IMG/VR virus record: IMGVR_UViG_3300030095_005826
Coordinates: 1-36,333 of that record
Reading direction: 5' to 3' (one strand)
Source: a virus
Taxonomy: Duplodnaviria > Caudoviricetes
Length of the DNA: 36,333 bases
Translations under genes and position numbers: made by a program
Shown: positions 1 through 36,333 of the stretch, in pieces
How positions within the stretch are numbered: position 1 is the first letter of the stretch
Layout of the letters: the number at the start of each line of letters is the position of its first letter
Notes under the pieces: model-generated
Databases searched by the model: none
Told to the model about the DNA's origin: nothing
The model's input: the letters and a program-made list of their open reading frames with translations, nothing else

Positions 1-1607
1 AATAATATTTCATTTCTTTTAGGTAAAGTTTCATTTACAATATACGAGTAATATTTATTATCTTTCTTTTTAAATCCTGAAACCACTAAATCTTGCCATG
101 TGCTTTCTGCTGAAGCACTTGTTGATACATATGCTGGTATTGGCGCTCCATTATCACTATCGGTTGTTATTGATTCTACAGACCACCCTGTATCTCCTTC
201 ATAGTTTAATGTTCTAAAATATTTTACAGTTGATGGAGGTCTGTTAAATATTAAATCAACCGTTGAGGCGGATGTAGTTGCCCCATAAAAAGAGCCTCTA
301 TTTGCATCTAAATCATAATGTTTATATAAATCATTTATACCATATGTATAAAAATCTGCATCTATGCTACCTCCAAATGATGGTTTGTAATTATAAAAAG
401 AAGACCAGCCATTAATATCTTCGTCAAAAGTAACCGTTTGAAATCCTCCTGTAAAGTCCCTTAAGTGAACGGTTATTATATCTCCCGCTGCAGGCGCCTG
501 AACTAATGTTACGACTCCTGTGCTTGTATTGTAAGTATATTCAGTTCCTGCTGTTAAAGGTATTGTTGCACTAAAATTTTGTTGAAACACTTCTATTTGA
601 GATATATCTGTGGGATCTGGTAAATTTATTGTTGCAAAGTCTTTATCTACAATGCTAAATGCTAAAGAAAAAGTAGCTGTACTTCCATCACAATCAAAAG
701 TGTTTGTTATATTATCTTCTTGCAATGATAATACATATTTTTTTCTATTGTTATCCCATATTCCTATTACAGAATCAATAAGTTTTAAGCTTGTTTTAAA
801 ATAATCACGCATACCAAAATTAGATATTTCAGTAATACCATCTCTTGATAATCTTAAAACAACCCCATTGTTTTTATCTACAAAATATTTTCTGCCTGCA
901 TGATAAGCAAAACTTTCAGGGTTTTTACTTATTCCGTAATTACCAGTATATGCAACAACCTGTCCTAGTACTTGATCTGACGATGTTACTTGAGGGTCTC
1001 CTTCTGCTGTAAATATAATGTCTTTGTCTATAAGTATGTTATGCACTTTGTTTTCTTGAAAAACATTTAAGTTGTTATCTTCTGCAAATAATTTTTGTAT
1101 TGACCCAAATGATGAATCAATTGATTTTGTATTTGGAATAGCAGGATTAAATTGATTTATTTCATTTGTTCTTGTTCTTCCATTATATATACCTGAATAT
1201 ATAAGTGAAGCTTCTCTTGTTTCGGGTGTATATTCATTATCTGTTATTGCTGCTCGTACACCAAAATCTACTGTTTTTCCGTTAAAAGCACCTCTTATTC
1301 TTGATTCTTCTATGTGCCAGTTTTTTACTACTACTAATATTGATACTCCATTACCAGGAGCAGATGTAAATGTAATTACTCTTGTTTTGTTTGAATAAAC
1401 ATAAGCTGTTGCAGCTACTAATACATTGTCATGATAAACTTGGAATTCTGATTCTGAATTTGGTACCGCGTATACAGTTCCTCCGCTTTCTTCTGCAATA
1501 GTAAACGTTGTATCGCTATCATCACCAGTTCCAACTACTTGATGAGTAACTTCAGAACTCTTTATAACAAAGGTGTTAAAGTATTTAATTTCAAGTGTTA
1601 CTGCCAT
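1..1607 (-). CDS. Tail nozzle/stabilisation protein, C-terminal half (runs off window start; absent from ORF track)
   Basis: Manual translation from ATG at 1607: MAVTLEIKYFNTFVIK...WHIEESRIRGAFNG...LIYSGIYNGRT...FGSIQKLFAEDNNLNVFQENKV...YGISKNPESFA...GVVLRLSRDGITEISNFGMRDYF; the same frame is open at the window edge. Motifs resemble crAss-like muzzle/stabilisation proteins. Confidence 0.8.
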   Translation of the reverse strand, partial: MAVTLEIKYFNTFVIKSSEVTHQVVGTGDDSDTTFTIAEESGGTVYAVPNSESEFQVYHDNVLVAATAYVYSNKTRVITFTSAPGNGVSILVVVKNWHIEESRIRGAFNGKTVDFGVRAAITDNEYTPETREASLIYSGIYNGRTRTNEINQFNPAIPNTKSIDSSFGSIQKLFAEDNNLNVFQENKVHNILIDKDIIFTAEGDPQVTSSDQVLGQVVAYTGNYGISKNPESFAYHAGRKYFVDKNNGVVLRLSRDGITEISNFGMRDYFKTSLKLIDSVIGIWDNNRKKYVLSLQEDNITNTFDCDGSTATFSLAFSIVDKDFATINLPDPTDISQIEVFQQNFSATIPLTAGTEYTYNTSTGVVTLVQAPAAGDIITVHLRDFTGGFQTVTFDEDINGWSSFYNYKPSFGGSIDADFYTYGINDLYKHYDLDANRGSFYGATTSASTVDLIFNRPPSTVKYFRTLNYEGDTGWSVESITTDSDNGAPIPAYVSTSASAESTWQDLVVSGFKKKDNKYYSYIVNETLPKRNEIL

Positions 1608-1637
1608 AGTTTTATTATTACGTTTATTATCAAAATA

Positions 1638-4600
1638 TTAACTTGAAGAGTTTGTAAAACTAATAATGCCAAATACAACGTCTCCTTGAGAATCAGGGTT
1701 AGCTGTTAAATTAATTTCTGTAGTACCTATAGTTGTTGAATATGAATTACCGCCTACAGTACGTGTCCCTTTACCTGTAAACCTTATTGTAAACGTTTCA
1801 TTACCTGTTCCTAAAAGAGGAGAACTTGTTACCGCAGCTACATCATTGTTTCTTACATTGCTACTATTTAAAGCTACAGATACCGCTGTGCTTGTTGTAT
1901 TGTCTTTTTGAATTGTAATTGCTACATCTGTTGTTTGGTTAAGAGTTCCATTTATTGATAATCCTGTAGATACATAAGATTGATCAGATGATATTGTAAC
2001 CCCGTTTACTGAAATAGCGGTTACTCTTGGAGTTCCTCCTGTATTAGCTTCAGTGCTTAAGTACATATTAACATAAGACCTAAGCCCATCTGGCACGTTT
2101 GCTTGTATTGTTGATGTTGGCAGTAAGGTTAAAATTGTATCTCCTGAAGATAAAGTAGGAGTTGGAATATCAAAAGTAGCTTCTGAATGTCCTCCTTGAA
2201 TATATATATTGCCTATAGAGCTACCGCTTCCACGGTTTATAGTTGGCACGCCGCTAAATTTATAACCTGATACTGACGTTATTGTTATCGTATTACCTCC
2301 AATTCCAAATGCGGTATTACCACTTCCAAACTGATCTCCCGTACCACCAAAACCTGTATTTATATATGTAGGACTTACTGTATATCCTGAATTTTGTGCT
2401 ACAAAATATGCATCATTTGCAGATTGATAAGTTGTGTTTGCTGATATTTTAAAAGTATAATTTATATTACCTCCTACAGCTTGATTTGGATGCGTTCCGC
2501 TAAAACTAATTGTAACTGCATTTCCTGAGCCCTCTGCTATTACTTGAGTAAAAGGACTTGTATTGTCTTCTACTGACACATTTGTAGTAGCGCTAAGATT
2601 TACGCTTGGATGAGTTACAGTAAATGTCATTTGACTTGTAAAAGAAGTTCCAATATCGGATGTAGCATACGTTAATGTTTTAGATGTTGCATCAACTGTA
2701 ATACCACTAGCTAGGTCATTATTACTATTTGACATTGTTATTGTAGCATTTTGTGCACAAGCTGTTACTTGTAAAGCTACAGTTGCAGAAACAAATGCGT
2801 TTCCTTTTTCTAATGTTGTAACAGATGCCGTACTTCCTGCTACGCTTCCATCTACAGTTGCTTTTTCATTAAACGCTGCTACTACTATACTCCCTGCAGA
2901 AGTTGTACCTGTTATATCGTTACATGACCCTTGTCCTGTTAATCTTAATATATATCCACTTACTATTGATGCACTAATTTTTGATGCTGTTGCAGAATTA
3001 CTTGTTATTTCAAAAAACTTACCATTTGTAAAGTAATTTCTTAAATCTATATCTGTTGACCCAGTAATTACAGTTGACTGTGTTGGTATACTACCAATAG
3101 TTAATGTAGGTTGTATACTTGGTTGAACTATGTTGTATGTAAAGTCCGCAGCATTTGGATTTGTAAAGGTAGATCCTGGAGTTATATTTAAAGTTAATGT
3201 TCTTAAAGTTGCAACTGTAACTGTTGTTAAATTTGTTGAAGCATTATTAGTAAGAGCATTACTTCCTAATTTTACACTATTTAAAGAATCTCCTTGCTGA
3301 ATTGTTCCTTGTGTAAATACAGCGTTTTCTGCTATAGAAAACCCTGTGGGTATTGCATTTACTGGTACTGTATATGTAACTGAAGCTGGTGCGGCTGGCT
3401 GTATAACGTTTTTTACAGCTGTGTATAAATAATCTGTTGAAGCAGAATTACTAAATCCACTTGTAGGTATTTGTATTCTTATAGTATTACTAGCGGCACC
3501 ATATGTTGTAACTGTACCATCAGATCTTCCTAAAGCTACCGATACAGTATTCGAGTTACTTGAATTTGCTGCAACAGTTCCTGCATATAAAACTTCAGGC
3601 GAATTTCCTGCAACAGTTGTAACAGTACCACTATGATTTACACTTATACTACCTGTCCAGTCAGAAACTTGAAATAAACCAAGCGCAGGAGTTGTAATTT
3701 GTATTGGCCCTTGTATTGTAGTTCCTTCTGAGTTTGTTGCAAAAGCCCATACATAAAATAATGTATTTAACGCTGCATCTGTTTTATTATGAGTAAATGT
3801 ATGAGGTATACTTGAACTATTTTTAGCTTCTTCTGTTGCGTTAGCGAACACATCTGTTGTTCCTATTTTAAACCCTCTTGCAGAAACAGTTGCATTACCG
3901 CTATTACTTATAGTTGCTGAAACTGTAAATTCTGCTGCTGAGCTTGATGTAGCACTAGTTGATGATAATGATAAATCTGAAAATATAGGTGTTGTTGTAC
4001 TAAGACCTCCTGTAGCCGCTTGCGTAGCAGTCGCGCTCATAATTATGTTTTGTCCAGCATTAGTATATCCGTTTGGAGCAGTTATAGTTAATTGAGCTGT
4101 TCTTGTAGTACCTGTGCTTACACGATTATAATCAAACCCTACAGTTTGACTTGCATCCGTAGTTGCATTAACATATACTACTGATTGTAACGAACCTAAA
4201 TTTATACTTGGAGCAGTTATAGTTCCATCTGCTGCAACCGCAAAACTAGACACTGTTACACTTGCTGAAGTAAACGCTCCTGTTTCTAAAGCATTCAACT
4301 CGTTTATCAAACCGGTAGTTGAGGTTTCAAAATAAATGTTTATTTCACTTTCAATAGGTTTAGTTTCAAATACTGCTAAATCTATATACTTGGCTCTTTT
4401 TATATATGATGTAACGCTAAGATCAGGTTTTGCTCCATTATCAGTACCAGTAGTATCGGTAAATAACATTCTTACTCCATGAATATCTGAATCATTTGAC
4501 GTTTCTCCATAAGGAGGTAACTGAGCTATTAAATGATTATTTTCTCTTTGGTAAAATGGTCCTCCTGCATCATCAGTAAGTGAAGATGATCTTATATATT

Positions 4601-7010
4601 CTTGAACTGTATTTATATTAATCGATTTAAAATCACTTAATTTACCTATTCCAGTTATTGGTATTTCATCTTCTGCTGATAATAACTGTATTCTTTTTTC
4701 AGAATTAAACGCAATTTGCTTTGCTATTTGTCCTGACGAGGCGTCGGTAACTTCTGAATCAGCAAATCCTGTTTGACTACTTGAATTTGCTACAGTATTA
4801 AATGTTAATTGCGTTACTTCTAAAAATCCTACATCAGCATCTGCATTTAATTCCGGAAAAGTTAAAGACCATATATATTGTTTTTTACGCGCTTCAAGCG
4901 AAACAGAAGTTAAAGTGCTATCAAAAGTTGACGTGTTGGTTATAGTACTAGTACATGGTCTATATTTAAAAGTTCTAGCAGAAGAAGTATCCCTATTAAA
5001 AATCATGTATTGGTTACACGAAAATACCATTGCATTTGAATCTGTTAAAATTCCACCCGTAGTTGCGCTTCTTGTTCCTGTAGTTGTAGTCGTAGTTGTA
5101 TAAAAAGCTGTATTTATAACTTTTGGAAATAATACTGTATCTGATCTAGCTATAGAATTATCTGCAGAAATAGTTTCCATTAATCTTGGAATTTTATTTA
5201 TATTATCTCCAAATAATGTTATATAAGAATTATTGTCAACAATTGTTGCTCCGGGGGTGTATACATTGTAATATTCTTGTTCTAATTGTTTTACAACAAT
5301 TCTATATGAATACCAACCATATGGATTGTATGTTGCATAAATACCGCTATCAAGTTCATTAGAATAAACATCTGTATCTGGTATTAATTTACCGCTTTGT
5401 GCATTAAATGTTATTTTTAAATTATCTCCTACCCAGCTATTAAACTCTGCTGCTGTTGTTCTAGCAGGCACTGTAACTATAGAATTTGATGCTGTAGAAG
5501 GCAATATAACAGGTGATTGTCTACCAAAAATATCAGCTAAAACAATTCCTATTTGATATGTTCTTCTTTGCTTTAAAGAACTATCAAGGTATTCATGATT
5601 TGCTAATACTACTGTTATTGCTGCCCCTGTTGCAGGAGCGGTTGTAAATGTTACAACACCTGTAGTTGGCGCATATGCATAATCTGTAGCTGTTACTAAT
5701 ACATCATTTATATATATGTTAAATTGATCTTTATTTGTAGGAGGTATACTTGTAGAGCCACGTGTTGGTGATTTTAATGTTAATGTAAACGCTGTAGTGC
5801 TATTATCACCTGTAAAAGTTTGTGTTCCTTTTGCTCCAAATGAAACAGTATAGTCTAATGTTGGAACAGTTGTATTTTGTGAATAATTACCAAAAACTAG
5901 TCTATTACCTACAATATCTAAAGCTTTTGCTTTTGTAGGTACGTTATCAAAAACTCTTGTTATTTGGTCTTCTGGTAATGTTTCTTGAGGAGTGTCTGAT
6001 TTATATGTATAAGTATAAAATGTTGCACTAATATCTGCATCGGTTAATGTTTTAGTTTCAACTATTCTTGCTACAGTGCTATCAGATTCTTTAATAATAA
6101 TTTCAACTTCTTTTATTTCAAAATCTGCATTAGGATTTATACTAGGTAATTCAATACCTAAAACAGCGGTATTTATGTGATTTATCATACCATCTAACTC
6201 TGTAGCTTGATATGCTCTTGCCTCCGCTGCCTCATTAAATGTGCCGTATTCAGTGCCTGACTTGTAAGAATGTTGAAAAGCTATTTGAGTAAAGGGAGCT
6301 AATACTGAATATTCATTATCATTAAATTTATATCTGTATGAAAATCTTACAAATTCTTCTTCTATATAATCGTTATTAAGCGTTGCATCATTGCTCATTG
6401 TAGATGTGCCGGCTATATCATTTTCTGTCATAAACACAACAGGCGTATAGGGAGCATACTTAGCTAAACTTATTTTTAATTCATTATTATAAAAAGCTGT
6501 ATCCCCAATTGCTTTTACTACATTAATTCTTCTAGGTTGATTTTTATTGTCTGTCCAAAACAATAAATCATCTATCATTGCAACTCCTGTTATTTTATAT
6601 TTTTTGCTAAATTTTAAAAATCTTCCAGTAACAATTGCTTTTGCTGTTTTAAAAGTAGCGCTAGCAGGATTTGCATCATAATAATAAATAGCATGAAAGC
6701 GCGGATTAGTTACAGTTGAATCTATATACCAGTCTGTAGCCGATAAATCATTATTATCAGTAACAAACCAATATATACGTTTATTTTTTTCATCAAAATA
6801 CGTTCCTATTACATCAATATCTGTTGAAAGACCTAATGTTGTGTGAGCTATTGTATTACCAGCAGCGTTTTGTATAACACCTACATTTGAACCATCAGGT
6901 TTTAATACTTCAATATTTTGCGCATCTCTGTATTCTCCCTCTGGTAGAAGTCTATCGTCCAGGTCTTTATTCATTTTCCCCCCAAGGAAAGTATTTTTGA
7001 TTTCTGGCAT
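1638..7010 (-). CDS. Tail nozzle/stabilisation protein, N-terminal half with long Ser/Thr-rich beta/Ig/FN3-like extension (1790 aa)
   Basis: N-terminus MPEIKNTFLGGKMNKDLDDRLLPEGEYRDAQN, LLFWTDNKNQPRRINV, RFSYRYK, GNRLVFGNY, YQIGIVLADIFGRQSPV motifs; position after the ring proteins. Confidence 0.8.
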   Translation of the reverse strand: MPEIKNTFLGGKMNKDLDDRLLPEGEYRDAQNIEVLKPDGSNVGVIQNAAGNTIAHTTLGLSTDIDVIGTYFDEKNKRIYWFVTDNNDLSATDWYIDSTVTNPRFHAIYYYDANPASATFKTAKAIVTGRFLKFSKKYKITGVAMIDDLLFWTDNKNQPRRINVVKAIGDTAFYNNELKISLAKYAPYTPVVFMTENDIAGTSTMSNDATLNNDYIEEEFVRFSYRYKFNDNEYSVLAPFTQIAFQHSYKSGTEYGTFNEAAEARAYQATELDGMINHINTAVLGIELPSINPNADFEIKEVEIIIKESDSTVARIVETKTLTDADISATFYTYTYKSDTPQETLPEDQITRVFDNVPTKAKALDIVGNRLVFGNYSQNTTVPTLDYTVSFGAKGTQTFTGDNSTTAFTLTLKSPTRGSTSIPPTNKDQFNIYINDVLVTATDYAYAPTTGVVTFTTAPATGAAITVVLANHEYLDSSLKQRRTYQIGIVLADIFGRQSPVILPSTASNSIVTVPARTTAAEFNSWVGDNLKITFNAQSGKLIPDTDVYSNELDSGIYATYNPYGWYSYRIVVKQLEQEYYNVYTPGATIVDNNSYITLFGDNINKIPRLMETISADNSIARSDTVLFPKVINTAFYTTTTTTTGTRSATTGGILTDSNAMVFSCNQYMIFNRDTSSARTFKYRPCTSTITNTSTFDSTLTSVSLEARKKQYIWSLTFPELNADADVGFLEVTQLTFNTVANSSSQTGFADSEVTDASSGQIAKQIAFNSEKRIQLLSAEDEIPITGIGKLSDFKSININTVQEYIRSSSLTDDAGGPFYQRENNHLIAQLPPYGETSNDSDIHGVRMLFTDTTGTDNGAKPDLSVTSYIKRAKYIDLAVFETKPIESEINIYFETSTTGLINELNALETGAFTSASVTVSSFAVAADGTITAPSINLGSLQSVVYVNATTDASQTVGFDYNRVSTGTTRTAQLTITAPNGYTNAGQNIIMSATATQAATGGLSTTTPIFSDLSLSSTSATSSSAAEFTVSATISNSGNATVSARGFKIGTTDVFANATEEAKNSSSIPHTFTHNKTDAALNTLFYVWAFATNSEGTTIQGPIQITTPALGLFQVSDWTGSISVNHSGTVTTVAGNSPEVLYAGTVAANSSNSNTVSVALGRSDGTVTTYGAASNTIRIQIPTSGFSNSASTDYLYTAVKNVIQPAAPASVTYTVPVNAIPTGFSIAENAVFTQGTIQQGDSLNSVKLGSNALTNNASTNLTTVTVATLRTLTLNITPGSTFTNPNAADFTYNIVQPSIQPTLTIGSIPTQSTVITGSTDIDLRNYFTNGKFFEITSNSATASKISASIVSGYILRLTGQGSCNDITGTTSAGSIVVAAFNEKATVDGSVAGSTASVTTLEKGNAFVSATVALQVTACAQNATITMSNSNNDLASGITVDATSKTLTYATSDIGTSFTSQMTFTVTHPSVNLSATTNVSVEDNTSPFTQVIAEGSGNAVTISFSGTHPNQAVGGNINYTFKISANTTYQSANDAYFVAQNSGYTVSPTYINTGFGGTGDQFGSGNTAFGIGGNTITITSVSGYKFSGVPTINRGSGSSIGNIYIQGGHSEATFDIPTPTLSSGDTILTLLPTSTIQANVPDGLRSYVNMYLSTEANTGGTPRVTAISVNGVTISSDQSYVSTGLSINGTLNQTTDVAITIQKDNTTSTAVSVALNSSNVRNNDVAAVTSSPLLGTGNETFTIRFTGKGTRTVGGNSYSTTIGTTEINLTANPDSQGDVVFGIISFTNSSS

Positions 7011-7014
7011 TTAT

Positions 7015-8118
7015 CTAGTGTTTAATCTGTTTAGATTTATTTCTCATTGTAGCTGCAATTTCAGCAAGCTTAACATTTGAAAGTCTTAGCTTAGCATTTC
7101 TCATAGCCGCTCTACGCTCTCTTTTAAATCTATTTACAATGTATTCAGGAACATTTTGTTTTGAAGATAAAATAGCGTAAGCAACATGCTTGTATAATGC
7201 TTCCTCTGCCATTTTATGTATTTGCATTTCTGCATCAGTACCTAAGCCGTCTGATATATAATGAAGAGTTAGCGTTTTTTCTGATAAGTTACTGCTAAAT
7301 CCAAATTGCCCATTTGCCTCATCATTTACAAATACGCCATTAACTTGTAAATGTTCTGGATGACTTCCATATCTTCTACCAAACCCTATTATACTATCGC
7401 TGTAATCTGAATTGTGTGTAAAGTAATCATTTGCACTAGAAGAACCTAATGCTGCGTTTGTTTCAATTCCTTCAAATAAAGGTATTGTTTGACTATCTGC
7501 TTGCAATAATGAATTATCATTATCATATAAATATTCTCCGTCTGTATCTTGTAATGCTGTTTGTGAAGGTCTAGAAGTTTGGTTCGTAGGATATATACGT
7601 CTTTCTAATCCATTATCATCTATCCAAGATAGTTTTACATAATTAACATAATCTTGAGGCATTGGCACAACTAATGTAGTAGGAATTGAAACTTCAAATA
7701 TTTTTTCAACTCTTGAAACATCGTAACTAAATTCTTGGATTGCTCTTTTTGCATGAAATAATATATCTTGTTTTGTAGTGTGATCAATAATTTTTCCATC
7801 CCCTACATACCCTACTAAAAAGTTATTTACTATATCCGCTAAAGATATATATCTATAATTACCTGTATTTTGATCTTGTAGTAAAACTTTTATTACAGCC
7901 CCGTTTGCTGGTGCTGTTGTAAATGTAATTACCCCTGAGCTGCTATTATAGCTATGTAAATCATCATCAACCTCTAGTCCTGCTATAAAAATTCTAAAAA
8001 CAGATTCAGCTGTTGGTAAAGGAGTAAGCGTTAATGTAAATGTTGTAGTACTTCCGTCTCCTGTAAATAGCTGTGAACCTTCGTAATATTCTCTTGCTGA
8101 TTGTGTAATTAGTCCCAT
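7015..8118 (-). CDS. Tail ring/adaptor (tail tubular) protein with N-terminal beta-module
   Basis: 367-aa ORF; FHAKRAIQEFSYD and PQDYVNYVKLSW motifs; synteny downstream of the major capsid gene. Confidence 0.7.
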   Translation of the reverse strand: MGLITQSAREYYEGSQLFTGDGSTTTFTLTLTPLPTAESVFRIFIAGLEVDDDLHSYNSSSGVITFTTAPANGAVIKVLLQDQNTGNYRYISLADIVNNFLVGYVGDGKIIDHTTKQDILFHAKRAIQEFSYDVSRVEKIFEVSIPTTLVVPMPQDYVNYVKLSWIDDNGLERRIYPTNQTSRPSQTALQDTDGEYLYDNDNSLLQADSQTIPLFEGIETNAALGSSSANDYFTHNSDYSDSIIGFGRRYGSHPEHLQVNGVFVNDEANGQFGFSSNLSEKTLTLHYISDGLGTDAEMQIHKMAEEALYKHVAYAILSSKQNVPEYIVNRFKRERRAAMRNAKLRLSNVKLAEIAATMRNKSKQIKH

Positions 8119-8121
8119 TTA

Positions 8122-8823
8122 TTATGTATTTTCTTGATTAATTTTTTGCACTTCTTCTTGTTTAGCAATTTGAACCACATTAGGATCTTTAATAGTAACT
8201 CCAGCTAAAGACAATATTTTAATTATTAAAGGTACTTCTTCAGAGTCATGGAGTTGAAAATTTATTGATGACCCACTTGCATAAGCCATATCTCCATAAG
8301 TAGCTCCTGAAGTAAATGCCCAAGTTGGGTCTGCTGGTTTAAAAAGATAATCTAAAGTAGCTGATGATATAGTATCGGGAAGCACATATATATTAGAACC
8401 TTGTTTATAATATATTGGAAATGAAGTGCTTGGTGCTGTTAATTTTGAAGATGTAACTTGTGGCAAATCTGATTTTTGTATTTCTTGTATTTCTGTAGCT
8501 CTTGAATCTGTGCTGATCATTATACATCTATATAAATTTGAAGGAGTAGAGGCTATGCCGCTTGAGAAAGTTAATGTTGCCGATGTAGAAAATACATCTA
8601 TTTTTTCTTTTGTGCTTTTAGCAAGATTTGCATATTCATCATTTATTGTGCCTGTTTCTTTTCTTGTTAAATATCTGTTGTAGTCAGAAAAAGATTTTTC
8701 AAATAAATCAAGTTGTGCCATTCGGGCAAACCTATTATATTGATCAGGTGTCATGAATCCTCGTTGCTCTCTATTAAGAAGAGATAGTACGGTTCTATAT
8801 ACTGTATTTACATTTATGGCCAT
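8122..8823 (-). CDS. Tail ring/head-tail adaptor protein
   Basis: 233-aa ORF; NREQRGFMTPDQYN and FQLHDSEE...ILSLAGVTIKD motifs; synteny. Confidence 0.7.
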   Translation of the reverse strand: MAINVNTVYRTVLSLLNREQRGFMTPDQYNRFARMAQLDLFEKSFSDYNRYLTRKETGTINDEYANLAKSTKEKIDVFSTSATLTFSSGIASTPSNLYRCIMISTDSRATEIQEIQKSDLPQVTSSKLTAPSTSFPIYYKQGSNIYVLPDTISSATLDYLFKPADPTWAFTSGATYGDMAYASGSSINFQLHDSEEVPLIIKILSLAGVTIKDPNVVQIAKQEEVQKINQENT

Positions 8824-8836
8824 ATTATTATTTATT

Positions 8837-8868
8837 ATAGCCTTAGGCCCAATTAAGGGCCGTGACTA
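8837..8868 (-). terminator. Intergenic stem-loop (weak terminator or processing/stability hairpin)
   Basis: Minus strand TAGTC-AC-GGCCC-TTAATT-GGGCC-TAA-GGCTA; no U-tract. Confidence 0.45.
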
Positions 8869-8875
8869 TTATTGA

Positions 8876-9694
8876 CTATTTTAATCTTTTTTCAACAGCT
8901 GTATAAACTTCAACTCCTTCATCGGTTTTAAAGAATGCTGTTAAAGCAGAATATGGATTTTCTTCATAAGGAACTGTAACTAATTTTTTATTACTTGATC
9001 CCCAGGTAAATGTTCTTTGATCCGCTGAAAGTTTAATAATACCTGCTTCAACTGCTCTAATACCCATATTTCTAATATTTATGTTTTCATCAGAAGCTAA
9101 TTCTAAGAACATTCTAGGATCTTTCTTAGCTAGATTAATCAAATCACGTTTAAGTTCCTTAGAAGTCATCTGAGACGCTTTATTTCCAACTTCTGTACGC
9201 ACTATAGCTTCAATCTGGTCAATATCCATGTCCATTGCTATGTTTAAAGCATCAACTTCCATTTCAATAAAGTCTAATTCATCCTCTGCTCGTGCTGCTG
9301 GATCAAATTCAAAAAACAATCCATTTCTTTGTGGATGATATAACGATAAAAGTTTTTGTAGTGTTTGTTTAGATTTTGGTACAGTTAACCGCCCGTCTTC
9401 AAAAGTTATATGTTCTAATTTTGAATCTCCTACAAACTCATCTACAAACGGTGTTTTTTGATTTGTTGTATATTTTAATTCTCTTTCATATCCTTTTTCT
9501 TCATCAAAATAGTATATGTTAGAGCTTTTTATTGTATAAGTAAGTGGTGATAAACCATCTTTTAAGACATATATTCTGTCTTTTAACGGCCAAGTAGGGT
9601 TTTTTACTACTGGCTCTTGTTTAATAATTTCTTTAACAGGTGCTTCTGCAACGACTGTTTCTGTGCTCTTTTGAGCTTTTGTTTTTTTATTCAT
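8876..9694 (-). CDS. Hypothetical protein following the major capsid gene
   Basis: 272-aa ORF with normal codon usage and an A/T-rich start context. Confidence 0.8.
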   Translation of the reverse strand: MNKKTKAQKSTETVVAEAPVKEIIKQEPVVKNPTWPLKDRIYVLKDGLSPLTYTIKSSNIYYFDEEKGYERELKYTTNQKTPFVDEFVGDSKLEHITFEDGRLTVPKSKQTLQKLLSLYHPQRNGLFFEFDPAARAEDELDFIEMEVDALNIAMDMDIDQIEAIVRTEVGNKASQMTSKELKRDLINLAKKDPRMFLELASDENINIRNMGIRAVEAGIIKLSADQRTFTWGSSNKKLVTVPYEENPYSALTAFFKTDEGVEVYTAVEKRLK

Positions 9695-9717
9695 GATATA
9701 ATATAATATAAGTTAGT

Positions 9718-9758
9718 AAAAAGTAAAGCTAGGGCACTAATACAATGCCCTGCTCTAC
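9718..9758 (-). terminator. Rho-independent terminator after major capsid gene
   Basis: Minus strand GTAGAGC-AGGGCA-loop-TGCCCT-A-GCTTTAC followed by TTTTT. Confidence 0.8.
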
Positions 9759-9768
9759 TAAGAAAAAT

Positions 9769-11217
9769 TTAAGAAGTTAATAACATAAAGTTGTTTGCAC
9801 CTTGTGTAATTAAACATCTTTCTGATAGGTAGTGAACCTCCATTGCATCTAAATCTGAACTGAAGTTTCCTCCAACTGATCCAGTTGTCCAAGATTTCAT
9901 TTTTCTATCGTCAGTTTGAGAAGCTCTATATCTTACGTGTAAGAAAGGTCTTTTAATATTTTTACCAAGAATTTGGTCATAAATAGTAGATGTACCTGCT
10001 GGTACAATTACACCTCTTATATCGTTTTCAATAATACCTCTTGTTGAACCGTCATTTAAGTATTTCCAGTCAGTTTTGTAGAAGTCATAAGAACCTCTTC
10101 TAAAACCAGAAAAACCTAAGTTAAGCGCCATATCTTCGCTGTTAGAAAATACACCATAAGATGTACCACCTGCACCGTAAGAATTTTGCGTTGCTAACAT
10201 ATCATCAATTGCTAGAGATACATCTCTATTAATAAATAACATGTTTTCTTCAATTGCTCCTTGAGCGTCAAACTTCTTAAGAATGTTATCAAACGAACCT
10301 AAGTCATCTGTTGGCGATGTTCCTGCGATACCTGTTGTGATGTGACCTCTTGCAGTTACTGCTGCAAAAAGACCTTCTGTACCTGCAGTATCGTCAGCTC
10401 CAGCAGTACCTAACTGTGAGTCAACACCCCCAGCTGATTTTGCTAATTCACCTTCGATCATTGCCATTTCAAGGTTATCCTCGAATCTTTGCCTTGTATC
10501 ACCTTCGGCTTTTAAATACCATAGGTAACCAGACTGTCCTTGTTCTCCTGTTACTTCAACCCATCCAATTTGAGAAGAATCAGATCCTGAAACTTCGTAC
10601 TTATCTTTAATGATAATTGGCTTGTTAGTTAAAGAAGCAAAAGATGGTTGTACTGCATTCGTTATTCCTGAAGTTCCTTTCTTAAATTCAGAACCATACA
10701 CGAATAAGTCACACGTTGCTGTTCCGTCGTCATCAGTTGTTACGAAACCAGATACAGCACCAACAGTTGCACCTCCTGAATAAGGAATTGCAGTTAATGT
10801 TGTATTATCAGCTGCTACTGCAGAAACATATGCTTTAATTACTGTAGGAGAAGTTTGGTTATCGCTTAATACGATAGTTTGTCCAACTCTTACTGCGTGA
10901 GTTCCTGAAGATGCAATTGTAATTACACCGGTGTTAGCTACTGCTGCACCTGTGTATGATAAATGTAGTCTACCTTGCTCAGACCAAACTACTTGGTCAG
11001 AAGTCATAGGCATTTCAGCGCTTACCATTCTTAAGAAAGAAGCTATAGATCTGTTTCCAAATACTTCTACTTCTTGCTCATATAAGTCTGGTAAATACTG
11101 CTGAGACCAATCGTTTGAACCACCCGTAAATGATAGGTAGTTAGACGATAATGTCTGTTTAGCTGGTGCTGGCGTTGAGTTCAACGAGCCTCCAGCTGAT
11201 GGAGTTATTGCTGCCAT
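9769..11217 (-). CDS. Major capsid protein
   Basis: 482 aa; WSQQYLPDLYEQEVEVFGNR, VVWSEQGRLH, GFSGFRRGSYDFYKTDWKYLND motifs; follows the scaffold gene and precedes a terminator. Confidence 0.85.
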   Translation of the reverse strand: MAAITPSAGGSLNSTPAPAKQTLSSNYLSFTGGSNDWSQQYLPDLYEQEVEVFGNRSIASFLRMVSAEMPMTSDQVVWSEQGRLHLSYTGAAVANTGVITIASSGTHAVRVGQTIVLSDNQTSPTVIKAYVSAVAADNTTLTAIPYSGGATVGAVSGFVTTDDDGTATCDLFVYGSEFKKGTSGITNAVQPSFASLTNKPIIIKDKYEVSGSDSSQIGWVEVTGEQGQSGYLWYLKAEGDTRQRFEDNLEMAMIEGELAKSAGGVDSQLGTAGADDTAGTEGLFAAVTARGHITTGIAGTSPTDDLGSFDNILKKFDAQGAIEENMLFINRDVSLAIDDMLATQNSYGAGGTSYGVFSNSEDMALNLGFSGFRRGSYDFYKTDWKYLNDGSTRGIIENDIRGVIVPAGTSTIYDQILGKNIKRPFLHVRYRASQTDDRKMKSWTTGSVGGNFSSDLDAMEVHYLSERCLITQGANNFMLLTS

Positions 11218-11242
11218 TTTATATTTTAATTTTAATTAATGA

Positions 11243-12448
11243 TTATTTTTTTAATTTAATTCGTAGCTTACTGCTATCATCGCCTGATATTGCTCGTACT
11301 TTTATTCCTCCTGATTCAACAACTCCTGAACTAGTTTGTCGCGGATCCATATTTATATTTTTAGATTCTGATGCGATTTCCTTAACAGCTTCTGTTTTAC
11401 CAAGTTGATAAAAATGATTTGCAATATTATCAGCGTTTTTAGCGGCAAATAATGCTTTATGATAACCATATCCATCTTTTAGAGTTCTGTTTTCGTCTAG
11501 GTAACTACCAATAACGTTCATAACATCCATTTGGGTATTTTTAACATTGTCAACATCTTTCAATTTATATTTAAATGTTTTATTATCAATGTTGAAATCA
11601 AAACCTTTGAATTCTTGATTGAAAACTTCATTTGTTTTTAGTTTAAATTGATTTGTCGCTTTTTCTTGTTGGTGAGCAATTTCTTGTTGCTCAGTATTGT
11701 ATCTATTAAAAAAGTTTACAGCTTTTTGTTGATCAGTACTTAAACTGCCTGTGTTTTTAACTTCTTTATAGTATTGACTTTTTTGTCCTTCTAAATATTG
11801 TTTTGCTTTAGCTATCTCTTCCTTATAAGCTAATTCTTTTCTTTTAATATCTATTGGGTCATCTATTTCTTTGTCAAATGAATAATTATCGTCTATTAAA
11901 AAATTAACTTCATCTGATGTTAAGTGAGGTTTTGTAGTAGCATAATATTCTTTTATTAAATCTTTATTATCTAACCCCTCATAATTTTTATTTAGCCTTA
12001 TATAATCTTCCATAGAACCTCCTGTTTCATTCATAAAATTAACAAGTTCTAAAACTCCTTCAGGTACATTTACTTCAGGTTGTTCTACAGTATTTGCTTC
12101 TTGAACAATTGGTTCTTCTTTAATCGGCTCTTTTTTTGTTTGTTCCGATTCTTCAACCTGTTCAATTATCGCTTCTTCTTTTTCTTGACTTTCTGCGGCA
12201 GGCTCTTCAGGCTGCGTTTCGTTTTTTTCTTGAACTTCTTCGCTAGCGCCGGATTCGTCGCGTACAAGAACCTCATCTGTGCTTTGCTCTTGAATGGCAT
12301 CTTTTTCTTCTTTAGGTTTTCTTAAATCTACTTTAGTAACCGTTTCGGTTCCAGTATCAAGTCCCATTTTTTTAAGGACTTTGGTTTCTTTTTCAGCTGT
12401 AGACGGATTTTCGTCTTCTACAACCTTTGCTTTTATTTCTTCTGACAT
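11243..12448 (-). CDS. Capsid scaffolding protein
   Basis: 401 aa, acidic low-complexity N-terminus, helical body, directly upstream of the major capsid gene. Confidence 0.7.
   Translation of the reverse strand: MSEEIKAKVVEDENPSTAEKETKVLKKMGLDTGTETVTKVDLRKPKEEKDAIQEQSTDEVLVRDESGASEEVQEKNETQPEEPAAESQEKEEAIIEQVEESEQTKKEPIKEEPIVQEANTVEQPEVNVPEGVLELVNFMNETGGSMEDYIRLNKNYEGLDNKDLIKEYYATTKPHLTSDEVNFLIDDNYSFDKEIDDPIDIKRKELAYKEEIAKAKQYLEGQKSQYYKEVKNTGSLSTDQQKAVNFFNRYNTEQQEIAHQQEKATNQFKLKTNEVFNQEFKGFDFNIDNKTFKYKLKDVDNVKNTQMDVMNVIGSYLDENRTLKDGYGYHKALFAAKNADNIANHFYQLGKTEAVKEIASESKNINMDPRQTSSGVVESGGIKVRAISGDDSSKLRIKLKK
12166..12300 (-). CDS. Overprinted (+1 frame) small basic protein inside scaffold gene, 44 aa
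   Basis: ATG at 12300 to TAA at 12166: MPFKSKAQMRFLYATNPALAKKFKKKTKRSLKSLPQKVKKKKKR; coincides with a local GC jump (32/60 at 12241-12300 vs 12/60 at 11941-12000). Confidence 0.75.
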   Translation of the reverse strand: MPFKSKAQMRFLYATNPALAKKFKKKTKRSLKSLPQKVKKKKKR

Positions 12449-12499
12449 AATATAATATAATTGTTTTTATTCTTTTTATAAAGGTAAGAATAATTAACC

Positions 12500-12817
12500 T
12501 TATGCTCCTTGATATGCAACTATAGTTCCAGAGTTTACATCAATTTCAGTCCAACGACCATAAATTGTTACTCCTTTTGGAAAGGTTACGCTATCTACTA
12601 CAAGGCCCGCTGCTCCAGCTCCTATGCCTTCAGTATTAACATAAGTTGTTGCGCTTTCTGCAACTAATCCACTTGCGCTATCAAAAACTGTATCCGATAA
12701 CATTGTTATTGCTACCCATACATTTCCAGAAGTTGGTGTAATTGCTGCTGAACTTGCTGTTGTATATGCTGAACCGTTTATACTACCGGTCCAATCGTTT
12801 TTTACTACTTTTCCCAT
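12500..12817 (-). CDS. Small beta-rich protein, possible head decoration protein
   Basis: 105-aa ORF between portal and scaffold; function inferred from position only. Confidence 0.65.
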   Translation of the reverse strand: MGKVVKNDWTGSINGSAYTTASSAAITPTSGNVWVAITMLSDTVFDSASGLVAESATTYVNTEGIGAGAAGLVVDSVTFPKGVTIYGRWTEIDVNSGTIVAYQGA

Positions 12818-12834
12818 TTTTATTTATTTAATTA

Positions 12835-15258
12835 TTACCTTGGTTCAAATTGTTCTAAACCAAATCCTCCTAAAGTATCAAACCCACTTGATTCAAAGTT
12901 TTTTGGCGGCGTATTATTTTTTCTTTGTTCTATTAACTCAGACTGTTGTGAAGCTTGAATTTTTGTTCTTTCATCTTTTCTATCTTCACGAAACTTATCT
13001 TTATCATTAATCACTCGTAAATCCATTTCTTTAAGCTTAACGTTTAATTGAAACTCATGAAGCATAAGCTCTTTTTTAATAGCAGCTTCTCTTTCTAATT
13101 TTTGAATATCAAATTGTGTTTGAGCTTGTCCCATTTTAACTTTATTTTCAGTCATTACCTGATTCTTTTGAATATCTACGGCAGCAGCAGCCTCAGCGGC
13201 TTTTGCATTAGACTCAGATTGTAACTCTATATTTCTTCTTGAAACAGCTTGATCTCTTTCTTGTTTTTTTCTTTTTCTTAATTTTAATAACTCATTTGCA
13301 AGTTTTAAATTTTTAATATTTCTTACATCAATTGCATCTTCAAGATTAATTTGTTCTTTCTGTAGAGAAACCTGTATATTGTTTTCCAGTAATTGTTTTT
13401 CTTCTTCATCGGGAGTTAATTCTAAAAATATTCCAAAATCATGTAAGTGCAGCTCTTCTACTTCTTCTAAATTAGCAACATTAAATCTTCCTAAAGAATT
13501 TATAAAAGAGTTTTTTGTATTAGCAAATTCTAAAACATCTGAAATACGTAAACTAATAGCTTCAGCTGTTTTTAATGAAAGATATAAACCAGATTGTAAT
13601 ACATGCCTCGTTGCGGTATTAGAGTTTGCTGCAGCTAATTTTTGCAAGCCTACTAAAGCATTTTTATCAGGTAATGATCCATCTCGCGCTTCATTTAATC
13701 CCGTAACATCTCTCATGTTTTGTAAATAATAATTATAAGCTGTAATTAAAGAAGATATTTTTCCACCTCCATTTCCGCTTTGTAATTCTTGAATAGGTAC
13801 TCTTCCGTTGTTAAACTCCCCATCTTGCGTCATTGATCTTCCAATAACAGAACCTGTTTGAAAAAACATATTTAAAGCTTCTTGAGGATTATAATTAGTT
13901 CCATTACCTAAGTCAACCTCAGCTATTCCGTCTGCATCTAAAAATACTCCGTCAGGCACCATTCTTGATAACACTTGTTGTAATTTTAAATGTGTTAATT
14001 GAATCATATCTGCAAACGTTGTCATCCTGCTAACTAATGATTCTAATCTTCCTTTATACATTCTAGGAGCCACAATATTATATGACATTTGAACTTTAGT
14101 GGTGTCAGATTTAGGTCTTGTCATATTTTCTGCCATTTGCCAGCTTAAAATATTTTCACTACCTATTATTTTTGCTCCACAATATAAAACTTCAATAGCT
14201 CTATCTACTTTTTCAAATCTTGATCTTTGATCTGCAGGAGGATTAAAGCTATCATCTTTTTTAATTGCTTTTTTACCGCCTGACGTAGTTTCTTTAATTT
14301 TATATGTTTGATTTCTATAAGTTTTATATTCAAAATATAAAATATATACGTAACCATCGTCGTCCCCATCTAAAGCCCCATACGATTTATTATATAACAA
14401 AGCGCCTGAGCCTAATCCGTTATCTTCAATATTTTTAATTTCTTCATCTGTAATTTCAGGAAATTGTTTTTTAAGCTCAACTATACTTAATTTTTTTATT
14501 TCACCTACGTAATATAAATCGTCAAAGTAAGGCGATTCTGTAAAAGAATATACAATATCAGATGGGTCTACATAATTTATAGTTATACCTTCTGCTTTAT
14601 TAAATCCATTTTTTACACACCCCATCCCTATAACAGCTATGTCATAATCAAGTCTTTTCTTAATTAGTTCATATTTGTTTTTTTCCATAACATTGTTTAT
14701 AGCTTCCTCTTGCGCTATTTCAATACCTTGTTTATATTCTAATTGCATATGAACACTTAGTTCATTTTCATCATAAGGTAATTTAGTAGGGTCTGTTTTA
14801 TAAACATTTACACCTAGTCTGCTTTGGACGGCGTCAATATATTCTTTTGACTTCATGTCTCGAAGTATATTTGACATATAGCTATTTCTTTTTTCTATTG
14901 AGCTAGGGTCCTGCGAATAAGCTTTTACATCATATGTTCTTTCTGCAATACCATTAACTACTATATCTACGAACTTAGGAATAATAGGTACAGGTTTCCA
15001 ATCTAAATTTAAATAAGATAAATCTCCATTTATTGAAAGTTCATCTTTATATTTTTGTATTGATTGTTCACCTCTTGCATATAATCTTAATCTATGAAAG
15101 TTTTCACGATTAGATTGATACCTTGAAGTACCAGAATCTTTTTTAAACCATTCCGATTCAATAGCTCTTCCTATTTTCTTACCATATTCTATGCTAGCTT
15201 TTTCTGTGTCAGATACTGACATACTCGGAAATAATCCTGTTGGGTGTGACTTTGCCAT
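12835..15258 (-). CDS. Portal protein
   Basis: 807 aa; RLRLYARGEQSIQKYKDEL, LDWKPVPIIPKFVDIVVNG, RDVTGLNEARDGS motifs, C-terminal coiled coil; abuts terL. Confidence 0.85.
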   Translation of the reverse strand: MAKSHPTGLFPSMSVSDTEKASIEYGKKIGRAIESEWFKKDSGTSRYQSNRENFHRLRLYARGEQSIQKYKDELSINGDLSYLNLDWKPVPIIPKFVDIVVNGIAERTYDVKAYSQDPSSIEKRNSYMSNILRDMKSKEYIDAVQSRLGVNVYKTDPTKLPYDENELSVHMQLEYKQGIEIAQEEAINNVMEKNKYELIKKRLDYDIAVIGMGCVKNGFNKAEGITINYVDPSDIVYSFTESPYFDDLYYVGEIKKLSIVELKKQFPEITDEEIKNIEDNGLGSGALLYNKSYGALDGDDDGYVYILYFEYKTYRNQTYKIKETTSGGKKAIKKDDSFNPPADQRSRFEKVDRAIEVLYCGAKIIGSENILSWQMAENMTRPKSDTTKVQMSYNIVAPRMYKGRLESLVSRMTTFADMIQLTHLKLQQVLSRMVPDGVFLDADGIAEVDLGNGTNYNPQEALNMFFQTGSVIGRSMTQDGEFNNGRVPIQELQSGNGGGKISSLITAYNYYLQNMRDVTGLNEARDGSLPDKNALVGLQKLAAANSNTATRHVLQSGLYLSLKTAEAISLRISDVLEFANTKNSFINSLGRFNVANLEEVEELHLHDFGIFLELTPDEEEKQLLENNIQVSLQKEQINLEDAIDVRNIKNLKLANELLKLRKRKKQERDQAVSRRNIELQSESNAKAAEAAAAVDIQKNQVMTENKVKMGQAQTQFDIQKLEREAAIKKELMLHEFQLNVKLKEMDLRVINDKDKFREDRKDERTKIQASQQSELIEQRKNNTPPKNFESSGFDTLGGFGLEQFEPR

Positions 15259-17475
15259 TTACTTTAATATTTTTGATAAACTACCTTGGTTATTATATTT
15301 TTTAAATTCAAACTCTAATTTCTTTTTTGTTTTTACTACAGCGGGTGCATACATATTTTTATTACATGCCATAATTGCAAGCCCTGAACTTATTGCTGCA
15401 TCAAACTTTGTTCTTTTATTTATATCAAACAAAGCCCAATCATTTAATGTACGATCAAAATATAAATCACCATAATTGTTATCTTCTTTTAATCCTACAT
15501 GTTTGTCTATATATGATTCTATAGCTGCCGCGTGTGCTTGTCTAATATCTTCTGAGGAATTTGGTATACCTCCTACTTCTTTTTCTGTAACTGATAATTT
15601 ATTATAATTTTTATCAGGTCTATTCATTGAATATCCTCTATAGCCTCTTCTTTTTAAATAATACAAAAGTCTTGGCTTATTGTTTTCTGCTAATAACGGC
15701 ATTCCATAAAATACTAATGCCATTAATACATCTTCAAAAAACATTTCCGCTGTTGGCGGCCTTGATACATATTCAAGAAAAAAACTATTAGAAGGGGCTT
15801 CGTCTAAGCTAAACTTAGTCAATCCATGTAAAGCTCCTTTAGATCCTTGACCATCTGTCGTTCCGGATATATCGTAACTATCACATCCAAAAGCCCCTAA
15901 GTGTTCATTACCAGGATGCTTTCTTCCACTTCTATTAATTACAATGTTTTGCATATGTACAGGTGGTATCCAAGAAATATTAAATCTTCCTTTTAAGTCT
16001 GGCATAAAAATAACTTTGCTATCTTTTATTCCATTTTCCCATTGAAAGTTTCCTTTTGATACAAACCCAGATCCTTTTAAATCTCCATTGTAATCTATTT
16101 GTTCGTATATCTTTTGTAAATTAAATATACTATTTTTTGTTTCGTCTCTAAACGCATGTTCTTCAGTACGCGGGAATTGACGATAAAATTCATTTAATGC
16201 GTCTTGGTCGCCTTTAAGACCATCTGCTTCGTTTTGCCAATGTTCAATAACTCCTGTTCCAATTGTTTCTCCATAATTGTCGCGAGCGCTAGTATCTCCA
16301 GATTCAAAGACAGGCATTCCGCAATCGTCGATAAATCCTTCGTAGTTCCATTCCATAGGTATGAATAAGCTATATAATCCAGAGCTTGTTTGTCCATTCC
16401 TGTTTCGTTTAGTAACGTCTGAAGCATAATATAATTTTTTAAAGTTATCACCACCCTTATCCAGTGAATTTGATGTTGATCCCATCATACACTTTCCTAT
16501 TATCCTACTTCCTAATCTTAGGGTTGTTTTTGTTACTCGCCAGTTATTTAATATATTATCTGGTCTTTCCCATTTACCAGATTCATCATGCACTAATAGT
16601 TTTAACTTTTCACCATCATAAGAGTTATCTCCTGTATTCTTCCAATCTATTGTTGTATCGAGCCCTTCGAGCGCCTCGGGCTTAGCGGAGCCAGTTGCAC
16701 TGATGGATTTCCTTGTGAGCTTGGAGGCTGGTACCCTGAAGGCGAGCTCGGTCTTGGGACGGTCCATTCCGTCTTGTATTGGTTTGAAGAAAAAGGGGTA
16801 GTGTACTGATATGGGTACCACCTTGTCGGTAAACATCTTCTTTGCATCTGCACCACTCTTCGATAAGATTCCGAATCTAGAATCTGACGATATTGTGGCT
16901 TGGTTAACCGTCTCAGCACTTGACATGAATGAAAATCCGGAACGCCTATTTTTAAGGTAGCAAATTCCATAGCATCTTTGATCTGCCTTGCATGCCTCCC
17001 AGAATATGAAGAATAATCTGTTTGCTTCTCGAAAGTCTGGCTTCCCAACATCAATTTTGGACCACTGCAAGTACATATAATGAGTGCCAGTAATATAAGT
17101 GCTACAACCTTTGTTGCGAAACCAATAGCCTTCTTCCCTCCTGGTAAATTCTCTATCAATGTATGCATACCACTTTTCTTTTAATTCTTCTGGATAATTT
17201 CTCCAATCAAATATTGTTTTTAGTCTTCTAAGCTCTTCTGGGTAATCATGCGCAATCCATTTATCATCTATGCTATACACATCTTTTTCAACAGGTAAAG
17301 CAATTTTTAAATTTTGTATTTCATATACTTCACCTATTTTACCTGTTCTGCTAATAACAACTACATCATGTTCTTCATTATATCCATACTCCCACTTCTT
17401 GCCTTTATTCAATCTACTAATAGTAGTTTTTTTAATAGGCTCAATAATTTTGTATAATGTTTGTTGATACGCCAT
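15259..17475 (-). CDS. terL: Terminase large subunit
   Basis: 738 aa; Walker A-like KNRRSGFS, Walker B LLVHDESGK, motif MGST, nuclease motifs FGCDSYD and FDAAISSGLA. Confidence 0.9.
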   Translation of the reverse strand: MAYQQTLYKIIEPIKKTTISRLNKGKKWEYGYNEEHDVVVISRTGKIGEVYEIQNLKIALPVEKDVYSIDDKWIAHDYPEELRRLKTIFDWRNYPEELKEKWYAYIDREFTRREEGYWFRNKGCSTYITGTHYMYLQWSKIDVGKPDFREANRLFFIFWEACKADQRCYGICYLKNRRSGFSFMSSAETVNQATISSDSRFGILSKSGADAKKMFTDKVVPISVHYPFFFKPIQDGMDRPKTELAFRVPASKLTRKSISATGSAKPEALEGLDTTIDWKNTGDNSYDGEKLKLLVHDESGKWERPDNILNNWRVTKTTLRLGSRIIGKCMMGSTSNSLDKGGDNFKKLYYASDVTKRNRNGQTSSGLYSLFIPMEWNYEGFIDDCGMPVFESGDTSARDNYGETIGTGVIEHWQNEADGLKGDQDALNEFYRQFPRTEEHAFRDETKNSIFNLQKIYEQIDYNGDLKGSGFVSKGNFQWENGIKDSKVIFMPDLKGRFNISWIPPVHMQNIVINRSGRKHPGNEHLGAFGCDSYDISGTTDGQGSKGALHGLTKFSLDEAPSNSFFLEYVSRPPTAEMFFEDVLMALVFYGMPLLAENNKPRLLYYLKRRGYRGYSMNRPDKNYNKLSVTEKEVGGIPNSSEDIRQAHAAAIESYIDKHVGLKEDNNYGDLYFDRTLNDWALFDINKRTKFDAAISSGLAIMACNKNMYAPAVVKTKKKLEFEFKKYNNQGSLSKILK
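16194..16454 (-). CDS. Candidate overprinted (+1 frame) ORF inside terL, up to 86 aa
   Basis: Same alternative frame as 16647-17168; locally raised GC (26/60 at 16261-16320). Confidence 0.4.
   Translation of the reverse strand: MVITLKNYIMLQTLLNETGMDKQALDYIAYSYLWNGTTKDLSTIAECLSLNLEILALATIMEKQLEQELLNIGKTKQMVLKATKTH
16647..17168 (-). CDS. Candidate overprinted (+1 frame) lipoprotein/membrane protein inside terL, 173 aa
   Basis: 173 stop-free codons in the +1 frame; signal-like KK...KVVALILLALIICTC-SGPK; Pro/Ser-rich tail; GC 32/60 at 16681-16740 vs 13/60 at 17281-17340. Confidence 0.6.
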   Translation of the reverse strand: MHTLIENLPGGKKAIGFATKVVALILLALIICTCSGPKLMLGSQTFEKQTDYSSYSGRHARQIKDAMEFATLKIGVPDFHSCQVLRRLTKPQYRQILDSESYRRVVQMQRRCLPTRWYPYQYTTPFSSNQYKTEWTVPRPSSPSGYQPPSSQGNPSVQLAPLSPRRSKGSIQQ

Positions 17476-17747
17476 TACTTAGATTTTTTTTCTGCAAACC
17501 CTGAAAACGTATTTTCTTTTGTTTGCTTTGGTTTATTTTCAAGTAAACTTTTTTCTGCTTCTATTCTATTTAATATTTCAAAAGCATCAAATATTGCAAG
17601 TTTCTTGGTAGCAGCAGCGTTCTTTAATCTATCAGCTGAAACATCATCATCAGTTTCAACAATAGCTTCTTTTGCTACTTTGACCAATTCGTCAACAGCT
17701 TTATAGCCAGCTTGGATTATATTCTCTTTCTTCTTTTTTATATCCAT
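17475..17747 (-). CDS. Probable terminase small subunit
   Basis: 90-aa helical ORF whose stop overlaps the terL start; call based on position. Confidence 0.55.
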   Translation of the reverse strand: MDIKKKKENIIQAGYKAVDELVKVAKEAIVETDDDVSADRLKNAAATKKLAIFDAFEILNRIEAEKSLLENKPKQTKENTFSGFAEKKSK

Positions 17748-18288
17748 AACGTATAGATATTTCGTTGTTTATTACTCTATATAGTCTTTCGCCTTCTATT
17801 ACAAATTCATATTCACTATCTGGAGTAAATCCTATTTTTTCATTAACCTTAAAGTTATTCGTATTATCTACGTACTTAATAATACCTGTTAATGAGATTT
17901 CTTTATTAATTGAAAACTTATCATTGTTTAGTAAAGGTTTTACGAAACTAAATCCTTGATTCGCTTTCCATATGCCATCACGCTTGTAAAGAAATATTTG
18001 CTCAAGTTCGCAGAAGTATAAATTATTTTTAAAATAACTTTTACTATTGCGCTCAATACCTCTAACGTCATGCCAACGACGAAATATATTGTGATGCACA
18101 TAAAGAACATCACCTCTGTTAATATGTGTATCACGTGCTATAGGTGTTTCATAAACTATTGCTTCACGACTTACAAACTTGTGATCAGATATATCGGTGT
18201 TTAATATCAACTCCTTATCTCCAACTGTTTTTGTATTGTCGTATCTTTCTTTTTTAGGTTTTATTAAAAAGGAATAAATAGGTTTCAT
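17701..18288 (-). CDS. Tandem GroES-like (double co-chaperonin fold) protein
   Basis: Two GroES-like halves: MKPIYSFLIKP...INRGDVLYVHH and KANQGFSFVKP...GIIKY...VNEKIGF...EFVIEGERLYRVINNEI. Confidence 0.6.
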   Translation of the reverse strand: MKPIYSFLIKPKKERYDNTKTVGDKELILNTDISDHKFVSREAIVYETPIARDTHINRGDVLYVHHNIFRRWHDVRGIERNSKSYFKNNLYFCELEQIFLYKRDGIWKANQGFSFVKPLLNNDKFSINKEISLTGIIKYVDNTNNFKVNEKIGFTPDSEYEFVIEGERLYRVINNEISIRYGYKKEEREYNPSWL

Positions 18289-18509
18289 TAATATTGTAAA
18301 TTATACTCAACAGATATTGCCATGTTTTTATTAAAACTTTTCCAAGGTAAAACATCTGTACCTTTTTTTATGTAAATAGAATACTTGTCTTTTTCTTCTA
18401 TTATGTCACATATTGTATGGCCACCATAAACGTCTTGCCCTACGGCATAATGCATTGCATCAGTTTTATAATTTTTTCCAATACTAATCTTTCTTATCAG
18501 CTTGCTCAT
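18288..18509 (-). CDS. Hypothetical protein (likely start MSKLIRKISIG at 18509)
   Basis: ORF 18288-18539; the internal ATG gives a shorter overlap with the upstream gene. Confidence 0.7.
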   Translation of the reverse strand: MSKLIRKISIGKNYKTDAMHYAVGQDVYGGHTICDIIEEKDKYSIYIKKGTDVLPWKSFNKNMAISVEYNLQY

Positions 18510-18744
18510 CTGTTTCTTCTGTTTCAGTGAGGCTACCATCTTCTACGTTAATACTAACATTACCGTATGTTTCTTTTAATCCCATTTGCATTGTTCTGAG
18601 TTCTTCGCGAACCGTATCAAATGCTTTTAAAACTTTATTCTGATCTACAGCTAAAGCTCCTAGCTTATATTGTAGATTATTTAAAACTGATATTTTAGCT
18701 TGTAATTCTTCAAGCTCCTCTTTTGTTATTTTCTTTTTTGACAT
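18484..18744 (-). CDS. Small coiled-coil hypothetical protein
   Basis: 86 aa, heptad pattern, C-terminal YGNVSINVEDG. Confidence 0.75.
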   Translation of the reverse strand: MSKKKITKEELEELQAKISVLNNLQYKLGALAVDQNKVLKAFDTVREELRTMQMGLKETYGNVSINVEDGSLTETEETDEQADKKD

Positions 18745-18775
18745 TTTATTTAATTTAATTTAATTAGACTATATA

Positions 18776-18783
18776 CAAATATA
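18776..18783 (-). promoter_or_regulatory. Bacteroidota-type -7 promoter element TAnnTTTG
   Basis: TATATTTG on the minus strand in the intergenic gap about 30 nt upstream of the 18744 start; no clear -33 TTTG. Confidence 0.45.
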
Positions 18784-18787
18784 GTGG

Positions 18788-19003
18788 TTATTCTTTTACA
18801 TTACGTGTCCACACTATACTGAGAGTAATAAATCCTAAAGCGCATTGCAAAGTTGTATCATACGTTCCATCGTCAAATTCTTGGTGGCTATATAAAAATC
18901 CAATCATAAACCCTATTATAGGGCCTATAGTTATATCTGCATTTTTAATTTGTCCTATTATTAATAACAACGTAAATATTCCAAGTAGTATATATGCTAT
19001 CAT
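18788..19003 (-). CDS. Small membrane protein (2-3 hydrophobic segments)
   Basis: MIAYILLGIFTLLLIIG...IGPIIGFMIGFLY...LQCALGFITLSIVW; likely start at 19003, just after the upstream stop. Confidence 0.65.
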   Translation of the reverse strand: MIAYILLGIFTLLLIIGQIKNADITIGPIIGFMIGFLYSHQEFDDGTYDTTLQCALGFITLSIVWTRNVKE

Positions 19004-19007
19004 AATT

Positions 19008-22000
19008 TTAACTGTGTACATAAGTACCACTAGATGTAAATTTTATTATTGTACTACTACCTGATGTTGTTACGGTAGGACTACCTGTTGTACTTCCTGA
19101 GTATTCTGATGTAAGTAATCTTAATATTACTACTCCTGAACCTCCCGCTCCACTTGTACTACGAGCACCACCTCCTCCACCACCGGTGTTAGCTGTTCCG
19201 CTTGTTCCTGTTGTAGTTGCACCGGCACCACCACCACCAGAGCCTCCAGAGCCAGCAGTTCCACCACCACCACCTCCACCGCCTCCGGCGTAGGTTACAG
19301 AACTCCCTGTTATACTTGATGCTAATCCTGCTCCACCATTTCCACCTGCACTTGTGCTACTATTTGAGCCAGCTGCAGAGGCTCCTCCACCACCACCTCC
19401 GTTATAAGATGCTTCTCCTATTCCTTGTCCTCCTGCATAACCTTGATCTGCAGTACCACTACCAGCAGCTCCACCTCCATGAGCACCTCCCCCTCCAGAG
19501 CCACCGGCTCTTCCGGATCCAGGATAACCTCCACCTCCACCTCCAATAGATGTTATTGTTGTTAATCCTGTTGCTGCTATAGAGGAATTTCCTCCGTCAT
19601 TTCCAGTCCCGTCTGAACCGCTTGTAGCTGCGCCTCCAGCTCCTACGGTAATTGTATAAGTTCCTGCAGATAAATGTATATCACCTTCTGGGAAAATTTT
19701 TCCACCCCCTGATATTGCTCCAGAAGAGCCATGAACATAAGTACCATAAGAAGTACGGAAACCACCAGCTCCTCCACCTGCTCCTGAACGAGCGTCACCT
19801 CTACCTCCTGAACCACCACCCGCAACACAAAGCCAAGACATTTTTCCAGCAGAATCATCAGAGGTAATATTTCTTTTAAAAGCTATAAATATATATTCAG
19901 CTCCACTTATATTATGGGGTCCATCACTATTTCTAAATCTAAATCCTCCTGTACTATTCTGTGCATGGCCTACTGCCATCATTTCACTGTACATTCTATC
20001 ATCACCAGAAGTTATTTCTGCATTATTATTATTTGCTTCTAAAGTATTAAAAGGATAGTTACTAAGACTCCTTGCGGTATCTGCTATAGCCCAATCACCT
20101 GAACTATCTGATCTTTTTACCATTAAAAAATCTGGTTCAAATCCACATGCAACAGAATTACCTGTGGCACTTCCATTCCCTGTATATGTTCCAAATTTAC
20201 TGTAACCTGATACACCGTGCCATAGATAAGCTATATATTGATTCCCTGCTTTATTTACACTATTTACTGTTTGTGCGCCTGCTGCAAATCCAAATGTAGT
20301 AGATCCTAAATTAGATTTAATAACCCCTCCATTATTACCCATACTTGTATAAGCCGCTGCATTAGAGCCTAGCCCAATTCCTTCGTCACTATCTAAGCTA
20401 ACATGAGTACAATTCCAACCGCCTGCTTCTGATAAATCTTTCATCATAAACCACTCAGGAGTAGCTGAAAGACCGTGTGGCACTCTACTTGAAGCATCAC
20501 CAGTCCCTGTCCATTTCACAATACTAAATCCTGCATTACTGTTTGCACTAACTAATGCTTTAATTGATTCGTTATATAAAGTAGTTATATCTGATGAACC
20601 TAATGCTGAATCATAAATTCTTACTCTACTTACTTCTCCATCCCAATATCCTGCGCTGGAGCCAAACTGTCCTAAATATAATCCTCCACCTGTTGAAGGA
20701 ACTGCTACGGTTGTACTTGTTGAAACTACTTCTGAACCATTTAAATATGCTTTTGCAGTAGTAGAAGAATGGTCATAAGTAATAGCAACGTGATACCAAG
20801 TATCTGTTGAAACACTTGATAAAATTGTTAACCAACCACTATTACCATCTTGATATTTAATTCCTCCATCTTTAATTCCTATTGCAACTCTACCTGTTCC
20901 TGCGGACCAGTTTAATGCTATTGCCATTCTTTCTCCACTACTTGTATCAGTATTTAACCAAAGTGAAACAGTATAATTTTGTGTTCTTGTAAATGATGAA
21001 TTTACAATTTGACTACTTGAACCATTAAATTCTACTGAATTACCAAATGGACCAGTTGATGTAAAAGTAATATTTGAAGCAGTACCATTATATGTTCCTG
21101 TAGAATCATCTGTGCTATCATTTTCAAATCTATAAGTTAAAATCGTGTCTGAATCATTTGCACCTTGTTCTAATATTGTCGGTTCGTTATCATCAGCTTT
21201 CCATCCCCAAGCGATATAAGTTTGGCTACTTTGATTTACAGCACCATCATTACCTACACTAAAACCATCAGTATTAAAACTTTGTAATCCTTGTGCTGAT
21301 GTAGCTTGTGCACTACTTGAGCTTGACATTATATAATTTGTAGGGCCTCTCATGGTATCTAACAATTCGTGACCACTTGTACTTGATCTTTCTTTATACC
21401 ATACAAGATTTGGTGAAAATCCAAAACCTGCAACACTTCTTGATGAGCCTGTACCAGTCCAATCTAGTGTATTAAAACTACTTGCTACTGTTGGGGCTTC
21501 TTCATCTGGATCTGCAGCGAATGCCATATAGATATATGTTTCGTTATTAGTATTTACTCCTCCTGAACCAGCACCACCTCCTGTGCCTACTGATTGGAAA
21601 CCGTTACTATAAAAATTTATTTGAGCTCCTACCTCTGTGTTTTCACCCGCATCAGATACTATAAGAGCTTTAGTTCTTGGATTTGTAGTATTTCTTACAT
21701 TATCAAATACTACCCAATTATCAGCCCCAGATGAACGTTTAATTAATAAATATCCTACCTCAAATCCCGTTTCTACAATAGGTCCATTTGTTGAGCCATT
21801 ACCTGTATATGAATTATATTTTGAGTACCCTTCTATATCATGAAAACAGTATGCAAGATATGATTCACCACTTGTATTTAAATTATCAATACTTGAACTA
21901 CCATTTGAAAATTGCATAACTGTTGACGTGGGGACATCCCAACCACCATGTGTTCCTGCTGATGTATTAAAAGCAGCATTAGAATCTAAATGACCACCAA

Positions 22001-22571
22001 ATTTAGCTCCAGAACCTGCGCCTGAGTGATAAACTTGCCAAACATCTGTTGAATCTCTATTTTTAGAAAGTATAACATTTGGAGCCGTACTTAATCCATG
22101 CCCCACAGTATGGGTGGCATTACCAGTTCCTTCCCATAATACAATTGAAATCCCTAGTGTATTATTTACTTGTACTGTTGAATTTATATTAGACCCATTA
22201 GTATTTGTTGCTGTAGTTCCTCCATTAATTTTCCAACACCACGCTACATAAGTCAAGCCATTTTGATTACTATTTGTTTCAGTTCCTAATGTAAAACCAT
22301 CAGCATCAAAAGATTTAATACTTGTAGCCATATTTTGTTCAGTTTGTCCTTGATTTGAATATACATATTTATTAGGACCTCTTGAGCTGTCTGACATTTT
22401 TGGTGAATGTGAATTAGTTCTGTTAGCTATCCAAACCCAATCAGGCTGAAATCCAACGCCTGTAATAGCGTGAGTCGATGCTCCATTACCAGTATATATA
22501 ACTACTTTAAAGTTTTCACTCGCCACAAATGGAGGCGGTGCTGAAGACATTAATCTTTTATTTAAACTCAT
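19008..22571 (-). CDS. Receptor-binding/adhesin protein: repeated YTGNG...GFQPD domains, LamG/ConA-like domain, C-terminal Gly-rich domain
   Basis: 1187 aa; repeats of (Y/W)TG(N/T)G...GFxPDxV; LamG motifs TVSLW, WYHVAITYD, YLNG, WDGEVSRVRIYDSAL; polyglycine C-terminus. Confidence 0.8.
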   Translation of the reverse strand: MSLNKRLMSSAPPPFVASENFKVVIYTGNGASTHAITGVGFQPDWVWIANRTNSHSPKMSDSSRGPNKYVYSNQGQTEQNMATSIKSFDADGFTLGTETNSNQNGLTYVAWCWKINGGTTATNTNGSNINSTVQVNNTLGISIVLWEGTGNATHTVGHGLSTAPNVILSKNRDSTDVWQVYHSGAGSGAKFGGHLDSNAAFNTSAGTHGGWDVPTSTVMQFSNGSSSIDNLNTSGESYLAYCFHDIEGYSKYNSYTGNGSTNGPIVETGFEVGYLLIKRSSGADNWVVFDNVRNTTNPRTKALIVSDAGENTEVGAQINFYSNGFQSVGTGGGAGSGGVNTNNETYIYMAFAADPDEEAPTVASSFNTLDWTGTGSSRSVAGFGFSPNLVWYKERSSTSGHELLDTMRGPTNYIMSSSSSAQATSAQGLQSFNTDGFSVGNDGAVNQSSQTYIAWGWKADDNEPTILEQGANDSDTILTYRFENDSTDDSTGTYNGTASNITFTSTGPFGNSVEFNGSSSQIVNSSFTRTQNYTVSLWLNTDTSSGERMAIALNWSAGTGRVAIGIKDGGIKYQDGNSGWLTILSSVSTDTWYHVAITYDHSSTTAKAYLNGSEVVSTSTTVAVPSTGGGLYLGQFGSSAGYWDGEVSRVRIYDSALGSSDITTLYNESIKALVSANSNAGFSIVKWTGTGDASSRVPHGLSATPEWFMMKDLSEAGGWNCTHVSLDSDEGIGLGSNAAAYTSMGNNGGVIKSNLGSTTFGFAAGAQTVNSVNKAGNQYIAYLWHGVSGYSKFGTYTGNGSATGNSVACGFEPDFLMVKRSDSSGDWAIADTARSLSNYPFNTLEANNNNAEITSGDDRMYSEMMAVGHAQNSTGGFRFRNSDGPHNISGAEYIFIAFKRNITSDDSAGKMSWLCVAGGGSGGRGDARSGAGGGAGGFRTSYGTYVHGSSGAISGGGKIFPEGDIHLSAGTYTITVGAGGAATSGSDGTGNDGGNSSIAATGLTTITSIGGGGGGYPGSGRAGGSGGGGAHGGGAAGSGTADQGYAGGQGIGEASYNGGGGGGASAAGSNSSTSAGGNGGAGLASSITGSSVTYAGGGGGGGGGTAGSGGSGGGGAGATTTGTSGTANTGGGGGGARSTSGAGGSGVVILRLLTSEYSGSTTGSPTVTTSGSSTIIKFTSSGTYVHS

Positions 22572-22575
22572 TTAA

Positions 22576-23055
22576 TTAAATATTAGGAAAATCGTATAAT
22601 ACTACTTCTTTTTTTTCTGTTAAAGCATTTATTTCTGTTTCAACAGTTGCTGATTGTGTTCTTAAATTTGTTCTTGCTGTTTGTACATCACTTGGAATTG
22701 CATCGTTGTTATCTGTTTTTCTAATAACATACCAATCCGTTTTAGCTAATTCAGAATTGACCATTGATTTAAAATGGTTTATTCTTTTTGTTTTTAATTC
22801 ATCTAAAGTTTCAGTCCATGTTTTATCAACTAAATCTTTTTTAAATACAGTGTTTGGTGAATCAAAATATATTTCACCTAGTGTATGAACTCTTTCATCA
22901 TAGTCATCACTTATTACAACATCAAACATTCCTGCGTTCTTTAACTTTTCTGCTGACATTTTAGTTGCATTCATATGCACGCCTGTAGAAGAGTGAAAAG
23001 AATCTGGCACTGAAGCGTATACTTTTATTTTTCCGTTATTATTTACTGCTTTCAT
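22576..23055 (-). CDS. Tail fibre assembly chaperone-like protein
   Basis: 159 aa; LAKTDWYVIR...IPSDVQTARTNLR motif; lies between fibre and adhesin genes. Confidence 0.6.
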   Translation of the reverse strand: MKAVNNNGKIKVYASVPDSFHSSTGVHMNATKMSAEKLKNAGMFDVVISDDYDERVHTLGEIYFDSPNTVFKKDLVDKTWTETLDELKTKRINHFKSMVNSELAKTDWYVIRKTDNNDAIPSDVQTARTNLRTQSATVETEINALTEKKEVVLYDFPNI

Positions 23056-23065
23056 ATATTATTTA

Positions 23066-24430
23066 TTATGGTGTTGTGTCTGACGCTATAGGTGCAACTG
23101 AATAGTAGAATATCTCACTTGAAGCATCATCAGCAACAACAATCTGTATTAAATTAGTTGTAGAGCCGTCGTAATTAACTGTTCCTATTTTATTAAACGT
23201 AGCACCTGACATTGCAAGTGTTAATGCGTGGTTACCTGCAACTATAAGATCAACTACCTGCCCTTGCTTAGGATTTGTTATTGTAAAAGTAGCATCTCCA
23301 TTCATAGTTGCTGTAAAAGTTGTAGCAGTTGCAAAATCTAATGTTTGATCTGTTCCTGTACCTTTAGCAACCAGTGTTGTATATCTTGGTTCTAATTTAG
23401 CATGTGTAATATTATCATCCACTATAGAAGCGGTTACCACTGCGTTTGAAGCAAGTTTTGCTGCTGTTACTGCATCATCAACCATAGATGCTTCTACTAC
23501 AGCACTTGCTGCTAATTGATCGGCTCCTACTGCATCATCTGCTATTTTAGCTTGTGTAACATTATCATCTACTATAGATGCCGTTACAACCGCATTAGCT
23601 GCCAGCTCATCAGCGCCTACTGCGTCGTTTGCCATTTTAGCTTGTGTTACTTGATCGTCGGCAATAGAGGCTGTAACCACTGCATTAGCTGCAAGTTCGT
23701 CTGCTCCTACTGCATCATCTGCCAGCATTGAGTTTACTATAACTCCTGCTCCTATAACAAAATCTAAAGTATTATCAGAATCATCGTAGCTTACTGCTAT
23801 TCCAGTTTCTGTATTACTACCAACCATAGCTCCTACTGTATCTGAAATTGTTTCAGCAAGTGTTGTACCATTAATTGTTATAGCGTCTGCTTCCAGTGTA
23901 CCATCTATATCTACATCACCTGAAATATCAAGGCTTGAAGCTTCTATCTCTCCTGATGTTTTAAAAATAACATTATCACCACCATCAACTTCAAAAATAA
24001 TTTGATTATCAGTTCCAAACTTTATTTGGTTATCACCATCTCTTCCAAGTATAAGTGATGTATTTAATACTGAAGTTATATTTGTCTGTGCTGCTGCTGC
24101 TGTTGCTGCGCCTCCTGCTGCTAAAGTAACGTCACCACTTATATTACCAAATATTGCATCTTCAAAATTTGAAGTTGTCATTTTAACAAGATTACCTGAA
24201 TCTGATGTATCTGATAGTATTACAAGATCATCTTGTGCAAAGTCAGTTATAGCGCTTGCAAGTGAATCACCATCAAGCTTATCCATATCTATAGCTGCTC
24301 CAGATGCTATCGATGCATTGACTACTGCGTTGGCTGCTAATTCCGCTGCGCCTACCGCATCGTCTGCAAGCTTTGCTTGTGTTACTGAATCGTCCGCTAA
24401 TACGTTAGCTGTTACTTTTGTTGTTGCCAT
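23066..24430 (-). CDS. Tail fibre protein 2 with 10-aa repeats
   Basis: 454 aa; AVGADELAAN/AVVTASIVDD/NVTQAKIADD repeats; shares modules with 26566-29799. Confidence 0.75.
   Translation of the reverse strand: MATTKVTANVLADDSVTQAKLADDAVGAAELAANAVVNASIASGAAIDMDKLDGDSLASAITDFAQDDLVILSDTSDSGNLVKMTTSNFEDAIFGNISGDVTLAAGGAATAAAAQTNITSVLNTSLILGRDGDNQIKFGTDNQIIFEVDGGDNVIFKTSGEIEASSLDISGDVDIDGTLEADAITINGTTLAETISDTVGAMVGSNTETGIAVSYDDSDNTLDFVIGAGVIVNSMLADDAVGADELAANAVVTASIADDQVTQAKMANDAVGADELAANAVVTASIVDDNVTQAKIADDAVGADQLAASAVVEASMVDDAVTAAKLASNAVVTASIVDDNITHAKLEPRYTTLVAKGTGTDQTLDFATATTFTATMNGDATFTITNPKQGQVVDLIVAGNHALTLAMSGATFNKIGTVNYDGSTTNLIQIVVADDASSEIFYYSVAPIASDTTP
23390..23730 (-). repeat. Coding tandem repeats (30-nt units, 90-nt super-period)
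   Basis: About 11 consecutive 10-aa units cycling AVGADxLA / AVVxASI / xVTxAK. Confidence 0.8.
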
Positions 24431-24441
24431 TTATTAATTAT

Positions 24442-24816
24442 TTATACTGTTAATTCAACTACTTTCCATTCTTGGTTTTCTTCATCCCAAGCATATATTT
24501 TTTCAGCTGATGCATCTTCTGGATATTGTACAGGCGCTTCCCATATATAATTTTCATTTAATGACCAACTTGCAAAAGGTTTAGGTGCATAAAAAGCATC
24601 ATTAACTTCATCATAAGTATAACCTATTCCTGCAAAATTATATCTAATATTGCCATTATAAGATGTTTGAACCCAATTTCTGTGTCCAAATAAACTCTCA
24701 CAAAAGTCAATACCTTTCTGTTCAGATTCTTCTTCACCTAATAATAATTCATTGTTATGTATAACAATTACTCTAGTTACTATGTTATTATCGTTTATTT
24801 CTGCAAAATGTGCCAT
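24442..24816 (-). CDS. Tail fibre/adhesin-associated small protein (chaperone-like)
   Basis: 124 aa; MAHFAEI...WVQTSYN...NFAGIGYTYD...DAFYAPKPFASW...WEAPV motif, typically found next to Gly-rich fibre genes. Confidence 0.7.
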   Translation of the reverse strand: MAHFAEINDNNIVTRVIVIHNNELLLGEEESEQKGIDFCESLFGHRNWVQTSYNGNIRYNFAGIGYTYDEVNDAFYAPKPFASWSLNENYIWEAPVQYPEDASAEKIYAWDEENQEWKVVELTV

Positions 24817-24833
24817 TTTAATTTATTTTAATT

Positions 24834-26564
24834 TTAACTATGTACATAAGTACCACTTCCTGTAAATTTAATTACAGTATCAGTTCCATCAGTAGTTACA
24901 GTTGGACTTCCTGTTGTAGTTCCTGAATAACTTGATGTAGGTATACGTAAAATAAATATACCTGACCCACCATTTCCACCGTGATCAGTCCTGTCACCGC
25001 CACCACCACCAGCTCCACCTGTATTAGCAGTTCCACTTGATGATGTAACACCTGATCTATTTCCTCCAGCTCCACCACCGCCAGTACCACCACTTCCAGG
25101 AGTTACAGAAAAAGTTCCATTACCACCTCCCCCTGCATAAGTAATACTGCTACCAGTTATAGAACTTGAAAGACCAGCACCTCCATTTTTACTTGCACCA
25201 GAACCTGCCCCATCTAAACCTGCTGTATAAGCACCACCTCCTGAGGCACCCCCTCCAGCTGAACCAACATCACCTCCATCAGAACCTTGACCAGTAATAC
25301 CACTTCCTCCAGGTGATGGATTAAAAGATGTTCCTCCTCCACCAGACCCACCGTCTCTACCATAATGATCTGTTGCAGGTGTTTCTCCTTGTCCACCCCC
25401 TCCAGCAGCACCTCCTCCACCAGTAGATATATGTAATATATTTGGTCCATTTATAATTGTATCATTTCCAGATTCCCCTCTTCTTCTATATCCTCCATTT
25501 ACACCACCTGAACCAACAGTAATTACATATGTTCCAGGTACTATTGATAATTGACTTTCAGCTGATGCGTTACCTCCAGATGTTCCATAAGAGGTTCTAA
25601 ATCCACCTGCACCTCCACCACCGCCATAATAACCTGATCCCCCAGCTCCACCACCTGCTACAGATAAAAAATGTGCGTTTGTTGTAGATGGTGTTATAGT
25701 AGAATGCTCATAAGTTCCTGATCCTGTAAATTTTATAATTGTATCTGAACCACTAGTAGTTACTGTAGGGCTTCCAGTTGTAATGCCGCTGTAAGACGCA
25801 GTAGGCATTCTTAAAACTATAATTCCAGAACCTCCGTTTCCAGGTTGTCCATTTTCTCCACCACCTCCGGCTCCTCCCCCTGTATTTGCTGTGCCATCAC
25901 CACCGTCATTATTTAGTCCTTGACCTAATCCACCACCTCCGGCTCCTCCGGCTCTTGTTGGAGAAGAATCACTTCCACCTCCACCACCACCTGCATAAGT
26001 TACAGCTGATCCAGTTATACTAACTGACAATCCATTTCCTCCTACACCACCTGTGCTATTTCTAAAACTTCCATTTCCACCTGCTTGAGCAGCACCACCA
26101 CCACCTGATCCGTCTTGCCCACCACCTGAATTAGTATTACCACCAGCATATCCTTGACCTGATGTACCTGCAGCACCTGCTCCTCCGTCACCACCACCTC
26201 CACCACCGGAGCCACCAGTTGACGCTACTCTTGTGCTAAAAGAACCACCATATCCACCTCCATTTGATGTAACTGTTGTAATACCAGGACCAGATATGAA
26301 AGAATCTAAACCTTTTTGTGAATTTGTTCCACCTGCTCCAACTATACAGGTATATGTACCATTTTCGAGTGTTAGTTTTGATTCAGAACTAGCACCACCT
26401 CCTGAGGTAGAGCCATATGACGTCCTTAAACCTCCTGCACCTCCTCCTCCTCCTCTATTAGAATAAGTTAAACCACCAGCAGAACCACCTCCAGCTACGA
26501 CTAAAAAATCTGCATCTACATTAGCTAAACCTGCTTTATATATATTTATTCCTTGTCCAAACAT
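24834..26564 (-). CDS. Glycine-rich adhesin with two tandem Gly-rich domains
   Basis: 576 aa; two copies of FLxVAGGG...GGGGAGGxRTSYG...GGSGIxxLR.PT.SYSG.TTGSPTVTT.G.DT.IKFTGSGTY.HS. Confidence 0.8.
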   Translation of the reverse strand: MFGQGINIYKAGLANVDADFLVVAGGGSAGGLTYSNRGGGGGAGGLRTSYGSTSGGGASSESKLTLENGTYTCIVGAGGTNSQKGLDSFISGPGITTVTSNGGGYGGSFSTRVASTGGSGGGGGGDGGAGAAGTSGQGYAGGNTNSGGGQDGSGGGGAAQAGGNGSFRNSTGGVGGNGLSVSITGSAVTYAGGGGGGSDSSPTRAGGAGGGGLGQGLNNDGGDGTANTGGGAGGGGENGQPGNGGSGIIVLRMPTASYSGITTGSPTVTTSGSDTIIKFTGSGTYEHSTITPSTTNAHFLSVAGGGAGGSGYYGGGGGAGGFRTSYGTSGGNASAESQLSIVPGTYVITVGSGGVNGGYRRRGESGNDTIINGPNILHISTGGGGAAGGGGQGETPATDHYGRDGGSGGGGTSFNPSPGGSGITGQGSDGGDVGSAGGGASGGGAYTAGLDGAGSGASKNGGAGLSSSITGSSITYAGGGGNGTFSVTPGSGGTGGGGAGGNRSGVTSSSGTANTGGAGGGGGDRTDHGGNGGSGIFILRIPTSSYSGTTTGSPTVTTDGTDTVIKFTGSGTYVHS

Positions 26565-26565
26565 A

Positions 26566-29500
26566 TTATCCTATTTGACTTATACTATACCAAAATTCAG
26601 TTGCACTTACACAAGTAATTTGATAAAAGTTTTTAGTTGAACTTGTATCATCATATGTGCCAGTTATTTTATTAAATGTACCACTTGCTCCACCTACTGT
26701 CCAAGTATCAGCAGTATATGTACTTCCTGCTCCTGTTACTATTATTGATTTTGTTACTCCTATTTTAGGGTTGGTTATGTTAAAAGTAGTATTTGCATTA
26801 GGTGTTAAAGTAAATACTTGTGCTGCATCAAAATCTACAGCAACTGTTGCACCTGCGCTTAAAGCATCAATTGTAGAAAATTCATCATCTATTTTTTCAT
26901 AGCTTACCGCATTGTCTACAATGCTTGCATTAACAACTGCATTTGAAGCTAATTCATCTGCTCCAATCGCATCATTAGCTACTTTTGCCTGCGTTATTTG
27001 GTCATCAGCAATATGGGCAGTATCAATTGAACCATCTGTGTAGTGCTCTGAATTTATAGCATCATCTGCAATCTTAGCCCCAGTTATTGCGTCTGCTGCT
27101 ATCATTCCACTTGCAACTGTTCCTGAATCACCTGTACCTACTAAATTACCTGATGCTGTAGGTAAAACTAAGGCCGCTGAACTACCCGCACTATGAGGTG
27201 CTGCTTTTAATGTTTGATAATGTGCATTACTAACTTCACAATAAAATCTCATTTCAGCTACATTACCTGTACCTGTTCTAATTTGTATTGATCCATCGTT
27301 TATTGTTACACCACCTGATGATCCATTACCACCTATTGTTGCGGCTCCAGTTGTATTTACTGTAGTAGCTTCAATTTCACCTGATGCTTTAAATATTACA
27401 TTGTCTCCTCCACTAACCTCAAATATTATTTGGTTGTCTGTTCCAAATTTAATTTGATTATCCGCGTCTCTACCTAATACTAAAGATGTATTAAGTATCG
27501 ATGTAATACCTGTTTGAGCAGCATCCATATTTATAACTGAGCTAGATGCTGTAAGTCCTGTACCTGCAAAAAGTGTAGCTATATCTGCTAATGCTTCTTT
27601 CTTAGCTGTTCCTGTTGCACCACCATCTAAAAATAACATATAATCGCCATCTGCAATTGCCGCTTCTGCTGCTTCAGATAAATCTACATTAAATGTTACA
27701 TCGCCTGTTGCTCCACTAACGTCCATTAATGTTCCAGCTACTGCTGATTGAACCATATTACTAATATTAACGGATCTCATATGATAAACCTCTACTTTAG
27801 CCCCGTTAGGTACATTAGTATCAAAAGTTAATGTTGTTCCTGATACCGCGTATGTATTATGATGCTGATACACACCATCCATGTAAACCATTAATTCATT
27901 TTCGCTTACTGTTGATGAACTTAATGTATAAGCAGTTGTGCTTCCATTACCTGTATATTCGTTTATTTCAACTACGTTTGCACCAGCGGCTATCGTTATT
28001 GTATCACTAGATGCGTTTGTTGTAATTGTAGTTCCTGTTCCTCCTACCAAAGTTAATGTATCTGCTGTACCATCTGCAACTATATCATCTTCTCCAGATA
28101 CTGCTATTGTTTTAAATGCATCACCCGCTGCAGAAACATCTAAAGTAATTGCATTGTCTGCATTTGTAATAGTAACATTGTTACCCGCTGTTAAAGTTGC
28201 TGCTGCCGGACCGCTTGTACCACCAATTAATAATTGACCATTTGTGCTCATTGCTACACCAGCTAATGTATCTGTACCACTATCTTGTGATATAATAACT
28301 GCTTTATCAGCAAATGATGTTGCATTAGTACCTCCTGATGCTACTGCTAAGGTAGCTGATAATCCACTTGCATTACCTGTTACTGCTCCTTCTAAGTTTG
28401 CAACTAGTGTTCCTATTGCATATCCTGTTCCACTAGTATTTACTGTTGTTGTAGGTTCAGTCTGTAAATCTTTAAATAGTTTCCATTTCCCACTATCACT
28501 TGCGTCTCTAAATAATCCTGAATATAAATCTTGTGAACCAGATGTGTCGTATAATCCGTATAATCCTAAATCAACACTATCTGATGAATTGTTACCGCTA
28601 CCTACAACTACTAATGGATCTTCTACACTGAGTGTTGCGGTGTTAACCGTTGTAGTATCACCTTGTACTGTTAAATTACCTGTTACTACTAAGTTATCAC
28701 CTATTGTAGTTTCAGATGTTCCATGCCCAATTGTTATTGCTGTTCCGCTTATCCCTGTTCCAATAGATACTGATTCACTTGAATTAGCAGTATCAAAAAT
28801 CATATAAGCATCACTGCCTTGCTTAATAGTAAGCGCTGCAGCTCTATTATCTGTTAAAGCAATATTTATATCGTTGGTTGCTGCTGATATACTATCTAAT
28901 CCTATATCTGCTACATTTGAAAAGTTATTACCAGAAACACTTAAGGTTCCACCTATGCTCACATTACCTGTTGTTGTGATAGAATCTATATAAGCATCCT
29001 TAAAATATAAACTAGATGTTCCTAAATCAACGTCGGAGTCTGTTACTGGTGATAAAGCACCGTCTGTTAATTTAATTTGATCCGCTCCGGCTGTTCTTAG
29101 TGTAATAATATTATCAGATGTAAAATCAATATCATTGTCAGCATCTCTACCTAAAACTAAACTTGTGTTTAAAACAGACGTAATTGAAGTTTGTGCACCT
29201 GCTACTGCAACATCATTAGCGTTTACTGTAATACCTGTTCCTGCTCCTACTGCTAATACTGAGTTTGCTGCTGTTAAACCGGCACCTGCAAATAACGTTG
29301 CTAAGTCATCTAACCCTTCTTTTTTAGTAACTGAAGAATCAGTTGCGTCTAAGAAAAGAATTAAATCCCCGTTTGCTATACCCGTTTCAGTAACAGAAAA
29401 TGTAGGTGAAGCTAAAGATGGTGATGTTAATGTTTTATTTGTAAGTGTATCTGTTGTTGCTCTACCTACTAAAGTATCTGACGACGTTGGTAAAGTAAGT

Positions 29501-29799
29501 GTACCTGTATTTGATATAGATGAAATTACAGGTGTTGTAAGAGTTTTATTGGTAAGTGTTTGTGTTCCAGTTTTTGTAACTACTGTACTATCTATAGTAA
29601 GAGTTACTGCTCCAGTGTCTCCTCCCCCTGATAGTCCTGTACCCGCTGTAACTGCAGTTATATCAGCTCCTGCAAGAAAAGCAGCTTTTATACCAGACAT
29701 TGAGTACCTTTTTGTTGTACCGTCTGCTGCATTAACTCCTAATAAACTGTCGTTATCAGTTATAGTGGTATCTAGCGAATAAGTAGAAATTTTAGGCAT
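26566..29799 (-). CDS. Tail fibre protein 1
   Basis: 1077 aa, Thr/Gly/Ala-rich; TLTNKTLT repeats, GNLTVQG motif, 10-aa repeats. Confidence 0.8.
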   Translation of the reverse strand: MPKISTYSLDTTITDNDSLLGVNAADGTTKRYSMSGIKAAFLAGADITAVTAGTGLSGGGDTGAVTLTIDSTVVTKTGTQTLTNKTLTTPVISSISNTGTLTLPTSSDTLVGRATTDTLTNKTLTSPSLASPTFSVTETGIANGDLILFLDATDSSVTKKEGLDDLATLFAGAGLTAANSVLAVGAGTGITVNANDVAVAGAQTSITSVLNTSLVLGRDADNDIDFTSDNIITLRTAGADQIKLTDGALSPVTDSDVDLGTSSLYFKDAYIDSITTTGNVSIGGTLSVSGNNFSNVADIGLDSISAATNDINIALTDNRAAALTIKQGSDAYMIFDTANSSESVSIGTGISGTAITIGHGTSETTIGDNLVVTGNLTVQGDTTTVNTATLSVEDPLVVVGSGNNSSDSVDLGLYGLYDTSGSQDLYSGLFRDASDSGKWKLFKDLQTEPTTTVNTSGTGYAIGTLVANLEGAVTGNASGLSATLAVASGGTNATSFADKAVIISQDSGTDTLAGVAMSTNGQLLIGGTSGPAAATLTAGNNVTITNADNAITLDVSAAGDAFKTIAVSGEDDIVADGTADTLTLVGGTGTTITTNASSDTITIAAGANVVEINEYTGNGSTTAYTLSSSTVSENELMVYMDGVYQHHNTYAVSGTTLTFDTNVPNGAKVEVYHMRSVNISNMVQSAVAGTLMDVSGATGDVTFNVDLSEAAEAAIADGDYMLFLDGGATGTAKKEALADIATLFAGTGLTASSSVINMDAAQTGITSILNTSLVLGRDADNQIKFGTDNQIIFEVSGGDNVIFKASGEIEATTVNTTGAATIGGNGSSGGVTINDGSIQIRTGTGNVAEMRFYCEVSNAHYQTLKAAPHSAGSSAALVLPTASGNLVGTGDSGTVASGMIAADAITGAKIADDAINSEHYTDGSIDTAHIADDQITQAKVANDAIGADELASNAVVNASIVDNAVSYEKIDDEFSTIDALSAGATVAVDFDAAQVFTLTPNANTTFNITNPKIGVTKSIIVTGAGSTYTADTWTVGGASGTFNKITGTYDDTSSTKNFYQITCVSATEFWYSISQIG

Positions 29800-29802
29800 T
29801 GT

Positions 29803-30261
29803 TTATTTGTTTTGTATTGTTTTGAACTTCTCAGCACCACGCGATCCAAAATATGCTACGTATACTGTAATAAGAAGTGATTTTAAAAGATCAACCCAGC
29901 CACCGTCAACTTCAAAGTCTAAACCGGTTGAGTCTATAAATATTAATAAGACCATTGAAATAGTTAAGAAAACTAATGTTAATGGCCTTGTGTTTTTTGA
30001 AAGCCAGGAATCAGATTTCATATCTGCCTGCCATCTTTTTGATACCTCTTGCATTTCAACAGTATCTTGATGCAGCAAAGCTAATGCTTTTTCCTTGTCT
30101 TCAGCTGGTAGTTCAGGATCTTTTTTAATTAAATTTTTAACTAAGCCAAGTACACCTTTATCTGGTAAAACTTCACCGAGACTACCGATTATATTAGATC
30201 CAGCACCGGCTAAAAATTTACCAACGGCTGTATCTTTTAATTTTTTTTTACTTTTTGACAT
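29803..30261 (-). CDS. Holin (GTA 3TM holin-like)
   Basis: RWQADMKSDSWLSKNTRP, two hydrophobic helices, AYFGSRGAEK motif. Confidence 0.7.
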   Translation of the reverse strand: MSKSKKKLKDTAVGKFLAGAGSNIIGSLGEVLPDKGVLGLVKNLIKKDPELPAEDKEKALALLHQDTVEMQEVSKRWQADMKSDSWLSKNTRPLTLVFLTISMVLLIFIDSTGLDFEVDGGWVDLLKSLLITVYVAYFGSRGAEKFKTIQNK

Positions 30262-30532
30262 TTGCTTTTCTTCCGGCTCTTTTGCCTTTAAGTGATTTTG
30301 GTAAATCTTCTAATTGATTACCAACTTCTTTTATAGAAGCAGCTACATCTTTTAATTCAGCTTTTAATCTGTTTAATTTGTTTACAGCATTAACTTGAAT
30401 CTCTTCAACTTTTGCTTCTACTGAATCTGCGATAAAATCACCATCAGCATCTTTAATTTTTCCTGAATGAAGCATAACTAAATACACTATAACCAGTGCT
30501 TCAATTATTGCTATTATAAATAGTATTGTCAT
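30248..30532 (-). CDS. Membrane-anchored coiled-coil protein (i-spanin-like topology)
   Basis: N-terminal hydrophobic helix followed by coiled coil; next to the holin. Confidence 0.55.
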   Translation of the reverse strand: MTILFIIAIIEALVIVYLVMLHSGKIKDADGDFIADSVEAKVEEIQVNAVNKLNRLKAELKDVAASIKEVGNQLEDLPKSLKGKRAGRKANVKK

Positions 30533-30693
30533 TATTTTTTATTTTTATATGGGAATATTGTATTTAAGGCATCCCTTCTGCCTTCACAACCACATGGAAC
30601 ATTTAATCCTTTTGAAATTATGTCTGTCATGGTTTTAATTCCTGTTGCTTTTGTGATTTTTTCTATTGAATCACCTAATCCTTTTGATTTCAT
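30532..30693 (-). CDS. Small phage protein with CGC motif, 53 aa (not in ORF track)
   Basis: MKSKGLGDSIEKITKATGIKTMTDIISKGLNVPCGCEGRRDALNTIFPYKNKK; fills the gap, TAATG overlap with the next gene. Confidence 0.8.
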   Translation of the reverse strand: MKSKGLGDSIEKITKATGIKTMTDIISKGLNVPCGCEGRRDALNTIFPYKNKK

Positions 30694-30697
30694 ATTA

Positions 30698-31012
30698 TTA
30701 ATTGTTTCTGTCTACAAGCTCTTGAATGTCTTCAACCCTTGCTTCTATTTTCATACTTAACCCCGCTTCTATCCTAGCAACTGGCTTACCGTTTCTAAAA
30801 ATAATTATTACTGGAACAGATTTAATACTGTTTTTTAAATCTTCACCTTGTTCTTCAACAAATGCTTTTGAAACACTAGCTCTTTTAATAGATTTAAGTT
30901 TTGAATAATCATTTTTTTGATTCCATTTGTAATTAAAATGTATAACTGAAACGTCTTGTGAATATATAGAAAAAGTTAGTAATAAAAGTAGAGTAGTAAT
31001 AAATTTTTTCAT
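30698..31012 (-). CDS. Secreted thioredoxin-fold protein lacking CxxC
   Basis: Signal peptide MKKFITTLLLLLTFSIYS-Q; VIHFNYKWN and IKSVPVIIIFRNGKPVARI; no cysteines. Confidence 0.65.
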   Translation of the reverse strand: MKKFITTLLLLLTFSIYSQDVSVIHFNYKWNQKNDYSKLKSIKRASVSKAFVEEQGEDLKNSIKSVPVIIIFRNGKPVARIEAGLSMKIEARVEDIQELVDRNN

Positions 31013-31013
31013 G

Positions 31014-31304
31014 TTAATTTTTAATTATTTCATACAACTTATTGTCAATATCCTCAAGCTTCTTACCGTTTTCCTCAACTTTTTCCTGTGTATTAATTAT
31101 TGTTTCACGAATTAATTGATCTTTTAGGTCATATTCAGTTCTTGAAACTGGTGGCTCAGGCAACTCTTTAGCGAGTTGTATATCTGCTTGCAAAGAATAC
31201 CACATACCAACTACTGTTACAACCACAGCACCAATTGTTATGAGTGTTTCTACGCTAACGTTAAATTTAGATTTTTTTATTTTGTCTATATCTAATTCGC
31301 TCAT
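31014..31304 (-). CDS. Single-TM coiled-coil protein (lysis-cluster associated)
   Basis: LITIGAVVVTVVGMWYSL followed by coiled coil. Confidence 0.7.
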   Translation of the reverse strand: MSELDIDKIKKSKFNVSVETLITIGAVVVTVVGMWYSLQADIQLAKELPEPPVSRTEYDLKDQLIRETIINTQEKVEENGKKLEDIDNKLYEIIKN

Positions 31305-31307
31305 TAT

Positions 31308-31442
31308 TTATTTATTTTTTCTAAGTTTTTTAAAATCAGCACCTGTTATTTTATTAAATGGTGGTGCCATACCAGCAATCCTTTTTTGTTTAGGGGATAA
31401 CATTTGTGATCCATCTAAATCTTTATTCATTTTTTTATCCAT
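31308..31442 (-). CDS. Small basic protein, 44 aa (not in ORF track)
   Basis: MDKKMNKDLDGSQMLSPKQKRIAGMAPPFNKITGADFKKLRKNK; fills the intergenic gap. Confidence 0.75.
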   Translation of the reverse strand: MDKKMNKDLDGSQMLSPKQKRIAGMAPPFNKITGADFKKLRKNK

Positions 31443-31452
31443 AATATTTATT

Positions 31453-31734
31453 TTAACAGTTCCATTTTCTAAGTGCTAATGCTTTTCTTGTTGGTCTTCC
31501 CTTGCTATCTCGCATAGGCCCTTTAACACCTTTCATTCTAGCACAAAAAGATTTACGTCTTTTTGCAGCTTTACTACCCTTTTTTAATTTAGATGGAGGT
31601 GTTGTTACAGCAGTTTTTAGTTTACTACCTGGGTTATCTTTTCTATATTTAGCAACACCTTTTTTAGTCATGCCGCCTTTTTCACTATAGTAGCCCTTTG
31701 ATTTTTTTCTAGAGGGTGCGTTTTTTGAAGCCAT
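31453..31734 (-). CDS. Basic protein, DUF6321-like
   Basis: GGMTKKG...NPGSKLK...RRKSFCARM...ALRKWNC motif (family name from recall). Confidence 0.7.
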   Translation of the reverse strand: MASKNAPSRKKSKGYYSEKGGMTKKGVAKYRKDNPGSKLKTAVTTPPSKLKKGSKAAKRRKSFCARMKGVKGPMRDSKGRPTRKALALRKWNC

Positions 31735-31736
31735 AA

Positions 31737-31838
31737 TTATCTTTTTTTCTTCATAGCTTTTTTCTTCATTGAAGATTTAGCTTTTTTCTTTGGTGGTCTT
31801 CCGACCTTTGAACCGTAAGTTCCTTTTCCGTAAGGCAT
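31737..31838 (-). CDS. Protamine-like peptide with AT-hook-like motif, 33 aa (not in ORF track)
   Basis: MPYGKGTYGSKVGRPPKKKAKSSMKKKAMKKKR; 14 K/R, no acidic residues. Confidence 0.75.
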   Translation of the reverse strand: MPYGKGTYGSKVGRPPKKKAKSSMKKKAMKKKR

Positions 31839-31849
31839 AATTTAAATTT

Positions 31850-32290
31850 TTATCTGTTATTATCTTTCAACATATCGTCTATAGCTTTATTAAAAACTTT
31901 ATCTGTATATGTTTTGTTTTTATAAAATACATTTTGTTCAGAAACAGGTATGTCCTCGTTACCTAATAAAATGTTATATATACGTGTTATTAATCTTTTA
32001 CATTTATATGAAGTATTATAAATGCTGTATTTAATTGTAGTTCTGTTTCGGTGTCTCCATACATCTATCCACCCGTCACTTCTTAATCTTTCCCATCTAG
32101 CTTTATCCCATGACATAGTGTATGTCCCGTTAATAAAATCATTACGTGTAAATCTAACTTTGCAATCAAGATATATAAGTAATTCTAAATCTGCATCAGT
32201 TAAGCCATTTTGTTTGCATGCCCACTTTCTAACGATTCTATAATATTTAAATAAATTTAAGTCGCGGATTTCCGCTGCATCTAATTTCAT
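31850..32290 (-). CDS. Winged helix (MarR-like) DNA-binding protein
   Basis: GLTDADLELLIYL...RLRSDGWIDVW...YNTSYKCKRLI pattern. Confidence 0.55.
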   Translation of the reverse strand: MKLDAAEIRDLNLFKYYRIVRKWACKQNGLTDADLELLIYLDCKVRFTRNDFINGTYTMSWDKARWERLRSDGWIDVWRHRNRTTIKYSIYNTSYKCKRLITRIYNILLGNEDIPVSEQNVFYKNKTYTDKVFNKAIDDMLKDNNR

Positions 32291-32337
32291 AAAAAAAAGA
32301 TCTACAGGCCCAACCCGTGAGCCCGTCTATGATCTTA
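32291..32337 (-). terminator. Rho-independent terminator abutting the next start codon
   Basis: Minus strand AAGATC..ACGGGCTC-loop-GGGCCTGT-AGATC-T8, then ATG. Confidence 0.75.
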
Positions 32338-32344
32338 GTTATTA

Positions 32345-32695
32345 TTAAGCGTCTAATGCGATAGCACAAGCAGTTATGTTAGAATTAGCATAAATACTGT
32401 TTACGTCATCAGCCACTACTGTGTAGTTTAAAGTATTTTTTGGATATTTAGTTGCATTGTTGATTGCATCAGCAATAGCGATCATTACTGTTTTTTCAGT
32501 ATCAGCAGTAACAGTTAATGTTACAACGTCTACAGAAGCAGCTTGACCATCACCTAAACTTCCTGGAGCAAACTTTATAAGTACAGCACCATCTGAAGCA
32601 CATGTTACAGACTGAAGTTTACTTACTGGAAACATCCCTGCATCATCTGCTGCATCAATAAATACTAAAAAGTGTTCTTGATTATTTAAAGCCAT
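32345..32695 (-). CDS. Hypothetical protein, possibly an abundant virion component
   Basis: 116-aa Ala/Asp/Val-rich ORF with its own leader and a terminator. Confidence 0.7.
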   Translation of the reverse strand: MALNNQEHFLVFIDAADDAGMFPVSKLQSVTCASDGAVLIKFAPGSLGDGQAASVDVVTLTVTADTEKTVMIAIADAINNATKYPKNTLNYTVVADDVNSIYANSNITACAIALDA

Positions 32696-32755
32696 GATTT
32701 ATTTTTTTAAAAAGTTAAACAAATGTTTCTGGTTCCGGGTTTTTGGATTTTGGTT

Positions 32756-33013
32756 TTAACCGACTAAAACAACATCTTGCTGCTTTATAACCTGATATAA
32801 GTTATCGTCGTATTCTATTCCGTGCCCAGCTCTTCTATCGTAATATACAGTGTCGTTTTCTTTTATACCCTCTGTAAAATTACCCGCAGATATTACTTTA
32901 CCTTTTAAATATCTAATGTCATCTACGTGCTGGTCCATTATAAGAAGCCCTTTTTCTTCTTTAGGTTCTTCTTTTATAGCTTCTATTATTATGTAATTAT
33001 TAATTGCCTTCAT
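32756..33013 (-). CDS. groES: Co-chaperonin GroES (cpn10)
   Basis: MKAINNYIII...KGLLI...GKVISAG...IKENDTVYY...VIKQQDVVLV; directly after groEL; likely start 33013. Confidence 0.85.
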   Translation of the reverse strand: MKAINNYIIIEAIKEEPKEEKGLLIMDQHVDDIRYLKGKVISAGNFTEGIKENDTVYYDRRAGHGIEYDDNLYQVIKQQDVVLVG

Positions 33014-34562
33014 ATGTTCTGACATTTGATATTACACAATCAGCTGATAATATTGTTGTTGCTACGCTTACCGCATTTATCAATGCTGTTTTAGTAACTA
33101 ATACTGGATCTATTATTCCGTGTTTTACCATATCTACTATTTTTCCTGTAGTTACGTCAACACCGTTTCCTTCATCTGCGTATGGCCCATAATTAATACC
33201 TGCATTTTCAAGTATTTTTTTATATGGCGCTTTTATAGCCTCGCAGAGAATTTTTTCTGCAGAGTTTTTGTTTTTAAGTTTCGCAGAAGCATTATGCAGT
33301 GCAACACCACCACCTGCTACAATACCTTCTTTGATTGCAGCTTTTACGGCATATATGGCATCTTCAACTCTATCTTTCTTTTCTTTCAATTCTATTTTAG
33401 AGTTTGCACCGACTTTTAATATTGCAACAGCTCCTGAAAGCATTGCAAGTCTTTGTTCAAGCTTTTGTTTTATAAAAGCGTTCTTTTCGCTTTTTATTTT
33501 TTTATTGACTAGATCTATTCTTTCTTTTGCTTCTTCCGGCATTTCGCCTACAGTTATTACTGTTGAAGTTACATCTGTAACTGCTTTTACAGCTTCACCT
33601 AAAACATCAGGGTTTATTAAATCTAAATCATCACCTAGCTCTTCATTAATAACTTGCGCTCCGGTTATTGTCGCTAAGTCTTGCATAGTGTCCATTTTAG
33701 TTGCTCCAAAACCAGGTGTATCAATAATATTAATTTTTATATTACCTTTTACCTTATTCATAAGCAGAGCTGACATAGGCTGTTGATCCATCTGTGCAAC
33801 TATTAATAAGCTACGTTTTTCTTTTATAACGTGTTCTAATACGTTTTGTATTTTACGTATACTTGGAATAGCTGATGCTACTATAAGGACGTACGGGTTT
33901 TCGAGTATGGCTTTATTTTTTTCACTATCTGTTACAAGATGTTGTGATTTAATTCCACAATCGAATTGTACCCCGTCAACTATTTCACTGAATGTTTCTT
34001 CTGTGTCAGATTCTTCCATCAATACGACACCGTGTTCACCTACCGATTTATATGCGTCGGCTATTGTCGATCCCAACGTTCTGTCGTTGTTGCATGATAT
34101 GGAAGCAACATCTTCCAGCATTTCGCCCTTTATATCTATACTTTTGCTATTCAAGTATTTTAATACTTTCTCCAGGCCACTCGACACCGCTGATTTTATC
34201 TCTCTTATTGAGTAATCTTCTGTTGCATCATTCATTTCCTGGAGGAGAGAATGGGCGAGGACGGTTGCTGTGGTGGTACCATCCCCTGCCTCTCTCACAG
34301 TTTTTTTGGCTGCTTCTTTTATTAGTGTTGCACCTATATTTTCCACCGGGTCCATAAGTACTACTGATTCCGCGACTGTAACACCGTCTTTTGTAATTAC
34401 GGGTTTACCCATTGCATCTTCATATATAACACACTTTCCTGAAGCGCCTAGAGTAGATTCAACTGCATGCGCTAGTTTATCTACACCTTTCATAACCTTA
34501 CCTCTGGCATTTACTCCAAAAGTAAGATCTTTTACTATCTCACTCGGGTTATTGAATTCCAT
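33000..34562 (-). CDS. groEL: Chaperonin GroEL (cpn60)
   Basis: ITKDGVTVA, AGDGTTTATVLA, KEKKDRVEDA, EGIVAGGGVAL, GIIDPVLVTKTAL motifs; no GGM tail. Confidence 0.97.
   Translation of the reverse strand: MEFNNPSEIVKDLTFGVNARGKVMKGVDKLAHAVESTLGASGKCVIYEDAMGKPVITKDGVTVAESVVLMDPVENIGATLIKEAAKKTVREAGDGTTTATVLAHSLLQEMNDATEDYSIREIKSAVSSGLEKVLKYLNSKSIDIKGEMLEDVASISCNNDRTLGSTIADAYKSVGEHGVVLMEESDTEETFSEIVDGVQFDCGIKSQHLVTDSEKNKAILENPYVLIVASAIPSIRKIQNVLEHVIKEKRSLLIVAQMDQQPMSALLMNKVKGNIKINIIDTPGFGATKMDTMQDLATITGAQVINEELGDDLDLINPDVLGEAVKAVTDVTSTVITVGEMPEEAKERIDLVNKKIKSEKNAFIKQKLEQRLAMLSGAVAILKVGANSKIELKEKKDRVEDAIYAVKAAIKEGIVAGGGVALHNASAKLKNKNSAEKILCEAIKAPYKKILENAGINYGPYADEGNGVDVTTGKIVDMVKHGIIDPVLVTKTALINAVSVATTILSADCVISNVRTYEGN
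34239..34300 (-). other. Long RNA hairpin embedded in groEL coding sequence
   Basis: GAGAGA/UCUCUC plus GGC(A)GGGGAUGGU/ACCGUCCUCGCC around a 12-nt loop; GC 37/60 at 34241-34300. Confidence 0.55.
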
Positions 34563-34584
34563 TTAATTAAATTTATATAAGTGA

Positions 34585-34899
34585 TTATTTGAATGTTTTA
34601 ACTACTTTCGGTCCGTTTACAAATTCAAGTTTCTTTTCGTAATGCTCGATGCTTTTATCGATTGCTGTTTCACACGCATCTATAGTTTCTCTTCTAGTTA
34701 CGTCGTGCCATTTGCACTCTTCGCAATTGTTACTATCTTCGCATGGTGTTGAACAGTATTCGGCTTGATAATATCCGTTTGGTAATTGAACTATTCTCCA
34801 GTTTTTTTTGTCTGTTAAAAGTTCCCAAAGCTTCCTGGTTTCTTCGGGTATTCCCTGCCCACCTTGTGAGAAGGAATAGGTTTTATAAAAAAGTGTCAT
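34585..34899 (-). CDS. Hypothetical protein with Cys cluster
   Basis: 104 aa; KKNWRIVQLPNGYYQAEY, CSTPC..CEEC, DVTRRET. Confidence 0.75.
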   Translation of the reverse strand: MTLFYKTYSFSQGGQGIPEETRKLWELLTDKKNWRIVQLPNGYYQAEYCSTPCEDSNNCEECKWHDVTRRETIDACETAIDKSIEHYEKKLEFVNGPKVVKTFK

Positions 34900-34947
34900 T
34901 GTTTTTGGTTTTTAGGTTTTATCCTATACGGTTATAATTACGTAGTT

Positions 34948-35178
34948 TTATTCTTTTTTAGTACCACGACCACCGTTTCCCCTGTTGACTTTAACAGTTA
35001 CGAATTTCTTTCTACGGTGATCATAGTCCATGCCTTTAATTTTAATACCTTTTTTAGCTGCCTCTCTTCTCCTTCTTTGATTCTCCGCTTTCATTTTTCT
35101 TCTTCTTGGAGTTAATGCATACGCTAGGTCCCTCGCTTTCTTTGCTGCAGCGGCCTTTTTACTAAGCTTTTGTTTCAT
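34948..35178 (-). CDS. Very basic small protein with minimal HNH-like motif
   Basis: KGMDYDH...VKVNRG; first gene of the late strand. Confidence 0.55.
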   Translation of the reverse strand: MKQKLSKKAAAAKKARDLAYALTPRRRKMKAENQRRRREAAKKGIKIKGMDYDHRRKKFVTVKVNRGNGGRGTKKE

Positions 35179-35404
35179 AGATATATAATTGCGCTTTTGC
35201 GCAAAATTTTAAAAATATGACAGTAGCATCCTATTTAATATATTATATACCCTATCGTCATACTAAAAAATGTTGTAAGATATATAGAGGTTTTGGGTTA
35301 TACATATATTTTACGACACCGCCACTGTTGCGGAAACACTTTTTTTTAGCCCCACGGGGCCCTGTTTTGCTCGATTCCCTCCAGGATTTTCAGCTTTTTC
35401 CGAT

Positions 35405-35516
35405 TGCGCTCTGGTGTCTCTAGGTCTGGTCCTGGGTCGCACGGTCTGGTCGCGTGTCCGTTTTACGTGTTCGTACGTGTTGCCGTTGCTGGCTTCGTGT
35501 GCGTTCGTGTGTCCGT
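35405..35516. repeat. A-depleted, helically phased repeat tract in the strand-switch region
   Basis: CGTGT at 35453, 35466, 35476, 35496, 35506; GGTCTGGTC at 35423 and 35443. Confidence 0.7.
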
Positions 35517-35541
35517 ATCCGGAAGCGTTCCCGGCGTGATC

Positions 35542-35562
35542 ACGTTAACACCCAGATAATAT
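35542..35562 (+). promoter_or_regulatory. Early promoter-like motif copy 1 (ACG-N9-AGATAATAT)
   Basis: Same spacing as the copies at 35713 and 36246; precedes the ORF at 35590. Confidence 0.55.
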
Positions 35563-35589
35563 TACCGTATAACACTAAACACTAACACT

Positions 35590-35664
35590 ATGGAAGAGCA
35601 CGATATAGATGCGCTGATCGACTCGGTTTACGGGAACGATCACCTTTACGGGTCGGATGAGTAA
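35590..35664 (+). CDS. Small acidic peptide, 24 aa (not in ORF track)
   Basis: MEEHDIDALIDSVYGNDHLYGSDE; preceded by the motif and an A-rich leader, followed by a UUCG hairpin. Confidence 0.55.
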   Translation: MEEHDIDALIDSVYGNDHLYGSDE

Positions 35665-35668
35665 GTCC

Positions 35669-35690
35669 GGCTCGGGGCTTCGGCCCAGTC
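35669..35690 (+). other. cUUCGg tetraloop hairpin
   Basis: GGCT-CG-GGGC-TTCG-GCCC-AGTC; no U-tract. Confidence 0.6.
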
Positions 35691-35691
35691 C

Positions 35692-35733
35692 TAAATGCTA
35701 TACGTCATTAATACGACTTCATTTAGATAATAT
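35692..35733 (+). promoter_or_regulatory. Early promoter-like motif copy 2
   Basis: TAAATGCTATACGTC-N6-ACGA-N7-TAGATAATAT, repeated at 36225. Confidence 0.7.
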
Positions 35734-35757
35734 ATATGAACTTTAAAAATAATTATA

Positions 35758-35982
35758 ATGCAAAAAATTAAATACAATAAATCAAAAAATCAATACATAA
35801 TTTCAACTTTATCTAAAAATAAACAAATAATAAATCTTGAAATCTTAACTAAACTTTGCAACAAAACTCAAAGCTTACTTAAACTAAATAACAACTGGCA
35901 AACAACATCATTCTTGCCTAACTATGTCAAAATTAACAATGACTATTACTTACAAGAATTTGACTTTGACTATGTTGACTAA
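35758..35982 (+). CDS. Hypothetical early protein
   Basis: 74-aa ORF downstream of motif copy 2. Confidence 0.65.
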   Translation: MQKIKYNKSKNQYIISTLSKNKQIINLEILTKLCNKTQSLLKLNNNWQTTSFLPNYVKINNDYYLQEFDFDYVD

Positions 35983-36032
35983 ATCTTAACCCAGCTTAAC
36001 CTACTTTAATTAATAACTTAAAACTTAAAACA

Positions 36033-36227
36033 ATGACTAAATTAGAAAAACTTCGTAAAAAAGTAAAAACACAAAATACGTGGACTAACAAGAGGATCAC
36101 GTTCGGAACTACGGATACGATTAAATCCAGTACGAAACCGAGTTACAGCCGAAACGCGCTGTGGACGTATCACGGTAACAAGGAGTATTACTCACACTGT
36201 AAGTGGGAAGGGCTTAGAGAAGCGTAA
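36033..36227 (+). CDS. Hypothetical early protein
   Basis: 64-aa ORF with an A-rich leader. Confidence 0.65.
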   Translation: MTKLEKLRKKVKTQNTWTNKRITFGTTDTIKSSTKPSYSRNALWTYHGNKEYYSHCKWEGLREA

Positions 36228-36266
36228 ATGCTATACGTCTTCACAACGATTGAATATAGATAATAT
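36225..36266 (+). promoter_or_regulatory. Early promoter-like motif copy 3
   Basis: 15-bp identity to 35692-35706 plus identically spaced ACGA and TAGATAATAT. Confidence 0.7.
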
Positions 36267-36285
36267 AAATGTAAAAACAATAACT

Positions 36286-36333
36286 ATGAAACATATAAGT
36301 AAAAAAGAATTTAATAGATTCTATAAAATAATG
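36286..36333 (+). CDS. Hypothetical early protein (partial)
   Basis: MKHISKKEFNRFYKIM..., open to the window end, downstream of motif copy 3. Confidence 0.55.
   Translation, partial: MKHISKKEFNRFYKIM

Follow-up and report, generated by a model that had tools for sequence, protein, structure and literature searches.

Nested reading frames in the terminase and putative scaffold genes of an uncultured tailed phage: selection in relatives and two likely routes of origin

Do the head and packaging genes of this uncultured phage hold a second layer of genes, read in another frame? Most of the nested genes known in tailed phages are spanin genes. The DNA that we analysed, here called the window, is a 36-kb part of a tailed phage genome whose relatives measure ~60 kb, and its minus-strand genes include GroEL/GroES, the holin, tail genes, a GroES-like gene, the terminase large subunit gene (terL), the portal, a putative scaffold and the capsid. 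The order GroES-like, terL, portal, scaffold or structural gene, and capsid is shared with phages of Flavobacteriia (Pachyviridae, Pervagoviridae and Elemovirus), and the nearest cultured relatives by terL identity are Elemovirus (45%) and Pachyviridae and Pervagoviridae (32-38%). Sequencing runs with the best matches to the window are labelled marine or aquatic. A Shine-Dalgarno (SD)-like motif precedes only 1 of the 31 main genes, which is consistent with a Bacteroidota-type host.

The original prediction placed four +1-frame ORFs inside these genes, and we confirmed all four: each lies at the stated position on the minus strand and reads in frame +1 relative to its host gene. One, the scaffold ORF (12166..12300), lies in the gene at 11243..12448 (minus strand, 401 aa), which has an acidic, poorly conserved N-terminal linker and matches neither a PHROG nor a Pfam family; we call it a putative scaffold from its position between the portal and capsid genes and its acidic composition. 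Two more, ORF-A and ORF-B, lie in terL (15259..17475, minus strand, 738 aa; phrog_6681, E 1.2e-163), and the fourth (17940..18134) lies in the GroES-like gene (17701-18288, minus strand; phrog_13932).

We compared these frames with those of relatives. The terL set comprised 80 loci of 70-83% identity and gave, together with the window, 76 sequences that share less than 92% nucleotide identity, with a median of 71.6%. A second scan supplied the outgroup, 70 non-redundant genes at ~61%. Expected numbers of +1 stops were derived from control codons matched for amino acid, for the first two bases of the codon and for the base that follows it. For ORF-A we guarded against circularity by assigning sequences to an open or a closed class from half of the sites and testing the other half, and by additional tests outside the region. 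A simpler synonymous-codon null served for four control genes, namely the portal (56 homologs), capsid (33) and GroES-like (57) genes and the one that precedes terL (61). All four had +1 stops at about the expected number (ratios near 1), which does not support the systematic overprinting that had been proposed for this lineage. Across the 31 genes we counted 45 stop-free stretches of at least 35 codons in the +1 or +2 frame, among which ORF-A heads the ranking (log10 P -5.65) and ORF-B takes third place (-3.05). The second-ranking stretch in the window, in the +2 frame at 16685-16876, was rejected as a candidate: it lacks an ATG, coincides with the GC3 peak and is interrupted by stops in relatives. 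Ratios of NN/NS and SN/SS did not separate the ORFs from controls, the sites being too few.

ORF-A (16647..17168, minus strand, 173 aa) overlies terL codons 103-275, in the ATPase domain. Among the 75 sequences covered over codons 109-243, 42 had no +1 stop, 3 had one and 30 had two or more, where 0.30 stop-free sequences were expected. Held-out sites in the split-half test contained 2 +1 stops against 88.4 expected, and 8 against 106.4. At third positions T, C and G all occur while the stop-making base is avoided, a pattern that speaks against a fixed DNA motif. Of the open sequences, 35/41 have an ATG at codons 102-109, compared with 6/30 of the closed ones. Over codons 121-150, four-fold sites differed at 0.19 (34/177) between open sequences (21 pairs), at 0.50 between closed ones (15 pairs) and at 0.52 in the outgroup (35 pairs). 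This synonymous constraint is confined to the first ~50 codons of ORF-A, and none was seen under it over terL codons 161-260. Stop depletion thus occurs together with synonymous constraint in the ingroup and is absent from the outgroup, and on these sequence comparisons ORF-A very probably exists as a gene.

The distribution of ORF-A is uneven. Open sequences are spread across the tree, and the closed ones form one large clade plus several single losses (6 changes), so that the frame is missing in ~40% of close relatives (30/75). The contigs of the closed clade do not extend to the neighbourhood of the holin. None of the 69 covered outgroup genes was open, which makes a de novo origin likely; ORF-A would have been born on terL in an ancestor of the marine group and later lost several times. 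Searches found 194 database proteins that match it, and 100 of the 120 listed keep its Cys motif, which we took to indicate the same nested frame; an Atlas match (0.75) is a weak lead. Neither ORF-A nor ORF-B had a free-standing relative in our searches.

The scaffold ORF (minus strand) encodes a 44-aa peptide, starting MPFKSKAQ, with 18 K/R, no D/E and two predicted helices. In the window, the host-frame reading places 16 acidic residues opposite these 18 basic ones: a lysine-rich frame read one base back becomes a glutamate-rich linker, which explains how the host tolerates it. We found the ORF at the same position in 20/49 non-redundant scaffold homologs (23/52 by a looser pattern that includes duplicates and one partial sequence). 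Both indels and substitutions at the locus respect the +1 frame. Across 15 distinct copies, identity was higher in the +1 than in the host frame (0.56 vs 0.42), and variation by +1 codon position was 0.27/0.27/0.39, with its maximum at the third. Host third positions varied at 0.27 under the ORF and at 0.51 in a control region. These patterns are those of an overprinted gene under purifying selection of its own, and its existence as a gene appears almost certain.

The peptide also has a family. A profile search of 1.84 billion representatives returned 3,625 matching clusters, often as the N-terminal module of longer proteins, and the scaffold peptide scored 63.3 bits against 7.5 for the best of 300 shuffles. 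It matches phrog_1375, at E 0.0046 for the window peptide and down to 4.5e-7 for relatives, and on this evidence it groups with a phrog_1375-like family of small basic phage proteins, which carries no assigned function. Members such as Barnyard gp9 and Send513 gp7, and more remotely Patience gp10 (14.9 bits vs 8.8 for the best shuffle), share the F[KR]SK.Q.R core, the basic tail and the position in the head module; unlike the window gene, which is nested out of frame, they are free-standing and have an N-terminal extension. FlowerPower, Barnyard, Send513 and 201phi2-1 have the basic gene annotated as a gene in its own right, and in 201phi2-1 the module matches the N-terminal part of two PHROGs labelled 'virion structural protein'. 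A fold search with the peptide gave no PDB match (best Z 2.4) and returned only uncharacterised phage proteins. DUF3008 was an Atlas lead (0.86, the family on 37% of members) with no Pfam match. The Patience gp4 capsid staple was dropped as the identity of the family: the Patience relative is gp10, and the peptide had no PDB match.

Many copies of the basic gene are nested. A degenerate DNA scan recovered 77 distinct peptides, 54 free-standing and 23 embedded (one embedded assignment is doubtful). In a second scan, 91 of 98 copies were embedded in the +1 frame and 0 in +2; the hosts were scaffold genes for 71, other or untestable for 20 (14 of them on short loci), and 7 copies were free or truncated. 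Embedded copies overlie acidic linkers of scaffold or giant virion genes, and +1 copies lie within Elemo gp18, a giant structural gene (a 42-aa frame, NC_055854 from 52512 onward), and within a 3,859-codon gene of a Manatee Spring phage. At the outgroup loci, the basic peptide was not found near terL. We consider it likely that a pre-existing free-standing gene was taken up into the host gene. Capture would require no rare event, since 7/53 free-standing copies already have an open -1 frame. The N-terminal region of scaffolds with the embedded gene is longer by ~11 residues (median); this is less than a full insertion and leaves room for engulfment by an extended host gene. The two routes of origin therefore likely differ, with capture from a free-standing family for the scaffold ORF and de novo birth for the frames in terL, as judged from the sequences.

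ORF-B (16194..16427, minus strand) is a probable embedded +1 gene, 77 aa long here, with a constrained core at 16293-16427. The ATG at 16427 appears a more likely start than the GTG at 16454, and the modal length in the family is 54-55 aa. The core (codons 362-394) was open in 73/76 sequences (30.4 expected), and 70 of these also had an ATG upstream (23.9 expected), although enrichment of the ATG itself is not clear; in the outgroup the core was open in 40/70 (35.6 expected). Four-fold difference was 0.32 and 0.30 in two ingroup sets, compared with 0.52 and 0.45 in controls and 0.52 in the outgroup. Stop depletion and synonymous constraint are thus both present, on few informative sites: no +1 stop is possible at any of codons 361-380, and the stop signal comes mostly from two codons, 382 (2 stops, where 42 were expected) and 354 (9, where 31 were expected). 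The predicted model is a helical hairpin of low confidence (pTM 0.36). We found no credible Pfam family, and the 23 database matches were terL frameshift chimeras or partial.

The +1 frame closes between ORF-A and ORF-B, as the original prediction had pointed out, at the stretch LKLLVHDE (16582..16605, minus strand), which we take to be the Walker B motif and which reads TTA AAA CTA TTA GTG. In relatives, +1 stops there were near expectation (475 vs 557.5). Fusion of the two ORFs by a recoded stop or readthrough was rejected, because several different stops lie between them. The proposal that each ORF occupies a GC-enriched patch holds for the scaffold ORF (GC3 0.33 inside vs 0.15 in the rest of the gene) and for ORF-A (0.48 vs 0.20), is weak for ORF-B (just 0.28, with 0.23 at the Walker B stretch) and is at best weak for the fourth ORF (0.26 vs 0.18; GC 0.34). 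The patches are not recent recombination tracts, since four-fold sites in the ORF-A tail are as divergent as controls (0.53 vs 0.52) and third positions vary among non-stop bases.

The fourth ORF itself (minus strand) is best regarded as chance, and we see hardly any prospect of its being a gene. The 57 non-redundant GroES-like homologs contained, in the stretch under this ORF, 301 +1 stops against 296 expected, and its stop-free stretch is unremarkable (log10 P -1.55); it matches phrog_34309 at E 0.008. Stops at the random rate in homologs had been named beforehand as the outcome that would speak against nested genes, and only the fourth ORF behaved in this way; +1 stop depletion or +1-frame conservation in relatives was seen for the other three. 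What we find is a patchy set of nested frames, confined to terL and one linker; any co-evolution of ORF-A and the scaffold ORF would have to be read from just 4 and 8 independent pairs. Our overall reading, which we favour with some reservation, is that selection acts, in relatives, on the three +1 frames in the scaffold and terL genes, which are likely genes in their own right and likely arrived by two routes.

Could codon bias, GC-rich recombination tracts or shared ancestry have produced all three frames as a by-product? The relatives are not independent, and a mild +1 stop deficit is also present in closed and outgroup genes over codons 193-260. Against this, the null fits the control genes, synonymous sites are near saturation, the split-half test of ORF-A holds, the scaffold peptide has thousands of relatives, and xTA codons number 263/431 before pyrimidines and 6/451 before purines, a comparison that is partly circular. 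We regard a by-product origin of all three as very improbable; the data go most of the way to refuting it in the case of the scaffold ORF and ORF-A, and it is the account that fits the fourth ORF. A different doubt attaches to ORF-B, where terL codons 350-394 might be a DNA or RNA signal (a late promoter, a packaging site or a protein-binding site) that fixes third positions. The small number of informative stop sites and the nature of the database matches, with no free-standing homolog among them, would fit such a signal, as would codons 377, 380 and 382, which are fixed in both of two subgroups although the +1 peptides of these subgroups differ by non-conservative changes. The constraint, however, extends across 45 codons and is seen in the ingroup only, +1 is the only open frame, at Arg357 the first position varies while the third is fixed, and the TANNTTTG motif is absent from the stretch. 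Nor did we detect a folding signal under ORF-B or under the ORF-A leader (24, 20 and 20 sequences), and matches in a sigma-70 promoter scan were at chance level. We think a signal the less probable account, and ORF-B is probably a real gene, likely the second born de novo, for a cytoplasmic peptide of ~55 aa. A role as a small packaging regulator would be a guess, and a doubtful one.

The products of the other two frames bear out the expectation of 'small basic and envelope proteins' to the extent that one is small and basic and the other has an export-type leader. The ORF-A leader (17067..17168, minus strand) comprises a basic n-region, a hydrophobic stretch and Cys-Thr-Cys-Ser-Gly, whose cysteines are residues 32 and 34, and its hydropathy is 2.79 in open sequences compared with 0.60 in closed and 0.55 in outgroup sequences. 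The tail is not conserved in sequence and is shifted towards hydrophilic and P/S/T residues, which accounts for the GC patch. Export would use the leader, and the product would be membrane-anchored with a floppy tail. This recalls the embedded outer-membrane spanins (o-spanins) described in the available parts of PMC6139136, such as lambda Rz1 in Rz, which are likewise same-strand +1 genes fully within another gene, have a hydrophobic N-terminal leader up to a Cys and a Pro-rich unstructured tail, and are often missed by gene callers. ORF-A has the leader of an o-spanin, with a basic n-region, a hydrophobic h-region and a conserved Cys within ~35 residues of the start, and by a relaxed rule it is the only lipoprotein-like leader in the six frames of the window. 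It differs from Rz1 in its host, which is terL and not an inner-membrane spanin (i-spanin), in the canonical lipobox [LVI][ASTVI][GAS]C, found in 0/42 sequences at either Cys, and in the part after the Cys, 88-185 residues compared with 40; deviant lipoboxes are known (PMC6139136, in the parts available). The i-spanin-like candidates that an o-spanin should have as neighbours lie ~13 kb away, and a C-terminal transmembrane segment of the u-spanin kind was present in 0/42 (mean hydropathy of at least 1.8 over 17 residues). We tentatively suggest that ORF-A could be an o-spanin-like helper of outer-membrane lysis that acts with the transmembrane protein beside the holin, the candidate partner at 30248-30532. 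If the three ORFs are real, ORF-A might instead be a membrane-anchored factor for superinfection exclusion or receptor masking, or an inner-membrane assembly anchor; the non-canonical lipobox, the unconstrained tail, the 12.6 kb that separate it from the holin, and its loss from one large clade as well as from several individual lineages would all suit such a role. It is a slightly weaker candidate than lysis, as an i-spanin-like protein (transmembrane segment plus helical part) is encoded directly upstream of the holin, the late-operon location is consistent with lysis timing, and ORF-A is the sole lipoprotein-like ORF in a window that is only part of the genome. For the basic peptide, a nucleic-acid-binding head accessory protein is about an even bet. 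The free relatives in the three mycobacteriophages Send513, Barnyard and Patience directly follow the portal gene, and embedded copies reside in head or giant virion genes. The remote relative Patience gp10 provides the only virion evidence for the family and is no more than suggestive of a head role: Table S1 of PMC4324244 lists a single particle spectrum for it, compared with 4-5 spectra at 30 min. The greater number at 30 min would also suit a protein that acts on host ribosomes or RNA, and the tiny size and strong basicity of the peptide, as well as some free copies outside head modules, fit that role or a function mainly as a capsid-targeting tag; the module also stands at the front of many longer proteins whose remaining parts are unrelated to one another, among them NUDIX, cupin and ParB-like domains. 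The place of the free and embedded copies speaks against these alternatives, which we consider less likely than a head protein that binds DNA.

How might the nested frames be expressed? They would probably be translated by internal initiation on late mRNA, and the rarity of SD-like motifs in the window fits SD-less initiation, for which we took the determinants from the available parts of PMC6847099. Upstream of the scaffold ORF, a putative initiation region (12301..12315, minus strand) is A-rich and SD-less, with A at -3, -6, -12 and -13, an A-richness for which the E/K-rich host frame is in part responsible; at the ORF-A start in the window the A at -3 is missing. An RNA-run contig spans 11681-12566 and is identical, and such contigs carry neither strand nor frame information. 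Co-expression with the packaging machinery, as the original prediction envisaged, is something that we infer from position alone.

Overprinting in tailed phages is already known (PMC6139136 and PMC4324244, each in the parts available). In Patience, embedded out-of-frame ORFs can be translated; like those described here they are same-strand and inside core genes, one of them in a head gene. They have peptide evidence and are reported to be generally not conserved (PMC4324244, as far as its available parts go), whereas the frames here show selection across dozens of genomes on sequence grounds. We found no description of the present nested genes in the literature covered, which left out subscription journals and bioRxiv supplements; the main text of PMC6139136 does not contain the word 'terminase', the basic-family matches found here are not among the entries in the available parts of PMC11965321 and its supplement, and the available parts of PMC7077304 do not mention Elemo. 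A core packaging enzyme thus carries one well-supported and one probable nested gene. Because ORF-A is kept or lost among relatives and absent from the outgroup, it offers a natural series for gene birth and loss, and the scaffold ORF suggests that overlap can also come about in another way, by capture of an existing gene rather than de novo birth. More speculatively, a lysine-rich gene family may move by nesting in the glutamate-rich linkers of more than one host gene, and terL may have gained two genes, one of them a separated de novo o-spanin. A second layer of constraint in terL and scaffold genes would bias dN/dS. The view that gene callers would miss these ORFs stands for the Elemo copy, which is unannotated, and only in part for ORF-A, which they sometimes call, as its database matches suggest. 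Elemo, phi13:2 and phi38:1 differ from the window in having a terL without ORF-A, and Elemo has its basic gene in a giant virion gene and not in a scaffold gene; Elemo phages on Flavobacterium BAL314 provide a cultured system for the scaffold-type case. The group of phages to which the window belongs is abundant, with ~14,000 stored stretches by our estimate.

A mild deficit of +1 stops in terL codons 181–243 remains in genes that do not carry ORF-A, the +1-frame ORF of the window's terL, that is, in both the closed relatives, in which stops interrupt the +1 frame, and the more distant outgroup genes. The closed genes contained 12 +1 stops in this region versus 38.3 expected from the control-codon null, and observed/expected ratios in the outgroup were 0.47–0.68. 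The closed set also showed a small synonymous dip near codons 166–215. The deficit in these genes may be a relic, a precursor or a context effect. We also observed database proteins that cross between the host frame and the +1 frame (P0002, P0064, P0100 and P0273–P0295); these switches are probably indel errors in assemblies, and programmed frameshifting may be an alternative source.

The N-terminal linker of the scaffold, which in the window harbours the first basic +1 peptide (44 aa), encodes a different basic +1 peptide, ending in an ..NKKKYNRK.. motif, in 14 of the 49 non-redundant homologues (L003, L006, L009, L018, L019, L032, L048, L062–L064, L068, L075, L076 and L080). Across these 49, carriers belong mostly to the clade without ORF-A and without the first peptide, and both peptides share one linker in two genomes; no copy of the second was found in the window. 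Giant structural genes harbour further unannotated members of the first peptide's family, likewise read in +1, at L286:6001–6129 (42 aa; NC_055854, 52512 onward) and L287:5001–5132 (43 aa; MW202828), and 68 Elemo records match at an equal level. Phage C75C1 has an unannotated, free-standing 34-aa member between two annotated genes (L083:1501 onward; OQ984151, 34579). Free-standing small basic genes also cluster in the window (31308–31734 and 34948–35178, minus strand); one product is a DUF6321 protein, and in the database protein P0102 this domain is fused to the basic module.

Near the holin, two minus-strand genes (30248–30532 and 31014–31304) encode small proteins with an N-terminal transmembrane segment and a polar helix-like tail, an i-spanin-like predicted topology; neither contains cysteine. 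Also on the minus strand are phage-encoded GroEL and GroES (32756–34562) and a second GroES-like gene that precedes the terminase (17701–18288). The window's end (35217–36333) shows a strand switch and a gene-poor, GC-richer stretch near 35200–35600, possibly a control region.

Follow-up and report, generated by a model that had tools for sequence, protein, structure and literature searches.

A probable basic mini-protein gene nested in a shifted frame within the putative head scaffold gene of a marine tailed phage, with relatives that stand alone or lie in other genes

Embedded genes are already known from phages: Rz1 lies within Rz in lambda and gene E lies within the scaffold gene D in phiX174, both being lysis genes. 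Such nested genes are usually taken as young frames that were born inside, and remain tied to, an older gene. For the P/S overlap of hepatitis B virus a model has been described in which a short gene came first and its alternative frame later served, within a larger gene, to connect two domains as a linker (PMC8227390, available part). Small basic proteins that condense DNA in the core are known from eukaryotic dsDNA viruses (PMC6163548, available part). The locus described here, in a window (i.e., the whole stretch of DNA analyzed) of 36,333 bases representing a virus record that is about 60% complete, has traits of each of these systems. The features concerned are the following:

15259..17475, minus strand, terminase large subunit (phrog_6681, E 1.2e-163)
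12835..15258, minus strand, portal protein, upstream of the host gene (phrog_6547, E 8e-138)
12500-12817, 105-aa ORF between the scaffold gene and the portal gene
11243..12448, minus strand, host gene, 401-aa acidic protein, probable head scaffold judging from gene order and composition
12322..12324, minus strand, stop codon in the +1 frame, 7 codons before the nested ATG (identical in locus L001)
12301..12320, minus strand, candidate initiation region of the nested gene, weak, with A at -3, -6, -12 and -13 and no Shine-Dalgarno sequence
12300..12166, minus strand, nested gene for the basic mini-protein P0001 (from sequence, conservation and profile score)
9769..11217, minus strand, 482-aa virion structural protein, probable major capsid protein, directly downstream of the host gene (phrog_13704, E 8.7e-101)

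The order on the minus strand is, therefore, terminase, portal, 105-aa ORF, 401-aa acidic ORF and 482-aa virion protein. Judging only from gene order and composition, the 401-aa protein is the probable head scaffold: it is encoded between the portal and capsid genes and is acidic, helical and partly disordered, as fits the profile of a scaffold. No PHROG or Pfam family was found for it, and a fold search of the PDB with its model gave no match at E ≤ 0.001. In the AlphaFold2 model residues 1-15, 28-92, and 99-126 have a pLDDT <50 and the C-terminal part is helical; the predicted-disordered residues 28-92 include the overlap. Its nearest named relatives, at about 30% identity among the matches listed, occur in Elemovirus phages of Flavobacterium, a Manatee Spring podovirus and a Maribacter phage, and the Elemovirus homologue, annotated as “structural protein,” is encoded between the portal and a 452-aa virion protein. 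In the phage collection, scaffold homologues were found in 70 records of 3 names, those of Elemovirus being without the overlap segment. The window also contains phage-encoded GroEL and two GroES-like genes (33000-34562, 32756-33025, and 17701-18288, all on the minus strand).

The nested ORF lies wholly within the 401-aa ORF, on the same strand and in the +1 frame, starts inside the Asp50 codon and spans scaffold codons 50-94. A first-pass annotation had reported here a 44-aa ORF with 18 Lys/Arg and no Asp/Glu, read +1 to the acidic scaffold segment, and this is indeed what the minus strand encodes: P0001 comprises 44 aa followed by TAA, with 15 Lys and 3 Arg, i.e., 18 basic residues, and 0 Asp and 0 Glu. 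An RNA-library contig covers positions 11681-12500 with 0 differences and no indels and, although such contigs testify to the presence of the sequence only, the nested frame is consequently not an assembly slip. AlphaFold2 predicts two short helices (residues 6-15 and 17-27) followed by a Lys-rich tail (mean pLDDT 73.8, pTM 0.45). Inspection of the 44 residues revealed no Cys and no hydrophobic run of >4 residues. No Pfam family was assigned to P0001 or the scanned relatives, a PDB sequence search with P0001 and its relatives gave chance matches only, Foldseek of P0001 against viral models gave 0 matches at E ≤ 0.001 (the top rows being uncharacterised phage proteins), and VIA-align of P0001 against 48,161 chains reached a best Z of 3.2; these empty structure look-ups are no sign of a new fold. 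As in the case of Rz1 and phiX174 E, we are dealing with a same-strand gene that lies wholly inside another, in a shifted frame and with a start codon of its own. However, Rz1 and E are each tied to one partner gene, whereas P0001 is without membrane or lipoprotein features and its family changes host gene. In being small and strongly basic (44 aa, 18 Lys/Arg, no Asp/Glu) P0001 resembles viral DNA-condensing core proteins, and it shares a size under 15 kDa, a very basic character and a proposed role with those of eukaryotic dsDNA viruses; it differs from the core proteins treated in the available part of PMC6163548 in being Lys-rich instead of protamine-like Arg-rich and in having a conserved predicted folded core.

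Length and Lys-richness were rejected as evidence for a gene, since both are within chance: 6 of the 263 +1 ORFs with an ATG in 12 window genes are ≥44 aa, and 19,569 out of 200,000 synonymous recodings of the scaffold segment (about 10%) retain an open, ATG-started +1 frame of 44 codons. The initial caveat that GAA runs read as Lys-rich in the +1 frame thus holds. The sequence itself, however, is not a product of chance: P0001 scores 62.7 bits (E 3e-18 within the window) against a profile that excludes scaffold-nested copies and was built from 20 copies with ≥2 stops in the shadow frame, a few of the training rows overlapping gene ends. The next best six-frame segment of the window reaches 6.0 bits against this profile, and 0 out of 20,000 recodings reach 62.7 bits (maximum 36.5, median 2.5). 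The rare scaffold codons that had been pointed out are present (relative adaptiveness: CGC 0.02, TCC 0.06, GGC 0.16, GAC 0.29, AGC 0.30); scaffold codons 50-70 have a CAI of 0.372, a value as low as which occurs in 5 of 378 control windows of 21 codons, and codon usage in the peptide frame is likewise poor (CAI about 0.2).

Conservation of the two frames was compared among related scaffolds. The ORF is present in 73, and the segment missing in 7, of the best 80 of 186 confirmed scaffold loci, which were searched for with six seed patterns, two of them touching the overlap. The scaffolds with the ORF numbered 134, of which 106 are distinct and 68 remain under 90% identity, leaving 55 gap-free rows with the type of peptide found in the window (type A). 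In these 55 scaffolds of <90% identity the first 21 codons of the overlap show mean pairwise differences of 0.202/0.103/0.064 at positions 1/2/3 of the scaffold codon, compared to the opposite pattern, 0.31-0.35/0.17-0.24/0.51-0.54, in the scaffold core; since the 55 rows were chosen by the peptide motif, identity at the first positions of the motif is inflated, but the codon pattern spans all 21 codons. Amino-acid identity over the overlap is 0.881 in the +1 frame vs 0.727 in the scaffold frame, so the +1 translation is, as had been suspected, the more conserved one, and the nested ATG is retained in 55/55. The apparent scaffold “motif” behaves as the shadow of the nested gene that it had been proposed to be. 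The host frame is also constrained: a T before an AA or AG codon, which creates a host stop, occurs in 0% of nested and 18% of stand-alone copies, and all 73 scaffolds found with the scaffold query read through the overlap, stop-forming third bases being absent. The scaffold reading of the overlap is constrained only to stay open. In view of the frozen third positions, the avoidance of stops and the predicted disorder, the scaffold segment is best regarded as a flexible linker whose sequence is set by the nested gene. These comparisons indicate that the nested frame is under stronger selection than the scaffold reading, and we consider it very probable that it represents a real, translated gene.

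The peptide family extends far beyond the scaffold. A profile of 28 nested copies matched 193 proteins at E ≤ 0.01 among 7,985 candidates of 20-83 aa, and a peptide profile search retrieved 874 clusters at E ≤ 0.001 among 1.84 billion representatives. Stand-alone homologs, predicted by the first-pass annotation, do exist, e.g., in cyanophage S-CBS2 and phage C75C1 (unannotated in both), in 023Pt_psg01, where as in the former two the gene lies among other small basic genes, and in actinophages. The absence of such homologs together with a non-conserved ATG would have spoken against the gene, and neither was seen. The window itself contains two stand-alone small basic genes on the minus strand, encoding a 93-aa DUF6321 protein (31453-31734) and a 33-aa ORF with 42% Lys/Arg (31737-31838), and look-alikes of these flank the stand-alone peptide copies in C75C1 and 023Pt_psg01. 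Distant stand-alone homologues occur in phages of Gordonia, Mycobacterium, Streptomyces, and Nocardia (84 records at E ≤ 1). In the named records examined, these actinophage homologues are located in head modules: that of Indlulamithi immediately follows the portal, that of Troje precedes the terminase, and those of Barnyard and Patience lie between portal-region and protease genes. The homologue of Gordonia phage Troje (NC_042102.1; L541:855-989) is unannotated and begins inside the end of the preceding gene, the two frames being related as in the window.

The distant actinophage homologues belong to phrog_1375 (PHROGs v4), a family of unknown function that includes gp10 of the Mycobacterium phage Patience and Barnyard gp9. 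It is matched by P0001 with an E of 0.0046, by non-nested relatives with 5e-4 to 2e-10 and by Patience gp10 with 1e-31, and copies of a second peptide type (type B, with two Cys and a Trp) did not match it. The link of the peptide family to phrog_1375 thus seems to be a weak one that runs via intermediate relatives; Patience gp10 scores 15.3 bits, the best of 1,000 shuffles reaching 9.7, in line with a distant relative. Members of phrog_1375 share the core motif, the basic tail and the head-module location with P0001, but they are stand-alone or end-overlapping and have an extra N-terminal basic arm, whereas P0001 is wholly nested. An initial lead, that the family corresponds to the capsid-stabilising protein gp4 of Patience (PMC11965321, available part), was dropped: the homologue is gp10 at 7102-7299, and the part of gp4 that was compared gave no score. 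In 53 sequences M1, P2, K4, Q8, P17, and A20 are invariant and the aromatic positions 3, 11, 13, and 23 are conserved. The module also forms the first 40 residues of longer, unrelated proteins of up to 980 aa and is fused to other basic modules, e.g., phrog_7595 and the PBCV basic adaptor PF08789. In the database proteins P0245, P0251, P0196, P0252, and P0230 it is followed by Glu-ending motifs, which we take to be reminiscent of the capsid-targeting/protease-cleavage signals of T4-like internal proteins.

Stand-alone copies contain about 8% Asp/Glu and about 29% Lys/Arg and, therefore, the acid-free make-up of P0001 is partly imposed by the scaffold. Because the family is widespread, the nested frame is probably no newborn overprint and the scaffold segment is likely its shadow. 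The description of the peptide as “overprinted,” if taken to mean that the gene arose de novo within the scaffold, is accordingly not supported, the family being far wider than the scaffold segment and nesting in non-homologous hosts. By the Keese-Gibbs criterion (PMC8227390, available part) a de novo overprint has a narrower distribution than its host and no remote homologues; here the nested frame is not the narrower of the two and has relatives in cyanophage, actinophage and other records. The open-access literature yielded no paper on this peptide family or on a nested gene that changes its host gene, the sole phage match for a five-letter motif being an unrelated C-terminus, which was discarded.

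Peptide-seeded scans provided at least 444 copies in at least 445 loci, which reduce to at least 304 distinct contexts: at least 235 scaffolds, at least 12 truncated scaffold-like ORFs, at least 23 mid-gene positions in other long ORFs, at least 22 contexts with stops in the shadow frame and at least 12 with a short open shadow. As nested codons are favoured by the seeds, the proportions 235:23:22 do not reflect natural frequencies, and a few of the copies classed as “stand-alone” or “short” probably belong to frameshifted scaffolds (L358, L388, L147) or overlap the end of a gene. In five loci of GC-rich phages (L139, L140, L148, L149, L151) the open shadow frame runs into the downstream ORF for about 70 further codons, possibly representing another host-gene class or an end overlap. 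Thirteen of the 23 listed mid-gene hosts join one giant-protein family, mostly at 25-40% identity and several with an HExxH motif, and the other 10 are unlinked, seven of them being short fragments. One mid-gene host of 2,413 aa matches the virion protein family phrog_22602. BLAST found no link between the 23 listed mid-gene hosts and the scaffold. Outside the search pattern the mid-gene copies (19 of the 23 listed being used for the codon test) share the codon signature of the scaffold copies, with 0.531/0.455/0.296.

The second type of host is also represented in culture. Phage elemoE_6-9C contains a 42-aa type-B copy in the +1 frame of its 3,694-aa structural protein gp18 and a scaffold homologue without a copy; the same holds for MW202828, where the copy lies in a gene for 3,859 aa. 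Both phages were reached via the scaffold, not via the peptide. The nested copy is unannotated in both GenBank records (NC_055854.1, where the 42-aa frame begins at 52512, and MW202828.1), and residues 1-29 are identical in all 68 Elemovirus records; the Maribacter phage with a scaffold homologue gave no match to the elemo peptide. No Elemovirus proteomics paper surfaced in the open-access literature. Ten complete or near-complete genomes have one copy each (5/5 with the giant host, 5/5 with the scaffold host), and in contigs whose scaffold lacks the ORF, which are only 8-76% complete, a copy elsewhere was found in 0/5. With relatives carrying the gene free-standing or in an unrelated giant virion gene, it seems likely that the gene moves between host genes. 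For copies at six loci (L284, L303, L311, L319, L337, L363) the overlap is confined to the 3′ end of a smaller ORF lying upstream, an arrangement such as an engulfment intermediate would show.

On the scaffold tree, scaffolds with type-A and type-B peptides are intermixed, and a single clade of type-B scaffolds is rejected (p-AU 9e-34; 30 of 111 rows). The five scaffolds without the ORF are scattered on a quick tree but a single clade is not rejected (p-AU 0.24; 30 of 111 rows); since they may be one clade, we do not claim repeated loss from scaffolds. Loci L029 and L072 are 95-98% identical over scaffold codons 131-300 vs 44% in the peptide body, and the reverse applies to L072 and L030 (96% against 65-67%). 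The simplest explanation of these patterns is cassette recombination. As in the hepatitis B virus P/S overlap (PMC8227390, available part), the nested frame probably predates the other, and the host reads the same DNA as a dispensable, predicted-disordered linker. However, P/S is one fixed overlap in one virus family, whereas the peptide gene is nested in at least two non-homologous hosts, overlaps the ends of others and also stands alone.

Further nested ORFs were encountered along the acidic linker of related scaffolds. A second basic +1 family (36-43 aa), absent from the scaffold of the window, lies farther along this linker at L088:1693-1809, L092:1675-1791, L194:915-1040 (minus strand) and 14 other scaffold loci; its 17 distinct copies show a signature of 0.388/0.178/0.089 and an identity of 0.781 vs 0.535, and there are weak, sub-cut-off matches to DUF7230 and phrog_6310. 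Two more groups of Met-started, Lys-rich +1 ORFs of 26-31 aa occur in the same scaffold linker, one at L061, L065, L076, L166, L171, L172, L265, L276, and L281, the other at L116, L141, L144, L146, L150, and L244.

Translation starts of Flavobacterium are characterized by A at -3, -6, -12, and -13 instead of a Shine-Dalgarno sequence (PMC6847099, available part), the same bases that precede the nested ATG. The nested start of the window scores above 74% of other +1 ATGs but below all 98 ordinary phage starts, and expression may, therefore, be too low for bulk charge neutralisation. Among the 68 scaffolds, A occurs at -13/-12 in 81%/94% vs 31%/48% in the acidic background, and nested starts outscore other +1 ATGs (p 3e-11, an optimistic value as the rows are related). 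A Shine-Dalgarno-like motif precedes 11 of the 23 listed mid-gene copies (four of them close relatives), mostly those of GC-richer contigs, vs 54 of 448 control ATGs, and mid-gene copies of GC-richer contigs have AGGAGG or GGAGG at -10 to -13. The start signals of nested copies thus appear to follow the host. A ribosomal frameshift from the scaffold N-terminus, producing a scaffold-peptide fusion and no free peptide, would agree with the A-rich run ahead of the ATG and with the database proteins P0123 and P0128, in which the peptide continues the frame of the scaffold N-terminus (genuine variants or errors of assembly), but we regard it as very unlikely. The upstream +1 stop lies at a median of 6 codons in the 235 scaffold contexts and at most 8 in 202 of those 235 (contexts listed), which confines frameshift entry to a short window, and an A6, T6, or CCC[TA] run is found in the open stretch upstream in 39 of 235 scaffold and 2 of 23 mid-gene contexts listed; a nearby stop combined with slippery runs that are not conserved argues against frameshifting. 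Moreover, nested copies in either class of host retain the ATG, stand-alone copies begin there, and Shine-Dalgarno motifs are correctly spaced in GC-rich hosts. A frame switch inside the overlap was observed at L147/L205, again a real variant or an assembly error. Equally hard to credit is that there is no gene at all, with conservation acting on a scaffold motif or an RNA/DNA element and Glu codons yielding the basic frame as a by-product. The tenth of the recodings with an open, ATG-started frame and the poor codon usage of the peptide frame would be in line with this, but the by-product explanation is already contradicted by frozen third positions beside free first positions, and neither the failure of all 20,000 recodings to match the family profile nor the stops in the shadow frame of stand-alone copies fits with it.

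For the function of the product, we see even chances that it is packed in the head, binds the packaged DNA and offsets its charge. Translation of the late head-gene mRNA would begin at the internal ATG and yield a two-helix mini-protein with a basic tail, probably less abundant than the scaffold, which likely enters the head and would there bind packaged DNA and offset charge; residues 1-27 would be the conserved two-helix unit and the tail would supply the charge. This proposal derives from the charge, the location in head modules and virion genes, the fusions to basic modules and the position of Patience gp10 amid basic particle proteins. According to the available part of PMC4324244 (Table S1), gp10 is translated (7 stringent spectra) and adjoins very basic particle proteins with 30-153 spectra each, but with 1 spectrum from particles against 4 (30 min) and 2 (2.5 h) from infected cells the label “virion protein” is a thin one for gp10. 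That aromatic and Pro positions are strictly conserved speaks for a specific partner and not for charge alone. The product could act via a specific protein partner in head assembly or DNA packaging (the capsid inner surface, the portal, the terminase or the acidic scaffold itself), or as a head-targeting tag for fused cargo. The conserved two-helix core with its invariant P2, Q8, P17, and A20 and its aromatic residues, the module at residue 1 of many longer unrelated proteins and the named homologues adjoining portal, terminase or protease genes would all suit such a role. We nevertheless consider it rather unlikely, because the family occurs in phages of Bacteroidota, cyanobacteria and actinobacteria and in a protein with the giant-virus basic adaptor domain; the respective viral head proteins are expected to differ widely, and DNA fits better as a common partner. 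Activity in the infected cell instead of the particle, e.g., on the host nucleoid, the ribosome or a defence system, appears improbable. The distribution of the gp10 spectra agrees with it, as do homologues listed outside head modules (LilMcDreamy gp74, Phelemich gp72 and the Streptomyces phage gp48 region) and the lack of the gene in some close scaffolds; nesting in late structural genes, however, would tie expression to the assembly phase. Small Lys-rich proteins are poorly detected with trypsin, so that spectral counts understate them, which also weakens the intracellular explanation. A cationic, membrane-active lysis helper is very unlikely: although the nested +1 architecture is that of phiX174 E in its scaffold gene and the peptide is short, cationic and helical, the 44 residues contain no hydrophobic segment, signal peptide or Cys lipobox, the holin of the window is 17 kb away, and the module is fused to long non-membrane proteins.

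The peptide gene would have originated as an old stand-alone gene that was engulfed by a host gene. A frame shift turns Lys codons mostly into codons for Glu, Gln, and Lys and, consequently, once stops have been purged, the same DNA can double as a floppy acidic linker of the host. Recombination would then exchange the cassette and has likely relocated it among host genes. For the nested frame, membership in a widespread family, a conservation above that of the host reading and the change of host gene among related phages suggest that overlaps can arise by engulfment and relocation. A broader and more tentative view, to which we give somewhat less than even chances, is that the acidic disordered linkers of phage structural genes act as a landing pad for a set of old small basic genes. 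Lys-rich genes, being Glu-rich filler one base off, could be taken up, exchanged and transferred between unrelated host genes without lengthening the genome; the gene described here would have used the scaffold, a giant virion gene and the ends of small genes, and a second and probably more basic families would sit farther along this linker of the scaffold. In practice, a seemingly conserved acidic “motif” of a scaffold or giant virion protein can be the shadow of a missed gene, and with Elemovirus (host Flavobacterium sp. BAL314) a cultured system for the nested gene exists. If the landing-pad view is correct, many marine phages would hide unannotated, histone-like basic cargo, packed in the head, within their structural genes.

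Follow-up and report, generated by a model that had tools for sequence, protein, structure and literature searches.

A predicted lipoprotein gene nested in the terminase large subunit gene of marine phages

T5 Llp and N15 Cor are receptor-blocking phage lipoproteins encoded by small stand-alone genes. Two further systems that resemble the locus studied here are described in the spanin survey of Kongari et al. (2018, PMC6139136). One is lambda Rz1, a +1 overprinted lipoprotein of a late operon, which is embedded in its i-spanin gene and has an extra Cys and an unstructured, Pro-rich mature part of 40 amino acids. The other is T4 PseT.2, a lipoprotein gene that lies away from holin and endolysin and adjoins its i-spanin gene. 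The u-spanins, such as T1 gp11, combine an N-terminal lipoprotein signal with a C-terminal membrane segment, and have been annotated in the flavophages Ingeline and Nekkels (PMC8776804). In T7-like phages, genes 19.2 and 19.3 are open reading frames (ORFs) nested in the gene of the terminase large subunit (terL); they encode 41–56 amino acids and have no function in the table of PMC4925675. The word "terminase" does not occur in the main text of the spanin survey (PMC6139136), and a literature search, with most subscription papers outside its reach, returned no report of the terL-nested gene that we analyse here.

Our locus lies in a 36.3-kb virus record (the window, i.e., the whole stretch of DNA analysed), which carries terL, portal, structural protein, holin, and GroES-like genes. 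Like Rz1, the product of the nested gene is predicted to be a +1 overprinted lipoprotein, with an unstructured Pro-rich mature part, further Cys residues, and a place in a late operon. In contrast to Rz1, it is embedded in terL, its mature part is longer (108–185 residues in relatives, with a net positive charge), its lipobox is non-canonical, and its partner is only a candidate. This candidate is encoded 13.5 kb away, whereas PseT.2 adjoins its i-spanin gene. The nested ORF differs from 19.2 and 19.3 by its length (150–225 amino acids), by its selected export signal, and by its occurrence in unrelated phages. Like Llp and Cor, the product is predicted to sit on the inner face of the outer membrane, but it is terL-embedded, longer, and predicted to be disordered. 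It also lacks the C-terminal membrane segment of the u-spanins: no second membrane segment was found in the mature part (highest 17-residue KD of 1.33), and a u-spanin identity was rejected on this ground.

The terL protein of the window is 45% identical to that of Elemovirus, 40% to that of Maribacter phage Panino, 32–38% to those of Pachyviridae, and 37% to that of Pervagoviridae. Because these are all phages of Flavobacteriia, we infer a host from this class. Identity reaches 62% with an uncultured genome from Manatee Spring, and near-identical terL DNA is present in marine DNA runs of at least four studies.

A stop-free +1 frame within terL

The terL gene (15259..17475, minus strand) encodes 738 amino acids and matches phrog_6681 (E 1e-163). 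The nested ORF runs from an ATG to a TAG on the same strand (16647..17168, i.e., 17168→16647), covers terL codons 103–276 in the +1 frame, and encodes 173 amino acids. KNRRSG at terL codons 175–180, which we take to be the Walker A motif, falls inside it, in agreement with a preliminary description of the window. That description had also reported a shift of terL towards GC-ending codons, strongest in the 3' half and reverting after the stop, and the counts bear this out: GC3 is 0.48 within the nested ORF (83/173) against 0.20 outside (114/564, p 4e-12), it goes from 0.40 in codons 103–199 to 0.58 in codons 200–275, and it drops back to about 0.2 past the nested stop. Given the terL protein and its codon usage, 8.7 stops are expected in this frame and none is seen (P 5.7e-7). 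A codon-shuffle null model, proposed in the same description, gave a similar picture, with 0 of 2000 synonymous shuffles matching the observed open run of 177 codons and a longest shuffled run of 145. Across the +1 frames of 13 other genes of the window, the lowest p was 0.04. Scans of the nested protein against Pfam and PHROG gave no family match. Contigs from RNA libraries cover parts of terL with mixed identity; the nested frame shares the terL mRNA, and strand and frame are not readable from these contigs.

The frame is also open in many relatives. We scored terL codons 107–243, a range chosen after viewing the distribution of stops. Among 81 IMG/VR sequences, counting the window, 46 lack any stop there, where 0.03 would be expected (two of the 46 start inside the range); among 50 contigs of GTDB-derived genome bins, 32 lack one, with 0.016 expected. 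The 129 terL genes that span the whole range comprise 76 open frames, against approximately 0.05 expected, 5 frames interrupted by a single stop, and 48 interrupted by at least two. Outside the scored region, including beyond codon 300, the observed stops match the expected ones. The frame is closed in all seven contigs with less than 65% terL identity and in all seven named outgroups, and the latter indicates that the nested ORF is younger than terL. Trees were built without the overlap region: a quick IQ-TREE run on 81 rows requires 9 changes between open and closed, and a FastTree run on 128 rows requires 14. The simplest reading of these unrooted trees, recombination left aside, would be one origin followed by repeated loss. 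A large clade (22 sequences) dispenses with the nested frame, and the position of its C-terminus in the open frames varies from codon 244 to codon 325. A profile search returned 223 unnamed database homologues, with the box present in 116 of 120 among the matches listed. A few of these homologues are chimeras of terL and the +1 frame; their junctions lie at differing places, so that we rejected a programmed frameshift and read them as assembly errors.

The conservation of the ATG, the Cys, and the open frame in terL homologues, suggested as a check in the preliminary description, was found for all three in the open lineages. A frame open beyond chance, a distribution restricted to a subset of the terL range, and selection on the +1 product are what overprinting entails. 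The stop-free +1 frame is very probably a real gene, and likely a translated one that was born on top of terL.

Predicted export signal and mature part

The ATG (terL codon 103) and the n-region make up residues 1–20 (17109..17168, minus strand), with lysines at positions 12, 13, and 20. They are followed by the h-region VVALILLALII, residues 21–31 (17076..17108, minus strand), with a KD of 3.7 against a null of 1.3±0.9, and by C32-T33-C34-S-G-P (17058..17075, minus strand), in which C34 (17069-17067) is the predicted lipidated Cys. The features listed in the preliminary description are thus present (KK..K, the hydrophobic stretch, CTC-SGPK, two further Cys, and a Ser/Gln/Pro-rich tail). Its caveat on the lipobox also stands: the Thr at −1 of the window box, ICTC, departs from the [LVI][ASTVI][GAS]C consensus of PMC6139136.

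Residues were compared between open (61) and closed (39) sequences, once near-copies (6 open, 6 closed) had been removed and partial sequences left out. Several positions, given here by terL codon, are strongly enriched in the open set: Leu129 (59/61 open vs 12/39 closed), Leu131 (58/61 vs 17/39), Thr135, which is T33 (58/61 vs 13/39), Cys136, which is C34 (57/61 vs 17/39), Pro139 (37/61 vs 0/39), Gly144 (48/61 vs 2/39), and Ser155 (52/61 vs 10/39). The enrichment of the signal residues has p-values of 1e-8 to 1e-13, which ignore relatedness. An ATG at codons 103–109 is present in 68 of 76 open frames and in 14 of 48 closed ones. Extending the range to codons 95–125, 74 of the 76 open frames have an in-frame ATG and the remaining two a TTG. 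The position of the start shifts among codons 103, 107, 108, and 122, the last being used by most open frames without an ATG at 103–109.

The two Cys of the box behave differently. C32 is forced by terL Met134, and where this Met has changed (L070, L408–L410, L412) the first Cys is lost and the second kept. In two divergent open sequences (L171 and L186) the usual box is lost and a hydrophobic stretch ending in a canonical TGSC lies approximately 14 codons upstream; TGLC is found at the same upstream site in L187, a sequence with ambiguous bases. In the +1 frame, each terL wobble position falls in the middle of a nested codon, so that the choice among synonymous terL codons sets the hydrophobicity of the product. 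The h-region shows a raised hydropathy (2.21 vs 0.71) and the tail a lowered one (e.g., −0.3 vs 1.32 at codons 190–199). The tendency of +1 frames to be hydrophobic, which the preliminary description had raised as a caveat, therefore fails to explain the signal, which is far above the +1 default. The start codon, the hydrophobic helix, and the second Cys are under selection in the open lineages. We regard export and membrane anchoring of the product as highly probable, and its lipidation, which would make it a lipoprotein, as probable.

The mature part (16650..17057, minus strand) is hydrophilic, net positive, and predicted to be disordered, and the strongest codon shift falls in it (16877-16650). 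AlphaFold2, run with an alignment of 59 rows, gave a mean pLDDT of 50.5, with only the helix at residues 11–34 confident. Most of the conservation falls in the first ~20 mature residues (Pro139, Gly144, Ser155), and the rest of the tail is poorly conserved: the tail is selected for composition more than for sequence. The window product has two periplasmic Cys, one of them forced by terL Met214, and relatives have a median of three; the nested product alone thus provides the at least one periplasmic Cys of a two-component spanin pair. Ser is found at +2 after the Cys in 48 of 61 open sequences. The surface-export signal that follows the Cys in Bacteroidetes is acidic, K-(D/E)2 or SDDFE, as given in PMC5080379. 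No such signal was found here, as the net charge of positions +2 to +12 is +1 in 51 of 61 open sequences and negative in 1 of 61, and the nested lipoprotein is therefore predicted to face the periplasm.

Alternation with a lysis-cassette lipoprotein

We scanned long relatives for lipoprotein signals with heuristic criteria. One genome with a closed frame encodes a Pro/Tyr-rich lipoprotein of 147 amino acids, whose family is encoded at 23 virus loci. These stand-alone lipoproteins have a lipobox of the form FASC, VSSC, or LAGC and a hydrophilic, basic tail of approximately 125 residues, and at 19 of the 23 loci their gene is the immediate neighbour of the M15 endolysin gene or of one encoding a protein with a single transmembrane (TM) segment and a coiled coil. 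The largest Atlas cluster of the family has 1017 members and no common Pfam family. We found no homology between the nested and the stand-alone lipoproteins with hhalign (probability 0.3%); they share a layout of an anchor followed by a long, basic, hydrophilic tail.

The records that carry the stand-alone gene tend to have a broken nested frame. The terL gene is present in 19 of the 23 records and the nested frame is broken in 18; when L170 and L032 are added, it is broken in 19 of 21 carriers, two of which share an identical terL. The two open carriers end early (codons 244 and 258) and have a GC3 shift of 0.05–0.06 against a median of 0.25. Compared with the background of 75 open to 51 broken frames, this gives p 2e-5, kinship disregarded. 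Some carriers with a broken frame keep remnants of the signal (L311). The stand-alone lipoprotein changes state 10 times on the terL tree. With nine independent pairs and a class defined as broken or with a shift below 0.08 (a cut-off chosen with knowledge of the data), 5.6 pairs go in the same direction and 0 in the opposite one (median p 0.031); with strictly broken frames the ratio is 4.4 to 0.5 and not significant (p 0.125). For many partial contigs, this test scored the stand-alone gene as absent. Apart from the decayed L032, the stand-alone lipoprotein is absent from all 11 open genomes in which an endolysin is visible. Hence, the nested and the stand-alone lipoproteins are near-exclusive in their distribution. 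The decay of the nested frame in phages with a lysis-adjacent lipoprotein suggests that it helps host lysis, and we put a lysis role for the nested product at about even chances.

Strict complementarity with any lysis lipoprotein is ruled out. In G061 and G063, two complete genomes closely related to the window, an intact, shifted frame coexists with a lipoprotein of 81 amino acids behind the endolysin, and the heuristic scan found no late lipoprotein in three near-complete closed genomes (G001:C28, G003:C66, G004:C21). The earlier remark that the lysis cluster has no obvious lipoprotein finds no support in that form, as the window is partial, without the endolysin region, which is where G061 and G063 have theirs. 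One sequence (L056) has an open frame without a GC3 shift and without the stand-alone gene. In three other closed lineages (L193, L195/L196, and L207), u-spanin-like genes lie beside the endolysin.

A candidate for the inner-membrane partner is a protein of 96 amino acids with a single TM segment and a predicted coiled coil (31014..31304, minus strand). Its family is found in lysis cassettes, beside the endolysin, the holin, and the stand-alone lipoprotein; the holin of the window lies at 29803..30261 on the minus strand (phrog_3427, E 1e-19). The TM/coiled-coil gene is found in genomes with either state of the nested frame as well as in unrelated phages, and 60 of its 80 loci are without any anchor-plus-Cys match nearby. 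In the sample drawn through this family, a scorable terL was present in 10 of the 56 records searched (80 loci): nine have an open frame and flanks of 5 kb free of any lipoprotein, and one has a closed frame and a lipoprotein in its flanks. A complex prediction of the mature part with this protein scored 0.00 and was counted neither way. Neither the stand-alone lipoprotein nor the aligned TM/coiled-coil proteins have a periplasmic Cys, which 507 out of 528 two-component spanins in PMC6139136 have. A TM gene of 94 amino acids in the window occurs too sporadically for a constant partner and was rejected. The nested ORF neither lies within an i-spanin gene nor overlaps or adjoins one, its candidate partner being at 31014-31304, and we therefore do not class it as an o-spanin. 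The o-spanin proposal of the preliminary description is supported in part, through the near-exclusive distribution with a lysis-cassette lipoprotein.

Four outgroups have anchor-type proteins near their endolysins, with a non-canonical Cys in elemo gp32 (LLQFC-EGPRK), phi38:1 gp84 (LFTEC), and Manatee (LQRAC) and with predicted beta-strand ends. An HMM search with these anchor-plus-beta proteins gave no match inside the clade.

Possible functions of the nested gene

The reading that we favour, with a confidence near the midpoint, is that a de novo lipoprotein does the job of the stand-alone lysis lipoprotein and is likely o-spanin-like. Internal initiation on the late terL mRNA would yield the nested protein, which would be exported by Sec, lipidated at Cys34, cleaved, and delivered to the inner face of the outer membrane. 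After the action of holin and endolysin, its tail of ~140 residues would extend as far as a partner in the inner membrane, for which the TM/coiled-coil protein (31014-31304) is a candidate, and would help to rupture or fuse the membranes, thereby opening the outer membrane. That the product is a true two-component spanin is a more doubtful proposition.

Alternatively, the frame may encode no protein and be kept open by RNA structure, a DNA element, or a local codon bias of terL. This is very improbable. The +2 frame of the window is likewise open, over 64 codons (p 0.001), and a nucleotide-conserved element does exist downstream in terL (codons 346–392). Yet synonymous identity at codons 166–285 is 0.37–0.47 in open sequences against 0.46–0.56 in closed ones, alifold gives no consensus structure, there is no Rfam match, and the start codon changes position. 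Selection also acts in opposite directions, for T in the h-region and for C in the tail, as a +1 protein requires. The inverted repeats that the preliminary description took as a possible sign of RNA structure are present in the window, but they are not conserved: of the 61 open sequences, only the window has both arms of TGGTACCC/GGGTACCA, and 11 have the 5-mer pair GACGG/CCGTC. If a protein is made, its N-terminal helix could be an uncleaved inner-membrane anchor with a periplasmic tail, as in an i-spanin-like, antiholin-like, or exclusion protein. The strongly selected Thr at −1 (58/61) fits this reading, and so do the outgroup proteins that share the anchor, the non-canonical Cys, and the beta-strand ends, a layout that would need an inner-membrane N-terminus; the canonical lipoprotein of G061 and G063 could then be the partner. 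Against it, the relocated signal of L171 and L186 ends in a canonical TGSC, the nested gene alternates with a canonical lipoprotein, the h-region has only 11 residues, and the deviant lipobox AWAC works in spanins (PMC6139136). We consider such an anchor unlikely.

The selection on the start, the signal, and the Cys would equally suit a late lipoprotein that blocks a receptor or an envelope machine from the periplasm, in superinfection exclusion or in the protection of progeny. Frequent loss (14 changes on the tree), the second lysis lipoprotein in G061 and G063, and the concentration of conservation in the first ~20 mature residues are in keeping with such an accessory role. The gene with which the nested frame alternates lies, however, inside the lysis cassette, and receptor blockers are typically small and folded, whereas the nested tail has no confident fold and is selected for its composition. 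Exclusion is therefore a minority reading, though slightly less unlikely than the uncleaved anchor. An exported lipoprotein with another late function, e.g., loading the host Lol or stress pathways, with an alternation that partly reflects shared ancestry, would be in line with the strict pairs test (p 0.125), the poorly conserved tail, and the dispensability of the frame in the 22-sequence clade. It is an improbable reading, against which stands the occurrence of the stand-alone gene at about 10 places of the tree, never together with an intact shifted frame (21 records).

A broader scenario, which we put forward tentatively, extends the favoured lysis reading. A lysis lipoprotein may have been invented de novo inside terL in a large clade of marine Flavobacteriia phages, had its lipobox rebuilt at a second site, and been swapped some 10 times for the unrelated stand-alone lipoprotein. 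The nested and the stand-alone proteins would then be the outer-membrane half of an undescribed spanin system of Bacteroidetes, in which only the anchor and the length and composition of the tail matter.

This locus offers a well-supported case of birth by overprinting on a conserved enzyme domain, in which birth, signal relocation, decay, and apparent replacement are visible in natural sequences. It provides a candidate for the opening of the outer membrane in abundant marine Flavobacteriia phages without an annotated spanin, and it points to an unnamed family of lysis-cassette lipoproteins. Searches for spanins that are restricted to the lysis cassette can miss candidates hidden in packaging genes.

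A second constrained stretch in terL

The terminase large subunit gene (terL) holds a second constrained stretch at terL codons 346-392 (window 16300-16440), within a +1 ORF running from 16454 to 16194. When the window is compared with a 94%-identical relative, only 2 of 43 synonymous positions differ there, versus approximately 0.2 elsewhere, and the +1 stop at codon 382 is observed in 6 of 123 sequences, where 79 were expected. A nucleotide pattern that sequences share across these codons occurs in 42/61 of the sequences in which the nested lipoprotein-like frame is open versus 5/39 of those in which it is closed. It is also kept in 17 of the 21 carriers of a stand-alone lipoprotein. The stretch could encode a short second +1 peptide of roughly 40-60 amino acids, or else be a DNA or RNA element; alifold gave weak structure without covariation, and an Rfam search of the stretch returned no match.

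A GroES-like gene (17701-18288; phrog_13932) lies upstream of the packaging genes, as it does in cultured relatives. It is the second in the window, which also carries a GroEL-like gene (33000-34562) and a GroES-like gene (32756-33025).

Lipoproteins and spanin-like genes near the endolysin

The stand-alone Pro/Tyr-rich lipoprotein family is found in lysis cassettes (L232, 13-453, minus strand; also contigs L285-L307). It had no match in Pfam or PHROG, and its Atlas clusters are viral and unnamed. In two close complete relatives of the window, an 81-aa lipoprotein gene overlaps the end of the M15 endolysin gene (L426, G061 46725-46970; L430, G063 44317-44562).

Three closed lineages carry, directly 3' of the endolysin, a u-spanin-like gene with a lipoprotein signal as well as a C-terminal membrane segment (L193:3982-4491, L195:2920-3402, L207:760-1248). 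Phi38:1 gp84, elemo gp32 and a Manatee Spring protein (L086:8271-8870, L082:18189-18734, L081:15491-16114), whose genes lie near the endolysin, share a layout in which the N-terminal anchor carries a non-canonical Cys motif, the middle is rich in Thr, Asp and Val, and the C-terminus is beta-strand-like; they are candidate reversed unimolecular spanins in cultured phages.

Many contigs of the phage group (L147-L209) have ended up in unrelated genome bins, archaea, Clostridium and Aliivibrio among them, and their bin labels are therefore no host evidence.

A repeated, possibly envelope-spanning module

Lysis regions repeatedly contain a gene for a single-TM protein with a predicted coiled coil followed by one for a secreted protein (window 31014-31304 and 30698-31012; also L248, L260 and L285-L307). 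Judging from its sequence, the secreted protein looks thioredoxin-like, without CXXC. The module is often accompanied by a secreted protein of approximately 390 amino acids, which may be an outer-membrane barrel. The same module is present in unrelated phages of 34-37 kb, and it possibly represents an undescribed envelope-spanning system.
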